64,000 nt of DNA, taken from Candidatus Krumholzibacteriia bacterium. GTDB lineage: Bacteria; Krumholzibacteriota; Krumholzibacteriia; LZORAL124-64-63. The DNA is taken from contig JAWKQQ010000008.1 in assembly GCA_041390065.1 (NCBI GenBank), positions 251,846 to 315,845 on the forward strand, given 5' to 3'. Positions 1 to 64,000 of the stretch are shown here, piece by piece (positions within the stretch are counted from its first letter, which is position 1; each line of letters opens with the position of its first letter). A model generated the notes under the pieces. It was not told the DNA's origin. It did not search any database and saw nothing but the letters and a program-made list of their open reading frames with translations. Position numbers and translations under genes: made by a program.

Positions 1-144
1 CACGATCCCCTCGACCTCGCGGCGGCCCTTGCCCTGGGACGCCGCGGCGTCGAACCGGTTGTAGATGTCCAGGAGGGTCTGGTGCTGCCGGTCGATGCCG
101 GCGTGCCCGACGCTCATGGCCGGTGTCCACTCGATCTGCGCCAT
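1..144 (-). CDS. hemerythrin-like metal-binding protein (partial, 3' end outside window)
   Basis: Manual translation of the minus strand from ATG at 144: MAQIEWTPAMSVGHAGIDRQHQTLLDIYNRF. This matches the bacteriohemerythrin N-terminal motif. A GGAAGG RBS sits upstream. Confidence 0.5.
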   Translation of the reverse strand, partial: MAQIEWTPAMSVGHAGIDRQHQTLLDIYNRFDAAASQGKGRREVEGIV

Positions 145-163
145 GCGGGCCTCAGGCCTTCCT

Positions 164-1858
164 TCAGGGCAGGTACCGGGTGGTCAGGTACGGCGCCTGC
201 GGCTTGCCGGTCACCTCGACCCAGCGGTTGTCGATCCGCGGCCGCACGGGGTCGTGCTGCTCGATGTACCACTCCACGGCCTCGGACGTGCGGATCTGCG
301 TCGGCATGACCGCCGCCGCCGGGATGGTGGTCAGGAAGTCGAGCCCGCTGTTGCCCTCGAGCAGGAAGTTGGTGCAGACCGCCTTGTAGATGCGGTCGGG
401 ATCCCAGGGCTCGCCGCCCACCAGGAGGGTGACCACGCGGTCCCAGTCGGGGCGGGTCTTGTCGAACTCCATGGTGATGCCCGAGACGCAGAGGCCGCCG
501 CTCTCGCCGGCCACCTTGCGCTCGAGGATGCGGCGCAGCATGCGTCCGTCCATCTCGACGATCACCAGCTCGTTGCCGAAGGGCAGGACGCTGAAGATGT
601 CGCCGGCGGTGATCGGACCCGCCGGCAGGTCGGCCCGCAGGCCGCCCATGTTCTGGAACGCGAAGTCGGCATCGAAGCGGGTGCGCATGGCGTCGGTCAC
701 GAGGTTGCCCATCAGGCTGTTGCCCGGACCGCCGCGGGTGAGGTTGACGGCCGCCGTGCCCACCTGGCGGGCCATCGCACGTTCCGCCTCCTCCTGATAG
801 GGCCGGATGACCTCGGCGATCTCCGGATCGGGCGGGAACTCGTCGGCGAACAGGGTGATCAGGGTGCCCTGGTCGTGGCTACGCTCCCAGCCCACCAGCT
901 GACGGGACTTCGGGTCGATCAGCAGGACGGCATGGCCGATGCTGCTGCCGTTGCCGAAGCTCTCGAAGCACAGGGTGTGGTTGACGGGATCGATCCACGG
1001 CTCCTGGTAACCGCGGTGGGTGTGGCCACCCACGGCGATGTCGATGCCAGGCACCGCGTTCACCAGCTCCATGAGGTTCGGGACGCTGCCCGAGTAGTTC
1101 GAGCCGTGGGCGCCGCCCTGCTCCAGCTCGGCGTCGGTCTCCTCGGCGCCGGCGATGGCGGCCCAGCCCTGCTGCGGGTCGTACGGCAGGCCCTCGTGGA
1201 TGGCGAGCAGGATGAGGTCGGCGCCCTGGCGCTTCAGCTCGTCGCGGTACTTCGCCACCGTTGCGGCCATGGGCAGGAAATCGAGGCCGGCGATGTTCTG
1301 CGGGAAGCTCATGTGCTTGGTGCCGGGGGTGATGATGCCGATCACGCCGATCTTGACGCCCTCGCGCTCGATCATCAGCGTCGGCACGCACCAGTCGACC
1401 ACCCTGCCGGTGTCCTTCTCCACGAGGTTGGCGGCCAACCACGGGAAACGCGACGCCCGGGCCAGGCGCTCGGTGACCTCACGGCCGAGATCGAAGTCGT
1501 GGTTGCCGGGCACGGCGAAGTCGTAGCCGATGGCGTTGTAGTAGTCGATCACCGCGCGGCCCTCGGTCTTGGTACCGATGGGCGTGCCCTGGAACATGTC
1601 GCCCACATCCATCAACAGGACCGCCTCGCCGGCGGTCGCGGCCTCGGCGCGCACGCGTTTGATGTAGGTGGCCGCGGCAGGCGCTCCCCCCAGAGGCGGC
1701 GGGAATTCGGGATTCATGAACCGGGCCGGCTCGGGCGCGATGTGGCCGTGCACGTCGTTGGTCCAGATCACGTGCAGGCGCAACGGCTCCTCGCCGGCCG
1801 CGACCAGCGTCGCCGCAAGCAGGATCAGGACCAGCGCCGATACGCGTAGGGTGTTCAT
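164..1858 (-). CDS. bifunctional 5'-nucleotidase / UDP-sugar hydrolase-like metallophosphatase, secreted
   Basis: 564-aa ORF with a signal peptide. Metallophosphoesterase motifs are present (NDVHG, GNHDFD, GHTH), followed by a 5'-nucleotidase C-terminal domain. Confidence 0.8.
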   Translation of the reverse strand: MNTLRVSALVLILLAATLVAAGEEPLRLHVIWTNDVHGHIAPEPARFMNPEFPPPLGGAPAAATYIKRVRAEAATAGEAVLLMDVGDMFQGTPIGTKTEGRAVIDYYNAIGYDFAVPGNHDFDLGREVTERLARASRFPWLAANLVEKDTGRVVDWCVPTLMIEREGVKIGVIGIITPGTKHMSFPQNIAGLDFLPMAATVAKYRDELKRQGADLILLAIHEGLPYDPQQGWAAIAGAEETDAELEQGGAHGSNYSGSVPNLMELVNAVPGIDIAVGGHTHRGYQEPWIDPVNHTLCFESFGNGSSIGHAVLLIDPKSRQLVGWERSHDQGTLITLFADEFPPDPEIAEVIRPYQEEAERAMARQVGTAAVNLTRGGPGNSLMGNLVTDAMRTRFDADFAFQNMGGLRADLPAGPITAGDIFSVLPFGNELVIVEMDGRMLRRILERKVAGESGGLCVSGITMEFDKTRPDWDRVVTLLVGGEPWDPDRIYKAVCTNFLLEGNSGLDFLTTIPAAAVMPTQIRTSEAVEWYIEQHDPVRPRIDNRWVEVTGKPQAPYLTTRYLP

Positions 1859-1879
1859 GACCGGGCTCCTCGGCGGTGG

Positions 1880-3199
1880 CTAGAATTCCTGGGTCCAGCC
1901 CAGGCCGAAGCGCAGGCGCATGTCGTCGACCCGGGACTCGGCGGGCGTCACGAACCCGTCCGGGTAGGAAAAGATATGGGGAATCCCCCGACTCTGCAGC
2001 TTGTTGAGTTCCAGCGACAGCGCCAGGCGGCCGCTCGCGATGGGCCACGCCGTCCCCAGCGAGAACACCGAATTGCCGCCCTCGGGGTCGTTGTAGCTGT
2101 CATAGCGGCGAAAGCCCACGTTCATGTCCTGGCCGCCCTGGAAGGTGTGCTGCAGGCCGAGGCGCACGTCCACGACATTCTGCAGCTCGCGCGGGGAGGT
2201 GAGCCGGCTGTCGCCGAGGCCGGGACGATCGTCCTTGAGATCCTCGTAGTCGGTGAGGACGACGTCGACGGTGAGCACGGTGCGCGGGTCGTTCCGCGGA
2301 TAGAGCGCGGCGCCGAAACGCCAGCGGGCCGGGTACTCGAGGCTGTGGCTGGCGGTGCTGGCGGCCGTGGTGTCGAACTCGGCGGTGTAGGCCGTGACGT
2401 CCAGGTCGCCGTCCACCGAGAGGGGCGTCTCGTAGGCGATGCCGAGGCTGAGGCGCTCGTTGGGATGCACCTGCACGCCCAGCGTCGCGTTGACGCCGCC
2501 GAGGGCCCACTGGCTGCGGGTGTCGTAGCTCTGGTCGCCGTCGTCGGTCCGGTTGTCGCGGGACAGCCAGTGCTCGTTGCGGTCGCCGAAGGCGTAGTGC
2601 ACGGCGGCGCCGAACGCGACGCGGTCGGCCTCGCCCGCCAGGCCCAGGCTCAGGGTGCGCAGGGTGCCCTCCACCTCGTAGGTGCGCTCCTCGAGGATGC
2701 GGTCGCGCGGATCGGAGAAGACGTCGGGGTCGCGCACTTCCTCGGTGAACTCGTAGCTGAACGGATTGCGGTCGGCCAGCGAGAGCCCGACGCCCAGCGG
2801 CAGGTCGCCGAGGTCCAGCCGTCCGGCCAGCGCGAAGCCGCCCTCGAGCCAGGTGTGCTGGTTGCTCGCGATCGACATGTCGGTGACGAAGCTGCCGAAG
2901 CTGTCGTACAGCGGCACGAAGCGCTCTTCTTCGTGGTAGGCGAGGCCGACGCCGCCGTCCAGACGCCAGGCCGTGGCCCGGGACAGGCCCGCCGGGTTCA
3001 GGATGCTGGAGAAGCCGCCGCGGTAGGCCGCGCCCCCGGAGCCGCCGAGGCCGTTGATCTCGGCCGATAGCCAGGGGCTCTGGCCGCCGTAGGCCGACTC
3101 CAGGTAGCTCACCGCGCTCGCCGGCGTTGCCACCAAACCCAGCAGCATGGCCACCGCCAGGATGGCCGTGTAGACGCTGATATTCCGTCGCGTGGTCAT
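1880..3199 (-). CDS. outer-membrane beta-barrel protein (unknown family)
   Basis: Signal peptide MTTRRNISVYTAILAVAMLLGLVATPASA. Aromatic/Gly-rich alternating pattern and a C-terminal Phe (..GWTQEF). Confidence 0.5.
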   Translation of the reverse strand: MTTRRNISVYTAILAVAMLLGLVATPASAVSYLESAYGGQSPWLSAEINGLGGSGGAAYRGGFSSILNPAGLSRATAWRLDGGVGLAYHEEERFVPLYDSFGSFVTDMSIASNQHTWLEGGFALAGRLDLGDLPLGVGLSLADRNPFSYEFTEEVRDPDVFSDPRDRILEERTYEVEGTLRTLSLGLAGEADRVAFGAAVHYAFGDRNEHWLSRDNRTDDGDQSYDTRSQWALGGVNATLGVQVHPNERLSLGIAYETPLSVDGDLDVTAYTAEFDTTAASTASHSLEYPARWRFGAALYPRNDPRTVLTVDVVLTDYEDLKDDRPGLGDSRLTSPRELQNVVDVRLGLQHTFQGGQDMNVGFRRYDSYNDPEGGNSVFSLGTAWPIASGRLALSLELNKLQSRGIPHIFSYPDGFVTPAESRVDDMRLRFGLGWTQEF

Positions 3200-3233
3200 G
3201 GTCGTCTCCTCGTCCAGCTCGGGGCCGGAAGGC

Positions 3234-5795
3234 TTAGAAGCTGTAGTCCACCTGGAGCCGGACGTACAGGTCGTCCTTGGGGACGCGGGTGGCATCGTAG
3301 TCCAGACCGTAGGCGTCGCCGTAGCGGCGCACGTCGATGTTGTCGCGCGGTTCGCTGTGGTCGCGCGTGACCTTCAGCTGCACGAGCGTGCGGTCGGAGA
3401 TGCGGCTCTCCACCTTGAACCACTGCCGCCAGCCGTTGGCGTCGAGGAGCACGAACTCGTTGCCCTCGAAGTTCCAGAAGAAGCCGTCGTAGACCGTGGC
3501 CGCGCCGGTGAGCGTGAGCCAGGGCGTGACGTTGTGCTCGTAGCGCACCTCGAAGGCGTTGCTCGGGCTGCTGGCCATGCCCACGCCGCTGGCGTCGTCG
3601 TCCGGGTTGTCGGGGCTGCCCGGGTCGGCCGGGTAGGTGAGCCGCTGCCGGGCCGGGAAGTTGACGTTGCCCGTGACGTAGGTCAGCTGCAGCCGGTTGT
3701 AGTTGCTCAGCAGGACGATGGCCTGCAGGCGCGTCTCCCAGCTGCGGTAGGTGCGCACGTCGAGGTCGTTCTGCTCGGTGCGGGCGGAGATGCGCTCGCG
3801 CACGCGGAACCGCAGGTTGAACGTCGGCTGGTACTCCAGCTTCGCCGTCCAGCGCCACTGGTCGGCGCCGTCGGCCTTGCGCTGCCACTGATCGAACTGC
3901 AGGCCGTTGATGATGAACTGACGGCTGATGCGGTAGCGCATGTCCAGGAACAGGCCCCGCTCGCCCTTGGGCTGGGGGTTGTCGGTCGCGAGCAGGCTGT
4001 ACCATTCGTCCTCGAGGCGGTAGGGGCTGTCGAGGATGGTCTGCTCGTACCTGGAGTCGTTGCTGAACGACCGCATGTACGGGTTGTCGAAGCCGATGTC
4101 GTAGTCGCGGTAGATCGCGAGCAGGTGCAGGTTGTCCCACTGGGCGAAGAGGTTGGTGATGAAGGCGTCGTGGCGATCGCCCCTCAGGAACCCCTCGCGC
4201 GGGTCCTGCAGCCAGGCGTACTCCGCCTGCCAGGACAGGTTGCCGTACACCGCCTGGCCCTCGAGGCCGTAGATGCGGCGCCAGCGGTACTCGGTGACCG
4301 TGGTGTCGCCCGGGTCGGCGAAGACGCTGGTGTAGCCGGCCGCGATCTCGCTGTCGCGGGCCAGCCAGTAGTCGGACGTCGCACCGCCGGGCAGGATCTC
4401 GTCGGGGTTGGCGTCGAAGGGCCGCGTGTAGCCCGAGTGCAGCACCGTGGCCCCGACGTAGGTGCCCGGCGCGAGCATCTGCTTGACGTTAACGCCCACC
4501 AGGTTCTCGCGGAAGGCGTTGCGGGTGATGCCGGTCTCCTGGCCCGACAGGGTCGGCAGCGCGGCCAGCTCCCGCTCGGTGAATCGGGGACGCATGCTCA
4601 CGTACCGGTTGACCGTGCCGTCATCGTTGAGGATCCCGTCGCGCCAGTCGCTGGAGCCGAAGAGCGTGAGGTGGGTGTTGCCGATGGCGCCCTCGACGGC
4701 GCCGCCGGTGAGGCGGTACTCGCGGGTGGCGCTGAGGTCGCCGCGGACGCCCAGCGGCCGCTTGTTCCAGCCGAATCCGGTCTTGCGGAAGTGGATGAAG
4801 TCGGTGTTGTCCATCACCAGGCCGGAGCCGAAGGCCACCCGGAACGAGCCCGCCACGGCCCGCTTCAGGCGCACCGGCCCCAGCTGCTGGTTCTTGACCT
4901 CGACGTAGGCCTTGGCGGTCTCGTCCCAGTCGGCCTCGCCGAGGCCGCGGTAGGTGCGGGCGCCGGCCCGCCAGTTGCCCGGCAGCGCCACGCGCAGCTT
5001 GTGGGACATGGCCGGGTTCAGGGTCTGCGGGTACTTCGGCACCAGGACGCTGGAGTTCTCGTCGTCGCCGCCGTACAGGGGCGTGTCGTAGTACCGGATC
5101 TGGTAGTCGGCCCGGACCTTGTCCGGGTCGCCGAGCTGCGCGTCGTCGTAGACCACGAAGTCGCGCAGGTTGCGGTAGGCGAAGTAGCGCAGGCCGTCGG
5201 CGCGGCGCAGCTGGCGGCTGCTGGTGATGCCCCCCATGCGTTCGCGCGCGGTCATGATCGCCGTCGCGTCGACGGGCGACACGTTCTGGAAGCTCATGAG
5301 GTCGAAGAGGTCGAGGTCGTTGACGTTGACCGGGTCCTGGAGCAGGTCCAGGTACTCGTCCACCAGGCCCTCGTTACTGCCCTCCTGTCCCAGGTAGTTG
5401 CGCACCTGGCGGTAGCTGGCGGCCATGCGGGCGACGGCGGCGTCGGCCGCGGGCGGCGGCAGCACCGCCACCAGGGGCCGCAAGGTGAGGATGGTCTGGG
5501 GCGTGACGAGGTCGATGTCGCCGAGGTCGTAGATGTCGTCGAAGTAGCGCACGTAGGTGCGGTGGTCGTAGATGGCGCGCGCCTCGGCCGCGGGGATGGG
5601 CAGGGCCAGCAGCTCTTCCAGGCTCGCCGAGTTGAGGTCGAGCTTGCCCTGGGCGAGCGTCGGGCGGCTGCCCGGATCCGCGGCGGGCGCCGCGGTCGCG
5701 GACGCCGCCGTCAGCCAGCACACCAGCACGAACAGCCCGCCGAGCAGGGCCCGCGCCGCCGGCCGGCGATGCACGAGGAGGTTACGCACGGTCAC
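3234..5795 (-). CDS. large outer-membrane beta-barrel protein with N-terminal ComEA-like helix-hairpin-helix domain
   Basis: 853 aa with a signal peptide. LDLNSASLEELLALPIPAAEARAI is an HhH motif. The long beta-rich region ends in ..QVDYSF (OMP C-terminal Phe). Confidence 0.55.
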   Translation of the reverse strand: MTVRNLLVHRRPAARALLGGLFVLVCWLTAASATAAPAADPGSRPTLAQGKLDLNSASLEELLALPIPAAEARAIYDHRTYVRYFDDIYDLGDIDLVTPQTILTLRPLVAVLPPPAADAAVARMAASYRQVRNYLGQEGSNEGLVDEYLDLLQDPVNVNDLDLFDLMSFQNVSPVDATAIMTARERMGGITSSRQLRRADGLRYFAYRNLRDFVVYDDAQLGDPDKVRADYQIRYYDTPLYGGDDENSSVLVPKYPQTLNPAMSHKLRVALPGNWRAGARTYRGLGEADWDETAKAYVEVKNQQLGPVRLKRAVAGSFRVAFGSGLVMDNTDFIHFRKTGFGWNKRPLGVRGDLSATREYRLTGGAVEGAIGNTHLTLFGSSDWRDGILNDDGTVNRYVSMRPRFTERELAALPTLSGQETGITRNAFRENLVGVNVKQMLAPGTYVGATVLHSGYTRPFDANPDEILPGGATSDYWLARDSEIAAGYTSVFADPGDTTVTEYRWRRIYGLEGQAVYGNLSWQAEYAWLQDPREGFLRGDRHDAFITNLFAQWDNLHLLAIYRDYDIGFDNPYMRSFSNDSRYEQTILDSPYRLEDEWYSLLATDNPQPKGERGLFLDMRYRISRQFIINGLQFDQWQRKADGADQWRWTAKLEYQPTFNLRFRVRERISARTEQNDLDVRTYRSWETRLQAIVLLSNYNRLQLTYVTGNVNFPARQRLTYPADPGSPDNPDDDASGVGMASSPSNAFEVRYEHNVTPWLTLTGAATVYDGFFWNFEGNEFVLLDANGWRQWFKVESRISDRTLVQLKVTRDHSEPRDNIDVRRYGDAYGLDYDATRVPKDDLYVRLQVDYSF

Positions 5796-6679
5796 TCACC
5801 GCCCCACGCCCAGGACAGGCCGAACTGGTGGGTGCTCTCGAGCACGCCGCCACCGGTGGAGAAGCCGTAGCTCAGGGCCGCCTCGCCGAAGCGGTAGCCG
5901 AAGCCCGCGGTGAGCTTGTTGGGCCTCGTGATCAGGCCGGCGCGCAGCACCAGGCCTTCGAGCACGTCGAACTCCATGCCGGCGTGCCATTGCGGATCCT
6001 CGCCGTGCACGTTCTCGAGCTCGAACACCGTGAGCACCCCCGCATACGGCTCGTAGGCCAGACCCGCCTGCAGACGGCGCGGCAGCTCCTCCTCGTCGCG
6101 GCCGATCTTCGGCGCGTTCACGTTGTGCACCAGCACGCCCATGTGGGTGCGGTCGTGCAGCGTGGCGGCGAAGCCGACGTCGAGGCCCGTGGTGAGGTCG
6201 CTGCCGGGATCCAGGCCGCTGACCGTCTCGCCGAACTCCAGGCGGTAGAGGTTCAGCCCCACGCCCAGGTTGATGCGCGAGTGGACGTCGGCGTACAGCG
6301 GCAGGCCGTAGGCCACGGTCAGCGTGCTCTCGGTCTGCAGGTCGACGTTCTGGTACTCCACGCCGTACTGCCGGAAACCCAGGCCCAGGCTGCCGGCCTC
6401 GCCGGGCAGGCGCAGGGCGGCGCCCAGGTAGTAGAGGCGGTGGAAGTCCAGGCTGTAGGGCTGGACGTAGCTGACGCCCACCTCGCCATCCGTGGCCAGG
6501 CGCGCGAGCTGCGCGGGATTGAGGGTGGCCGCGAACGTGGCGTCGTCCACGGCCACCGAGGCGTCGCCCATGGCGCGGGCCCGCGGGCTGGTCATCAGGT
6601 TCTCGAAGGCCGCCCGGGCCGGCGCCACCAGAGTGACGAGGCTCACGAGGACCACCATCGCTGCAAGTCTGCGCTTCAT
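5792..6679 (-). CDS. PorP/SprF-like (or PorV/FadL-like) outer-membrane beta-barrel protein
   Basis: 295 aa with signal peptide ..APARA. N-terminal SPRARAMGDASVAVDDATFAATLNPAQLA motif as in PorP/SprF/PorV families. It lies immediately downstream of a gene encoding a protein with a type-B-like CTD. Confidence 0.45.
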   Translation of the reverse strand: MKRRLAAMVVLVSLVTLVAPARAAFENLMTSPRARAMGDASVAVDDATFAATLNPAQLARLATDGEVGVSYVQPYSLDFHRLYYLGAALRLPGEAGSLGLGFRQYGVEYQNVDLQTESTLTVAYGLPLYADVHSRINLGVGLNLYRLEFGETVSGLDPGSDLTTGLDVGFAATLHDRTHMGVLVHNVNAPKIGRDEEELPRRLQAGLAYEPYAGVLTVFELENVHGEDPQWHAGMEFDVLEGLVLRAGLITRPNKLTAGFGYRFGEAALSYGFSTGGGVLESTHQFGLSWAWGGE

Positions 6680-6696
6680 CGTCGGTCACTCCCTCG

Positions 6697-9429
6697 CTAG
6701 TCCAGCCGCGTGGCCACGACCACGGGTGCGGTTTTCTCGGTGCGCTCGCCGGAGACCAGGTCCACGGCCTGCAGGTGCACCACGTACATGCCCGCCCGGA
6801 CCCTGGCGAAGGTCTCGTCGCGGCCGTCCCAGCTGACGATGGTGGGGAACTCGGGAATGCCCGAGACCGCCCCGTCGAAGCGGCTGTCCCACAAGGTCAC
6901 GATCACCCGACCCTCGAGGTCGATGATGCGCAGCCGGGTCTCGGAGTTCTCCTTGGTCACGATGGAGATGGGGAAGCGTTCGCCCAGCTCGGGCAGGAAC
7001 GTGCGCGCGGGCACGCTCAGGCCGATGTCGTTCACCGGCTCGAGGCCGGCCAGGAAGACGCCGGGCGTGGGGATGGCGAGCTCGAAGGTCGCCGTCCAGT
7101 CCTCGCTGGTCTCGTCGCGGCCGCCGACGCCGTTGCTGCCCACGGTGAGCTGGGTGCCCTCGTCGGCGTCGATGCGGGTGTAGGAGCGGTCGCCGGAGGA
7201 GTCCACATCGACGAACCAGTCCTGATCGGCCACCGGGGTGTCCGGCTGGTAGCCGGGCACCAGGGATTTGTCGAAGCCCACCCGGAAGTTGCCGGTCTTC
7301 TCGTTGCCGAACATGAACACGTCGATGTCGGTGACCAGCGGCTCGCCCTCGGCCCAGTAGTAGAGGATCACGGGCTCGCCGTAGAACTCCTCGAGTTCGG
7401 GGATGCCCTTGGGCAGCTGGTCGGCGCTGGTGCCGGACGAGCGGCCGGGCGTGAAGATGCTGTTGCCCGGGAGATCATCGGGCGGGTTGACGAACACCGG
7501 CCGCATGGCCGGCACGCCCTCGACCGAGAGGTCGTCGGCGTAGAGCTCGATGTCGGGCAGGCGGCTGTAGATGCGCTCGAACCAGCCGCTGCTGGCGATC
7601 GACAGCACCAGCGTCTGGCCGGCGCCGAGCACGTAGCCGTCGGGGAACCGGGCGGTGAAGTCGTTGTAGTGGCCGCCGCCGACGGTCTGCTGCGTGGGGT
7701 TGCCCGCGGTGATGGCCCAGTAGACCTGGGTGCTGAAGTTGTAGTTGATGGCGTCGGTCAGGTAGTAGTTGCTCAGATCCACAGGGAAGCTGTTGGGGTT
7801 GTGGATCTCCACGAGCTCCGGCGCGATCTGGGCCATGCTGGTGAACGGGTAGATGTTGCGGCCCGCGTTCACCTCGGTGATCAGCAGCTTGGCCGGGCCC
7901 GTGGCGGCGTCGGTGAACGTGACCGAGGCCGTGGTCGAGGGCGCGCCGTCGGGGAAGACGTCGCTCTGCGCGTTGCCGTCCACCACCTCGACGTACCAGG
8001 CCACCACCGTGCCCGCGGGCTGGCCGGGGATCTCGCCGGTGAGCGTCGCGCCGTCGGCCATGAGGCCGGCGGTCTGGAACGCGCCGCCGGCGACCGCATA
8101 GTGGAGGGTGCCGGAGAGGTCGAGGTCGACCGCGTCGACGTGCACGGTGATGAGGCAGGGCGTGCCGTTGAACGCGCTGCCGGCGGTCGCGCTGGTGATC
8201 ACGGGCGCCGGCACGCCCTCGACGACCAGGAGGCGCGGGAGGGCGTCGGCATTGGCCGGCCAGACGGCCGTGCCGCCGCCCGTGCCGGTGATGGTGGCGT
8301 ACCACGCGATCTCGACCCCGCCGGACTGGCCGGGGATGGCCGCCGACCACATGCCGGCGGTCACCTGGCTGCCCGCCGCCTGCTGCCATGAACCGCCGTC
8401 GATCCGGAAGTGGACGGCCATGGCCGCGAGCGGGTCGTAGCTCAACGCCGTGAGCGTGACGTCGGTCGCCAGACCGGCATACGCGTCGCCGACCGAGCCG
8501 GCGGTCACGATCGGCGCCGGCGCCAGGGGCGTCGCCGCCGGGCCGGCCGGGGTCTGGTCCGAGACCACGTCCCAGCTGCCCGCGAGGTCCTCGCTGGTCT
8601 CGTCGTGACCGGTGGCGCCGTTGCCGCCGCTGGCGTCCTCGCTGGTCTCCACGGCACCCGTGCGCACGAGCGCCTGGCCGAACGTGGGAACCGTGCCGGC
8701 GGAGATCTGGCTGGCCGCCGGGGTGTCGGCCAGGTAGGTCGAGGGGGTCGCGCCGGCATCCGGGCCGTCGACGCTCACGTCGGTCTTGTCGACGCGCACG
8801 TTGGTGGAGGTTCCGTAGATCAGGTAGTCGAGGTCCTGCACCAGGTCGCTCGCACCGTCCCAGCGGTAGAGGACGATGCTGTCCGAGGCCCCCGACCCGC
8901 TGGCCAGGGCCGGCGTGTTCGAGCCGGTCGAGCCGAGGCCCGCGCCGATGCTGCCCGGGAAGGCCTCCCGCATCTCCGCCACCGCGTCGGGCGCGATGCC
9001 GTCCTCGAAGAGCTCGAGGTCGGGCAGGTAGCCGTAGGCCTGCTGGAACTGCGTGCTGCCGCTGAGGGAGATCACCAGGGTGTCGCCCGCGGCGAGGCTC
9101 AGGCCGACCGGGAAGCGCGCATGCACGTTGCCGGAGGTGCCGCCGCCCTGACCTGCGCCCGTCACGATGTTCCAGTAGAGCTTGCCGAGCGCCACGTCCT
9201 GCGCCGTCGACAGGTAGACGTCGTCGAGGGCGATCGCCGCACCCGTGGGGTTGACGATCTCGATGAACGGGCTGCCGAAGGTGGACACGGGGTTGCGGGT
9301 GACGACGACCACCTCGCTCAGGAGCAGATGGTCGGCCTCCTGGGCCAGCAAGGCGGCCGGCAGGAGCAGCAGGGCCAGCAGGGCCAGCGGCCTCCGGCAC
9401 CGACGCTCGGGACTCCGGTCACGGGTCAT
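6697..9429 (-). CDS. secreted lamin-tail-domain (LTD) repeat protein with T9SS type-B-like C-terminal domain
   Basis: Start chosen at MTRDRSPERRC..LLLLPAALLAQ (signal peptide). Two LTD motifs (LLLSEVVVVTRNP..FIEIVNPTGAAIALDDVYL and LLITEVNAG..ELVEIHNPNSFPVDLSNYYL). The C-terminus (..SWDGRDETFARVRAGMYVVHL..) resembles the gliding/T9SS type-B CTD. Confidence 0.6.
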   Translation of the reverse strand: MTRDRSPERRCRRPLALLALLLLPAALLAQEADHLLLSEVVVVTRNPVSTFGSPFIEIVNPTGAAIALDDVYLSTAQDVALGKLYWNIVTGAGQGGGTSGNVHARFPVGLSLAAGDTLVISLSGSTQFQQAYGYLPDLELFEDGIAPDAVAEMREAFPGSIGAGLGSTGSNTPALASGSGASDSIVLYRWDGASDLVQDLDYLIYGTSTNVRVDKTDVSVDGPDAGATPSTYLADTPAASQISAGTVPTFGQALVRTGAVETSEDASGGNGATGHDETSEDLAGSWDVVSDQTPAGPAATPLAPAPIVTAGSVGDAYAGLATDVTLTALSYDPLAAMAVHFRIDGGSWQQAAGSQVTAGMWSAAIPGQSGGVEIAWYATITGTGGGTAVWPANADALPRLLVVEGVPAPVITSATAGSAFNGTPCLITVHVDAVDLDLSGTLHYAVAGGAFQTAGLMADGATLTGEIPGQPAGTVVAWYVEVVDGNAQSDVFPDGAPSTTASVTFTDAATGPAKLLITEVNAGRNIYPFTSMAQIAPELVEIHNPNSFPVDLSNYYLTDAINYNFSTQVYWAITAGNPTQQTVGGGHYNDFTARFPDGYVLGAGQTLVLSIASSGWFERIYSRLPDIELYADDLSVEGVPAMRPVFVNPPDDLPGNSIFTPGRSSGTSADQLPKGIPELEEFYGEPVILYYWAEGEPLVTDIDVFMFGNEKTGNFRVGFDKSLVPGYQPDTPVADQDWFVDVDSSGDRSYTRIDADEGTQLTVGSNGVGGRDETSEDWTATFELAIPTPGVFLAGLEPVNDIGLSVPARTFLPELGERFPISIVTKENSETRLRIIDLEGRVIVTLWDSRFDGAVSGIPEFPTIVSWDGRDETFARVRAGMYVVHLQAVDLVSGERTEKTAPVVVATRLD

Positions 9430-9736
9430 GGAAGTTCTCCCATCGGAATCGTTCGGCGGCGCGGGACGGCCGGCCCGGATGGCGGTATCCCGCGAAGCTT
9501 GCGGCTGGCGCCGGGGCGTCGGCCTCGGAAGTGGGGGCAGAAGGTACGCCAACCACCCTTACGATTGCAAGGGTGTGCAGCAGAAAGAAGCGCGGTGCCC
9601 GCGACCTGGTCAAGTTCGCTCGTCTTTCCCGACCAGCCCGACGATGACAGGCGGGCGGCCGCGCGCTATCGTGTCGGCGGATCCGCGACGCACCCGCGGC
9701 GCACGCCCCGCGCCCCAGAGGAAGGCCCTCGACCCG

Positions 9737-11212
9737 ATGCGCGACCCCTTCGCCGCCCTGACCCGCAAGCAGCGGCTACAAGCCTGGCGGCTGACGGCCG
9801 ACCGCCTGGTGCGGCGCCCCTGGCGCCCGGGCCGCCTCGTGCGCCGGCATGAAGGCCCCGCCAACCTGGTGCTCGTGGGGATCGACACCCTGCGCCGCGA
9901 CCACGTCACTCCCGAGCTCATGCCCAATCTGCTCGCCCGGGCGTCCGCCGGATTCGATTTCATGGACACCTCGGCGCCTGCCCCGTGGACCCTGCCCTCG
10001 TTCGCGGGCGCGCTCACCGGCCTGATGCCCGCGCAGCACGGGGCCCGCCTCACGGGCGACGTGCGCAATATGGACCGCCAGCCCCCCGGCCGCCTGCGCA
10101 GCGATGTGACCACGCTCGCCGGCCACCTCGCCCGGCAGGGTTACCGGACCTGCGCCGTCTACGCCAACCAGTTCTTCGCCTTCGGCCTGGCCGAGAGCTT
10201 CGGCGAGCACGTCTACCGCAACCTCCGGGCCGACGCCCTGCTGGACGTGGCGCTGGAGTGGATCCGCCGCCACGCCGACGGCCCCTTCTGCTGCTTCGTG
10301 CTCCTGAACGACCCCCACGAGCCCACCACGCCCCGGCCGGCGCTGCTCGAGCCGGAGCTGGCCCGGCTCGACGTGCCGCCGCCGCATGCACGCGAGTTGC
10401 GCGCCCTCGCGGGCTGGGGCGACCCCGCCCGGCCGCAGGCTCACCTCGGCCTCTGCGGCTGGCCGTTGCCCGAAGCGGCCCGGCGGGCGCGCAAGCTCAA
10501 GGCGGCCATCTACCGGGCGGTCGTCCACGAGGTGGACCTGGCGCTCGGGCGTTTCCTCGGCCGCCTCGACGCCTGGGGCCTCACCGACCACACGCTTTGC
10601 AGCGTCTTCAGCGATCACGGCGAGGAGTTCTGCGACCACGCCGCCGAGGCCCACGCCTGGGACCACGATCCCCGGCGGGTGCGCGGCATCGGTCATGGCC
10701 ACACCCAGTTCCAGGAGCTGCTCGGCGTACCGTGGTTGGGCTGGGGGGCGGGTGTGCCGCAACGCGGGCGGGTGGCGCGGCCGGTCTCGCTGCTCGACCT
10801 CACGCCCACGCTGGTCGACTGGCTCGGCCTCGCACCGTTCCCGCTGCCGCCGCTGCCGCTGGCCGCCCTGGGCGGCCGTTCCCTCGCCGCCGGGACGGAC
10901 ATCGACGACGATCGTCTGCTCCTGGCCGAGGCCATCGCCTACGGCCCGGACGTGGTGGCCCTCCGGCGTGGCCGCTGGAAGCTGATCGCGCACCGCGACG
11001 GCCGGCCGCTGGGCCTCTACGACCTCGCCGCCGACCCGCGCGAACGCGACGACCGCCAGCAGGCCGAGCCGGAGGTCCTGCGATCGCTCCGGCAGGACCT
11101 CGCGGTCTGGCGCGAGGCCGCGCCGTCGTTCGACGGACACGGCCGCCGCGGCTGGGACTCGCTCACCAGCGAGGTCCGCCAGCGGCTGAAGGACCTCGGC
11201 TACGGCGAGTGA
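9737..11212 (+). CDS. sulfatase / alkaline-phosphatase superfamily protein
   Basis: Start at ATG 9737 inside the longer ORF 9245..11212. LVLVGIDTLRRDHV metal-site motif. Contains TGLMPAQHG and the DPHEP region. Confidence 0.65.
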   Translation: MRDPFAALTRKQRLQAWRLTADRLVRRPWRPGRLVRRHEGPANLVLVGIDTLRRDHVTPELMPNLLARASAGFDFMDTSAPAPWTLPSFAGALTGLMPAQHGARLTGDVRNMDRQPPGRLRSDVTTLAGHLARQGYRTCAVYANQFFAFGLAESFGEHVYRNLRADALLDVALEWIRRHADGPFCCFVLLNDPHEPTTPRPALLEPELARLDVPPPHARELRALAGWGDPARPQAHLGLCGWPLPEAARRARKLKAAIYRAVVHEVDLALGRFLGRLDAWGLTDHTLCSVFSDHGEEFCDHAAEAHAWDHDPRRVRGIGHGHTQFQELLGVPWLGWGAGVPQRGRVARPVSLLDLTPTLVDWLGLAPFPLPPLPLAALGGRSLAAGTDIDDDRLLLAEAIAYGPDVVALRRGRWKLIAHRDGRPLGLYDLAADPRERDDRQQAEPEVLRSLRQDLAVWREAAPSFDGHGRRGWDSLTSEVRQRLKDLGYGE

Positions 11213-11227
11213 TCCCCCGGACGCGGA

Positions 11228-12307
11228 TCAGTCGACGCAGCGCGTGATCACCTGTCCGGCGAGCTCGAGGAAGATCTCGCGGATCGGCCCGGCATCCTTC
11301 TGCAGCATGAGCGGCCGCCCCGTGTCGCCGCCCTCGCGGATCCGCATCTCCAGGGGGATCTGCGCGAGCAACGGCAGGTCGAACTGCCGCGCCACCCGCT
11401 CGCCGCCGCCGGTGCCGAAGATGTCGTACCGCCGGCCGTTGTCCGGGCACAGGAAGTAGCTCATGTTCTCGACGATGCCGAGCACGGGCACGTCGACCTG
11501 CCGGAACATCTGCACGCCGCGCCGCACGTCGGCCAGCGCCACCTCCTGCGGCGTGGTCACCATCACCACGCCGGCCACCGGCGTCTGCTGCACGAGGGTG
11601 AGCTGGGCGTCGCCGGTACCGGGCGGCATGTCCACGACGAGGTAGTCGAGATCCTCCCAGACGGTGTCCTTGAGGAACTGCTTGACCGCCGAGAACACCA
11701 TGGGACCGCGCCAGATCACCGCCTGCTCGGGGTCGATCAGCAGGCCCATGCTGAGGACCTGCAACCCGTGGGCGCGCCCGGGATGGATCCTGCGGTCCGC
11801 GGTCACCTCGGGCGCCTCGGTCACGTCCAGCATGGTGGGCAGCGAGGGACCGTAGATGTCGGCGTCGAGGAGACCGACGCGCAGCCCCTCCTGGACCAGA
11901 GCCAGCGCCAGGTTCACCGCGACCGAGCTCTTGCCCACGCCGCCCTTGGCGCTCGCCACGGCCACCACGCGGCCGACGCCCGGCAGGCGCTCGCGGTCGG
12001 CCCACGGGTCGGGCGACTGGCCATGCGGGCCGGCGGCGGCGGTCTTCTGGGCCTTCCCGGCGCCGGAGCGGTCATCCACCTCGACGGACAGGTTCTGCAC
12101 GCCCGGCAGCCGGCGGAGGCGTTCCGGGCCGCCTCGCACACGGCCGCGATGGTCTCCTGCTTCTCGGTCGTGCGGACGATCCGCACCACCACCTCGCCGT
12201 CCTGGATCTCGATGGCGCCCACGAGGTCGATCTTGACGATATCGACCTTGGTGCCGGGGACCTTCCTCGCGCAGGGCGGCGAGGATGTCGTCACGGGTCA
12301 GGCTCAA
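11228..12307 (-). CDS. apbC: Mrp/ApbC Fe-S cluster carrier ATPase (apparent frameshifts near 12110 and 12260)
   Basis: N-terminal MIP18-like (DUF59) segment VDIVKIDLVGAIEIQDGEVVV is read in a second frame. The P-loop VAVASAKGGVGKSS and the ParA-like body are in the main frame. The two shifts compensate. Confidence 0.75.
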   Translation of the reverse strand: MSLTRDDILAALREEGPRHQGRYRQDRPRGRHRDPGRRGGGADRPHDREAGDHRGRVRGGPERLRRLPGVQNLSVEVDDRSGAGKAQKTAAAGPHGQSPDPWADRERLPGVGRVVAVASAKGGVGKSSVAVNLALALVQEGLRVGLLDADIYGPSLPTMLDVTEAPEVTADRRIHPGRAHGLQVLSMGLLIDPEQAVIWRGPMVFSAVKQFLKDTVWEDLDYLVVDMPPGTGDAQLTLVQQTPVAGVVMVTTPQEVALADVRRGVQMFRQVDVPVLGIVENMSYFLCPDNGRRYDIFGTGGGERVARQFDLPLLAQIPLEMRIREGGDTGRPLMLQKDAGPIREIFLELAGQVITRCVD

Positions 12308-12402
12308 GGCGGTTGCCTCCGGTTGGCGGGCACCGGGGTGCCCGACGTCTTCAGATGTAACAGTGTCTCAATGGTGTTCGCCCACGCCGGTCGGCGCAAG
12401 CG

Positions 12403-12870
12403 TCAGCGCAACCCCAGCGCCCCGATGATCCTGGCGACCACGCGGTCGTGGTCGAACGCCAGCGGCGGCAGAGCGTCGACGGGGAACCAGCGGGCCGTCA
12501 CGGCGTCGTCGCCGCCCATCACCGCCGGCAGCTCGCCCACCAGTTCGGCCACGTAGACCACCGACACGGTATGGCCCCGGGGATCGCGGTCGGGATCGCC
12601 GAAGACGTGGAACTGCCGGAACGGCAAGCCGCCGAGGCCCGTCTCCTCCGCGACCTCGCGGCCCACGGCCTGGTCGGGATCCTCGCCGTACTCGACGAAG
12701 CCGCCGGGCAGGGCCCAGTGGCCCTGGTACGGCTCGCGTCCGCGCTCGATGAGCAGGACGTGGGAGCGGAAGCCGCCGCCGGCCCGCGGTCGGCGCACCA
12801 GGACGGCGCCGTCGACGGTCAGGGCCGGGCTCCGGAACCGTGGGTGCAGGCAGCCGTCGTCGCCGTTCAC
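12403..12870 (-). CDS. NUDIX hydrolase
   Basis: NUDIX box GGFVEYGEDPDQAVGREVAEETGL. Confidence 0.7.
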   Translation of the reverse strand: MNGDDGCLHPRFRSPALTVDGAVLVRRPRAGGGFRSHVLLIERGREPYQGHWALPGGFVEYGEDPDQAVGREVAEETGLGGLPFRQFHVFGDPDRDPRGHTVSVVYVAELVGELPAVMGGDDAVTARWFPVDALPPLAFDHDRVVARIIGALGLR

Positions 12871-12874
12871 GGGG

Positions 12875-13219
12875 CTATTCCGGCTTGAAGGACGCCATGG
12901 CGGCCTTGCAGTCCTCGTACGTCTCGAAGACCAGCTTGAGCTGGGTGACGTTGAGGATGTTGTCGATCCGCGCCGACACCGAGCAGATCTTCATCACGCC
13001 GCCGTTCTTCTTCAGCGTGTGGAAGGCCGAGACCAGGATACCCAGGCCCGTGGAGTTGATCCAGGTGACCTTGGACATGTTCAACAGGATGTCCACGTAG
13101 CCGTCGTTGATGAGCGACTTGATCTCGCTGTGGAACTTCTCGTAGTCGGGCCCGCCCATGATCTTGCCCGACAGGTTGAGGACCATGACCTCGCCCTCGG
13201 GCGCCTGCTGGATGTTCAT
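12875..13219 (-). CDS. STAS-domain protein (anti-sigma-factor antagonist SpoIIAA-like)
   Basis: Start at MNIQQ (ATG 13219, GGAGAA RBS). 114 aa, rich in K/I/N. Local GC is visibly lower than the surroundings. Confidence 0.7.
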   Translation of the reverse strand: MNIQQAPEGEVMVLNLSGKIMGGPDYEKFHSEIKSLINDGYVDILLNMSKVTWINSTGLGILVSAFHTLKKNGGVMKICSVSARIDNILNVTQLKLVFETYEDCKAAMASFKPE

Positions 13220-13386
13220 CGTGTTCTCCCATGTGCTGACGGGGCCGTCCCTGGAGGGCGGCCCCGGGGGTCCGTGGCATCCTGACACAATGCCTGTTCC
13301 CGGCGGCCGAGGCAAGCGCTCGCTGGACCCCGACCGGGCCCGTCTGGTACATTCGGCGCGTCCGCCCCTCGTCAGGAGCACGGCGC

Positions 13387-14811
13387 ATGAGTCCTGTCCG
13401 GCCACCCGTCCTCGCCGGGACCTGGTACCCGGCCGACCCCGAGCGGTTGCGCGCCCGGGTGCGGGAGTACCTCGCCGCGGCCGACCCCGCCCGCCGGCCG
13501 CCGGGGCGGCCGACCGTCGTGCTGTCGCCGCACGCCGGCTATCGCTATTCCGGCCCCACCGCCGGCAAGGTGCTGGGACTCCTGCGCGGCCTGGAGTTCC
13601 GGGCCGTGTTCATCCTCGCGCCCAGCCATCGGGCCCACCTCGTAAGACCCGCCCTGCCGGCCGCGACCGGGTTCGCCACTCCGCTCGGCACCGTCCCGGT
13701 GGCCGGGGAGATCGTGGCCCGCCTGGCGGCCACCGGCGACTTCACGGTCGACGAGGCCGCCCACCGCGACGAGCACGCCGTCGAGATCCAGCTGCCGCTG
13801 CTGCAGGAGGCCCTGCCGGCGGGCACGCCCATCGTGCCCATCCTGGTGCCGCCCCTCGCGCCGGAGCTGCGCCGGGCCGCCGCCCGCGCCCTCGACCCCT
13901 ACCGCGACGGCGACCACCTGCTGCTGGTGTCGAGCGACCTCACCCACTACGGTCGAGCGTACGGCTACGTTCCGTTCACCGAGCACGTCGGCGAGCGCCT
14001 CGAGGAGCTCGACACGGGCGCCCTGTTGCGTATCCTCGCCCACGACTCCGAGGGCCTGCTCCGCTACGGACAGCAGACCGGCATCACGATGTGCGGCCTG
14101 GAGGCGGCCGCCCTGGCCCTGGACAGCCGCGAGCCCGGCCCCCACCACGCCGAGCTCGTCGACTACACCCGCAGCGCCGACGGCGACGGTGACCCGGACC
14201 TTTCGGTCAGCTACGCCGGGGTGCTCATCTGCCGCGACCCGGCGATCGCCGGGCTCAGCGACGCCGATCGACGGTTCCTCCTGACCCTGGCCCGGCGTTG
14301 CCTCGAGGCCGCCGTCCGCGGCGAGCCCGCCCCCACCCCCGCCGCGCTGGCCGCGGAGCTGGGCCAGGAGCTGTCGCCGGCGCTGAACGAGCGGCGGGGC
14401 GCGTTCGTCACCCTCCGGAGCGGTGGCCTTCTCCGGGGCTGCATCGGCTACATCGAGGGCCACGCGCCCCTGGCCGAGGCCGTGGCCGCCAACGCCCGCA
14501 GCGCCGCCCTGGACGATCCCCGGTTTCCGCCCGTGCGCCCGCAGGAGCTGGCCGGTCTGCACATCGAGGTGTCCGCACTGACCCGCCTGCGGCCCGTCGC
14601 AGGACCCGAGGCCATCACGGTGGGTCGGCACGGGGTGCTGCTGGAGAAGGCCGGCCGCCGGGCGGTGTTCCTGCCCCAGGTCGCACCGGAGCTGGGCTGG
14701 GACCTGCCGACGATGCTCGGCGAGCTGGCCCTGAAGGCCGGCCTCGGCCCTGATGATTGGCGGTCCGGCTGCCGCTTCCAGGTCTTCGAGGCCGAGATCT
14801 GCGAGGAATGA
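13387..14811 (+). CDS. MEMO1-family / AMMECR1-domain fusion protein (AmmeMemoRadiSam proteins B+A)
   Basis: N-terminal MEMO1-like (PVLAGTWYPADP..SPHAGYRYSG..SSDLTHYG). C-terminal AMMECR1 (RGAFVTLRSGGLLRGCIGYIEG..PRFPPV..FLPQVAPELGW). Confidence 0.75.
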   Translation: MSPVRPPVLAGTWYPADPERLRARVREYLAAADPARRPPGRPTVVLSPHAGYRYSGPTAGKVLGLLRGLEFRAVFILAPSHRAHLVRPALPAATGFATPLGTVPVAGEIVARLAATGDFTVDEAAHRDEHAVEIQLPLLQEALPAGTPIVPILVPPLAPELRRAAARALDPYRDGDHLLLVSSDLTHYGRAYGYVPFTEHVGERLEELDTGALLRILAHDSEGLLRYGQQTGITMCGLEAAALALDSREPGPHHAELVDYTRSADGDGDPDLSVSYAGVLICRDPAIAGLSDADRRFLLTLARRCLEAAVRGEPAPTPAALAAELGQELSPALNERRGAFVTLRSGGLLRGCIGYIEGHAPLAEAVAANARSAALDDPRFPPVRPQELAGLHIEVSALTRLRPVAGPEAITVGRHGVLLEKAGRRAVFLPQVAPELGWDLPTMLGELALKAGLGPDDWRSGCRFQVFEAEICEE

Positions 14812-14837
14812 CCGGCGGCGTCCGCCAGGAAAACCTG

Positions 14838-14866
14838 TTGTTCAGTCCGAGTCACGGGACTATTCT
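14838..14866 (+). promoter_or_regulatory. putative sigma70-like promoter upstream of spt (-35 TTGTTC, 17 nt spacer, -10 TATTCT)
   Basis: Hexamers read directly from the sequence about 55 nt upstream of ATG 14923. The segment is locally AT-richer. Confidence 0.3.
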
Positions 14867-14922
14867 ATCGGCTTACCTGCCGTCGCCCCCGGCGGTCCAC
14901 CTCTGCCACGATACCGGAGATC

Positions 14923-16101
14923 ATGGGTCTTCTCGACAAGGTTCACCAGTTTCAGACGGCGCGCCAGCTCATGGCCGCCGGTCTGTACAATTACTTCCGG
15001 CCCATCGAGACCGCGCAGGAGAACACGGTCCGCTACAACGGCCGTGAAGTCATCATGCTCGGCAGCAACAACTACCTGGGCCTCACCAATCACCCCAAGG
15101 TGAAGGAGGCCGCCAAGGCGGCCCTCGACAAGTACGGCAGCGGCTGCGCCGGCTCGCGCTTCCTCAACGGCACCCTCGACGTGCACGTGCAGCTCGAGCG
15201 CAAGCTGGCCGACCTGGTGGGCAAGGAGGAGGCGCTGGTGTTCTCCACCGGCTTCTTCGCCAACCTGGGCACCATCAGCACCATGGTCGGCCGCAACGAG
15301 ACCGCGATCGTCGACCGCACCGACCACGCGTCGATCATCGACGGCTGCCGCATGAGCTTCGGAAACGTGCGCAAGTACAAGCACCAGGACATGGAACACC
15401 TCGACTACTGCCTCGAGCAGGAGCGGGACGTCAACAAGCTGGTGATCGTCGACGGCGTGTTCTCCATGGAAGGCGACGTGGCCAGGTTGCCGGAGATCGT
15501 GCCGCTGGCGAAGAAGCACGACGCCCTGGTGATGGTGGACGACGCCCACGGCGTGGGCGTGATGGGCAAGCACGGCCGCGGCACCTGCGACCACTTCGGG
15601 GTGACCGACGACGTGCACCTCATCGTGGGCACGTTCAGCAAGAGCCTGGCCTCGGTCGGCGGTTTCGTGGCCTCCGACGCCGACACCATCCACTACATCA
15701 AGCACCTGGCGCGGGTGATGATCTTCTCGGCGAGCCCCCCGCCCGCGTCGGTGGCCTCGGTGTCGGCCGCCATCGACGTCATGCTGGAAGAGGAATGGCG
15801 TCACGAGCAGCTCTGGCGCAACACGCGGATCCTCATGGAGCGCCTCCGGCAGGCCGGCTTCGACACCGGCCCGAGCGAGACCCCCATCATCCCCGTGGTG
15901 GTGGGCGGCGACGTGGAGACCTACCGCATGTGCGTCCGCTGCTGGGAAGAGGGCGTGTTCGTCAACCCGATCGTGTCGCCCGCCGTCGAGCCGGGCAACG
16001 CGCTGCTGCGGCTGTCGCTCATGGCCACCCACACCGAGGACGAGATCCACAAGGCCATGGACATCATGGTCAAGGTGGGCAAGGAAGTGGGCGTGATCTA
16101 G
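14923..16101 (+). CDS. spt: serine palmitoyltransferase (alpha-oxoamine synthase family, PLP-dependent)
   Basis: 392 aa. GTFSKSLASVGGFVAS PLP-lysine motif and ..MIFSASPPPASVASVSAAIDVM.. closely resemble bacterial SPT. Homologs with other functions in the same family (BioF, Kbl, CapB) are not fully excluded. Confidence 0.75.
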   Translation: MGLLDKVHQFQTARQLMAAGLYNYFRPIETAQENTVRYNGREVIMLGSNNYLGLTNHPKVKEAAKAALDKYGSGCAGSRFLNGTLDVHVQLERKLADLVGKEEALVFSTGFFANLGTISTMVGRNETAIVDRTDHASIIDGCRMSFGNVRKYKHQDMEHLDYCLEQERDVNKLVIVDGVFSMEGDVARLPEIVPLAKKHDALVMVDDAHGVGVMGKHGRGTCDHFGVTDDVHLIVGTFSKSLASVGGFVASDADTIHYIKHLARVMIFSASPPPASVASVSAAIDVMLEEEWRHEQLWRNTRILMERLRQAGFDTGPSETPIIPVVVGGDVETYRMCVRCWEEGVFVNPIVSPAVEPGNALLRLSLMATHTEDEIHKAMDIMVKVGKEVGVI

Positions 16102-16123
16102 CGACTCCGCGGCCGGTTCCGGT

Positions 16124-16156
16124 GGGGGCGGCTCGCTGGCCGCCCCCTTTCTTCTT
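16124..16156 (+). terminator. intrinsic terminator-like hairpin after spt
   Basis: GGGGGCGGC-tcgctg-GCCGCCCCC: perfect 9-bp GC stem, followed by TTTCTTCTT. Confidence 0.5.
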
Positions 16157-16286
16157 CATCCCGGCGCCGACGGCCAGGCGGCGAAGGCGCCGGGACGGCC
16201 GCCGCGGCCACCCGCCAACCCGACTCTTGCCATCGCGGCCCGTTGCAGGCACCCTAGCGGCATCACCCCCTCAGGAGGCTTCGCCG

Positions 16287-17411
16287 TTGAGCGTCACCGT
16301 CACCCCCGTCCGCGACAAGCGCGACCTGGCCCAGTTCCTGCGGATCCCCTACCGGATCTACGGCAAGAACCACCCCCAGTACGTGCATCCGCTGATCGCC
16401 CAGATGAAGGCCTTCCTCGACCCGAAGAAGAACCCGTTCTTCCGCCACGCCGACACGCAGCTCTGGGTGGCCCGCGACGGCGCCATCCCCGTCGGCCGCA
16501 TCGCCGCCTGCGTCGACGCGAGCAGCAACGAATACCACGACGAGCTCGTCGGCTTCTTCGGGTTCTACGAGGCCCCCGACGACCCCGAGGTGGCCCGGGC
16601 CCTGCTCACGACCGCCGCGAACTGGATCAAGGACCAGGGCATGGCCACCATGCGCGGCCCCGGGTGCTTCACCACCAACCACGACTACCTCGGCCTGTTG
16701 ATCGACGGTTACGAGCGTCGGCCCGTGCTCGGCATGCCGTGGCAGCCGCCCTACTACCGGCCGCAGTTCGAGCAGTTCGGCCTGGTCAAGGCCAAGGACC
16801 TGCTGGCCTGGGACTTCCGCGTCGAGGGCAACCGCATGCCCGAACGCATGGCGCAGTTCGCCGAACGCTTCGAGAGCCGCAAGGACTTCACCATCCGTGG
16901 GTTCCGCATGGACCGCTTCTGGGAAGAGGTGGAGATCGTGCGCGGCCTCTATTACGACGCCTGGAAGGACAACTGGGGCTTCGTCCCCCTCGACGAGGAG
17001 GAGTTCCGGCACCTCGCGAAGGACATGAAGAGCATGGTCGACCCGGGCCTGTTGCTGATCGCCGAACGCGACGGCGAGCCCATCGGCTTCTCCATGTCGA
17101 CGCAGGATTTCAACGAGGCGCTCAAGCCCCTGAACGGCGCCCTGCTCCCCTTCGGCTGGCTCCGGTTCCTGCTGGCCAAGCGCCACATCAAGGGCTGCCG
17201 GACCCTGCTGCTGGGCGTCAAGCCGGAGCACCGCCAGCGCGGGGTCGACACGCTGCTGGTCTACGAGAGCATCAGGTACGGCCTGACGCGGGGCTACGAC
17301 CACAGCGAGGCGTCCTGGATCCTCGAGGACAACGTGGCCATGAACCGCGCGCTCGAGAAGCAGGGCGCCAAGGTCAAGAACATCTACCGGATCTTCGAGA
17401 AGGACGTGTGA
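16287..17411 (+). CDS. GNAT-fold acyltransferase (candidate bacterial ceramide synthase, bCerS-like)
   Basis: TTG start preceded by AGGAGG. GNAT motif A LGVKPEHRQRGVDTLL. Stop overlaps the next start (TGATG). Confidence 0.55.
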   Translation: MSVTVTPVRDKRDLAQFLRIPYRIYGKNHPQYVHPLIAQMKAFLDPKKNPFFRHADTQLWVARDGAIPVGRIAACVDASSNEYHDELVGFFGFYEAPDDPEVARALLTTAANWIKDQGMATMRGPGCFTTNHDYLGLLIDGYERRPVLGMPWQPPYYRPQFEQFGLVKAKDLLAWDFRVEGNRMPERMAQFAERFESRKDFTIRGFRMDRFWEEVEIVRGLYYDAWKDNWGFVPLDEEEFRHLAKDMKSMVDPGLLLIAERDGEPIGFSMSTQDFNEALKPLNGALLPFGWLRFLLAKRHIKGCRTLLLGVKPEHRQRGVDTLLVYESIRYGLTRGYDHSEASWILEDNVAMNRALEKQGAKVKNIYRIFEKDV

Positions 17412-18417
17412 TGGCCGCGGCCGTGGTGGTGACCGGTGCGTCGGGGTTCCTCGGCAGCCACGTCTGCGACGTGCTCCTGGAGCGCGGCCTGGCCGTGCGC
17501 GCCGCCCACCGCGCGTCGAGCAACCTGCGTTGGCTCAAGGACAAGGACCTCGCGACCGTGTCCGTCGACCTCGCGCGGCCCGACGAGGCGCGGCCCTCGT
17601 GGACGGTTGCCGGGCCGTGGTCCACTGCGCCGGCGTGGTGATGGCCGACGCGGCCACCTACGAGCGGGTGAACGTGGACCTGACCCGCGCCCTGCTCACG
17701 GCCGCCGCCGCGGCCGGCACCGTCGACACCTTCGTCCTGATCAGCTCCCTGGCGGCCGGCGGTCCCGCCGGCCTGCGGCAACCGCGCGGCGAAGGCCAGC
17801 CCGACCGGCCCATCTCCCACTACGGCCGCAGCAAGCTGGCCGCCGAGGGGCTCCTCGCCGCCGGCTGGCCCTTCCGCACCGCGGTGCTGCGGCCCCCCTC
17901 GCTCTACGGCCCCCGCGACCGCGAGTTCGGCCCCCTGCTGCGCGCCGCGTCCCGCGGCTGGACCGCGCGTTTCGGCCGCGCGATGGACGGACTCAGCCTG
18001 GTGCACGGACGCGACGCGGCCGCGGCCGCCGTGGCGCTGCTCGACGCCCCCGGCGCGGTCGGCGTCTACCACCTGGACGACGGCCCCGGCCTCGACGGCC
18101 CCCGCGACCCGGGCCGCCGCTGGCCGTGGGGCTACGACTGGAACGAGTTGCACACCGCCCTGACCTGGCTGTTCGGCCGCTCCGTGCGCCGCCTGGAGAT
18201 CCCGCTGGGCCTGCTGCGCCTGGCGAGCCGGCTCGCGGGCGAGCGGCGCTTCCGTTCGCCCGTCCTGCACCCCGACCGCATCCGCGACCTCGACACGCCG
18301 GGCTGGGTGTGCACCGCCGAGCGTCTGCGCCGCGACACCGGCTGGCTGCCCGTCCACAACCTGGCCAGCGGCCTGCGCGACACCCTCGACTTCTACCGCC
18401 GCCGCGGGTGGATGTGA
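17411..18417 (+). CDS. NAD-dependent epimerase/dehydratase-family reductase (candidate ceramide reductase CerR-like; apparent frameshift near 17590)
   Basis: VVTGASGFLGSHV Rossmann motif in the first frame. The continuation in a second frame (from 17530) carries the catalytic YGRSKLAAE. Confidence 0.6.
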
Positions 18418-19379
18418 TGCGACGATTCCTGGCCGACCTGCGTCCCTGGCGACGCCCCTACGACTGGTACGGGATCATCTACGCCCTCACGTCGGCCTGG
18501 TATCCCCTGCTGCATCCGGACTGCTTCGAGGTCCTGGCGCAGCCGGGCCCCCTGCAGACTCCGTTCGGGCACCTGGCCGTCCACCTGATGGCCGCCCTCC
18601 TGATGTTCCTCGCACCGCCGGTGCTGCGCCGACGCGGCGGTCGGATCGGCCGCGTGTTCGGCCTCATCTACCTGCCGCTCCTGTTCGGGCAGTTCTACGG
18701 CGAGCTGGCGTACCTCGGGGTGGTCTTCCGCGACTACGGCCATTCCTTCGACCCCGCGCTCATCGATCTCGAGCAGGCCCTCTGCGGCCTGCAGCCGAGC
18801 CTCGCGTGGTCGCGGGCCTGGCCCTGGCCGTGGCTGCTCGAGCTCATGGAGTTCGCCTACTTCAGCTACTACGCGTTCGCGGCCCTCGGCCTGGGGCTGA
18901 TCTGGCTGGCCAGCGGCCGCGACACCGCCACGCGGTGGGCGAACTCCGAGGCGCTGGTGCGCGACCTCAGTGCCGTCATGCTCACCTGCTACGCCTGGTA
19001 CACGTTCTTCCCGGTCTGGGGGCCCAAGTACTTCGCGTACCTGGGCGTGGCCGGATCGGTCGAGAGCGAGGGGCTGCGGGGCTGGGTGTTCACCGACCTC
19101 ATGCGCTGGATCCACGCCCACGGCGCCCTGCAGGGCGCGGCCTTCCCGTCGAGCCACGTCGCGGGCAGCCTGGTGAGCTGGTGGTGGGGCTGGAAGGTGG
19201 CGCCGCGACACCGCGGCTGGCTCACCGGACTGTGGGTGCTGCTCTGCCTGAGCATCGTCTACTGCCGCTACCACTACGTGGTCGACCTGCTCGGCGGACT
19301 CGCGTGGGGCGCGCTGATCGTCTGGCTGGTGGCGCGGTTCGGGACGGCCGAACGCCCGCCGGTGGGCGGGCGTTCGTGA
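18417..19379 (+). CDS. PAP2-superfamily integral membrane protein (candidate sphingolipid head-group phosphotransferase)
   Basis: Start MRRFLADL overlaps the upstream stop (TGATG). Multiple TM helices. Motifs FPSSHVAG and CRYHYVVDLLGG match the SGH and HYxxD motifs of the PAP2/LPT family. Confidence 0.6.
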   Translation: MRRFLADLRPWRRPYDWYGIIYALTSAWYPLLHPDCFEVLAQPGPLQTPFGHLAVHLMAALLMFLAPPVLRRRGGRIGRVFGLIYLPLLFGQFYGELAYLGVVFRDYGHSFDPALIDLEQALCGLQPSLAWSRAWPWPWLLELMEFAYFSYYAFAALGLGLIWLASGRDTATRWANSEALVRDLSAVMLTCYAWYTFFPVWGPKYFAYLGVAGSVESEGLRGWVFTDLMRWIHAHGALQGAAFPSSHVAGSLVSWWWGWKVAPRHRGWLTGLWVLLCLSIVYCRYHYVVDLLGGLAWGALIVWLVARFGTAERPPVGGRS

Positions 19380-19427
19380 TCCTCGGCGACGAGAGACGCG
19401 GCGCACGGCCGCGTGAGCCTAGACGCC

Positions 19428-19643
19428 TCAGCTGAAACCGCTGCCGCAACCGCCACCGGGCGCGCCGCAACCACCCGACGCCGTCGCCCCGGCCTGGCCA
19501 GTGGCGAACGACGACAGCGCGCGCTGGACCTTCTGGCTGCCGCAGGCCGGGCAGACCGCTTCGCCGGCCTCGAGCGCGGCGTAGGTCATGAGGTCCTCGA
19601 ACGTGTGCCGGCACTGCTGGCACTCGAACTCGAAGATGGGCAT
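19428..19643 (-). CDS. FmdB-family zinc-ribbon protein
   Basis: MPIFEFECQQCRHTFE..CPACGS with CxxC..CxxC. GGAGGG RBS. Confidence 0.7.
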   Translation of the reverse strand: MPIFEFECQQCRHTFEDLMTYAALEAGEAVCPACGSQKVQRALSSFATGQAGATASGGCGAPGGGCGSGFS

Positions 19644-19670
19644 GTCAGATCCCTCCGGAACGGCCTCCGG

Positions 19671-19808
19671 TCAGTCGGACTTGCCGACCGCCGGGGCGGG
19701 TTGGCTGGCCTTGGCGTCCACGTCGCCGGCCGCGGTCCTGGCCTCGCCATCGAGCTTGCGGGCGTCGTCCTTCGCGTGCGGGTCACCGACCTCGCAGACG
19801 TTGGCCAT
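19671..19808 (-). CDS. hypothetical small protein (45 aa)
   Basis: Manual translation MANVCEVGDPHAKDDARKLDGEARTAAGDVDAKASQPAPAVGKSD. Its ATG overlaps the stop of the upstream small ORF (TGAATG). Confidence 0.2.
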   Translation of the reverse strand: MANVCEVGDPHAKDDARKLDGEARTAAGDVDAKASQPAPAVGKSD

Positions 19809-19892
19809 TCAGCCACCCTTGAAGCCGAGGCGGGGCAGCACCACGTTGAACAGCACCAGGTACGCCACGATGAACAGGGCTACCTCGAGCAT
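19809..19892 (-). CDS. hypothetical small hydrophobic peptide (27 aa)
   Basis: Manual translation MLEVALFIVAYLVLFNVVLPRLGFKGG (a single TM helix). Confidence 0.2.
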   Translation of the reverse strand: MLEVALFIVAYLVLFNVVLPRLGFKGG

Positions 19893-20111
19893 GCGCGATC
19901 TCCACTTCGATTTAGTATCTGCATAACTCATTGACTAAATGTAACGACGATTCCGGGGCTGTCAAGCCTCGCCGGTCATTCCGGAGTGTATCCTATCGGC
20001 CGCCGGCGGCCCGACGCGAGCGCGAAATCGCTGGCCCCTGGCCGCCGATGCCTTATGATTTGCCCAGTTCGTGCCCGAAGCGCCGCCCGCACCATCCGGA
20101 GGCCCCGTCCC

Positions 20112-21823
20112 GTGAGCGAAGCCAAGTTCCGCCGCACCCTCGTCACCGCCGCCCTGCCCTACGCCAACGGCGAGATCCACCTCGGCCACCTGGCCGGCGC
20201 CTACCTGCCCGCCGACTTCTACGTCCGCTACCTGCGGCTGCGCGGCCGGCCCGTGCTGTTCATCTGCGGCACCGACGAGTATGGCGTGCCCATCACGCTG
20301 ACCGCCGAACGGGAGGGCATCAGCCCCAAGGACCTCGTGGACCGCAACCACGAGTCGATCAGGCGCAGCTTCGAGGGCCTGGGCATCGCCTTCGACAACT
20401 TCTCGCAGACCAGCCGCCCCATCCATACCGAGACCGCGCAAGCCTCTTCAAGGACCTCCACGCCCAGGGCAAGCTGATCCAGAAGACGTCGCAGCAATTC
20501 TACAGCCCCAGCCAGAACCGGTTCCTGGCCGACCGCTACATCGAGGGCACCTGCCCCAAGTGCAGCAGCGCCGGCGCTCGCGGCGACCAGTGCGAGTCGT
20601 GCGGCAGCAGCCTCGACCCCACCGACCTCATCGACCCGCACGACGTGCTGCGCGGCGAGCCCCTGGAACTGCGCGACACCGTCCACTGGTACCTGCCGCT
20701 GGGCGACTGGCAGCCCCGGCTGGAGGAATTCATCGATGCCCATCCGGAATGGAAGGACAACGTCAAGCAGTACTGCCGCTCCTGGTTCAAGGACGGCCTC
20801 GGCGACCGCGCCGTCACCCGCGACATCGCCTGGGGCGTGCCCGTGCCCCTGCCCGACCACGAGGGTAAGGTCCTCTACGTGTGGTTCGACGCGCCCATCG
20901 GCTACATCTCGAGCACCCGCGAGTGGGCCCACGAGCAGGGCGATCCCGAGGCCTGGCGCGTGTGGTGGCAGGACCGCGAGACGCGCCTCGTCCACTTCAT
21001 CGGCAAGGACAACGTGGTCTTCCACACGCTGATGTTCCCGGCCATGCTGATGGCCCACAGCGAGCCCTGGATCCTGCCCGACAACGTGCCGGCCAACGAG
21101 TTCCTCAACCTCGAGGGCCGCAAGCTGTCCACCAGCCGCGGCTTCGCCGTGTGGCTGCCGGAGTATCTGGCGTCCTACCAGCCCGACCCGTTGCGTTACG
21201 TCATGGCCCGCAACCTGCCCGAGACTCGCGACATGAACTTCACCTGGGAGAACTTCCTGGCGCGCAACGACAACGAGCTGGGCAACAACTTCGGCAACCT
21301 CATCAACCGGGTGTTCACCTTCGTCCACCGGTACTTCGACGGCCTGGTGCCCGAATGGACGGAGGAGGCCATGCTGCCGATGGACCACGCGGTGCTCGCC
21401 GAGGTGGCCGAGCTGCGCGAACGGTGGGCGACCCACCTGGAGCGGTTCGAGGTCAAGGCAGCCATGGAATGCGCGTTCGCCGCCGGCCAGGCGGGCAACC
21501 GCTACTTCGACGAATCGGCGCCGTTCACCAGCCGCAAGACCGACCTCGTTCGCTGCGGCCAGAGCCTCGCCGTGTCCCTGCAGGTGCTGCGACAGCTGGC
21601 GCTCATGCTCGCGCCCATCTGCCCGTTCGGCATGGAGAAGCTCTGGCGGTGGCTGGGCATGGAGACGCCGCTGTTCTTCGGCGCCTGGGACGAGGGCCTG
21701 CGGCCCTTGCCGGCCGGACGCGAGCTCGGCCAGCCGGAGATCCTGTTCCCGCGCCTGGATCCGGACCTGATCCAGGCCGAGGTGGACCGGCTGCAGCAGC
21801 TGGTGGAGGACAAGCCCGCCTGA
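20112..21823 (+). CDS. metG: methionyl-tRNA synthetase (short form; apparent frameshift near 20443)
   Basis: GTG start after GGAGG. The N-terminus (..PYANGEIHLGHL..) is in the ORF frame starting at 19986. The remainder (..KMSKS-class body, WYLPL.., anticodon-binding domain) is in the frame of ORF 19931..21823. Confidence 0.85.
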
Positions 21824-21843
21824 CCCGGTTCGCGCCAGGACAC

Positions 21844-21877
21844 GAACGGGGCGTGCCGCCGCAGCGACGCGCCCCGT
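21844..21877. terminator. convergent-gene hairpin (bidirectional terminator-like)
   Basis: GAACGGGGCG-N14-CGCCCCGTTC: perfect 10-bp stem between the metG and sugar-transferase 3' ends. Confidence 0.4.
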
Positions 21878-21891
21878 TCTTCAGCTCAGGC

Positions 21892-22656
21892 TCAGCGCGC
21901 TCCGCTCCCTCGTAGGACCACCCCCACGGTCCGGGCGAGGATCTTCAGGTCGGTGACGAGGCCCGCCTCGCGCACGTAGCGACGGTCCAGGGCCACCTTA
22001 CGGCGCACCGACTCGAGGTCCGTATCGTAGCCGTTCTCCACCTGGGCCAGGCCGGTGATGCCGGGCCGCACGAGCAGGCGCTCGCGGTAACGCGGCACCT
22101 CCTGCTCGAACTGGTTGATGAAGCAGAGCCGCTCCGGCCGCGGCCCCACCACGCTCATCTCGCCGCGCAGCACGTTCCAGAACTGCGGCACCTCGTCCAG
22201 GCGGCTCTTGCGCAGGAAGCGGCCCACGCGGGTGACCCGGGCGTCGTTGACCGACGCCCACCGGGGCCCGTTGCGCTCGGCGTCGGTGACCATGGTGCGC
22301 AGCTTCCAGACCTGGAACGGTCGGCCCGGCGCCATGGCCCGCCGACGATCGCGGCCCACGGAGCACCGATCGCGCCGTCGGTCGTGGCCCACCCGGTCCT
22401 GGCGGTAGAACACCGGTCCGGGCGAATCGAGCTTGATGATCAGCGCCAGCACCGGCAGGACGACGGCGAACGCCGCCAGCCCGACCGTCGCCGTGGTCAG
22501 ATCCAGCACCCGCTGGGCGCTCCGGGTATAGGCGACGGGCCGCGCCGGCGACGGCTCCAGCCATTCGGCGCGCGGCTGGCTGGCCGGTCGACGCGCCAGC
22601 TGGCCCTCGGCGGCCTGCAGGCGGTCCTCGATCGTGGTGGCGTTCTGTCTGGACAT
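21892..22656 (-). CDS. bacterial sugar transferase (undecaprenyl-phosphate glycosyl-1-phosphate transferase family)
   Basis: Start MSRQNATTIEDRL. Conserved motifs VGPRPE and RPGITGLAQV. Carries an Arg-rich, roughly 20-aa insertion between RVG and GRPF. Confidence 0.7.
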   Translation of the reverse strand: MSRQNATTIEDRLQAAEGQLARRPASQPRAEWLEPSPARPVAYTRSAQRVLDLTTATVGLAAFAVVLPVLALIIKLDSPGPVFYRQDRVGHDRRRDRCSVGRDRRRAMAPGRPFQVWKLRTMVTDAERNGPRWASVNDARVTRVGRFLRKSRLDEVPQFWNVLRGEMSVVGPRPERLCFINQFEQEVPRYRERLLVRPGITGLAQVENGYDTDLESVRRKVALDRRYVREAGLVTDLKILARTVGVVLRGSGAR

Positions 22657-23045
22657 CACTGGATCCCCCGGGGAGGCGTTACGGGACCTGGGACTGGCTG
22701 ACGTGCCGCGGTTGTTTCCGGTCCTCATGATGTCTTACGCGTCAATGTGAACGCCGCTGGACCACGATCGTCACACCCCGTCTCTTGTCCCGCGAAGATT
22801 CGTGCTGCCTCGATCACGGCGACGTCCGGCCAACCAGGGAACACCTATGATCAAATTCAAAGACAGAATAGGCATCAGCATCGACACACCTTCTCGACCG
22901 AACTGCCAGCCGAAATCTTCGCGGCATAACCAGGGGTTTGCCAGATGGGCCCCGCCACCGCACAATGGGAGGATCTCAGGACGCCCCCACCGCCACACCG
23001 CCATGCCGGGGCGTCCGACCAGCCTTCCCTCCACCCCGGAGTGCA

Positions 23046-23745
23046 CGGATTGACCACCAACCTGCCCGACGTGCTCGACGCCCTGGTCAAGCTCGTCCTC
23101 GCGGCCGCCCTCGGCGGTCTCATCGGGTTCGAACGCGACAAGCACGGCCGCGCCGCCGGCCTGCGCACCCACCTGCTCGTGAGCATGGGCGCCGCGGTCT
23201 TCATGATCCTCTCGCGCCACGTCGCGGCCCAGACGTCCGGATCGGGTTACATCGCCGATCCCGGCCGGATCGCCGCCCAGATCGTCGCCGGCATCGGTTT
23301 CCTCGGCGCGGGCGTCATCCTCAAGACCGGACACCACGTCCGCGGGTTGACCACCGCGGCGTGCTTGTGGACGGCGGCCGGGGTGGGCATGGCGGCGGGC
23401 GGCGGCTTCTACGCGATCGCCGGGGCGACGACAGCCCTGGCCCTGCTGAGCCTCGTCCTGCTCAAGGTCCTCGAACGCCGCTACGCCAAGGATTCCTACC
23501 GCGTGCTCTCGGTCGTCACGTCCCTCGACGTGACGGCTTCCGACGTCATCGCCGCCGTCAAGCGGGCCGACGTCACCGTCATCAGCTGCGACATCAGGCG
23601 CGACTACATGGCGCAGACGGCCACCACACGGCTGAGCATCCGGATCTACCATCGGGGGATCACCGACAAGCTCGCCCACGGCATCGTGGCCTCCCTGGAC
23701 GCGTCGGCCATGGACCTGCGCGAGGTGAGCTGGGGCCAATCCTGA
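23046..23745 (+). CDS. mgtC: MgtC/SapB-family membrane protein
   Basis: LVKLVLAAALGGLIGFERDKHGRAAGLRTHLLV N-terminal signature. The start codon is uncertain (TTG 23046 or GTG 23037). Confidence 0.7.
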
Positions 23746-23756
23746 GCCACGGGCCT

Positions 23757-24369
23757 TCAGCGGCGGGCCGCCGGCTCGTCGCGGGTCGCACGGATGAGGC
23801 CGGAGGCTGCGGATGCGTTCGCCTCCGTCGTCGTGCTGTCCACCACCGCGTCGAGAGCCTGCAGGCGCAGCTCGAGCTCCGCCAGGCGGCGCTGCAGATG
23901 CTGGCGCTCGGCGCGCAGGTCGTCCTGGCGGAGCTGCAGGGCGACGCGCCCATCGCGGCCGGCGATTTCGGCACGGGCGCCCACCTCGGCCAGGTCGTTC
24001 CGCACGAGCCGCATGCCGTCGCGGATCCGTCCGTAGCCCGCGGCCACGGTGTCGAGTTCGGCGCTGAGCTCGTCGCGCAGGCCGGCCCAGCGTTCGGTGA
24101 CGATGGCCACTCGGCCGGGTGCGGATGAGGGCGGAATCGAGGCTCGCGAGGCGAGGCCGGAGGCTGCGGTCGAGCCGGGAGAGGTCGTCGGCAACGTCGG
24201 CCAGCCTCAGATCGAGGGACTCGAGCCGGGCCTCGGCGCGCTGGCGGGCGGCGGCTTCCTGCAGCAGGGCGGCGTCGAGATCGTGGCGGGTGGCGACGCC
24301 GAACACGGAGCAGCCGCTCGAGGCGGCGAGGGCGATGACGAGGGGCAGAAGAACGAGGCTGCGGTGCAT
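23757..24369 (-). CDS. coiled-coil lipoprotein, unknown function (possible frameshift near 24110)
   Basis: Lipobox MHRSLVLLPLVIALAASSGC. Heptad-like Leu/Arg/Ala-rich sequence continues in two frames. Confidence 0.35.
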
Positions 24370-24512
24370 GGAAGACCTCCCCGCCCGGACGCAGGCCCGG
24401 GCACGTGACGGAACCGTCTGCGTTGAGCGGGGTGGCAGCCGCCTGCCCGTGAGGACGGCGGTGTCGAGATCAGTGTACGGAGCCGGCGGCCGCAGGGCAA
24501 CCGGAGCGCCGG

Positions 24513-25664
24513 CTAGCCGAAGAGCGCCAGGAACACGCCGGCCGCGACGGCCGAGCCGATGACCCCGGCCACGTTGGGCCCCATGGCCGCCATCAGCGGG
24601 TTCACCTTGCCGCGGGTCTCCTTGCTCACCAGCGTCTGCACCACCCGCGCAGCCATGGGCACGGCCGACACGCCGGCCGCTCCCAGGCAGGGGTTGATGC
24701 GCCGCTCGCGAGGCAGGAACACGTTCAGCAGCTTAGCGAACACGACGCCGCCGAAGGTCGAGAACGCGAACGCGATCGCGCCGATCACCAGCACGAACAG
24801 GGTGCGCGGGCTGAGGAACGTGTCGCCCTCCATGGTGGAGCCCACCACCAGGCCGAGGAAGATGGTGACGATGTTGATGAGCGGGCCGCCCGCCGTCTTG
24901 ACCAGGCGCTCGGTCACGCCCGACTCGCGCAGCAGGTTGCCGAACATCAGCATGCCCAGCAGCGGGGCGCAGGACGGCACGGCCAGGATGGCGACCGTCG
25001 CGGTGATGATCGGGAACAGGATGGCCGCCGCCCGCGACACGGGCCGCATCTCGCCCGCCGGCAGGGCACGCTCGGCCTTCGATGTGAGCAACCGCATGAT
25101 GGGCGGCTGGATGACGGGCACCAGCGCCATGTAGCTGTAGGCCGCCACCGCGATCGCCCCCAGCAGGTCGGGCGCCAGCTTGGAGGCCAGGAAGATGGAC
25201 GTCGGGCCGTCGGCGCCGCCGATGATGCCGATCGCGGCCGCTTCCTGCAGGGTGAAGCCGAACAGGTAGAACGCGCCCATCGCGGCGACGAAGATGCCGA
25301 ACTGGGCCGCCGCGCCGAGCAGGAAGGTGACCGGCCGCCCGAGCAGCGGGCGGAAGTCGGTCAGGGCGCCGACCCCGAGGAACACCACCGGCGGCAGGAA
25401 CTCCGTGCGCACGCCGGCGTCGTAGACCAGCTGCAGCAGGTGGTGGCCGGCGCTGTCGCCGTGGCCGGCATACGAGGCCGCCATGCCCGCCAGCGGCAGG
25501 TTGGCCAGGATGGCGCCGAAGCCGATGGGGATCAGCAGCAACGGCTCGTACTCGCGGGTGACGGCCAGGTAGATGAGCAGGCCGCCGATCGCGAACATCA
25601 CCAGGTTCTGCCAGCCCAGGCTGGCGAAGCCCGAGCTCTGCACCAGCGTGGTGAGGGCCTCCAT
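24513..25664 (-). CDS. oadB: Na+-translocating decarboxylase beta subunit
   Basis: 383-aa polytopic protein with the typical OadB/GcdB/MmdB sequence. Confidence 0.85.
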   Translation of the reverse strand: MEALTTLVQSSGFASLGWQNLVMFAIGGLLIYLAVTREYEPLLLIPIGFGAILANLPLAGMAASYAGHGDSAGHHLLQLVYDAGVRTEFLPPVVFLGVGALTDFRPLLGRPVTFLLGAAAQFGIFVAAMGAFYLFGFTLQEAAAIGIIGGADGPTSIFLASKLAPDLLGAIAVAAYSYMALVPVIQPPIMRLLTSKAERALPAGEMRPVSRAAAILFPIITATVAILAVPSCAPLLGMLMFGNLLRESGVTERLVKTAGGPLINIVTIFLGLVVGSTMEGDTFLSPRTLFVLVIGAIAFAFSTFGGVVFAKLLNVFLPRERRINPCLGAAGVSAVPMAARVVQTLVSKETRGKVNPLMAAMGPNVAGVIGSAVAAGVFLALFG

Positions 25665-25667
25665 GCC

Positions 25668-27554
25668 TTAGCCTCCGATGGTGAGGATGGGCTTGCCCGC
25701 GTCCACGTCGTCGCCCAGGGCGCAGTCGATCGACATGACCGTGCCCGACACCGGCGCCATGACGTCGTGCTTGGCCTTCATGGCCTCGACGGCGGCCACG
25801 GCCTGGCCCTCGGCCACCTTGTCGCCCACCTTCACGTTGATCTCCACCAGCTCGGTCTTGCCCTCGAACGGAGAGTAGACCGGCGTCGCGCCCGTGGCGG
25901 CGACCGGCGCCGTCGCCGCCCCGGCGCTCGGCGCCACGGCACGTCCAGCCGTCCCGGGGGCGCCGGCCGGAGGCTCGATCGTGATGGTGAAGTTCCGCGT
26001 CTTGCCGTTCTCGGTCACCGCGCAGCGGGTCACCACGGCCGAGGTGAACATGGGCGCCGAGCCCGGCTGGGCGGCCGGCGTCGGCGTGGACGCCGGAGCG
26101 GTCGTCGCGGCGGCCGCGGCCGGCTTCTTCAGCGGCAGCACGATCTTGGCCTTGCCGGTGAGCAGGCGGATGCCCTCGTTGAGGTCCATGTTCTTGCCCG
26201 GCACGATGGCCGCGGCCACCAGGAAGATGTTCTCGTCGGTGACGGGCAGGCCGCGCTCCTCGAGCGCTTGGCGGGCGGGGACAAGGCTGTCGGGCGCGGC
26301 CTCGAGCGGGTCGCCGGTGAACGGCTCGAGCTTCAGCTGCTCGCTCGCGAGCTTGATCACCGCGGGATCCGGGTCCAGGGGCGTGCGCCCGAAGTAGCCC
26401 AGGACCGACTTGCCGTAGCCGGCGTCGATCTTCTGCCAGCGTCCGTACAGCACGTTGTTGAAGGCCTGCAACCAGTATTGCTGGCTGCCCGGCGTCACGC
26501 TCGTCCACGCTCCGCCGGCGCGCACGACGACCGGGAACTCGGCGAGCACCTCGCCGTAGCGCGCGAGGATGCCGGCCTCCTTCATCATGTGCACGTTGGG
26601 GCCGATGGCGCCGCCGGGCATCGGGAACCCCACCACGCGGGCGTCGGCGGTGGTGGTGACCGGGTTGAACTCGTAGGCGGCGAGTCCCTCCTCGATCATC
26701 TGTTCGACCTCGTTGATCATGGCCACGTCGAGGTCGAGGCTGTAGCCGGTGCCCTTGAGGCCGTGCGCGAGGGAGCGGACGTCGGGCTGGACGGTGCCGC
26801 TGGCCATGGGCCGGCAGCTGAGGTCCACGCCGTCGGCGCCGCCCTCGATGGAGGCCAGGTACTGGGCCACGCCGATGCTCGCGGTGTCGTGGGTGTGGTG
26901 CCAGAGCTTCACCTCGGGCGGCAGCAGGGCCTTGATCCCCTTCGCCGTCTCGTAGCAGGTCCGCGGGTCGGTGGTTCCCGAGGCGTCCTTCATGCAGACC
27001 GAGTCGAAGTGCATGCCCGAGGCCAGGATACGCTTCACCACGTCGATGTAGAACTCGGGCGTATGGACCTTGTCGTCGTGGAACGGCATGCCCATCATGG
27101 CCACGCAGACCTGGTGGTGCATGCCGGCGTCGACGATGGGCTTGCCAGTCTTCACCAGGTTCTCGACGTCGTTCATGAAGTCGAAGTTGCGGTCGTAGGT
27201 CGTGCCGTGCTTGGCCATCAGCTTGGCCTGCAGGCCGAGGGCGTCCAGGCGCTGGGTGGTCAGCGTGACGCCCGACACCGATCGCGTGAGGATCTGCAGG
27301 TCGACGTCCGGCCCCACGGCCTGGCGCATGCGATCCATGCTCTCGAAGGGGTTCTCGCCCACGTAGAAGTACGGGGCCTGATAGCGGGCGCCGCCGCCGA
27401 ACTCCAGGTGGCGCAGCCCGGCTTTCTTGGCCGCGAACTCCATGGCGGGCAGGATGTCGTCGAGGCGCACCTTGCCGCCGAAGGAACTCTGCAGGCCATC
27501 GCGGAAAGGCGTGAAATGGACGCTGATCTTCTTGGGCTTGTCGGTGAAGATCAT
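25668..27554 (-). CDS. oadA: oxaloacetate decarboxylase alpha subunit (carboxyltransferase + biotinyl domain)
   Basis: Start MIFTDKPKKISVHFTPFRDG (GGAGAAG RBS). HMGL-like carboxyltransferase domain. C-terminal biotinyl-lysine motif EAMKAKH. Confidence 0.85.
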   Translation of the reverse strand: MIFTDKPKKISVHFTPFRDGLQSSFGGKVRLDDILPAMEFAAKKAGLRHLEFGGGARYQAPYFYVGENPFESMDRMRQAVGPDVDLQILTRSVSGVTLTTQRLDALGLQAKLMAKHGTTYDRNFDFMNDVENLVKTGKPIVDAGMHHQVCVAMMGMPFHDDKVHTPEFYIDVVKRILASGMHFDSVCMKDASGTTDPRTCYETAKGIKALLPPEVKLWHHTHDTASIGVAQYLASIEGGADGVDLSCRPMASGTVQPDVRSLAHGLKGTGYSLDLDVAMINEVEQMIEEGLAAYEFNPVTTTADARVVGFPMPGGAIGPNVHMMKEAGILARYGEVLAEFPVVVRAGGAWTSVTPGSQQYWLQAFNNVLYGRWQKIDAGYGKSVLGYFGRTPLDPDPAVIKLASEQLKLEPFTGDPLEAAPDSLVPARQALEERGLPVTDENIFLVAAAIVPGKNMDLNEGIRLLTGKAKIVLPLKKPAAAAATTAPASTPTPAAQPGSAPMFTSAVVTRCAVTENGKTRNFTITIEPPAGAPGTAGRAVAPSAGAATAPVAATGATPVYSPFEGKTELVEINVKVGDKVAEGQAVAAVEAMKAKHDVMAPVSGTVMSIDCALGDDVDAGKPILTIGG

Positions 27555-27754
27555 GACTTCTCCTCGATGCGGGTGACCCTCGCGCCGGGCGCGAACGTGG
27601 CCACGGCCGTGGCGATGGCTGCGGTGACGGTGGCGTCGACGCCGGACTGGCGGACGGGGAAGACCGCGGTGATGGCGCGCATGACGGCGGCGAGGAGCGC
27701 CAGCAGGAGGAAGACCGCCGTGAAGGCGATGATGCAGGCCAGGACCAGGTTCAA
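27551..27754 (-). CDS. oadG: decarboxylase gamma subunit (OadG-like small membrane anchor)
   Basis: TTG start after GGAAGGA. Translation ..NLVLACIIAFTAVFLLLALLAAVMRAI.. is a single TM helix. Its stop overlaps the oadA ATG (ATGA). Confidence 0.5.
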   Translation of the reverse strand: MNLVLACIIAFTAVFLLLALLAAVMRAITAVFPVRQSGVDATVTAAIATAVATFAPGARVTRIEEKS

Positions 27755-27879
27755 GGCGGATCCTTCCACTTGACGGTCTGGACACCGTCGATCCTGTTCG
27801 ATGCACCGGGGTCTCGATGACGCAGTGTTGCACCGGCTGGCCCGGGGATCAAGCCGAGAGTTGCACCCTGCGGGGTCGG

Positions 27880-28890
27880 CTAGACGGCGAGATCGCCCTG
27901 GCGGAGGACCGGCACGGTCCGTCCGTCCCGCGTCACCTCGATGGTCGGCAGGTGGACCAGGCAATCCACGTGCATCCCGGAGTGCAGCGACCCGCCCGGG
28001 AACCCCTGGTTGTCGCCGAAGGCGACGTGCGCGGTGCGCAAGGCCTTCTCGTCCTCCAGCATGCGCCCCACCAGGCGGGCCCCCGGGTTCAGGCCCATGC
28101 CCAGTTCGCAGACCATGGCCGCGCCGGCGTCGTGCCGGAAGTTGCGGCTGATCCGGTCCTGCCAGAGCGCGTCGGCGCAGACCACGTCGAGCACCTTGCC
28201 GGCCTTGATCTCGATGCGCACGGGCATCGGCGGCACTCCCTCGTGGCCGATCGGGCCGTCGACCATGAGGACCCCCTCGGCCGAACCCTCGACCGGCGCG
28301 CAGTAGATCTCGCCGCAGGGGAGGTTGATGCAGCAGGCGGGGCTCGCCTTGAGGTCGCTGATGAAGGGGCGTTCGTGAACATCGACCGTGAGGTCGGTGC
28401 CGAGGTTCGAGCGCAGCCGCACGGTCTCGGCGCCCTCGAGGAGGTCGAGCATGAGGCGTTCCCGCAGCTGCATGCGACGGTAATCCACGTCGAGCGAGCC
28501 GCCGGTCATCATGTCCTCGCTGATGCCGGGCGCGTGGCCCATGCGGATGCTGCCCTGCCGCTCGACGAGGTTGAGCCAGGCGATGCGGAAGGGCGTCTCG
28601 GCCGTGTGGCCGGGGATCGCGTTGACCACCACGGTGGGACCGGGGATGAGGGCGGCCAGATCGCGCGGGATCTCCGCGAGCGGGCGGCCGTTCGGCGGCA
28701 GATCGTAGGTGGTGACGCGGCAGCCGTAGCGGCGGGCGGCGGCGGCGAAGGCGCCGGGGCAGGCGCCGCAGACCTCGTCGCCGACCACGAGCACGTGGTC
28801 GTCGGGGCGCAGTTCGAGGGCCGCTTCCATGGCGCGCAGCGCGGCGGAGACCATGGCGGAGGTGGGCTGCTGGACGGCACCGAAATTCAT
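27880..28890 (-). CDS. aminopeptidase, peptidase M29 (AmpS/aminopeptidase T)-like
   Basis: Start MNFGAVQQ. The C-terminal region AHVAFGDNQG..SLHSGMHVDCLV..TRDGRTVPVLRQG matches the M29 C-terminal signature. Confidence 0.55.
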   Translation of the reverse strand: MNFGAVQQPTSAMVSAALRAMEAALELRPDDHVLVVGDEVCGACPGAFAAAARRYGCRVTTYDLPPNGRPLAEIPRDLAALIPGPTVVVNAIPGHTAETPFRIAWLNLVERQGSIRMGHAPGISEDMMTGGSLDVDYRRMQLRERLMLDLLEGAETVRLRSNLGTDLTVDVHERPFISDLKASPACCINLPCGEIYCAPVEGSAEGVLMVDGPIGHEGVPPMPVRIEIKAGKVLDVVCADALWQDRISRNFRHDAGAAMVCELGMGLNPGARLVGRMLEDEKALRTAHVAFGDNQGFPGGSLHSGMHVDCLVHLPTIEVTRDGRTVPVLRQGDLAV

Positions 28891-29003
28891 GGCACTGAGG
28901 GTCCCTGGTTGGGGCGGACGACGGGGCGCCGCATCCGGGGCGGACGGCGCCCGTCGCGCCCAAACATCGTGCGCGGGACGGGGGAAAGCAAAGGTGGGAT
29001 GGG

Positions 29004-30415
<1,412 letters not shown>

Positions 30416-30439
<24 letters not shown>

Positions 30440-32821
30440 CGGCGCCCGGGCGGTGCGCAGGGTCAGTTCGAAGGTGGTGCCCCGTCCGGGTCGCGAGGCC
30501 GCGATGTCCAGCTCGCCGCGGAAGCGGCGCAACGTCTCCTGGGTGCGGGCGAAGCCGAAGCCGCCGCCGCGCCGCGTGCTGCCCTTGCCGGCCAGGATCT
30601 GGGCCCAGTCGGCGGGCGGAATGCCGCAGCCGGTGTCGACGACGGTGACAACGGTGCGGAGCTCGTCCGTCGTCCAGGCGATGCCGAGCTCGCGGTCGAC
30701 CGACCCGCGCATGGCGCGAACCGCGTTGCCGACCAGGTTGTCGAGGCAGAACGCGAGGTCGTCCGGATCGCAGATCACCGCGCAGGCTGCGGTCGCGGCC
30801 GGCGCGTCGGGCGTTCCGGCCCGCCCCTGCACGGTGACCTTGACCTCCGCCCCGGCGAGGGCCGACGCCTGCGACCGCAACACCCCGGCCAGCACGCCTG
30901 GCAGGTCGGCCACGAACCGGCTCTCCACCTCGTCGCGCACCCGGGCGACCTCCACCTGCAAGGCCTGCTGGAGGGCCTCCAGCTCGGCCACCATGGCCTC
31001 CAGATCGACCGGTTCGTCCGCTTCCAGGCGGCCGAGCAGGCGGTCGGCGCCGGCGCAGGTCTCCGCCAGCGACGCCAGGCGATGGTCCCGCACCCGGACC
31101 TGGCGGGCCAGATCCACGACCTCGTCCAGGCGCTGCAGGGCGGACGCGCGCGCATCGGCCGCCAGGTCGCGGATCTCCTGGCCCGGCACGGTCGGCCCGT
31201 CCGACATCTCGACGGCCGCGCGGCAGTGCCAGGCGAGGCGGTCGAAGCACTCCAGGGTGCCGAACGTCTCGTGGCGGATGGTCCGCAAGCGGTCGAGCAG
31301 GCCCAGCGCGAGCTCACGCTGGACGGCCGCGCTCACGGGCCGACGGCGCCGTCGGCGCACGGCCAGCGTGGTCAGGGGCACGGCCGCGAGCGAGGCGCCG
31401 GCGCCCACGAGCCAGGGCCAGCGGGCGCGACGCATGACGAAGGCCTGGCGCGCATGCTCCGAGGAGAACAGGAGCGGCGGACCGGCGTCGAGCTGCCAGA
31501 CGGCGAGCGCGTCCGCGGTCCGCGGCCGGCCCTTCGGCAGGAACGCCTGGGGCGCGAGGTCATCCGACAGGACCACCACGCCGACGTTGTTCAGCTCGGC
31601 GAGGATGAACGGAGGCCGGCCGGCCAGAAGGTCCGCCCGACCGCGGAGAGCGGCGTTCGCCGGCATCCAGACGCGCCCCCGCTCGCTGAAGCGGCCGGAC
31701 GGGGCGAGGTTCCAGGTCGTCAGCAGCCCTCCCCGCTGGCTCACGGCCAGGCGGAGATCGCCGTCGGTCCCGGTCGACCAGAGCACCAGCGACGTCACGT
31801 CGAGGTCGGTCGCGGCGACGCCGAGAGGCCGGCCGGTGGCCCCGTCGAGGGCGGCGAGGATCCCGGACCCGCCCGCCTGCGAACCGCCGCCGCAGACCAC
31901 GTCCAGCACGCCGTCGCCGTCGACGTCGGCCACCGCGAGCACGGCGCCGGAGGGATGGGCGGCGACGGCCCACTGCCAGCGGAGGCGTCCCTGGTCATCG
32001 AACACCATGACGTAGCTCGAATCGTCGGACGCGGTGCCGATCCGTTCCTGGCGGAGGTTGTCGACCCCGCCGCAGCTGAGGATGATCTCCCGCCGGCCGT
32101 CCTGGTCGAGGTCGGCGAGCCGGCTCGCGGCGGCGTTGGGGCAGGGACCGAGTTCGACGCGCCAGACGTCTTCGCCCGACCAGGGATCGACGGCCCGCAC
32201 GCCCCGCCCCGTGACGTCGTAGCCGGCCCGGCCGACCAGCACCAGCACCTGGCCGCCCTCGCGGCCGCCGGACACGCCTCCGAGCGGAGTCAGCGATCCG
32301 TCCCAACGGCCGTCCGCGAACCGGCCGTCGTGCATGGGCGTCTCGAACGCCGCCCGGGTGTCGCCGGTGCGCGGATCGAGCACCCGGGTCAGCCAGCGGA
32401 GATTCAGGGAGTCCGCCGCCGTGGCCACCAGCTCGGGGCGGCCGTCGCCATCGAGGTCGAAATCGAGGCAGAGCTGGGCCACCGGGCGGTGCGTGTGGAA
32501 CGGCGGCAGGAAGGGGTGCTGCCAGATGACCGGCGGCAACGGCCACTCGTGCGAGCGGCCGAGCAGGCAGAAATCGTAGTGGTGGAACATCTCGGCCAGC
32601 CCGTCGCCGTCCACATCGCCCCACACGCAGGACGGCCCCGGCGTCGGCTCCGGCGCGTCTTTGAGGTCGAAGAAGTTGACCTTGTGCAGGTCGTAGGGGA
32701 GCCAGCGCAGGTCCGCTTCGCGGCAGCCGCCGAGGACGAGCGGCAGGCAACACACGACCATGGCGATGGTCGCGGCGGCCCGCCCGCGGGCGATCGCGGC
32801 TCGGGTGGCGGACGGGAACAT
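30416..32821 (-). CDS. sensor histidine kinase with extracytoplasmic FG-GAP/beta-propeller sensor domain
   Basis: Signal/TM, then repeated ..DxDGDG.. FG-GAP-like blades. A TM (WPWLVGAGASLAAVPLTTLAV) is followed by a poly-Arg stretch. HATPase_c boxes NLVGNAVRAM, VVDTGCGIP, GGGFGF. Confidence 0.65.
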
Positions 32822-32909
32822 GCGGCATCCCCACGTGGCGCAAGACGGTCGAACGGATGGTCGCGGGCCAGTATAACCCGAAGCCGGAGCCGTTCTCAAC
32901 GCCGCGCTG

Positions 32910-34892
32910 TCAGGGCAGCAGGGTCACCCGCGTGGTCCGGTTCCGCTCGCCCGCCTGCAGACGCACCACGTAGGCGCCGGCAGCCACCCCGACGCCCCGG
33001 TCGTCACGGCCGTTCCAGCGGGCCGATTGCCAGGCGCCGCTGGCCGATCCGGCGGCGAGCCGCCGGACCTGACGCCCCCGCACGTCGTACACCACGACGC
33101 TCACCGGCGTGCCCAGCTCCGCGCGCCAGCTCACCACGGTGGCCGGGTTGCAAGGGTTCGGCACGGCCGGCAGGAGGCGCGCCGCCGTGGCCGGCCGCGG
33201 CCCGGCCGGCCCCTCCAGCTCGGCCTCCACGAGGCCGCCGCCGGCCAGGGTGAGCGCGAGATGGTAGGCGAGCGGACCCCGGGTCTGCCAGGCGGCGTCG
33301 GGGTCGTGCACCCGGCAGCGGCCGCCGTCGAGGGTGAGCAGCGGATCCGCGGGCGCTCCGTCGAGCAGCACGTCGACGCCGCCGGCGTGGCGGCGTTCGA
33401 GCCGCACCGCGGCGAGGTCGGCGGACGTCAGACCGGTCGCCAGGAGGCTGCCACGGACGCCGCCGTCGGCATCCCAGGCGCAGGCCCAGCCGCCGAGCTC
33501 GACGGGCACCGCGTCGCCGCTGGAATCGACGAAGCGTACCCAGCCGGCCACGGCCGAGCTCGCGACGTTGCCCTCCGGCGCTCCCACCGCGTAGTCGTCC
33601 GCGCCATCGCCGTCGAGATCGCCCGCCCAGGCGCACCAGGCGCCGAAATGATCGTCCGCCGGGGCGGCGACGAGGCCGTCGCGGATCACCTCGGTGAGCT
33701 GGTCGGCATCCGCGACGCTGCCCGAGCCGCCGGTCCACAGGAAGGCGCGGCCGGCCTCGGTGGCGGGCGAGTCGTCGTAAGGCGCCCCCAAAAGCACGTC
33801 GGGCAGGCTGCTGCCCGCGACATCGCCCACGCCGGCCACCGACCAGCCCAGGCGGGCCCCGCCGGCCGGACCGCCGCAGCTGCGGTCGGCCGTGGCGTCG
33901 GCGTCCAGGCCGCCGAAGAAGATCTCCACCCGGCCGCGTTCGGTGCCGCCGTCGTTGCAGAACGGCACCCCGACGGCGAGATCGGGATCGCCATCGCCGT
34001 CGAAGCTGCCCACGGCGGCCACGCTGTAGCCGAACTGGTTGTCGGCGGTCGAGGTCGCGTTGCTCTGGAGCGTGAGGTCGCTGGTCGTGTCCGGTCCGGG
34101 GCTGGGCGACGTGCTGCCGCGGTAGACGTAGACCGCGCCCTGCCGCAGGGCCGCTCCCGTGCCGTTGCTGGGAGCGCCGACGGCCAGGCAGCGGGCGCCC
34201 CCGCCGAGGAAGGCGCCCACCCCGGCCAGCGACCAGCCGAAGCGCTCGTAGGCCAGGTGCCCCAGCATCGTGAGGTCCGGCGTGGTGGCCGGGCCGCCCG
34301 GCGCGCCGAGGTACACGTAGGCCGCGCCGGCCTCGAGGCCGGCGGTGTCGGCCAGGGGTGCGCCGATCGCGAAATCGTCGCGCCCGTCGCCGTCGAGGTC
34401 GCCCAGGGCGGCCAGCGCCCAGCCGAAGTGCGCGCCGGTGGCCGGACTGGCGAGGGTGAGGTCCGGCGTGGCGGAGATCGGCGAACCGCCGTAATAGACA
34501 TAGACCCGGCCGCTCTCCGAGCCGCCGACATCGGAATAGGGCGCGCCGACGGCGAAATCGTCCACGCCGTCGTCGTTCACGTCGCCGATCCGGGCCACGG
34601 CGTGGCCGAACTGCTCGCCGCCGGCGCCGTTCCAGATGCGATTGGCGTTCAAGGTGATCGCCGTGCCACCGAACCATAGGTAGACGCGCCCGGCGTCCTG
34701 GCCCGTGGCGTCGGAACCGGGAGCGCCGACGAGGAGTTCCCCGTCTCCGTCGCCGTCCTGGTCGCCGAGGGCGCTGACGGCGGCTCCGAGGCGAAGACCG
34801 GCCGTTCCCGTTGCATCGCGCACGATGTCGGTGCCCCGGGCGACGGTCGAGAGCAGCAGGACGCTGACGAGCAACAACGGGATGGGGCGCAC
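32910..34892 (-). CDS. secreted FG-GAP repeat (integrin-alpha-like beta-propeller) protein with T9SS type-A C-terminal domain
   Basis: GTG start with a signal peptide. Seven or more FG..GDxDGDGxxDxxxGAP repeats. C-terminus AVPNPCNPATVVSW..VVVYDVRGRQVRRL..GAYVVRLQ. Confidence 0.65.
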   Translation of the reverse strand: MRPIPLLLVSVLLLSTVARGTDIVRDATGTAGLRLGAAVSALGDQDGDGDGELLVGAPGSDATGQDAGRVYLWFGGTAITLNANRIWNGAGGEQFGHAVARIGDVNDDGVDDFAVGAPYSDVGGSESGRVYVYYGGSPISATPDLTLASPATGAHFGWALAALGDLDGDGRDDFAIGAPLADTAGLEAGAAYVYLGAPGGPATTPDLTMLGHLAYERFGWSLAGVGAFLGGGARCLAVGAPSNGTGAALRQGAVYVYRGSTSPSPGPDTTSDLTLQSNATSTADNQFGYSVAAVGSFDGDGDPDLAVGVPFCNDGGTERGRVEIFFGGLDADATADRSCGGPAGGARLGWSVAGVGDVAGSSLPDVLLGAPYDDSPATEAGRAFLWTGGSGSVADADQLTEVIRDGLVAAPADDHFGAWCAWAGDLDGDGADDYAVGAPEGNVASSAVAGWVRFVDSSGDAVPVELGGWACAWDADGGVRGSLLATGLTSADLAAVRLERRHAGGVDVLLDGAPADPLLTLDGGRCRVHDPDAAWQTRGPLAYHLALTLAGGGLVEAELEGPAGPRPATAARLLPAVPNPCNPATVVSWRAELGTPVSVVVYDVRGRQVRRLAAGSASGAWQSARWNGRDDRGVGVAAGAYVVRLQAGERNRTTRVTLLP

Positions 34893-35078
34893 GACGGGCC
34901 TCCAGGGCGCGGCATCACGGCGCCTTCTCCCCCGTGGAGGGGCGTCGTCATGCGGTCGGACACGAGAGCATACACCGGCACGCGGGTTGCATAAAACCCT
35001 TGCTTGCCGGACCGTTCCGGGTTGATCTTTGCAAGACCCCGGCCAGATCCCCGCCCCGCGCGGGCCAGATGAGGTGAC

Positions 35079-36461
35079 ATGCGTTCGACGTTCCTCGTGG
35101 TTGCCCTGGCCACCCTGAGCCTGCTCATGGTGGCCGGTTGTCGCGACCAGCAGCCCCAGAGCACCGCCATGGGCGGCCCGGAAGAATTCCTGCCACCGGC
35201 GCCCCCGCTCGTGCCAGCGGCCCAGGAACCGGTCACGGAGACCACGGCGGCCGGCCCGGCCCTCGGGCGCGACGTCGAGCTGCGGATCCAGCGCGGGCAG
35301 ACGTTCTACGAGGCCCTGGCGGCACTGGGCATCCCCCACGGGGACATCATGGACCTCGTGGCCGCCGTCGGCGAGTTCCGCAACCTGCGCAAGGTGAAGC
35401 AGGGCGAGCTCTTCCGCATCGAGTTCACCGCCCACGACGAGCTGCGCGCCCTGGCCTTCGACCTCGACCTCGAGAGCTGGGTCCGCTACGAGCGGGGCGA
35501 GGACGGCGTCTTCACCCAGGAGCAGGGCAGCTACCCGGTCGAGCATCGCACCGTCGGCGTCGCTGGCGTCATCGAGTCGAGCCTCTACGAGGCGCTGCAG
35601 AAGAGCGGCGCGCCGCTCAACCTGGCCGCCAAGATCAACGACGTGCTCGGGTGGGATCTCGACTTCAGCCGCGACCCTCGCCAGGGCGACCGGTTCAGCA
35701 TCGTCTACGAGGAGATCTTCAAGGACGGGGAGTTCGTGCGCACCGGCCCGATCCTCGCCTGCAGCTACGAGGGCCGCGGCCACGACCTGGCCGCCTACCG
35801 CTACACCCTCAAGGACGACCACACGGGGTACTACGGCCGCGACGGCAAGAACCTCCAGAAGCAGCTCATGCGGGCCCCGCTGAACTACTCCCGCATCTCC
35901 AGCGGCTTCAGCTACCAGCGCAAGCATCCGGTGCTGGGCCGCGTGATGCCCCACCTGGGCATCGACTACGCCGCCCCGGTCGGCACGCCGGTCTATGCCG
36001 CGGGCGACGGCGTGGTCACGGACATGGGCAGCAAGAAGGGCAACGGACGCTACGTCCATCTGCGCCACACCAACCGCGAGTACGAGACCCTGTACCTGCA
36101 CTTCTCGCGTTTCGCCCGGGGACTGAAGGTGGGCACGCGCGTGCGCCAAGGCGACGTCATCGGCTACGTCGGCGCCACCGGCTACGCCACCGGCCCGCAC
36201 CTCGACTTCCGCGTCAAGAAGGGCGGCGCGTTCGTCAACCCACGCACCCTGAAGCTGCCCCCGGCCGAGCCGGTGCCCAGCGACCAACTGGCCAGCTTCC
36301 TGGCCCTGCGCGCGACCTACGACGAGGCGCTCGCCGAGGCCGGCGCGGGCCTGGCCGAGCCGGTGACGGTGGCCGCGCTCGACCGCGAGGCGCCACCGTG
36401 GTGGGACGCCCATGCCCAGGCCGCGCTGGCGTTGCCGCTGGGGTTGCGGGCGGCGGACTGA
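35079..36461 (+). CDS. M23-family peptidoglycan endopeptidase lipoprotein
   Basis: Lipobox LLMVAGC. LytM motifs HLGIDYAAPVGTPVYAAGDGVV, GNGRYVHLRH, GATGYATGPHLDF. Confidence 0.8.
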   Translation: MRSTFLVVALATLSLLMVAGCRDQQPQSTAMGGPEEFLPPAPPLVPAAQEPVTETTAAGPALGRDVELRIQRGQTFYEALAALGIPHGDIMDLVAAVGEFRNLRKVKQGELFRIEFTAHDELRALAFDLDLESWVRYERGEDGVFTQEQGSYPVEHRTVGVAGVIESSLYEALQKSGAPLNLAAKINDVLGWDLDFSRDPRQGDRFSIVYEEIFKDGEFVRTGPILACSYEGRGHDLAAYRYTLKDDHTGYYGRDGKNLQKQLMRAPLNYSRISSGFSYQRKHPVLGRVMPHLGIDYAAPVGTPVYAAGDGVVTDMGSKKGNGRYVHLRHTNREYETLYLHFSRFARGLKVGTRVRQGDVIGYVGATGYATGPHLDFRVKKGGAFVNPRTLKLPPAEPVPSDQLASFLALRATYDEALAEAGAGLAEPVTVAALDREAPPWWDAHAQAALALPLGLRAAD

Positions 36462-36571
36462 GCCGGACCGGACGTCCCCCCGCGTTGTCGCGACGACCTC
36501 CCGGGCCTTCCGCTGCCCGAGGGAGAGCCCTCGACGATATCCCAGCACCCGCTTCGGATTTCATGCTATCC

Positions 36572-36610
36572 TTGACGGGCGTCCCCGCCCCCTGGCCGCC
36601 AGCCCGTCAA
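36572..36610 (+). promoter_or_regulatory. inverted repeat (TTGACGGGC-N21-GCCCGTCAA) abutting the RBS of the downstream gene
   Basis: Perfect 9-bp inverted repeat. Its 3' arm ends at the AAGGAG Shine-Dalgarno of the 36621 ATG. Confidence 0.3.
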
Positions 36611-36620
36611 AGGAGACACC

Positions 36621-38621
36621 ATGAAGACCCGCCTCGTGCTCGCCCTCGCGCTCCTGGCCGCCGCCGCCCTGCCCGCGGTGGCCCTGGTCCCCCGGAACAT
36701 CGTCGTGGAGATGGGCTCGGCCACCTGGTGAGGCTACTGCCCGCGCGCCCGCGCCGGTCTGCAGGTCCTGCACGACCGCTACGACACCATCGAGTTCGAC
36801 TCCATCGAGTACATGGCCACCAGCGGCGGCCTGGGCTGTCCCGACTCGGACACCCGCATCACCTACTACGGCAACAACGGCCTGCCCCACCTGCTCTTCG
36901 ACGGCGGTGACCTGATCGTCGGCGCCGGCACCGACGCCGTCGACGGCAGCGTCTACGACCCCGTGGTGCAGAAGCTGCTCGACGACGCCACGCCCGTGAA
37001 GATGACGATGTCCGACGTGGTGCTCGACCCCCTGGGGTCCTCATGCACGGTGACCCTGGAGCTCACCGACGACCTCGCGAGCAGCGACGCCATCTACCTG
37101 CGGGTCGCCATCGTGGAAGACCAGGTGACCTACGCGAGCACCACCTACGAGAACATCCTGCGCGACCTGCTGCCGGACGTGCCACTGACGATCAGCGAGG
37201 CCGGCCAGACCCAGGTCGTGCCCCTGGCGTTCACCTTCAGCGGCAGCTGGGTGGCGGCCAACTCCCGGCTGGTCGCCTTCGTGCAGCGTGACGCCGACAA
37301 GCGGGTCCTGCAGACCTGCAACTCGCGCCCCACGCCCGACCATTCCCTGCGCTACTACGCCCTCGGCGAGCGCACCGTGATCGCCGGCGGCGAGGTCGTG
37401 TTCGACGAGGCCGCGCTGTTCAACACCGGCAACCTGGACGACACCTACCAGGTGACGCTCGACACGGCGGCCCTGCCCGCCGGCTGGAGCGCCCACTTCA
37501 CCCACGACGCCGGCGTCGACACCGACCTCACCCTGCCCCTGGCCGCGGGCGCCTCGGCGGCGTTCCACGTGGTCATCGACGCCGTCGGGACCGGCGAGGG
37601 CCAGGTCACCCTGACGTTCACGCCGCAGAGCGGCGGCGCCGCCCCCCGCGCCATCACCTACAAGGTCATCACCCCGGGCACCGAGATCCTGATCGTCGAC
37701 GACGACGGCGCCTATGACTACGAGACCCGCTACTTCGCGCCGGCGCTGGCGAGCACCGGCCGCAGCTTCGCCATCTGGGACCGCAACTCGACCGCCGTAT
37801 CGGCGGCCGTCCTCGACAACTTCGACGCCGTGATCTGGTCGTGCGGCTGGGCCTTCCCCACCGTGGACGCCGACGACCGCGCCGCCCTCGCCAGCTACCT
37901 CGACGGCGGCGGCAATCTGTTCATCACCGGCCAGGACATCGGCTGGGAGATGGCCGATCAGGGCGGCGCCGCGCTCGCCTGGTACCAGACCTACCTGCAT
38001 GCCACGTACGTCGCCGACGACACCAACCTGCTCACCCTCCAGGGCGTGCCGGGCGATCCCATCACCGACGGCCTCAGCCTCGCGATTTCCGGCGGCGACG
38101 GCGCCGACAACCAGGAGTACCCCAGCGACATCGACCCCCGCGGCGCGGGCGCCTCGGTGATCCTCACCTACGACGCCAGCCGCAACGGCGCCATCAAGGC
38201 CGACACCGGGCTCTACAAGGTGGTCTACCTGGCCTTCGGCTACGAGGCCATCAACAACCCGGCCGACCGCGCGGCCCTCATGGCGGGCATCGTGGACTGG
38301 CTGCTGCCCGACCCGCTGGACGCACCCGGCAACCGGGTACCCGCCGCCACGGCCGTCCTCGGCAGCGCGCCCAACCCGTTCAACCCCATGACGGTCATCC
38401 GCTACGCCGTGGCGACCGAGGCCGACGTCACGCTCGGCGTGTTCGACGTGCGCGGGCGGCTGGTGCGGCGGCTGGACCAAGGCCGACGCGCGGTCGGCGA
38501 GCACGCCGCCCGCTGGGACGGACTCGACCAGACCGGCCAGGCCCTCCCGTCGGGGACCTACGTCTGCCGGATCGTCGGGTCGGACTCCGCGCCGGCGGTC
38601 AAGCTGATGCTCGTGCGGTAG
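36621..38621 (+). CDS. candidate selenoprotein: secreted thioredoxin-fold (W-U-G-Y-C) domain fused to a large domain and T9SS type-A C-terminal domain; in-frame UGA at 36729-36731
   Basis: ATG after an AAGGAG RBS, then signal peptide MKTRLVLALALLAAAALPAVA. NIVVEMGSATW-TGA-GYCP continues in frame into ORF 36813..38621, which has no signal peptide of its own. An fdhF-like SECIS hairpin lies at 36756-36777. C-terminus PNPFNPMTVIRY..GVFDVRGRLVRRL. Confidence 0.5.
36756..36777 (+). ncRNA. putative bacterial SECIS element (mRNA hairpin)
   Basis: GGUC-UGCA-GGUCC-UGCA-c-GACC: stem with apical loop GGUCC about 35 nt 3' of the UGA. Strongly resembles the E. coli fdhF SECIS upper stem-loop GGUUGCAGGUCUGCACC. 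Confidence 0.4.
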
Positions 38622-38715
38622 CCCGCGCGCAACCAGGAGGACGCGCCCCGACCGTCGCCGGCGGTCGGGGCGCTCTCACGAGGTCATGCGACCACGGCTG
38701 CGATCCGCCTGCCGG

Positions 38716-40170
38716 TCACCCCGCTTCCCGCAGGTCCGCCCGCAGGCTCCGCAGCGTCACCAGCATCACCTCGTCCACCACGGCCACCCGCCCGGTCGCG
38801 GGCGCCCAGAGCACGGGCTGGCCGGTGACGCGATGGCGCCCCAGCCACGCCTCGCGCACCGACCCGTCGCCGAACCAGCCGCGGACCCGCCAGCGGGGCT
38901 CGGCAGCCAGCGGATCGACGGCGGACGTCGGCAGCAGATCGATCATGCCGAGCCGATCGAGCGTGACCTGCAGGTCGTCGATGTGGTTGGCGGTGGTCTC
39001 GGCGCCGAACGTCAGCGTCCATCCCGGCGGAACGGCGGCGTCCCAGCCGCTCTGGCGCGCCTCGAAGCGGGCCCGCGGATCGGGCGCGCGCCGCCCCCAC
39101 AGGAGCGGACGGTCGGGCTCATCGACATGCAGGCTGTCGGCGTCGGCCAGCCGGTAGCCGAGGGCGGTCAGGTCGAGGAACTCGCCGAGGAAGCCCTCGG
39201 CCGGCGCGAGCGCCTCGGCGCGGGTGATCACCAGGGCCCGCTGGCGGCGGGCCATGACCCGGTCGGCCTCCTGGAGTTCGCCGAAGGCCACCGACCAGGT
39301 GTCCGGTCCCTGGTGCAGGTCGAGCGTGCGGTAGGCGGGCAGGAGCCCGTAGTCCGCCAGGAGATCCGGCGTGGCCCCGGCGGCGGGCACGAAGCCCGTC
39401 ACCGCGGTGTCCGTGGCCCGGAACACGAGGTCGGCCAGACGACGGCGGTCGGCCTGCACCCAGGTGCCGTCGGGCTCGGCGAGGCGGCGGTCGGTGAACC
39501 GGGTGTGGTAGGCGGCGGCGAGCCCCGCGAGGTCGGCCACACCGCCCTCCAGGCGGCACCACCAGCGTCCGTCGGCGCCGCGCCGGAAGCGCCAGGAGGC
39601 GCCATCGCGGCGTCCGAGCGTGAGCGAGTCGACGTCGGCCAGGGTCAGCGGCGGCAGCAGGCGCGGCAAGCGCACGCTGTCCGGCAGACGCACGGCCACG
39701 GCGTAGAGACCGCCGCCGACGCCGAAGACGCCGCGGCGGCCCGCGCCGCTGGCGTAGATCTGGTCGGACACCGGAGCCACGTCGCCGAGGGCCAGGCGTT
39801 CACGGCCGCCGCCGGCGAGGTGGAAGATCAGCTCGATGGCGCCCTCGCCGCCGAAGCCGAAGCGGCGGGCGTCCGGCTCGGTGCCGGGCAGGACGGGGAA
39901 GGCGTCGGCCTCGACCAGGACGGCCAGGGCCGTGTCCATCCGCTCGGCGTCCACGAGGTCCTCGACCTGGCCCTCGAGGCGCCAGCCGCCCGGCTCGCGC
40001 ACCAGCACGTCCGTGCCCAGGGCCCGGCGCACCTCCAGGCGCTCCACCGCCGCCGGTTTGAAAGAGAACATGGGGCCGCCGTGCAGGCCCCGGTCCTGAT
40101 CGGCGGGAGCCGACCAGCGCCAGAGCAGCAGCCCCATGAGCAGAGCCAGGATGATCCCGGCCAGTTTCAC
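38716..40170 (-). CDS. DUF4340-like membrane-anchored protein (GldG-associated)
   Basis: GTG start with an N-terminal TM (MKLAGIILALLMGLLLW). Position immediately downstream of the GldG-like gene. Confidence 0.45.
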   Translation of the reverse strand: MKLAGIILALLMGLLLWRWSAPADQDRGLHGGPMFSFKPAAVERLEVRRALGTDVLVREPGGWRLEGQVEDLVDAERMDTALAVLVEADAFPVLPGTEPDARRFGFGGEGAIELIFHLAGGGRERLALGDVAPVSDQIYASGAGRRGVFGVGGGLYAVAVRLPDSVRLPRLLPPLTLADVDSLTLGRRDGASWRFRRGADGRWWCRLEGGVADLAGLAAAYHTRFTDRRLAEPDGTWVQADRRRLADLVFRATDTAVTGFVPAAGATPDLLADYGLLPAYRTLDLHQGPDTWSVAFGELQEADRVMARRQRALVITRAEALAPAEGFLGEFLDLTALGYRLADADSLHVDEPDRPLLWGRRAPDPRARFEARQSGWDAAVPPGWTLTFGAETTANHIDDLQVTLDRLGMIDLLPTSAVDPLAAEPRWRVRGWFGDGSVREAWLGRHRVTGQPVLWAPATGRVAVVDEVMLVTLRSLRADLREAG

Positions 40171-40189
40171 CAGGTTGGATCGCAAGGGA

Positions 40190-42358
40190 TCAGCGCCTCC
40201 ACTGACGGAACGATACGAAACCGAACCACAGGAGTCCAACCAGGGCCGGCCAGGCGAGCACCGCGACCCAGCCCAGCCACTCCTTGGTGGCATCGTCCAG
40301 CAGCAGGGGTTGGAAGCTCGCGCGTCGTCCGCGGATGCCCAGCAGGTCGTCCTCGGCCGCGATCCAGCCCACCAGGTTGAGGGCCAGGTCGCGGTTGCCG
40401 TAGAGTCCCAGGTTGGCGTTGGTGACGAACGCGCTGCTGCCGATGACGACCAGGCGACCGTCGCGAAGACCCGCCGTGGTGTCGGTCGGCGCGATCTGCA
40501 GGGCGACTCCGAACGGGCTGGGCCCGGGGCGGTCGACGGCGGGGTCGAAACCGGGCAGGCCGCTGTAGCGGAACGCGGGATCGCTGTCCGACCAGGTGTC
40601 CGGACCGGTGAAGAGCAGGGGGCTGCCCTTGACGCCCGCCAGCTCCCGCTGCCGCGACCGCAGGGTCTGCACCAGGGGGAACGTGGTGGTGACGGCCTGC
40701 AGCGGACGCACGGCCGGATGCTCGGTGTAGCCCTCGACGACGACGACGGTCCGCAGGTCGACGCCGGCGCGCGCACCGCCGCGGCTGGGCGCCATCACCA
40801 CGTCGTCGTTCTGCACGATGTTGTAGGCCTCGGTCCAGCGGCGCACAGCCGCCGGCGTGTCCGGTCCGAAGAAGCAGAGCATGGAGCCGCCGCCGTGCAG
40901 CAGCCGATCGAGCAGGGCGAGATCGGCGGCGGCCGGGTCGAGCTTGGGACCGGCCCACGCGAGCAGGCGCGCGTCCGCGGGCAGGAAGGCGCGGTCGGTC
41001 AGCACCAGCGGGCGCACGTCGTAGCCGGCGTCGTCGAGCAGGCCGGCGAGCTGGCTCGCGCCGCCGGGTTCGTCGAGATCGATGCGGGCCTCGCCGTGGC
41101 CGAGCAGCCAGTAGAGCACCGGCCGCGTGTCGGTCGCGAGGCGGTAGATCGCGCCTGCCAGCTGACCTTCGTCGGGCTCGAGCAACTGGCGCTGCCGGCC
41201 GCCGCTCATCACCACCACCGTGCGGGCCACCGCCACCTCGTGCTGGCGCACGAGATCCGGATCGACGTCCGGATCGACGATCTCGAAGCGGACGTGGGGC
41301 GAGCGGTCGGCGAACGACTGCAGCAGCGCCTGCGCCGCCTGCCGGGTGCCGTCGAGGCTCTGGTAGAACGCCAGCAGAGTGACCTCGGCCGCCTCGCCGT
41401 CGGGGCCGGCGCGGTCGAGGCTGTCGAGGATCTGCTCGGTCTGCGGGGCGAGGCTGTAGAGGCGGTCGGGGGTGAGGTCCAGGCGCAGCGGCCGGCGCAC
41501 CGCGACCGCCTGCAGGAACACCGCCACCACGGCGATCGCGAGCACCGGCGCCCACGGCCGCAGCTTGCGGCCCGGCGCGAGGCGACGCTGCTCCAGCGCG
41601 GCCGCGGCCACGGCCAGGCCCACGGCCGCCAGGCTCAGGAAGTAGAGCACGTCGCGGCTATCGAGCACGCCGCCGGCGAAGCGCAGGAAGTGGCCGCCGA
41701 GCGCCAGCTCGCCCAGCACCCGGCCCAGCGCGCCCGGGACGAACGGCTCCAGCTGCCCGACCAGGAACAGCCCCAGCGTCACCACGAACGACAGGAAGTA
41801 GGCGGCGGCCTGGTGGCTGACCAGCGCCGACGCGGCCACCCCCCAGGCGGCCACGGCCGCGCCCAGCAGGAGCAACCCCAGCAGCGAGGTGAGCAGCGGC
41901 TGCCACTGCGGCGCCACCGGCGGATCGGCCAGGCGACCCAGCACCCCGGTGAGTCCGAAGTAGAACGACGTCCCCACGAGGAGCAGCGCCACCACCACGA
42001 CCACCGAGAGCCACTTGCCGATCACCCAGCTGCGCGCGGGAACCGGCCAGCTCGCGAGCAGCTCGTAGCGGCCGCTGCGGTACTCGCTGCTCAGCAGGCG
42101 CATCGTCACCGCCGGCAGCAGGAACAGGAGGAACAGGACCACGTCGCCGTAGAGCTTGTGGAAGATGCCGGCATGCAGGTTGAGGAACACGGGCCGTCCG
42201 CTGCGCACGGTGGCCAGGCTGGTGTCGGCGTACCCGCGCACGAACAGGAAGTAGAACAGGCCGGTGAGCACCAGGAAACCGGCGGTGATCACGGGCGCCT
42301 GCGTGCTCGAGAGGAAGGCCCGGGATTCGCGGCGCAGGATGGCGAGGATCTGCCTCAT
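40190..42358 (-). CDS. ABC-2 permease fused to GldG-like auxiliary domain (GldF-GldG fusion)
   Basis: Start MRQILAILRRE overlaps the ATPase stop (ATGA). Six-TM ABC-2 permease segment, then a large GldG-like domain ending in a TM (WLGWVAVLAWPALVGLLWFGF). Confidence 0.6.
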   Translation of the reverse strand: MRQILAILRRESRAFLSSTQAPVITAGFLVLTGLFYFLFVRGYADTSLATVRSGRPVFLNLHAGIFHKLYGDVVLFLLFLLPAVTMRLLSSEYRSGRYELLASWPVPARSWVIGKWLSVVVVVALLLVGTSFYFGLTGVLGRLADPPVAPQWQPLLTSLLGLLLLGAAVAAWGVAASALVSHQAAAYFLSFVVTLGLFLVGQLEPFVPGALGRVLGELALGGHFLRFAGGVLDSRDVLYFLSLAAVGLAVAAAALEQRRLAPGRKLRPWAPVLAIAVVAVFLQAVAVRRPLRLDLTPDRLYSLAPQTEQILDSLDRAGPDGEAAEVTLLAFYQSLDGTRQAAQALLQSFADRSPHVRFEIVDPDVDPDLVRQHEVAVARTVVVMSGGRQRQLLEPDEGQLAGAIYRLATDTRPVLYWLLGHGEARIDLDEPGGASQLAGLLDDAGYDVRPLVLTDRAFLPADARLLAWAGPKLDPAAADLALLDRLLHGGGSMLCFFGPDTPAAVRRWTEAYNIVQNDDVVMAPSRGGARAGVDLRTVVVVEGYTEHPAVRPLQAVTTTFPLVQTLRSRQRELAGVKGSPLLFTGPDTWSDSDPAFRYSGLPGFDPAVDRPGPSPFGVALQIAPTDTTAGLRDGRLVVIGSSAFVTNANLGLYGNRDLALNLVGWIAAEDDLLGIRGRRASFQPLLLDDATKEWLGWVAVLAWPALVGLLWFGFVSFRQWRR

Positions 42359-43326
42359 GCGTCGTCCCCCTCGGTCGGCGGCGATGACGCCGCCGGATCC
42401 GGCGCGGGCGGCACGCCGGTCAGGCGCAGGAAGAGATCCTCGAGCGTCGGGCCGCGCTCCTCGAGGCCCTGCAGGCGGCCGCCGGCGCGGAGCACCGACT
42501 CCACGAGCTGCGGCTTGATCTCCACGGCGTTGCCGGCGATGACGACCTCGGCGCCGCACGCGGTCGCGGTGACGGCGTCCCGGCCGACGACCGCGGCCAG
42601 GGCTTCGACCACGGCCGCGCGGTCGCCCTCCCAGCTCAGGTGCACGGTGCTCGCGCCACCGCTTGCACCCTGGAGAGAGGCGCCGCTCTCCTCGGCCACG
42701 ACGCGGCCATGGTCGAGGATGATGATGCGGTCGCACACCTGAGCCACCTCGGCCAGGATGTGGCTGGACAGGAGCACGGTCTTCTCGCCGCGGAACTCGC
42801 GCACCAGCTGGCGGATCTCCACGATCTGGTGCGGATCGAGCCCCGCGGTGGGCTCGTCGAGGATCAGCACCGGCGGGTCGCCCACCAGGGCCTGGGCCAG
42901 GCCGACGCGCTGCCGGAAGCCCTTGGAGAGCTGGCCCACCGGGCGGGCGGCCACCTCGCCGAGGTGGCAGCGGGCGATGATCCGATCGAGCTGGGCGCGG
43001 CGGACGGCGCGCGGCACGCCCTTGAGGTCGGCCACGAACTCGAGCAGTTCGCACACGGCGGTGTCGGGGTAGAGCGGCGTGTTTTCGGGCATGAAGCCCA
43101 CCTGACGACGGGCGGCCAGCGGATCGGCCACCACGTCGCGCCCCCCCACGCGCACCTCTCCGTGGCCGGGCGCGAGGCTGCCGGTGAGGATCTTCATGCA
43201 GGTCGACTTGCCCGCGCCGTTGGGCCCCAGGAAGCCGGCCACCTCGCCCTCGGCGACTCGGAAGCTCACGTCGTCGAGGGCGAGGACCTTGCCGAAGCGG
43301 CGGCGGAGATGACGGACCTCGATCAC
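42355..43326 (-). CDS. ABC transporter ATP-binding protein (GldA-like)
   Basis: Walker A GPNGAGKST, signature LSKGFRQRV, Walker B ILDEPTAGLD. Confidence 0.85.
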   Translation of the reverse strand: MIEVRHLRRRFGKVLALDDVSFRVAEGEVAGFLGPNGAGKSTCMKILTGSLAPGHGEVRVGGRDVVADPLAARRQVGFMPENTPLYPDTAVCELLEFVADLKGVPRAVRRAQLDRIIARCHLGEVAARPVGQLSKGFRQRVGLAQALVGDPPVLILDEPTAGLDPHQIVEIRQLVREFRGEKTVLLSSHILAEVAQVCDRIIILDHGRVVAEESGASLQGASGGASTVHLSWEGDRAAVVEALAAVVGRDAVTATACGAEVVIAGNAVEIKPQLVESVLRAGGRLQGLEERGPTLEDLFLRLTGVPPAPDPAASSPPTEGDDA

Positions 43327-43351
43327 TGGCGCCTCCCGAGGGAACCGCGGA

Positions 43352-44362
<1,011 letters not shown>

Positions 44363-44537
44363 GGCATCCTTTCTCGTTCGGGTCGCTCGCTGCGCCGCCG
44401 GCGCGGAGCTGACCCCGTACCCTAAGGGAGGTGTTGCCGGGGATCAAGCGCCCAGACGCACACCTCGCCGCAGATCGGGCGTCCAGGTCGAAAGATGGGG
44501 ATCCCGGCCGGGAAAGTCCAGATCGGGCGGACCGGCC

Positions 44538-46343
44538 TCAGGGGGCGAGCGTGACCTTGCCCGTGATGGCGGCGCCCTCGGCCGTCGTGATCCGGTAGAG
44601 GTACACGCCGCCCGGCGCCCGCAGGCCCCGGTCGTCCCGTCCGGGCCACACGAGCGTGTTCGGGCCGGCCGCGATCGGACCAGCGGGTGTCTGCCAGATC
44701 CGCCGGCCCCGCAGGTCGTACACGGTCGCCCGGCCGACCGTGGCGGCGGACGACGTGAACTGCAGGGCGACCTGCGGGTTGCCCGGGTTCGGCCGCGGCC
44801 CGAGGTCGGTCAACCCGGCGGCTGCGGTCGTCGGTTCGACCGCCAGCGCCGTCATGGTCTCCTTGATGTGGTCGACGTTGATGTGACCGTCGACCGCGGC
44901 GTCGACGATGGCGACGTAGACCTCGCGGCCGTCGTACGGCACGAGGTCCCACCAGCGCTCGGTCATGGTCGTCTGCCCGTCGCCGGATTCACGGTAGATC
45001 ATGGTGTCCGTCGCGGCGTCCATGAGCGCCACGTAGCAGTGTTCGGGGTCGTCGGTGCCGCCGACCCGCAGGCTCATGCTGAGGCCCGTGATGACGAACG
45101 GATGGCTCCGCAGCGAGCCCGTGGCCGCCTCGCCGAGCATCTGGCCCGGCTGGCCGCGGCCGGACAGCGGCCCCTGGAAGTACTCCGCGGAGCCGAAGTA
45201 GCACGTGCCGACCAGACCCACGCTCTCCTCGCCGCGGCGCTTCGGGTTGTCGCCGAAGGTGGGATTGCCGAGCACGCTGTTGCCCGTGAACGCGGCGAAC
45301 TCACGCGCCAACGGCGGCGTCCGGTGCACCGTGGGCGCGGCCAGTCCCTCGCCGAACCGCAGGGTGTCGGTCCGGACCACGAACGCCAGCTGGCCCAGAT
45401 GAGGCTCGCTGAAGGGCGCGATGCGCGAGAGCAGCCACGACTGCCCGCCGTCGAAGCTGTCGACCTCGGGCGCGAGGCCCTGGTCGATGATGGTGCGGGC
45501 GGCGAAGCTCCAGGCGCCGGGCTCGTTCGCCGCCAGGTGGCTGATGCCCGAGGTCCCGTACTCGTGGAACAGGAGGTGATGCACTCCCTGCCGGACGATG
45601 TACTGGCTGCTCTCCAGGGACGCGGTCGGGGTGGCGCTGCCGTTGAGCAGGAAGACCTCCGGGTCGGTCCAGGCATGCACGGTGATCGCGGTCGCCATCG
45701 CCAGCGCGGCGCGTCCGCCCGGCAGATCGTTCGTCCGCACGGTGGTCAGCATGTGCCACTGCCCGTCCTCGACGTAGAGATACGGGTCGCGGCACTCGCT
45801 CCACTGACCATCCGGATCGTAGAAGAACTCCGGCGGGGCCGGCTCCTGCACCGGGTTCAGCGGCGACTTCGACCAGTTCACCAGATCGGTCGAGTAGGCC
45901 GTGCAGATGCGCTGGTTGGAGGCGTCATCCACGCCGGTGTAAGCCATCCACCAGAGGTGGGTGCCGGCATCGTAGACCACGTCCGGCGCCCACAGGGCCC
46001 GCGACTCGTAGGGCGCCGAGGACACCGCGAGCACCTGGACAGGCGGCGACCAGTGGATCAGGTCTCCGCTCGTGCTGTACCAGATGTGGTCCGACGATCC
46101 GGGATAGGGGTCGTCCATCGGGATGGCCCCGTAGTAGAGGACGTACAGCGTGTTCCACTTCACGAGGCAGAAGTCCCAGACCTGCCAATCGGGATGCACG
46201 TAGTACGGTTGCTCGAAGTCGATGACATGGAGCGCGTGGGCCCCGACGGCCGGCAGACCGAGCAACGCGAGCACGAGCAGGCCGCGCGCCACGGCCGGCA
46301 GGCCGAGGCGCGAGGTCGTGCGGGCGAGGACGCCGAGGGTCAT
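44538..46343 (-). CDS. secreted GH32-like five-bladed beta-propeller protein with T9SS type-A CTD (paralog 1)
   Basis: Signal peptide. PYYVHPDWQVWDFC..LYVLYYG..HIWYSTSGDLIHWS parallels the GH32 N-terminal blocks, but WMNDPNG is replaced by WQVWDFC. RDP is present in SECRDPYLY. C-terminus PNPGNP..VYDLRGRRIW..GVYLYRI. Confidence 0.5.
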   Translation of the reverse strand: MTLGVLARTTSRLGLPAVARGLLVLALLGLPAVGAHALHVIDFEQPYYVHPDWQVWDFCLVKWNTLYVLYYGAIPMDDPYPGSSDHIWYSTSGDLIHWSPPVQVLAVSSAPYESRALWAPDVVYDAGTHLWWMAYTGVDDASNQRICTAYSTDLVNWSKSPLNPVQEPAPPEFFYDPDGQWSECRDPYLYVEDGQWHMLTTVRTNDLPGGRAALAMATAITVHAWTDPEVFLLNGSATPTASLESSQYIVRQGVHHLLFHEYGTSGISHLAANEPGAWSFAARTIIDQGLAPEVDSFDGGQSWLLSRIAPFSEPHLGQLAFVVRTDTLRFGEGLAAPTVHRTPPLAREFAAFTGNSVLGNPTFGDNPKRRGEESVGLVGTCYFGSAEYFQGPLSGRGQPGQMLGEAATGSLRSHPFVITGLSMSLRVGGTDDPEHCYVALMDAATDTMIYRESGDGQTTMTERWWDLVPYDGREVYVAIVDAAVDGHINVDHIKETMTALAVEPTTAAAGLTDLGPRPNPGNPQVALQFTSSAATVGRATVYDLRGRRIWQTPAGPIAAGPNTLVWPGRDDRGLRAPGGVYLYRITTAEGAAITGKVTLAP

Positions 46344-46447
46344 GTCGGGGCGGCCTCCAGATGGAGGAGAGAATGCACCCTATCGGGGGTGCTTTCGGAG
46401 GATTCTATACGATTTCGTTCTGCGCGTGTGGCGATATCGTGATTTCA

Positions 46448-48265
46448 TCACGGGATCAGGGTCACCTTCCCCGAAACCGCCTCGCCGGCGCCGCCCGTGA
46501 TCCGGTAGACATAAACGCCGCCGGCGAGCCGGCCGCCGCGGTCGGACTCGCCCGACCAGCTGACGCCGTTGGCCCCGACCTGACCCTGCAACGGCCCGGA
46601 GCGCCAGACGCGGCGGCCGCGCAGGTCGTAGACGGCGGCGTCGACCGTGGCCGCACGCGCGAGGCTGTACCGGAGCGTGGTCCGGGGGTTGAACGGATTC
46701 GGCCAGGCGCCCAGGTCGCGCAGGCCCGTCGCCGGCGGCGCCGGCTCCGGCACGGCGGTGATCACGTCGTACGTTTCCTGGATCTCGTCGAGGTTGATGT
46801 AGCCGTCGTAGGCCGCGTCCTCGATGCGGAGGTAGACCGAGCGCCCCTGCAGATCCGTGACGTCCCACCAGCGCTGGACCATGGTCTCGGCGCCGTTGCC
46901 CGTGGTGCGGCGCAGCACGGTGTCGACGTCGGCGTCGCAGAGGGCGATGTAGCAGAGATCGGGCTGGTTGGAACCGCCGATGAGGAATCGGATGGCCGTG
47001 CCTTCGATCACGAAGTCGTGGCTGCGCAGGAAGCCGGTGGCCGAGTTGCCGAGCTCGATGCCGGCGGCGCCCCGGTTGGACAGCGGACCGCGGAAGTACT
47101 CGCGCGAACCGAAGTAGCTGTTGCCGACCGTGCCGGCCGGCGGATCGCCGCGGGCCGCCGGATTGTCGCCGAAGCAAGGGTTGCCCAGGCACATGCTGCC
47201 GCCGTAGGCCACGAAGTCGCGCGCCCACGGGTCGGCCCGGAACACCGTCGGCGCCACTGCACCCTGCCGGAACTGCAGCGTGTCGATCCGCGTCGCCACG
47301 CTGACGACCGGATTGACCGGCTCCTGGTACGGCGCCGCCCGCGACAGCAGCCAGGTCTGGCCGTCGTCGAAGGAATCGACCTCCGGAGCGATGCCCAGGT
47401 CGATCATCGTCCGCTCGTCGAACGACCAGCCGCCGGGCTCGGTGGCCCCCAGATGGGTGACGCCCTGGGAACTGTACTCATGGAAGAACAGGTGGTGGCC
47501 GCCGTTGATCTGATGATACTGGCTGCTCTCGAGGGCGTTGGCGGGCGTCTCGCCGGTGTTGAGCAGGAAGACGTCGGGCGCCGACCAGGCCTCGAGATCG
47601 TTGCTGGTCGCGTGCAGCAGGCTGCCCTGGCCCTGCGGCAGGCCGGGCGTCAGCGCCGACGCCAGGATGTGCCACAGGCCGCCCTCCCGGTACAGGAACG
47701 GATCGCGGCATTCCGCCCAGCCGGCGTCGGGGAAGTAGAGGAAGGCGTCACCCGAGGGCTGGAGCACCGGATTGACCGTGGACTTGGTCCAGACGTCGAG
47801 ATCGTCGGACCAGGCCAGGCAGATCCGCTGGTTGTTCAGGTCGTCGACGGCCGTGTAGGCCATGGCCCAGCGGCCCGAATCCGCATCCCACACCACGTCC
47901 GGCGCCCACACCGCCTTCGTCTCGTAGACCTCGTGAGACACCGTGACCGCGTATTCCGGCGCCCCCCAGTGGACGAGGTCGGGACTGGTGGCATGCCAGA
48001 TCACGTCCGATTCGCTCGGATGCGGGTTGGACTCGGGCACCGCGAGGTAGAAGATGTGGTAGAGGCCCTCATGCCGGATGAGGCAGAAATCCCAGACCTG
48101 CCAGCCGTCATGGACGTAGAAGGGCTGCTCGAAATCGATCGAGAGCAGCGCCGTGGCCGAGGCCGCCCAGCCGAGCCCCAGACACAGGACCAGCGACTTC
48201 AGCAGACGGCGCAAGAGGCTGCCGCGGACCGGCCGCGCGGGCGTCGAGGGATGGTTGCGGGGCAT
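46448..48265 (-). CDS. secreted GH32-like five-bladed beta-propeller protein with T9SS type-A CTD (paralog 2)
   Basis: Same architecture as 44538..46343 (FEQPFYVHDGWQVWDFC, AECRDPFLY, C-terminal PNPFNPRTTLRY..VYDLRGRRVW). Confidence 0.5.
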   Translation of the reverse strand: MPRNHPSTPARPVRGSLLRRLLKSLVLCLGLGWAASATALLSIDFEQPFYVHDGWQVWDFCLIRHEGLYHIFYLAVPESNPHPSESDVIWHATSPDLVHWGAPEYAVTVSHEVYETKAVWAPDVVWDADSGRWAMAYTAVDDLNNQRICLAWSDDLDVWTKSTVNPVLQPSGDAFLYFPDAGWAECRDPFLYREGGLWHILASALTPGLPQGQGSLLHATSNDLEAWSAPDVFLLNTGETPANALESSQYHQINGGHHLFFHEYSSQGVTHLGATEPGGWSFDERTMIDLGIAPEVDSFDDGQTWLLSRAAPYQEPVNPVVSVATRIDTLQFRQGAVAPTVFRADPWARDFVAYGGSMCLGNPCFGDNPAARGDPPAGTVGNSYFGSREYFRGPLSNRGAAGIELGNSATGFLRSHDFVIEGTAIRFLIGGSNQPDLCYIALCDADVDTVLRRTTGNGAETMVQRWWDVTDLQGRSVYLRIEDAAYDGYINLDEIQETYDVITAVPEPAPPATGLRDLGAWPNPFNPRTTLRYSLARAATVDAAVYDLRGRRVWRSGPLQGQVGANGVSWSGESDRGGRLAGGVYVYRITGGAGEAVSGKVTLIP

Positions 48266-48587
48266 CGGGTGTCGGCTCCTCCGGGTGACGCCACAGCGGT
48301 CCAGCGGTCGGACGGCGGCCCGATCCCATGGCGGGGATGCGTCGGGCCGACCGGACGAAAGATTATATCAAGGGATGGGGCTTGGGGTCAAATGAAGGTG
48401 GCGGGATTCCCCTCCCAGCCCCCGCCACGTCATGGTACAATCCGACGGTTCTGCCTCGGACATTGTGCGTGGGCCCGCGAAAGCCCGGATCTCGAGGTTC
48501 GACGACAAATAACCTGGGCTGGGGTCAACATTCTGCGGCCCTTTCGGCCCCTCCCGGTACGCGGCACATTTTCCCAGGCAGAACCGC

Positions 48588-49772
48588 ATGACAGAGATCA
48601 AGCCGCTGACGTCGTTGAGGGCCTTCGCCGCGTTCCTGGTCTTCATGTTTCACTACGCCAACGTCTACCGCCCAGAGAACCTGGGCATCCCCTTCGGCGG
48701 CGAGTGGATCCCGCTGATGCCCGTCTGGCGGCAGGGCCCCCTCGGCGTGTCCATCTTCTTCGTGCTCTCGGGGTTCCTCATCACCCGGATCTACTACGAC
48801 GGCATGGCGGACCGCCGGGTGCCCTTGCGGCTGTTCTTCGTCAAGCGCATCGCGCGCATCTGGCCGCTGTTCCTGGTCTTCGCGTGCGTCGAGCACGGGG
48901 TGAAGGTGGCCCAGGGCCTGTGGCGGCCGCACCTCGACTTCCTGGTCACCATGACCATGAGCCAGGGCTTCTTCTACGACCTGCGTTACGCCGGGCTGCC
49001 CACCGCGTGGTCGTTGACCGTGGAGGAGAGCTTCTACGCCCTGGCGCCCCTCGTCTTCCTGGCGGTGGCCCGGCTGGCCGGCCGGCGGCCGGCGCCCGGC
49101 GCCCTGGACCGGGCCGGCCTGGTCCGCCACGCCCTCGGGCTCGCGGTGGTGACCGCGGCGATGGTAGGCCTCGGCGAGGTGCTGGTGCGCCTGGTCCTGC
49201 ACCTGGGCTGGGACTGGGAAGGTTTCATGGGATCGCGCTTCCACATGCGCCACGCCACCATCTTCGGGCGGTTTCCCGAGTTCGCCCTCGGCATGCTGGC
49301 GGCCTTCATCCACCGGGGCGTGCCGCTGCCCAGGTACCTGGGCGGCCGGCGCGCCCCCGCGCTCGCGATCACGACGTTCGGCCTGATCGGCCTGTCGATG
49401 TGGGCCAAGGACTGGACCGTCCAGCATCCATCGGCCGGGGCTGGGCTGGCATCGACCGGCCTGTCATACGCCGTGGCCGTGCTCACCGCCGTGCTGATCC
49501 TGGCCCTGAGCGTCGACGGCAGCCGCCTCTACCGGTGGCTGTCCCACGGTCTGCTCGTCTACCTGGGCAAGATCTCGTACGGCTTCTACCTGATCCAGCT
49601 GACGGTGCTGCTGGCCCCGGCCGTCGCGCTCTCCCACCGGCTGGGCTACTGGCGGGTGCCGGTGCTGCTCGTGCTCACCAACCTGATCTGCGCCGGGTTC
49701 TACCAGTTGGTGGAGGTGCCGGCGCGGCGCGCGATCGTCGCGCGCTGGGGCGGACGCCGGACGACGGCATGA
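48588..49772 (+). CDS. acyltransferase family 3 (OatA/NolL-like) membrane protein
   Basis: About 10 TM helices. N-terminal LRAFAAFLVFMFH signature. Confidence 0.8.
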   Translation: MTEIKPLTSLRAFAAFLVFMFHYANVYRPENLGIPFGGEWIPLMPVWRQGPLGVSIFFVLSGFLITRIYYDGMADRRVPLRLFFVKRIARIWPLFLVFACVEHGVKVAQGLWRPHLDFLVTMTMSQGFFYDLRYAGLPTAWSLTVEESFYALAPLVFLAVARLAGRRPAPGALDRAGLVRHALGLAVVTAAMVGLGEVLVRLVLHLGWDWEGFMGSRFHMRHATIFGRFPEFALGMLAAFIHRGVPLPRYLGGRRAPALAITTFGLIGLSMWAKDWTVQHPSAGAGLASTGLSYAVAVLTAVLILALSVDGSRLYRWLSHGLLVYLGKISYGFYLIQLTVLLAPAVALSHRLGYWRVPVLLVLTNLICAGFYQLVEVPARRAIVARWGGRRTTA

Positions 49773-49836
49773 AACGACGGCCCCGACCCTGGAGTCGGGA
49801 CCGTCGCGTTCATCCGCGAGGGACGGACAGGACCGG

Positions 49837-50394
49837 CTAGCTCTTGCTCTCCGGAGCCTCGCCGCCGTCCTCGCCGGTCTCGGCAGCCTCGGGAGCCTCG
49901 TCCGCGGTCTCGTCCGCGGCCGCCCGCTCCTCGGCGGCTTCCTTGAGCGCATGCAAGGCCTCCGCCTTCTCCTCGGCCTTGAGGATCTTGCGAGCCTGAC
50001 GACGCTTCTTGGTGTCCAGGGACTTCGGCCGCACCGTGCTGTCCACCAGCTCGAGGATGGCCATCTCGGCGTTGTCGCCCTTGCGGTTGCCGTTCAGACG
50101 CAGGATCCGGGTGTAGCCACCCGGGCGCTCGGCGAACCGCGGCCCGATCTCCTCGAACAGCTTGTGGAGCACGGCGGGGTCGTTGACCTTGCGAGCCGCC
50201 ATACGACGGGCGTGCAGGTCACCCCGCTTGGCGAACGTGATCAGCTTCTCGGCGAGCATGCGCGCTTCCTTGGCCTTGATGACCGTGGTCTGGATGCGCT
50301 CGTGCTCGAAGAGAGCGGTCACGAGGTTGCGGTACAGCATCTTGCGATGCGCCGCGGTGCGGTTCAGCTTGCGACCGCTGTACTGGTGACGCAT
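49837..50394 (-). CDS. rplQ: 50S ribosomal protein L17 (with acidic C-terminal tail)
   Basis: Conserved L17 core plus a 45-aa Glu/Ala-rich extension. Confidence 0.9.
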   Translation of the reverse strand: MRHQYSGRKLNRTAAHRKMLYRNLVTALFEHERIQTTVIKAKEARMLAEKLITFAKRGDLHARRMAARKVNDPAVLHKLFEEIGPRFAERPGGYTRILRLNGNRKGDNAEMAILELVDSTVRPKSLDTKKRRQARKILKAEEKAEALHALKEAAEERAAADETADEAPEAAETGEDGGEAPESKS

Positions 50395-50407
50395 GACTAC
50401 TCCGTCC

Positions 50408-51415
50408 TTATTCCGCGATCCGGGCCTTCACCTTGTCGGCGACGTCTTCCTCGAACGTCATGCCGAAGGCAAGGTTCATGCCCTCGAGGATCTCGGCGAT
50501 CTCGTTCAGACTCTTGCGGCCGAAGTTGCGGAACTTCAGCATCTCGCTCTCGGACTTGGTGACCAGGTCGAAGATGGTGCCGATGTTGCCGCTCTTGAGG
50601 CAGTTGGCCGAGCGTACGCTCAGTTCCAGCTCCTCCACCGAGCGAGCCAGCAGCTCGATCTGACGCTCCTTCTCCTCGTCGACCTCGATCTCCTGGGCGT
50701 CGATCGGCGCCTCGTCGAAGTTGATGAAGAGCTGGAAGTGATCCTTGAGCAGCTTGGCGGCGAACGCGATCGCGTCCTCCGGCTTCACCGCGCCATTGGT
50801 GGTGATCTCGAGCGTCAGCTTGTCGTAGTCCGTCCGCTGCCCCACGCGGGTGTCGGCCACCCGGTAGGCCACCTTCTTGACCGGCGAGAAGTTGGCGTCC
50901 ATGCGGATCACCCCGATGACCTCGTCGGGAATCTCGTGCACTTCGCGGTCGACATAGCCACGGCCCATGTCGACGTAGATCTTGGCCGAGAACTGGCCGG
51001 CCTCGGTGAGGTTGCAGATCACCAGGTCGGGGTTGCAGACCACCAGTTCAGGGTGGCCCTGGATCATACCGGCCGTGACCGGACCCGGTTCGGTGGCCTC
51101 GATGGTCGCCCAGCCGGACGGCGCGTCGGACAGGGCGAAGACCACCTGCTTGAGGTTGAGCACGATGTCGGTCACGTCTTCCAGCACGTTGGGCAGGGTG
51201 CTCAGCTCGTGCGGAACACCCTCGATCTGGACGGCGGTGACGGCGTGGCCGTGGATGCTGGAGAGCAGCGTCCGACGCAGGGCGTTGCCCAACGTGTGGC
51301 CGAACCCGGCCTCGAGCGGCGCGATCTCCAGCGCGGCGAACGTGTCGGTCTGCGAGTCCGCCACGACCTTGACGCCGTCGGGCATCAACATATTGACCCA
51401 GCGCATACGTTCCAT
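50408..51415 (-). CDS. rpoA: DNA-directed RNA polymerase alpha subunit
   Basis: 335 aa with N- and C-terminal alpha domains. Confidence 0.95.
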   Translation of the reverse strand: MERMRWVNMLMPDGVKVVADSQTDTFAALEIAPLEAGFGHTLGNALRRTLLSSIHGHAVTAVQIEGVPHELSTLPNVLEDVTDIVLNLKQVVFALSDAPSGWATIEATEPGPVTAGMIQGHPELVVCNPDLVICNLTEAGQFSAKIYVDMGRGYVDREVHEIPDEVIGVIRMDANFSPVKKVAYRVADTRVGQRTDYDKLTLEITTNGAVKPEDAIAFAAKLLKDHFQLFINFDEAPIDAQEIEVDEEKERQIELLARSVEELELSVRSANCLKSGNIGTIFDLVTKSESEMLKFRNFGRKSLNEIAEILEGMNLAFGMTFEEDVADKVKARIAE

Positions 51416-51435
51416 CCCTTCCGTTCGCTACCAGA

Positions 51436-52068
51436 CTAGACCTTCGAATAGAGCTCCACGATCAGGTTCTCCTGGATCGGGATGGGCAGGTCGCTGAGCT
51501 GAGGCTCGGCAATGAGCTTGCCCGTGAGGGCCTGCTCGTCGAGCTCGACGAACGGCAGCCGCTCGCGGCGGGCCGTGCCCTTGACCGCCTCGGCAACCGC
51601 CGGGATGTTCCGGCTCTTCGGCCGGATGCTCACCTGCTGGCCCAGTCGAAGCTGCGCGCTGGGGATGTCGCACACTTGCCCATCGACGAGCACGTGCTTG
51701 TGACCGACCAGTTGCCGGGCGGCGTCCCGCGAGGGCGCCAGACCAAGACGGTAGACCACGTTGTCGAGCCGCTTCTCGAGGAGGTTGAAGAGGTTCTCAC
51801 CCGTCGGACCACTGCGTCGGTTCGCCTCGGCATAGTAGAGGCGGAACTGACGCTCCAGCACACCATAGATGGAGCGCACCTTCTGCTTCTCGCGCAGCTG
51901 GAGTTTGTAGTCCGAGGGTTTACGCCCGCGGCGACGGCCATGGTGTCCCGGCGGATGCGGCCGGCGCTCCATGGCGCAGCTGCTGGAATAGCAGCGCTCG
52001 CCCTTCAGGAACAGCTTCATCCCCTCGCGGCGGCAAAGCTTGCACTTTGCACCTGTGTACCTTGCCAT
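51436..52068 (-). CDS. rpsD: 30S ribosomal protein S4
   Basis: [16 protein letters not shown].. zinc-finger type S4. Confidence 0.95.
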
Positions 52069-52131
52069 GAAATGAGACCTCCGTGACGCCCGACGGGCCT
52101 GAACCCCGCGGCGTCCGCTCTAGCCTGAGAG

Positions 52132-52536
52132 TTACATGCGGCGCCGCTTGACCGGGCGGCATCCGTTGTGCGGGATCGAGGTGCAGTCGCGGATACGCAC
52201 CACCTCGAGGCCCTCGGCCTTGAGGCTGCGCACCGCGGCTTCGCGTCCGGAACCCGGACCCTTGATCCAGCACTCCACCTTCTTCATGCCGCCCTGGATG
52301 CACTCCTGGGCGCAGAACCGGGCCGCGAGCTGCGCGGCGAAGGCGGTCGACTTGCGGCTGCCCTTGTACCGGCCCTGGTGACCTCCGGAGGACCACGTCA
52401 ACACGTTGCCCTGCAGGTCGCTCATGGTGATGATGGTGTTGTTGAAGCTCGACTTGATGTGCGCGACGCCCACCGAGTCGAACTTCTTCTTCTTGGTCTT
52501 GCGCACCTTGGCGCGCTTGTCCTTGGCCGTGGCCAC
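52132..52536 (-). CDS. rpsK: 30S ribosomal protein S11
   Basis: Typical S11 sequence. Confidence 0.95.
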
Positions 52537-52549
52537 AGGCTACCTCCCG

Positions 52550-52921
52550 TTACTTCTTCTTCATGCCGCCGGGACGGGCCAGCGGGCCCTTGCGCGTCCG
52601 GGCGTTGTTCTTGGTGTTCTGGCCGCGGACCGGCAGCTTGCGACGATGCCGCAGGCCACGGTAGCAGCCGATGTCCATCAAGCGCTGGATGTTCATCGAC
52701 AGCTCGGTCCGGAGGGAACCCTCCACCTGGTAATCCTTGTCGATGATTCCGATGATCTTGCGCGTCTGATCCTCGCTGAGGTCCCTGGTCTTCAGCTCGG
52801 GATCGATGTCCGCCTTGCGGCAGATCTCGACGGCCCGGTGGGGGCCGATCCCGAAGATGTAGGTCAGGGACGTCGAGATCCGCTTCTCGTTCGGAATGTC
52901 GACGCCGGCAATACGTGCCAC
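52550..52921 (-). CDS. rpsM: 30S ribosomal protein S13 (GTG start)
   Basis: ARIAGVDIP.. The start codon is GTG. Confidence 0.95.
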
Positions 52922-52997
52922 GCCTGGCTCCTTTCTTGGTCCTGGTCACCGGTCGGTCCGGGCTGGTTGCGCCGTCGCCCGCCGAGCCGGTTGCGAA

Positions 52998-53111
52998 TCA
53001 ACCTTGCTTCTGGATATGGCGTCGGTTGATACAGATCACCCGCACGACACCTTCGCGACGGATGATCTTGCACTTGGGGCAGATCTTCTTGACGGAACTG
53101 CGAACCTTCAT
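52998..53111 (-). CDS. rpmJ: 50S ribosomal protein L36
   Basis: Not in the ORF track. Manual translation [37 protein letters not shown]. Confidence 0.9.
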
Positions 53112-53130
53112 GACAACTCCTCCGGGCAGC

Positions 53131-53349
53131 CTACTTATAACGGTAGGTGATGCGCCCTCGGGTCAAATCGTAGGGCGACAACTCGACAGTCACCTTGTCG
53201 CCGGGCAGGATCCGGATGAAGTGCATCCGCATCTTTCCGGAGACGTGAGCGAGCACAACGTGGCCGTTCTCGAGCTCCACCCTGAACATCGCGTTGGGCA
53301 GCGCTTCGATGACGATCCCCTCGACACTGATTCCCTCTTCCTTAGCCAT
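53131..53349 (-). CDS. infA: translation initiation factor IF-1
   Basis: 72 aa with an S1-like fold (AKEEGI..VEG.V.E..PNAMFRV.LENGH). Confidence 0.95.
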
Positions 53350-54144
53350 CTACTGCTCTCCTCGCGGTGTCCAGCGTGGCCGATCGGTCAAGACTCTCGG
53401 GCCGTCGGCGGTCACGGCCACCGTGTGCTCGAAGTGGGCCGAAAGCTTGCGGTCGGCCGTCACCACGGTCCAGCCGTCCGCCAGGGTCACGACCCGCTTG
53501 GTGCCCATGTTGATCATCGGCTCGATGGCGATGACCAGCCCCTCGTCCATGACGGGGTCGGGCATGTTGAAGCAGCGGTAGTTCGGGACCTGCGGGTCCT
53601 CGTGCATCTGCTGGCCGATCCCGTGACCCACCAGCGTCTCCACCACCGCGAAACCCTCGGCGCGGGCCAGGGTCTCGACGGCGATGCCCACCACCGACAG
53701 CCGCTTGCCCGCCGCGATGGCCTCGATGCCGCGCCACAGACACTCGTCGGTGATGCGCAGCAACCGTTCCGCTTCCGCGTCCACCTCGCCCACGGGCAGG
53801 GTCTCCGCGCTGTCCGCGTGCCACCCGTCGTGGATGAGGCCGATGTCGACCCCGACGATGTCGCCCTCCCGCAGCACCCGGTCCCCCGGAATGCCGTGGA
53901 CGACCTCTTCGTTCACCGAGATGCAGGCCGAGGCCGGAAAGCCGTGGTACCCCTTGAACGAGGGCACGCAGCCCGCATCGCGAATCATGCTCTCCAGACG
54001 GCGGTCCATCTCCCCGGTGGTGACCCCGGGAGCGACCAGGCGCCGGACCTCGCCGAACACCTCGGCCAGGATGCGCCCGCTGGCCGCCATCGCCTCGATC
54101 TGCTCGGCCGTCTTGCGCCGGATCTTCAGGTTAGCCCAGGACAC
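53350..54144 (-). CDS. map: methionine aminopeptidase type I
   Basis: Pita-bread fold motifs are present. The start is uncertain (GTG 54144 proposed). Confidence 0.85.
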   Translation of the reverse strand: MSWANLKIRRKTAEQIEAMAASGRILAEVFGEVRRLVAPGVTTGEMDRRLESMIRDAGCVPSFKGYHGFPASACISVNEEVVHGIPGDRVLREGDIVGVDIGLIHDGWHADSAETLPVGEVDAEAERLLRITDECLWRGIEAIAAGKRLSVVGIAVETLARAEGFAVVETLVGHGIGQQMHEDPQVPNYRCFNMPDPVMDEGLVIAIEPMINMGTKRVVTLADGWTVVTADRKLSAHFEHTVAVTADGPRVLTDRPRWTPRGEQ

Positions 54145-54211
54145 TGACGAGCCTCGATCGGCGGTAGCGTCCCCGGACGGCACCCGACATGTTCAGGACC
54201 CCGGTCACGAA

Positions 54212-55511
54212 TCAGGTCCTCCGCGCGCGCATGCGACCCTTGGCCATGAATCCGTCATAATGCCGCATCACCAGATGCGACTCGATCTGCTGCAGCGTGT
54301 CGAGCGCCACGCCGACGACGATCAGCAGGCCCGTGCCGCCGAAGTAGAACGGCACGTTGAACCAGGCGATCATCAGGTCGGGCAGGATCGCGATCAGCGC
54401 CAGGAAGATGGCTCCCGGGAGCGTCACGCGGGTCAACACGCGGTCGATGTACTCGGCGGTCTTGTTGCCCGGCCGCACGCCCGGGATGAAGCCGCTGTTC
54501 TTCTTCAGGTTGTCTACCGTCCCGCGGGTTCAGGATGACCGCGGTGTAGAAGTAGGCGAACAGGATGATCATCGCCGAGTAGACGACCACGTAGATCGGG
54601 TGCGGCGGCGAGAAGTTCCGGCTCAACGCCTGCCAGAAGTCGTTGTTGGGGAAGAAGTTGCCAAGCGTCGCCGGGAACATGATGATCGACTGGGCGAAGA
54701 TGATGGGGATCACGCCGGCGGTGTTGACCCGCAGCGGGATGTGCGTGCTGGCGCCGCCGTACACGCGACGACCCACGATCTTCTTGGCGTACTGCACCGG
54801 GATCTTCCGCTGGCCCTGGGTGATCGCGATGATGGCGGCGATCACGACCAGCATGAACGCCACGATCATGATCAGCTTGAACCAGTGCATGGTCCCGTCC
54901 TGCAGCTGCGTCAGGGTGCGCAGGACGTCGGACGGGTACCGGGCCACGATGCCGATGAAGATGATCAGCGAGATGCCGTTGCCGATGCCGCGCTCGGTGA
55001 TCTGCTCTCCGAGCCACATCACCAGCATGGTGCCGGTGGTGAGCGTGAGCACGAACATGAGCTTGAACGCCATACCGGGCGCGGCCACCACGCCCATGCT
55101 CTCGACGGCGAAGCTCATGCCGAAGGCCTGCACGAGCGCCAGGGCGACCGTGCCGTAACGCGTGAGCTGATTGATCTTCTTGCGGCCTTCCTCGCCCTCC
55201 TTGGCCAGCTTCTCGAAGTACGGCACCACGGCCTGGAGAAGCTGCAGGATGATCGAAGCGCTGATGTAGGGCATGATGCCGAGGGCGAAGATCGTCGCGT
55301 TCTTGAGGTTGCCGCCGGAGAACATGTCGTACAGACCGGCGAACGTACCCTCGAGGCTCGCGAAGAACTGCGCCATCTGGGCCCGGTCGATCCCGGGCAC
55401 GGGAATGTGGCTACCCAGACGGTAGATGACCAGGATCATGGCCGTGAACAGGATCCGCCGCTTGAGTTCGGGGATCTTGAACATCGATTGGTAGCTGCCA
55501 GCGATATTCAA
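54212..55511 (-). CDS. secY: preprotein translocase SecY (apparent -1 frameshift near 54515-54525)
   Basis: The N-terminal 400 aa lie in the frame of ORF 54255..55586. The C-terminal 88 aa ([28 protein letters not shown]..) lie in another frame. TTG start after AAGGAAG. Confidence 0.85.
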
Positions 55512-55554
55512 GGCTGCTTCCTTTGCTGATGACGCACGCGTGCGGCTCCGGTGA

Positions 55555-56004
55555 CTACTCGCTCTGGGTGACGGAACCGCCGGCACCCTCGATGGCGCTC
55601 ACGGCGCTCTGGCTGGCCTTGTTCACGGTGACGGTGAGCGACTTGGTGATCTCGCCACGGCCGAGCAGCTTGACCGGCTGCTGGGCGTTGCGCACCAGGC
55701 CGCGCTCCGCCAGGATCTCGGCGTTGACGGTCTCGCCGGCCTGGAAGCGGCCCTCGAGCTGGTCGAGGTTGACCAGCTGGAACTGCTTCTTGAAGATGTT
55801 CGTGAAGCCGCGCTTGGGCAGACGGCGGTTCAGGGGCATCTGGCCGCCCTCGAACCACGGCGGCACGCCGCCGCCGCTGCGGGCCTTCTGGCCCTTGTGG
55901 CCGCGGCCGCCGGTCTTGCCCTGGCCCGAGGACGGACCACGACCACGGCGCTTCTTCTCGCGGTTCGCTCCCTGGGGAGCGCCGATGTCGTTGAGCTTCA
56001 GCAT
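55555..56004 (-). CDS. rplO: 50S ribosomal protein L15
   Basis: Typical L15 sequence. Confidence 0.95.
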   Translation of the reverse strand: MLKLNDIGAPQGANREKKRRGRGPSSGQGKTGGRGHKGQKARSGGGVPPWFEGGQMPLNRRLPKRGFTNIFKKQFQLVNLDQLEGRFQAGETVNAEILAERGLVRNAQQPVKLLGRGEITKSLTVTVNKASQSAVSAIEGAGGSVTQSE

Positions 56005-56005
56005 G

Positions 56006-56188
56006 CTACTTCACCTCTTCGACCCGCACCAGGTGCCGCACCTTGTGCAGCATGCCGCGGATGGCGGGGGTATCGTCGTGCTCGACGGTCATCTGGTGGT
56101 GGCGCAAGCCGAGGGCCGCCACGATGCGGCGCTGCGGGTGCGGGCGTCCGATGACGCTCTTGATCTGCGTGACCTTCAGCTTACTCAT
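56006..56188 (-). CDS. rpmD: 50S ribosomal protein L30
   Basis: Start at [11 protein letters not shown] inside the longer ORF. Confidence 0.9.
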
Positions 56189-56987
56189 CGCTGCTGGCCT
56201 CCTGCTCCGGTTCGGCCACGGGGGCCGCGGTCGGCTTGGGCGCCCGTCGCTGGCCCGGATCGGCCAGGCCCAGCACCTCGGGCACGGTGAGGCCACGCTT
56301 GGCGGCGAAATCCTCGACGATGCGCAGCTGGCGCAGGCCGTCCATGGTCGCCTTGACCACGTTGTTGGGGTTCCGCGAACCCAGCTGCTTGGTGAGGATG
56401 TTGCGCACGCCCGCGGCCTCGAGGATGGCGCGCACGCCGCCGGCGGCGATCACGCCCGTACCGGCCGTGGCCGGCTTCAGCAGGACGCGGCTCGCGCCGA
56501 AACGGCCGATCACCTGGTAGGGGATCGTCTCGTTGGTGATGGGCACCTTCATCATGGACGACCGCGCGTTCTCGCCGCCCTTGCGGATGGCGTCGGAGAT
56601 CTCGTTGGCCTTGCCCATGGCAACGCCCACGCGCCCCTTGCCGTCACCCACGGTGACGATCGCGCTGAAGCTGAAGCGCCGACCGCCCTTGACGACCTTC
56701 GCCACGCGGTTGATGTTGATCACGTTCTCGAGCATATCGCTCTGCTCGCGGTCGCGACCGGGACCGCGCCCGTCACGCCCGCCGGGGCCACCAGGACCGC
56801 CGGGACCGCGCCGACCATCCCGCCCGCCGGGGCCGCCGGGACCGCCGGGACCGCCAGGGCCACGCCCGCCGGGGCCGCCCGGGCCACGTCCGCCCGGGCC
56901 ACCAGGCCCGCGCCCACCGAAACCACCAGGTCCGCGTCCACCGGCGCCCGGTCCACCACGACGAGTGTTGTTGTTCATCTCCGCCAT
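56181..56987 (-). CDS. rpsE: 30S ribosomal protein S5 with Gly/Arg-rich N-terminal extension
   Basis: Conserved S5 core from ..[18 protein letters not shown]. Preceded by about 80 aa of (GRGPGGPGG)n low-complexity sequence. An acidic C-terminal tail is also present. Confidence 0.9.
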
Positions 56988-57041
56988 CGGATCCTGCTCC
57001 TGTCTGCGTATGCGCGGCCCGTCCGGGCCGCCACATGCAAT

Positions 57042-57416
57042 CTAGAACTCCAGTCCACCGTCCCGGGCGCCCTGCGCGAGGGCCGCGACGCGTCCGTGGT
57101 AGAGGTAACCGTTACGATCGAAGACGATCTTCTCGACGCCCTTGGCCTTGGCCTGCTCGGCCAGGGCGTGCCCCACGCGGTAAGCCAGGGCGCGCTTGCC
57201 GTCGATGCCCTCGGGCAGCTTGCACTCGACCGCCTTGCTCACGTCACAGAAGGCGAGGGTCTGCCCCTGATCGTCGTCCACCAGCTGGGCGTACATGTTG
57301 CGGTGGCTACGGAACACCGTGAGGCGGGGCTTCTCCGCCGTCCCATGGAGCCGCTTGCCCACCCGCCGCTTGCGCTTCAGCCAGGCGCTTCGCCGCGTCT
57401 TGCGTCCTTCACTCAT
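57042..57416 (-). CDS. rplR: 50S ribosomal protein L18
   Basis: Typical L18 sequence. Confidence 0.95.
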   Translation of the reverse strand: MSEGRKTRRSAWLKRKRRVGKRLHGTAEKPRLTVFRSHRNMYAQLVDDDQGQTLAFCDVSKAVECKLPEGIDGKRALAYRVGHALAEQAKAKGVEKIVFDRNGYLYHGRVAALAQGARDGGLEF

Positions 57417-57434
57417 CGTTCAACCTCCGCCGCG

Positions 57435-57974
57435 TTACTTGCCGCCAGCCTTGCCGGCCTTGCGGATGATTTGCTCGCCTGCGTAGCGAATCCCCTTGCC
57501 CTTGTAGGGCTCGGGCTTGCGGAACGCTCGGATCTCCGCCGCCACCTGGCCGACCTGCTGCTTGTCGACGCCCTTGATCGTGATATGGGTCTGATCGGGC
57601 GTCTCGATGGTGATGCCGTCGGGAATGGGGTACTCCAGCGGGTGGCTGAACTGCAGCTGCAGGTCCAGCACCTTCCCCTTCACCTGGGCCCGGTACCCGA
57701 CGCCCTCGATCTCGAGCTTCTTCTCCCAGCCCTCGGTCACGCCCTTGATCTGGTTGGCGATCAGCGCCCGCACCAGACCGTGGTAGCCGCGCATGGGCTT
57801 GCTGTCGTCGGGCCGCGTGATGTTCAGCTCCCCGTCGACGACCTCGTAGTGCAGGCCCGCGGGCACATGCTGACGCAACTCGCCCTTGGGTCCCTTGACC
57901 ACGGCGGTGTTGCCCTCGACGGCGACGGTGACGCCGCTGGGGACGGGAATGGGATTCTTACCGATGCGAGACAT
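57435..57974 (-). CDS. rplF: 50S ribosomal protein L6
   Basis: Typical L6 sequence. Confidence 0.95.
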   Translation of the reverse strand: MSRIGKNPIPVPSGVTVAVEGNTAVVKGPKGELRQHVPAGLHYEVVDGELNITRPDDSKPMRGYHGLVRALIANQIKGVTEGWEKKLEIEGVGYRAQVKGKVLDLQLQFSHPLEYPIPDGITIETPDQTHITIKGVDKQQVGQVAAEIRAFRKPEPYKGKGIRYAGEQIIRKAGKAGGK

Positions 57975-58001
57975 TGATCTTCCTCCGCGACCAGGAACGG
58001 C

Positions 58002-58409
58002 TTACCACACTTCGCAGAGCACCTCGCCACCGACGCCGCGCTTGCGGCACTGGTGACCGGTGAGGATGCCCTCGTTGGTGGACAGGATGGAGATACCGTA
58101 GCCGCCGCAAACCTTGGGAATGGCGTCCTTGCCCGCGAAGATGCGGCGTCCCGGACGACTCACCCGGCGGATACCCTCGATCACGCCGATCCGGGAGCCG
58201 TCGCGGTCGTAGTACTTCAAGTACAACCGCAGCGTCCCCTGGGGGCTGTCGGAGATCTCCTCGAACTTCGTGATGTATCCCTGCTCCTTGAGCACCTCGG
58301 CGATGGCCCGCTTGGTGCCCGAGGCAGGGATCTCGACCCTGCGATGACCCGCCTGGATGGCGTTGCGAATGCGGGTCAGCATATCCGCGATGGGATCGGT
58401 CATGCTCAT
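58002..58409 (-). CDS. rpsH: 30S ribosomal protein S8
   Basis: Typical S8 sequence. Confidence 0.95.
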   Translation of the reverse strand: MSMTDPIADMLTRIRNAIQAGHRRVEIPASGTKRAIAEVLKEQGYITKFEEISDSPQGTLRLYLKYYDRDGSRIGVIEGIRRVSRPGRRIFAGKDAIPKVCGGYGISILSTNEGILTGHQCRKRGVGGEVLCEVW

Positions 58410-58429
58410 GTCTTCAGTCTCCTCGTGCC

Positions 58430-58621
58430 TTACCAGCTGGCCTTCTTGACGCCCGGGATCTTGCCCTCGAGCGCGAGTTCACGGAAGCAGATGCGGCAGA
58501 TGCCGAACCGGCCGATGTAGCCTCGCGACCGGCCGCACCGGCGGCAACGGTTGTAACCCCGAACCTTGAACTTGGGCGGCCGGTTGGCCTTGGCGATCAG
58601 CGACTTGCGCGCCAAATCCAT
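58430..58621 (-). CDS. rpsN: 30S ribosomal protein S14 type Z (zinc-binding)
   Basis: 61-63 aa with CRRC..CRIC. Confidence 0.95.
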
Positions 58622-58627
58622 TCCTCC

Positions 58628-59182
58628 TTAGGAGCGCCGGAACGGCATACCGAGCAGGCTGAGGAGTTCCCGGCCTTCTTCGTCCGTCGTGGCAGTGGTG
58701 ACGATGGTCACGTTCATTCCGCGGGGCTCCTCGACCTTGTCGAAGTCGATCTCCGGGAAGATGAGCTGGTCCTTGAGGCCCAGGGTGTAGTCGCCCGCGC
58801 CGCTCAGCCGCGCCGGCACGCCGCGGAAGTCGCGGATACGGGGCAGCGTCACGTTGATGAAGCGGTCGAGGAACTCCCACATGCGCTCGTTGCGGAGCGT
58901 CACCCGGGCGCCGATGGTCATGCCCTCGCGAACCTTGAAGTTCGAGATGGACTTGCGGGCCTTCGTGGGCACGGCCTTCTGCCCGGTGATGATCTCCAGC
59001 TCGGAGATGGCGTTCTCGAGGGCCTTGGGATTCTGGATAGCCTTCCCCATGCCCACGTTCAGCACGACCTTCACCGGCCTCGGGATCTGCATCGCGCTGC
59101 CGTACTCGAATTTCTCCTGCAGGGCCGCCTTGACCGTTTCTTCGTAGGTCACGCGCAGCCGGGGCATCGTCTTCTCGGTCAT
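58628..59182 (-). CDS. rplE: 50S ribosomal protein L5
   Basis: Typical L5 sequence. Confidence 0.95.
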
Positions 59183-59216
59183 CGGACCTTCCTCCGTCTT
59201 CGTCGCTCGGGCCAGC

Positions 59217-59531
59217 CTAGTCGCTCAGCATGTCGCCGCTGCGCTTGCTCACGCGGGCGCGGCTGCCGTCGGACAGGATCTCCTTGCCGACGCGGGTCGG
59301 CTTCTTCGTGTTCGGACACACCAGCATGACGTTGGACACGTGGATGGGGGCTTCCTTCTCCACGATCCCGCCCTGCGGGTTGATCTGGGTGGGGCGCGTG
59401 TGCCGCTTGATCAGGTTGATCTTCTCGACGATCACCCGCTGGGTCTTCGGGTAGACCTTGAGGATCTTGCCTTCCTTGCCCTTGTCGTTGCCGCTGATGA
59501 CGTGGACGAGGTCGCCCTTCTTGAGTCGCAT
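59217..59531 (-). CDS. rplX: 50S ribosomal protein L24
   Basis: Start at [11 protein letters not shown]. Overlaps the rplN stop (ATGA). Confidence 0.9.
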
Positions 59532-59899
59532 CACAGCACCTCCGGGGCCAGGCTGACGATCTTCATGAACCGACGGTCGCGCAGCTCGCGGGCCACGGGC
59601 CCGAAGATACGCGTGCCCACGGGCTCGAGGTTGTCCTGGATGATCACGGCTGCATTCTCGCTGAAGCGGATGTAGCTGCCATCCTTGCGCCCGACTTCCT
59701 TCTTGGTGCGCACGACGACGCACTTGACGACCTGGCCCTTCTTGACGTTCGCGTTGGGGATGGCCGACTTCACCGATGCGACGATGATGTCACCGACCCG
59801 CGCGTAACGCCGTCCGGTGCCGCCCAGCACGCGGATGCACATGGCGGTCTTGGCGCCGGAGTTGTCCGCGATGGTAAGGCGTGTAAATTCCTGGATCAT
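59531..59899 (-). CDS. rplN: 50S ribosomal protein L14
   Basis: Typical L14 sequence. Confidence 0.95.
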
Positions 59900-59940
59900 T
59901 GCTCCATGCTCCTACTCGGGCTAGTTAGCCTCACCGGTGC

Positions 59941-60198
59941 CTACTTCGCCTTCTCGATGATCTCGGACACCCGCCAGCGCTTGGATTTCGAGAGCGGACG
60001 GGTGGCCATCACCTTCACCACGTCACCGACGCGGCACTCGTTGGTCTCATCATGGGCCATCAGCTTGACCGACCGCGTGATGATCCGCTTGTACAGCGGG
60101 TGGGGGAAGCGTCGGTTGATCTTCACCGTCACGGTCTTGTCCATCTTGTCGGACACCACCGTCCCGATCCTGACCGCCCTCAGATTGCGTTCGCTCAT
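59941..60198 (-). CDS. rpsQ: 30S ribosomal protein S17
   Basis: Typical S17 sequence. Confidence 0.95.
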   Translation of the reverse strand: MSERNLRAVRIGTVVSDKMDKTVTVKINRRFPHPLYKRIITRSVKLMAHDETNECRVGDVVKVMATRPLSKSKRWRVSEIIEKAK

Positions 60199-60244
60199 CG
60201 TTCCTTCTCCTGGCCCCGCCAGAGCGGGAGCCCGCTGGGGCGTC

Positions 60245-60451
60245 CTAGACCGCCGCCCGCTTCTTCTCAGTGATGACCGTCTTGATCGTCGCCAACTCGC
60301 GCCGGGCCTCCCGGATCGAGAGCGGGTTGTCGACCTGCCGCAGCCGGAGCCGCAGCCGCAGGTTCATCAGGTCCTCGGCCTTCTCCCGCTCGAGGCTCTC
60401 GAGGTCCTCGACGGTCAGGTCCCGGAGATCGTGCGCTTTCTTCTTCGCCAT
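60245..60451 (-). CDS. rpmC: 50S ribosomal protein L29
   Basis: Typical L29 sequence. Confidence 0.9.
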   Translation of the reverse strand: MAKKKAHDLRDLTVEDLESLEREKAEDLMNLRLRLRLRQVDNPLSIREARRELATIKTVITEKKRAAV

Positions 60452-60454
60452 GAT

Positions 60455-60868
60455 CTAGTCTCCCTGCCGGCTGATGACCCGGCACTTGAACGGCAGCTTG
60501 GCGGCACCGAGGCGCAGGGCCTCCTTCGCGAGCTGCTCATCGACGCCGTTGATCTCGTAGATCACGCGACCCGGCTTGACCACCGCCACCCAGTACTCGG
60601 GGGCGCCCTTGCCCTTGCCCATTCGGGTCTCGGCGGGCTTCAGCGTGATGGGCTTGTCCGGGAAGACGCGGATCCAGACCTTGCCCTGACGCTTGATGCG
60701 ACGGGTGATGGCCACACGGGCGGCCTCGATCTGCCGGCTCTTGATCCAGCCGGGCTCGACGGCCTGCAGGCCGTAGTCCCCGAACGACACCTTGGAGCCG
60801 CGGAACGCCGTGCCCCGGGTGCGGCCCTTCATCATCTTGCGGAACTTGGTGCGCTTCGGCATCAACAT
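60455..60868 (-). CDS. rplP: 50S ribosomal protein L16
   Basis: Typical L16 sequence. Confidence 0.95.
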
Positions 60869-60951
60869 GATACGTTACCTCTGCCTCGTCGGCGTGATCG
60901 TCACGACGTCGTCATGGTCCAGCTGCCGGCGGTCGGGACCGCCCGCCGCGA

Positions 60952-61624
60952 TCAGGTGCGTTCCCGGGCCACCTGGGACCGCAGTTCTTCCTTGTACTCG
61001 GACGGGAAGACCTCGCCCTTGCAGATCCACACCTTCACGCCGATGGCACCGTACGCGGAGCGGCCGGTGGCCGTGCCGTAGTCGATGTCGGCCCGCAGGG
61101 TGTGCAGGGGCACGCTTCCCTCGGCATAGCTCTCGACGCGGGCCATCTCGGCGCCGCCGAGTCGGCCGGCCGCCCGCACGCGGATGCCCTTGGCGCCCAT
61201 GCGCATGGCCGTCTGGATCGCCTTCTTCATCGCCTGTCGGAGCTCACCCGGCCGGCCAGCTGCACGGCGATGTGCTCGGCCACCAGGGTGGCGCACAGCT
61301 CGGGCTTCTTCACTCGTCCACATCCAGCTTGATCTTCTTGCCGGTGAGCTTCTCGAGCTCCTGGCGCGAGCTCTCGGCCTGGGCGCCGCGACGGCCGATG
61401 ACCACGCCGGGACGGCTGGTGGCGACGATGACGTTCACGCGCTCGCGGAACCGCTTGATCCGGATCTCGGCGATGCCGGCGCTGCCGACACGGGCCTGCA
61501 CGTACTTGCGGATCTTGACGTCCTCGGCCAGCCAGTCAGCGAAGTGCTTCTGGGTGAACCAGGTCGAGCTCCAGTCCTTGACGATTCCGACGCGGAATCC
61601 GATCGGATGTGTTTTCTGACCCAT
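60952..61624 (-). CDS. rpsC: 30S ribosomal protein S3 (two apparent 1-nt deletions near 61313 and 61240)
   Basis: N-terminal 104 aa in ORF 61310..61624. The conserved middle part ([24 protein letters not shown]) is only readable in a third frame. The C-terminal part (..[21 protein letters not shown]..) is in the frame of ORF 60952..61323. Confidence 0.85.
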
Positions 61625-61706
61625 GGTCGTCCTTCCTCGGCGTCGCGGTCCGCAGTCCGCGCCGCACGTGAACTCTACTCGCCGGCCGACGCGGCCGGCC
61701 TTGCCA

Positions 61707-62054
61707 TCAGTCGAGCGTCTCCACCGTCACCTTGATGTGACTCGTGCGCTTGTTGATCCGGTACGCCCGGCCCTGGGCCCGCGGCCGGATACGCTTGAGG
61801 GTCGGGCCCTCGTCGATCCGGATCTCGGACACCAGCAGGGCCTCATGGGACAGGTCGGTCGACCTGTCGTTCAGCACCTGAGCGTTGGCGGCCGCCGAGA
61901 GGATGGCCTTGCGCAGGATGGGCGAGGCCTTCTTGGGCGTCAGCGCCAGGATGTTCAGCGCATCCTGGACGGTCTTGCCGCGCACGAGGTCGGCCACCAG
62001 GCGCGTCTTGCGGGGCGAAACCCGGATGAAGCGGGCAACTGCCATGGCTTGCAT
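61707..62054 (-). CDS. rplV: 50S ribosomal protein L22
   Basis: Typical L22 sequence. Confidence 0.95.
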
Positions 62055-62071
62055 GTCTCATCTCCTCCGGG

Positions 62072-62341
62072 CTACTTCTTCTTCTTGCTGGTATGTCCGC
62101 GGTAGGTCCGCGTGGGCGCGAACTCGCCGAACTTGTGCCCCACCATGTTCTCCTGGACGTAGACGGGCACGAACTGCTTGCCGTTGTGCACGGCGATCGT
62201 GTGTCCGAGGAACTCCGGGAGAACGGTCGAACGCCGGGACCAGGTCTTGACGACCCGCTTCTCGCTATTCGCGTTGAGGGCGTCCACCTTCTTGAGCAGG
62301 TGCTCGTCGACGAACGGGCCCTTCTTGATCGAACGACTCAT
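62072..62341 (-). CDS. rpsS: 30S ribosomal protein S19
   Basis: Typical S19 sequence. Confidence 0.95.
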
Positions 62342-62400
62342 GCCTCAGTCTTCCTCCGTCAGACGGTGACGCCGGGTGGCCGGCCTCGCCGGTCGCCTCA

Positions 62401-63231
62401 CTACTTGCTCTTGCGCCGGCGCACGATGAACGTGTCGGACGGCTGCTTCTTGCGGGTCTTGTAACCCTTGGTGGGCTTGCCCCACGGTGTGCTGGGATGA
62501 CGGCCGCCGCTCGTGCGACCCTCGCCACCGCCATGCGGGTGATCGATCGGGTTCATGGCCACGCCGCGGACCTTGGGCCGCTTGCCGAGCCAGCGGCTGC
62601 GACCCGCCTTGCCGCTCACGATGTTCTCGTGCTCGGAGTTGCCGACCTCGCCGATCGTCGCGTAGCAGTTGCGGTGCACCATGCGCACCTCACCCGAGGG
62701 GATGCGCAGCGTGACCCGCTCGCCTTCCTTGGCCATCACCTGGGCATAGGCGCCGGCCGAGCGGACCATCTGCCCGCCCTTGCCGATCTGCAGCTCCACG
62801 TTGTGGACCAGCGTGCCCAGCGGGATGCGCGCCAGCGGCAGGGCGTTGCCGACGTTGAACGGCGCGTCCGGCCCGGCCACGACCTCGCTGCCCACCTCCA
62901 GGCCCTTGGCCCAGAGGATGTAGCGCTTCTCGCCGTCCGCGTAGTGCAGCAGGGCGATGCGGGCGCTGCGGTTCGGGTCGTACTCGATGGCCGCCACCTT
63001 GGCCGGCACCTCGAGCTTGTTGTGCCGCTTGAAGTCGATCTTGCGGTAGCGACGCTTGTGGCCGCCGCCGCGCCGACGCGACGTGATCCGGCCCATGTTG
63101 TTGCGGCCGCCCGACTTCGTCAGCGGCTCGAGCAACGACTTCTCGGGCTCGGTCTTGGTGACCTCGGCGAAGTCCGCCACGGTGCGGAACCGTTGCACGG
63201 GCGTCGTCGGTTTGAGCTTCCTGATCGCCAT
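62401..63231 (-). CDS. rplB: 50S ribosomal protein L2
   Basis: Start at [11 protein letters not shown]. Confidence 0.95.
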
Positions 63232-63330
63232 GTTCCCTGTCTCCTTCAACCTGGCGGCTGGTTCGCCGCCAGCCCGTCTTCGCAGCCGACCCGGGGTCGG
63301 CTATACAACGTCGGACCGCCTCGCCGCGGG

Positions 63331-63621
63331 TCAGACCTGATCGAAGAGATCGATCGAGTCGCCCTTGGCCAGGGTCACGATGGCCTTCTTCCAGTCGGCG
63401 CGCTTGCCCTCGAACCGGCCGAGGCGCTTGACCTTGCCCAGCACGTTCATGGTGCGCACGTCGGTCACCTTCACGCCGAAGTAGTGCTCGATGGCCTGCC
63501 GGATCTCGTGCTTGTTGGCGTCCGGATGGACCTCGAAGATGAACTTGTTGTCGCGCTCGCGCAGGCGGGCGAAACGCTCGGTCACCAGCGGCTTGCGGAC
63601 GACCTGGCTCAGGTCCTTCAT
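63331..63621 (-). CDS. rplW: 50S ribosomal protein L23
   Basis: Typical L23 sequence. Confidence 0.95.
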   Translation of the reverse strand: MKDLSQVVRKPLVTERFARLRERDNKFIFEVHPDANKHEIRQAIEHYFGVKVTDVRTMNVLGKVKRLGRFEGKRADWKKAIVTLAKGDSIDLFDQV

Positions 63622-64000
63622 GCGAACACCTCCTCGGCCTTGCTCAGGGCCGACTGCGTGAACACCAGGTTGTCGGCCCAGAGGATGGTGTAGGCGTTCA
63701 GCTCGTGGCTCCGCAGGACGCGGACGCCGCCGAGGTTCCGCACGCTCTTGAAGAGGACCTCGGATTCGTTCGGCAGCACCACCAGCGTGTGCCGGCCTTC
63801 GAGGGCCATCTTGCGCAGCAGCTCGGCCATCGTCTTGGTCTTGGGGGCCTCCATCTGGAAGTCCTCGACCACGGCGATCCGGGCCGCGGCGGCACGGTCG
63901 CTGAGCGCCGACTTCAGCGCCAGGCGCTTGATCTTGCGCGGCAGCGTGTAGCTGTAGTCGCGCGGGTGCGGGCCGTGTGCGCGGCCGCCGCCGACGCGGC
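63618..64000 (-). CDS. rplD: 50S ribosomal protein L4 (partial, 5' end outside window)
   Basis: The frame is open to the window edge. Manual translation ..GGGRAHGPHPRDYSYTLPRKIKRLALKSAL.. continues into MVEDFQMEAPKTK... Confidence 0.9.
   Translation of the reverse strand, partial: RVGGGRAHGPHPRDYSYTLPRKIKRLALKSALSDRAAAARIAVVEDFQMEAPKTKTMAELLRKMALEGRHTLVVLPNESEVLFKSVRNLGGVRVLRSHELNAYTILWADNLVFTQSALSKAEEVFA

Follow-up and report, generated by a model that had tools for sequence, protein, structure and literature searches.

The locus analysed here raises the question of whether an in-frame UGA at positions 36729-36731 is read as selenocysteine, and whether the hairpin that follows it at 36756-36777 is the SECIS responsible. 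A first-pass annotation of the window (the whole stretch of 64,000 nucleotides that was analysed) had read the hairpin in this way. The reading was supported: the UGA is aligned with Cys in homologs, the stem is conserved and covarying, it is degraded in the Cys forms, and the hairpin fits the bacterial SECIS (bSECIS) consensus. We consider it very probable that the hairpin is the SECIS of a selenoprotein gene at 36621-38621, carried by an uncultured Krumholzibacteriia bacterium, and that the UGA at 36729 is read as selenocysteine (Sec).

The gene and its in-frame UGA

The gene carries the following features:

36621-38621, + strand: predicted selenoprotein gene, 666 codons including one in-frame UGA, stop codon TAG
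36610-36615, + strand: Shine-Dalgarno-like AAGGAG, 5 nt 5' of the ATG at 36621, read from the sequence
36621-36689, + strand: predicted signal peptide, MKTRLVLALALLAAAALPAVALV, recognised by inspection from a positively charged N-end and a hydrophobic core
36729-36731, + strand: in-frame UGA, predicted selenocysteine codon 37, in the motif T-W-U-G-Y-C-P and aligned with Cys in homologs

The U-G-Y-C motif (UxxC) occupies residues 37-40 of the product. It lies between the signal peptide and an Omp28-like region (aa 81-234), which is followed by a middle domain and a FlgD-Ig domain (aa 595-652); Pfam Omp28 and FlgD_ig were the basis for the domain calls. Equivalent N-termini were found in the orthologs. 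Third-position GC content (GC3) stands at 0.94 ahead of the TGA and at 0.95 beyond it. The standard genetic code is used, with TGA normally a stop, and TGA is the commonest ordinary stop in the window (19 of 37 ORFs). A GC3-filtered scan of the window for in-frame TGAs yielded 22 candidates and no further selenoprotein gene, a protein-like context being present only at 36729.

The public annotation (P0006) is a 602-aa "FlgD Ig-like domain containing protein" starting at the ATG at 36813. This ATG, used by public gene callers, has no Shine-Dalgarno site, and the 602-aa version contains neither the signal peptide nor the redox motif. The gene model predicted here would correct the public record, which misses the selenocysteine, the signal peptide and the redox centre. 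Nearly all database entries of the clade are truncated N-terminally like P0006. Because most database homologs are truncated, the AlphaFold2 model of the Cys ortholog P0001 has low confidence at the N-terminus (pLDDT <50 over residues 1-120). A PDB profile search with the N-terminal domain returned marginal matches to the Trx domain of HBP35 (E = 0.022) and, in an alignment reaching through the cis-Pro, to M. jannaschii thioredoxin (E = 0.05).

The hairpin and its fit to the bacterial SECIS consensus

Positions are numbered from the U of the in-frame UGA (+1), so that the first base of the hairpin is +28. The hairpin spans +28 to +49 and starts 24 nt past the UGA (27 bases from its U). Its parts, and a smaller structure upstream of it, are:

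36756-36777, + strand: predicted SECIS hairpin, indicated by its fold, ortholog covariation, synonymous recoding, a rare GGU codon and its uniqueness in the window
36756-36759 and 36774-36777, + strand: lower stem of the predicted SECIS, GGUC/GACC
36760-36763 (plus G36764) and 36769-36772 (plus C36768), + strand: upper stem of the predicted SECIS
36764-36768, + strand: apical loop of the predicted SECIS, GGUCC, with G37-U38 at 36765-36766
36773, + strand: bulged C (C45) of the predicted SECIS, on the 3' strand
36743-36754 (+15 to +26), + strand: candidate small hairpin GCGC-GCCC-GCGC, filling the spacer between UGA and SECIS, present in MFE folds and in several orthologs

The sequence of the hairpin (36756-36777, + strand) is GGTCTGCAGGTCCTGCACGACC, and the first-pass annotation had given both letters and coordinates exactly. 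It folds as GGUC-UGCAG-[GUC]-CUGCA-(C bulge)-GACC at -10.5 kcal/mol, the MFE structure (((((((((...))))).)))) making up 92% of the ensemble. Compared with dinucleotide shuffles, the 22-mer has z = -2.67, and 2 of 200 shuffles were equally stable. The stable hairpin proposed from the letters alone thus held on MFE folding: it also formed in 62-, 101- and 102-nt contexts, where it was lengthened by a C27-G50 pair (-12.9 kcal/mol with this pair included). The bulged C at 36773 and the GGUC/GACC lower stem were likewise as first described. The apical pentaloop GGUCC, as originally drawn, needs qualification, since ViennaRNA adds a G36-C40 pair and leaves a GUC triloop; in the nearest orthologs, however, C40 is replaced by A and the pentaloop GGUCA is present. 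For the small helix in the spacer (+15 to +26 or +18 to +27; a 3-bp equivalent in 25 sequences) no significant covariation was found, and Ala codons force two of its three pairs.

In the bSECIS model that PMC13188914 restates from Zhang & Gladyshev (bSECISearch), a stem-loop lies directly past the in-frame Sec-UGA and inside the ORF; its loop has 3-9 nt and its upper stem 4-16 bp, the UGA-loop spacing is 16-37 nt and the MFE is <= -7.5 kcal/mol. The loop has a G within its first two positions and is typically N1-G-[G/U]-N-N2 with N1 and N2 paired (PMC13188914). In the present case the UGA at 36729 and the hairpin lie in one ORF, the loop is GUC (3 nt) or GGUCC (5 nt), and the upper stem has 4-5 bp (9-10 bp overall, with one bulge). 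The loop reads G36-G37-U38-C39-C40, with G36 and C40 able to pair, and the MFE of -10.5 to -12.9 kcal/mol is below -7.5. The loop, initially placed about 35 nt past the UGA, begins at +36, which gives a UGA-loop spacing of 32 nt (pentaloop) or 33 nt (triloop), within 16-37. Nothing essential differs from the consensus, but the spacing is near the upper limit of the allowed range. Searches against Rfam gave no match in the whole window at gathering thresholds and none in 36600-36900 at E up to 10, where no general bacterial SECIS model matched.

The bSECIS consensus is loose. Among the 1371 TGA trinucleotides in the window (70% GC), 8.1% were followed by an MFE hairpin satisfying its generic constraints, and 2.9% by a hairpin at least as good as 36756-36777. 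The 22-mer itself is unique in the window (<=3 mismatches; 0 expected), but generic SECIS-like hairpins are frequent. Because 8% of window TGAs precede a SECIS-like hairpin, the fold alone is weak evidence, and it is the comparative evidence, rather than the fold, that carries the case for a SECIS.

Sec and Cys forms, covariation and alternative readings

Among orthologs from Krumholzibacteriota MAGs and metagenomes, 22 distinct sequences have TGA at the codon 37 position and four forms (L003, L004, L008 and L028) have TGC (Cys). The redox motif W-C-G-Y-C-P is present in P0001, P0003, P0014 and L008, the UGA standing for its first Cys, and the flanks T-W-[U/C]-x-[YF]-C-P are invariant in Sec and Cys forms. 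Selenoproteins are recognised comparatively by an in-frame TGA that is aligned with a homolog's Cys and has conservation on both flanks (PMC1976440), and both are seen in 36621-38621. The TGA orthologs come from independent assemblies, each with a conserved coding sequence, a signal peptide and a Shine-Dalgarno site upstream.

The best fold was the hairpin at +28 to +49, with G37-U38 in the apical loop, in 17 of the 22 Sec forms (-9.0 to -15.2 kcal/mol). The Cys forms had a weak hairpin or none (-4.7, -8.3, -3.9 and -2.0 vs. a Sec median of -11.7 kcal/mol). The five misfitting Sec orthologs were L001, L018 and L002 (another hairpin), L010 (weak hairpin) and L006 (ambiguous). G37-U38 is invariant in 25 aligned sequences, including the Cys forms L003, L004 and L008; the fourth Cys form, L028, has AU in place of the loop GU. 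This invariance is not specific evidence, because the dinucleotide opens a conserved Val codon and three of the four Cys forms have it too.

Covariation was assessed in flank-anchored, gap-free alignments, since GGTC repeats caused MAFFT to misalign the hairpin-only sequences. The upper stem varies across orthologs as UGCA/UGCA, UCGC/GCGA, UCACA/UGUGA and UGGC/GCUG. Among the 12 sequences in the window's register, all cells of the four upper-stem pairs are paired (100%), and three of these pairs show CG/GC/AU swaps; over the whole hairpin the paired share is 86.5% of cells vs. <=52% in slid controls, and the covariation score of 0.525 was reached by 0 of 500 shuffles, a statistic that overstates independence because the sequences are related. 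The hexaloop-register set (n = 9) gave 90.3% of cells paired vs. <=43% when slid, and RNAalifold recovered the same helices independently. In 12 of 12 sequences the synonymous Leu wobble position +33 (G or C) changes jointly with +43 (C or G), a joint change that protein-level constraint cannot explain. In L009 a C30-G47 pair replaces U30-A47.

Codon choice points the same way. The Gly codon at 36756-36758 is GGU, a codon used for 2 of the 61 Gly residues in the gene and at 8% in the window, and its U pairs with A47. At this position GGU is found in 17 of the 22 Sec forms, and GGC or GGA in all four Cys forms. The native hairpin (-13.7 kcal/mol) beats 99.8% of synonymous recodings under uniform codon usage and 93% under the gene's own usage, the latter being marginal (6.6%).

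Three other readings were weighed. It is unlikely, though the best surviving of these, that Sec is inserted at the UGA with a different structure as the operative SECIS, formed around the first GGUC (+28 to +31) or as a larger element including +15 to +26, the hairpin at +28 to +49 being incidental. For L001, L018 and L002 the more stable fold is indeed (C)CGCC-[GGUCU]-GGCG(G), whose loop occupies +28 to +32 (-8.9 to -13.7 kcal/mol vs. -4.1 when the loop is at +36). The folds of L025 and L006 are ambiguous, L010/L022 has CGCGCC-[CGUGCU]-GGCGUG at +16 to +33 instead, and generic hairpins are frequent in the Krumholzibacteriia genome DNA examined. In the window, however, the +28-loop hairpin cannot form (-0.9 vs. 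-12.2 kcal/mol), and the helix that covaries across 21 sequences is the one at +28 to +49, no other helix in the region covarying significantly.

We regard it as very unlikely that neither SelB nor Sec is involved and that a near-cognate tRNA (Trp or Cys) or a suppressor specific to the lineage reads through the UGA, the hairpin acting only as a roadblock or pause site that promotes this. In other systems read-through can be stimulated by structured RNA past the stop codon, which favours such a reading. So does the content of the window as far as the Sec machinery is concerned: no SelA, SelB or SelD turned up in the 64 kb when 30 ORFs were scanned with Pfam, and no tRNA-Sec was found there, ARAGORN detecting no tRNA in the window. 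Since these genes are not in the window, the Sec trait of the genome is deduced from the gene family only. Against read-through, the UGA coincides with the catalytic Cys of a CxxC motif, where Sec/Cys exchange classically occurs, the loop keeps the G-U demanded by the bSECIS model, and TGA is the commonest ordinary stop in the window. The curated family to which the product is related is itself a UxxC selenoprotein (PMC2398784). Least probable of all is a true stop, a pseudogene lesion or an assembly error, with translation starting at ATG 36813 and the hairpin a chance GC-rich fold: the public 602-aa record and the equally good hairpins after 2.9% of random TGAs are in its favour, but the same TGA recurs in 22 distinct sequences from independent assemblies with coding sequence, signal peptide and Shine-Dalgarno site upstream, and the shorter version lacks the signal peptide, the redox motif and a Shine-Dalgarno site at its ATG.

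If the hairpin is the SECIS of this gene, then by analogy with E. coli it would be re-formed just outside the mRNA entry site once the ribosome has arrived at the UGA (36729). The C-terminal domain of SelB, the elongation factor specific for Sec, would bind G37-U38 in the apical loop and SelB would bring Sec-tRNA(Sec) to the A site, the UGA being decoded as selenocysteine and not as a stop. The predicted product would be exported, with a thioredoxin-like N-terminal domain carrying the U-G-Y-C redox centre, an Omp28-like beta-sandwich, the middle domain and then the FlgD-Ig domain. We infer SelB binding, actual Sec insertion and a redox function of the product. The locus is an ordinary example of a known mechanism and reveals no new one. 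It points to the use of selenocysteine by members of a little-known phylum, Krumholzibacteriota, here in a multi-domain protein that is large and probably exported, and the gap-free set of 22 Sec and four Cys forms shows an in-ORF SECIS constraining synonymous sites and amino-acid choice.

Most members present the second GGUC/GU (+36 to +40) in the loop, and L001, L002 and L018 the first GGUC (+28 to +32), 8 nt nearer the UGA; L010 may rely on a third hairpin, whose GU is at +23/+24. We tentatively suggest that the SECIS moved and was remodelled within the family while the protein alignment stayed gap-free. If all these hairpins are functional, the SelB and ribosome of Krumholzibacteriota tolerate a 14-nt range of UGA-loop spacing among the mRNAs of orthologs, which would make the family a natural experiment in SECIS "sliding" and in the way RNA structure dictates the choice of amino acids in a helix beside the active site.

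Comparison with known proteins and with E. coli fdhF

Literature searches returned nothing usable on Omp28 selenoproteins, selenocysteine in Krumholzibacteria or the Moorella SECIS sequence. Residues 26-232 of the product match NCBIfam NF045500, "Omp28-related selenoprotein" (E = 2.7e-13), at 50 bits vs. a curated cut-off of 200, and the product, though homologous, therefore falls outside this equivalog. NF045500 is GOS_C, a predicted selenoprotein family with UxxC (PMC13188914, Table 1; PMC2398784), and judged by sequence similarity the product is a distant relative of it. Both have a UxxC near the N-terminus and an Omp28-like region, and in both Sec and Cys forms coexist; GOS_C has a Trx-like domain around its UxxC, and a Trx-like fold is predicted here. 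The present product, at 666 aa, is much longer, has both an additional middle domain and a C-terminal FlgD-Ig domain, and comes from Krumholzibacteriota rather than from marine surface plankton reads. Porphyromonas gingivalis HBP35 (PDB 5y1a), a cell-surface thioredoxin-like protein, is also exported and has W-C-G-Y-C-P after a beta-strand. Its profile match is marginal (E = 0.022, 38 residues), however, it has Cys and not Sec, and its other regions are unrelated as far as tested. HBP35 carries a C-terminal sorting domain.

The hairpin had also been described as closely resembling the upper stem-loop of the E. coli fdhF SECIS. The E. coli sequence quoted for this was correct (TGACACGGCCCATCGGTTGCAGGTCTGCACC..., 100% identical in fdhF of >5400 E. 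coli genomes), but the resemblance stood only in part: the bases of stem and loop are alike, and the geometry and the 5' bulged U are not. The minimal fdhF SECIS is a 17-nt upper stem-loop, GGUUGCAGGUCUGCACC, at +15 to +31, 11 nt past the UGA, and its 5'-strand bulged U17 contacts SelB (PMC8659212). Both hairpins have a UGCA/UGCA stem and a loop containing GGUC, with 13 identical bases in UGCAGGUC-UGCAC (the near-identity of the stems can be written UGCAGGUC(C)UGCAC), and both have G-U in the apical loop (G37-U38 here; G23 and U24 in fdhF), with SelB the presumed ligand.

Unlike in fdhF, the hairpin in the window starts 24 nt past the UGA rather than 11, its loop GU lies at +37/+38 rather than +23/+24, and its loop has one more base. 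The spacing in E. coli, the only well-characterised system, is thus 13-14 nt shorter than at 36729. The only bulge here is the 3'-strand C45, which is not a counterpart of the 5' U17 and is not conserved, being absent in hexaloop-type and L023-type orthologs. What the orthologs have in common is only the position of the hairpin and the loop GU, not the stem sequence; because they use other stem sequences, the UGCA stem identity with fdhF is coincidental. Owing to the long spacing and the GU at +37/+38, it is the general bacterial model that fits the predicted SECIS at 36756-36777, and not the geometry of the E. coli minimal SECIS.

The reading frame and the protein family

The gene under study is delimited by three features, in window positions.

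36621, plus strand: start codon ATG, with AAGGAG upstream at 5-nt spacing
36729-31, plus strand: single in-frame TGA at codon 37, from translation
38619-21, plus strand: stop codon TAG, ending the frame opened at 36621

The translation N-terminal to the TGA consists of a typical signal peptide followed by ...VVEMGSATW, and C-terminal to it reads GYCPRARAGLQVLHDRY.... GC3 was 0.94 on the 5' side of the TGA and 0.95 on the 3' side. The genetic code is standard, since 19 of the window's 37 ORFs end normally at TGA. Pfam matched Omp28 below threshold at aa 81-234 and a FlgD-Ig domain at aa 595-652. A middle domain (ILIVDDDG...FITGQDIGWE..., aa ~340-570, window 37640-38330) was conserved across the full-length orthologous proteins P0007 and P0010-P0014, and had no match in Pfam or NCBIfam.

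The NCBI record of this product (P0006, 'FlgD immunoglobulin-like domain containing protein [Candidatus Krumholzibacteriia]') is a 100% identical protein of 602 aa from a 317-kb contig. It starts at ATG 36813 (36813-38621, plus strand) and is missing both the signal peptide and the Sec redox motif. Nearly every family protein in the databases is likewise annotated from a Met that lies past the TGA, and such truncated starts are a hallmark of unrecognised selenoprotein genes.

Protein and DNA searches found the family only in Krumholzibacteriota MAGs and in metagenomes. TGA stood at exactly the codon 37 position in 22 distinct sequences (Sec forms), including two tandem paralogs in L013, at 1922 and 4126 of a 2.37-Mb contig (a separation of about 2.2 kb), both with the in-frame TGA. 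Four distinct members, L003 (= L012 = L021), L004, L008, and L028, carried TGC instead (Cys forms), giving W-C-G-Y-C-P. The best NCBIfam match was NF045500, 'Omp28-related selenoprotein' (E 2.7e-13, 50 bits vs. a cut-off of 200). Some family sequences were damaged: the C-terminus of P0003 (from L004) turns PilM-like, the source of spurious PilM matches, and L026 loses its frame after SGGLSCP, both assembly or frameshift artefacts; P0004 (from L002) and P0005 have low-complexity frameshifted tails.

The window is chromosomal, with a ribosomal protein/rpoA/secY cluster, metG, oxaloacetate decarboxylase, and other genes; no selA, selB, selD, or tRNA genes were found in its 64 kb. A FlgD-Ig C-terminal domain is common to several neighbouring genes (32910-34680, 36621-38621, and 44538-46379), which suggests a shared secretion or sorting route. 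On the minus strand a 1216-codon stop-to-stop frame (32910-36560) overlaps the plus-strand M23 peptidase gene at 35079-36461; its Pfam matches, FG-GAP repeats and FlgD-Ig, lie in the 3' part only (~32910-34680). A very stable imperfect palindrome or hairpin of about 20 bp (49315-49357, -43 kcal/mol on the plus strand, z = -4.4) sits within an acyltransferase_3 ORF (48513-49772, plus strand).

The hairpin and its chance expectation

The sequence at 36756-36777 (plus strand), GGTCTGCAGGTCCTGCACGACC, folded as (((((((((...))))).)))) at -10.5 kcal/mol, with 92% of the ensemble and z = -2.67. The same hairpin was kept in 62-, 101-, and 102-nt contexts, with a C27-G50 pair added (the U of the UGA, 36729, is +1, and the hairpin spans +28 to +49). 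The computed elements, and a small neighbouring hairpin, are as follows.

36756-36777, plus strand: lower stem GGUC/GACC
36773, plus strand: single bulged C
36756-36777, plus strand: upper stem UGCA(G)/(C)UGCA
36756-36777, plus strand: GUC triloop closed by G-C, or GGUCC pentaloop if the closing pair is left out
36743-36754, plus strand: 12-nt GCGC-GCCC-GCGC hairpin, filling the spacer and separated by 1 nt from the foot of the main stem

The first-pass annotation had drawn the stems, the bulged C, and the GGUCC loop accurately, and the minimum-free-energy fold that it called for is stable and adds only the G-C pair closing the triloop. It had also named as a danger that the hairpin might be common at random. 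The exact sequence occurs once within the window, but in this 70% GC DNA 8.1% of the 1371 TGA trinucleotides are followed by a minimum-free-energy hairpin within the published bSECIS constraints. For 2.9% of the TGAs the hairpin is at least as good as ours (8 bp or more, energy no higher than -10.5 kcal/mol, loop containing GU). Taken alone, the hairpin barely exceeds chance expectation, and the weight of the case lies in the comparison of orthologs.

Conservation of the hairpin among orthologs

The coding sequences flanking the UGA align without gaps, which makes positions directly comparable. In 17 of the 22 Sec sequences the most stable local fold was the +28 to +49 hairpin (-9.0 to -15.2 kcal/mol), with G37-U38 of a Val codon in the apical loop and a stem sequence that differs between clades.

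Table. Hairpin sequences by ortholog group.
Window, L005, L007, L015: GGUC-UGCA-[GGUC(C/A)]-UGCA-C-GACC
L024, L025: GGUC-UCGC-[CGUGU]-GCGA-A-GACC
L023, L027, L014: G(G)UCUCACA-[GUU]-UGUGAGAC
L013, both paralogs: CUCGC-[CGUGU]-GCG(A/G)G
L011, L016, L017, L020, L026: GGUC-UGGC-[hexaloop]-GCUG-GACC

In 12/12 sequences with the same register as the window, all four pairs of the upper stem were formed, with full swaps at three of these pairs (CG7/GC5; CG5/GC4/AU3; CG7/AU5). Overall pairing was 86.5% vs. at most 52% in slid controls, and the covariation score of 0.525 was matched by 0 of 500 shuffles. The hexaloop group was 90.3% paired vs. at most 43% when slid, and unguided RNAalifold predicted the same helices. 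At the 3-bp helix equivalent to the spacer hairpin, U-A/C-G/U-G variation at wobble positions was seen in 11 of 25 sequences and was not significant.

Two synonymous signals in codon choice separate selection on the RNA from selection on the protein. Position +33 (G or C), the wobble of an invariant Leu codon, switches with +43 (C or G) without exception. The Gly codon at +28 to +30 is GGU in 17/22 Sec forms, and GGC or GGA in 4/4 Cys forms; GGU makes up only 2 of 61 Gly codons in the present gene and 8% of those across the window. Its U30 pairs with A47 in the window, and Sec forms with GGC show an altered partner: C30 pairs with G47 in L009, and with G46 in both L014 and one L013 paralog (L013a). 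When the ten codons of the window hairpin were recoded synonymously, the mean was -7.5 kcal/mol vs. -13.7 for the native sequence; recodings as good as native made up 6.6% under the codon usage of the gene itself and 0.2% under uniform usage. The equivalent hairpin in the four Cys forms was weak or absent (-4.7, -8.3, -3.9, and -2.0, the median of the Sec forms being -11.7; p ~0.006 by Mann-Whitney test, uncorrected for phylogeny).

Some orthologs have alternative hairpins. L001 (296-340), L018 (1579-1623), and L002 (183-227) fold better as (C)CGCC-[GGUCU]-GGCG(G), at -8.9 to -13.7 vs. -4.1, with the first GGUC in a loop at +28 to +32, 8 nt nearer the UGA than the +36 loop. This hairpin, we presume, closely resembles the Moorella thermoacetica fdhA SECIS of the SelB co-crystals. 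Both the +28 to +32-loop and +36-loop hairpins are possible in L016, L017, L006, and L025. In L010 (3109-3160; = L022), a Sec ortholog and close relative of the Cys forms L004 and L008, the +36 hairpin is weak (-7.2), and the sequence can form CGCGCC-[CGUGCU]-GGCGUG at +16 to +33, with GU at +23/+24 as in the E. coli spacing. The position of the SECIS may therefore have changed in the course of the family's evolution, by sliding between two GGUC motifs.

Very probably, the gene is a real selenoprotein gene and the 36756-36777 hairpin its functional SECIS. What doubt remains stems from Sec machinery not having been seen in the window, the abundance of generic hairpins in its GC-rich DNA, and the alternative hairpins of some orthologs.

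Proposed mechanism and relation to known systems

On the E. coli paradigm, SelB-GTP-Sec-tRNA(Sec) would bind the apical loop while the UGA occupies the ribosomal A site and the hairpin lies at the mRNA entrance, and the complex would outcompete release factor 2. The product would be exported, and its Sec-x-x-Cys centre would sit on what is probably a thioredoxin fold. Marginal PDB matches of the N-terminal profile were to the thioredoxin-like domain of P. gingivalis HBP35 (5y1a_A vs. residues 27-63, E 0.022, the best solved-structure match) and to M. jannaschii thioredoxin, aligned through the cis-Pro. An AlphaFold2 model of the Cys ortholog P0001 had low confidence in this domain (pLDDT below 50 over residues 1-120). 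HBP35, a surface haemin-binding protein with the identical WCGYCP motif, resembles the present protein in motif and in being exported, a likeness that may hint at function. A review of selenoproteomes in prokaryotes, from 2026, treats NF045500 as the UxxC protein 'Hypothetical protein GOS_C' (PMC13188914). The original prediction of GOS_C came from Global Ocean Sampling reads, and a Trx-like fold was ascribed to it (PMC2398784). By analogy with GOS_C and HBP35/Omp28-type surface proteins, ours is presumably an extracytoplasmic thiol/selenol oxidoreductase.

In the consensus bacterial SECIS (bSECIS) model, an upper stem of 4-16 bp carries a loop of 3-9 nt, G stands in the first two positions of the loop (typically N1-G-[G/U]-N-N2, N1-N2 paired), the MFE is -7.5 kcal/mol or lower (PMC13188914), and the UGA-to-loop distance is 16-37 nt (PMC13188914, PMC10778597). 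The window hairpin agrees with all four: its loop is G-G-U-C-C with G36-C40 pairable, its MFE is -10.5, and its distance of 32-33 nt lies inside the range, as the first-pass annotation had stated. The E. coli sequence quoted there, TGACACGGCCCATCGGTTGCAGGTCTGCACC, is also right (100% identical in fdhF of >5400 E. coli genomes). The likeness to fdhF held in part, in a 13-base identity (UGCAGGUC-UGCAC) and the loop GU. In fdhF, 11 nt lie between the UGA and the 17-nt element (positions 15-31), which has U17 bulged on its 5' strand and G23-U24 in its loop, and SelB contacts U17 and G23 (PMC8659212); ours begins 24 nt after the UGA, has GU at +37/+38, and its sole bulge is a 3'-strand C that is not conserved. 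The hairpin thus departs from the E. coli-specific geometry, and the 13-base identity is coincidental because it is confined to one subclade. Only hairpin position and the loop GU are family-wide; this GU is also part of the conserved Val codon, and is present in 3/4 Cys forms (L003, L004, and L008).

Mechanism, element class, and wider protein family had all been known or predicted before. New are a Krumholzibacteriota clade falling under the curated family threshold, a longer multi-domain architecture, and the systematic mis-annotation of the family in public records.
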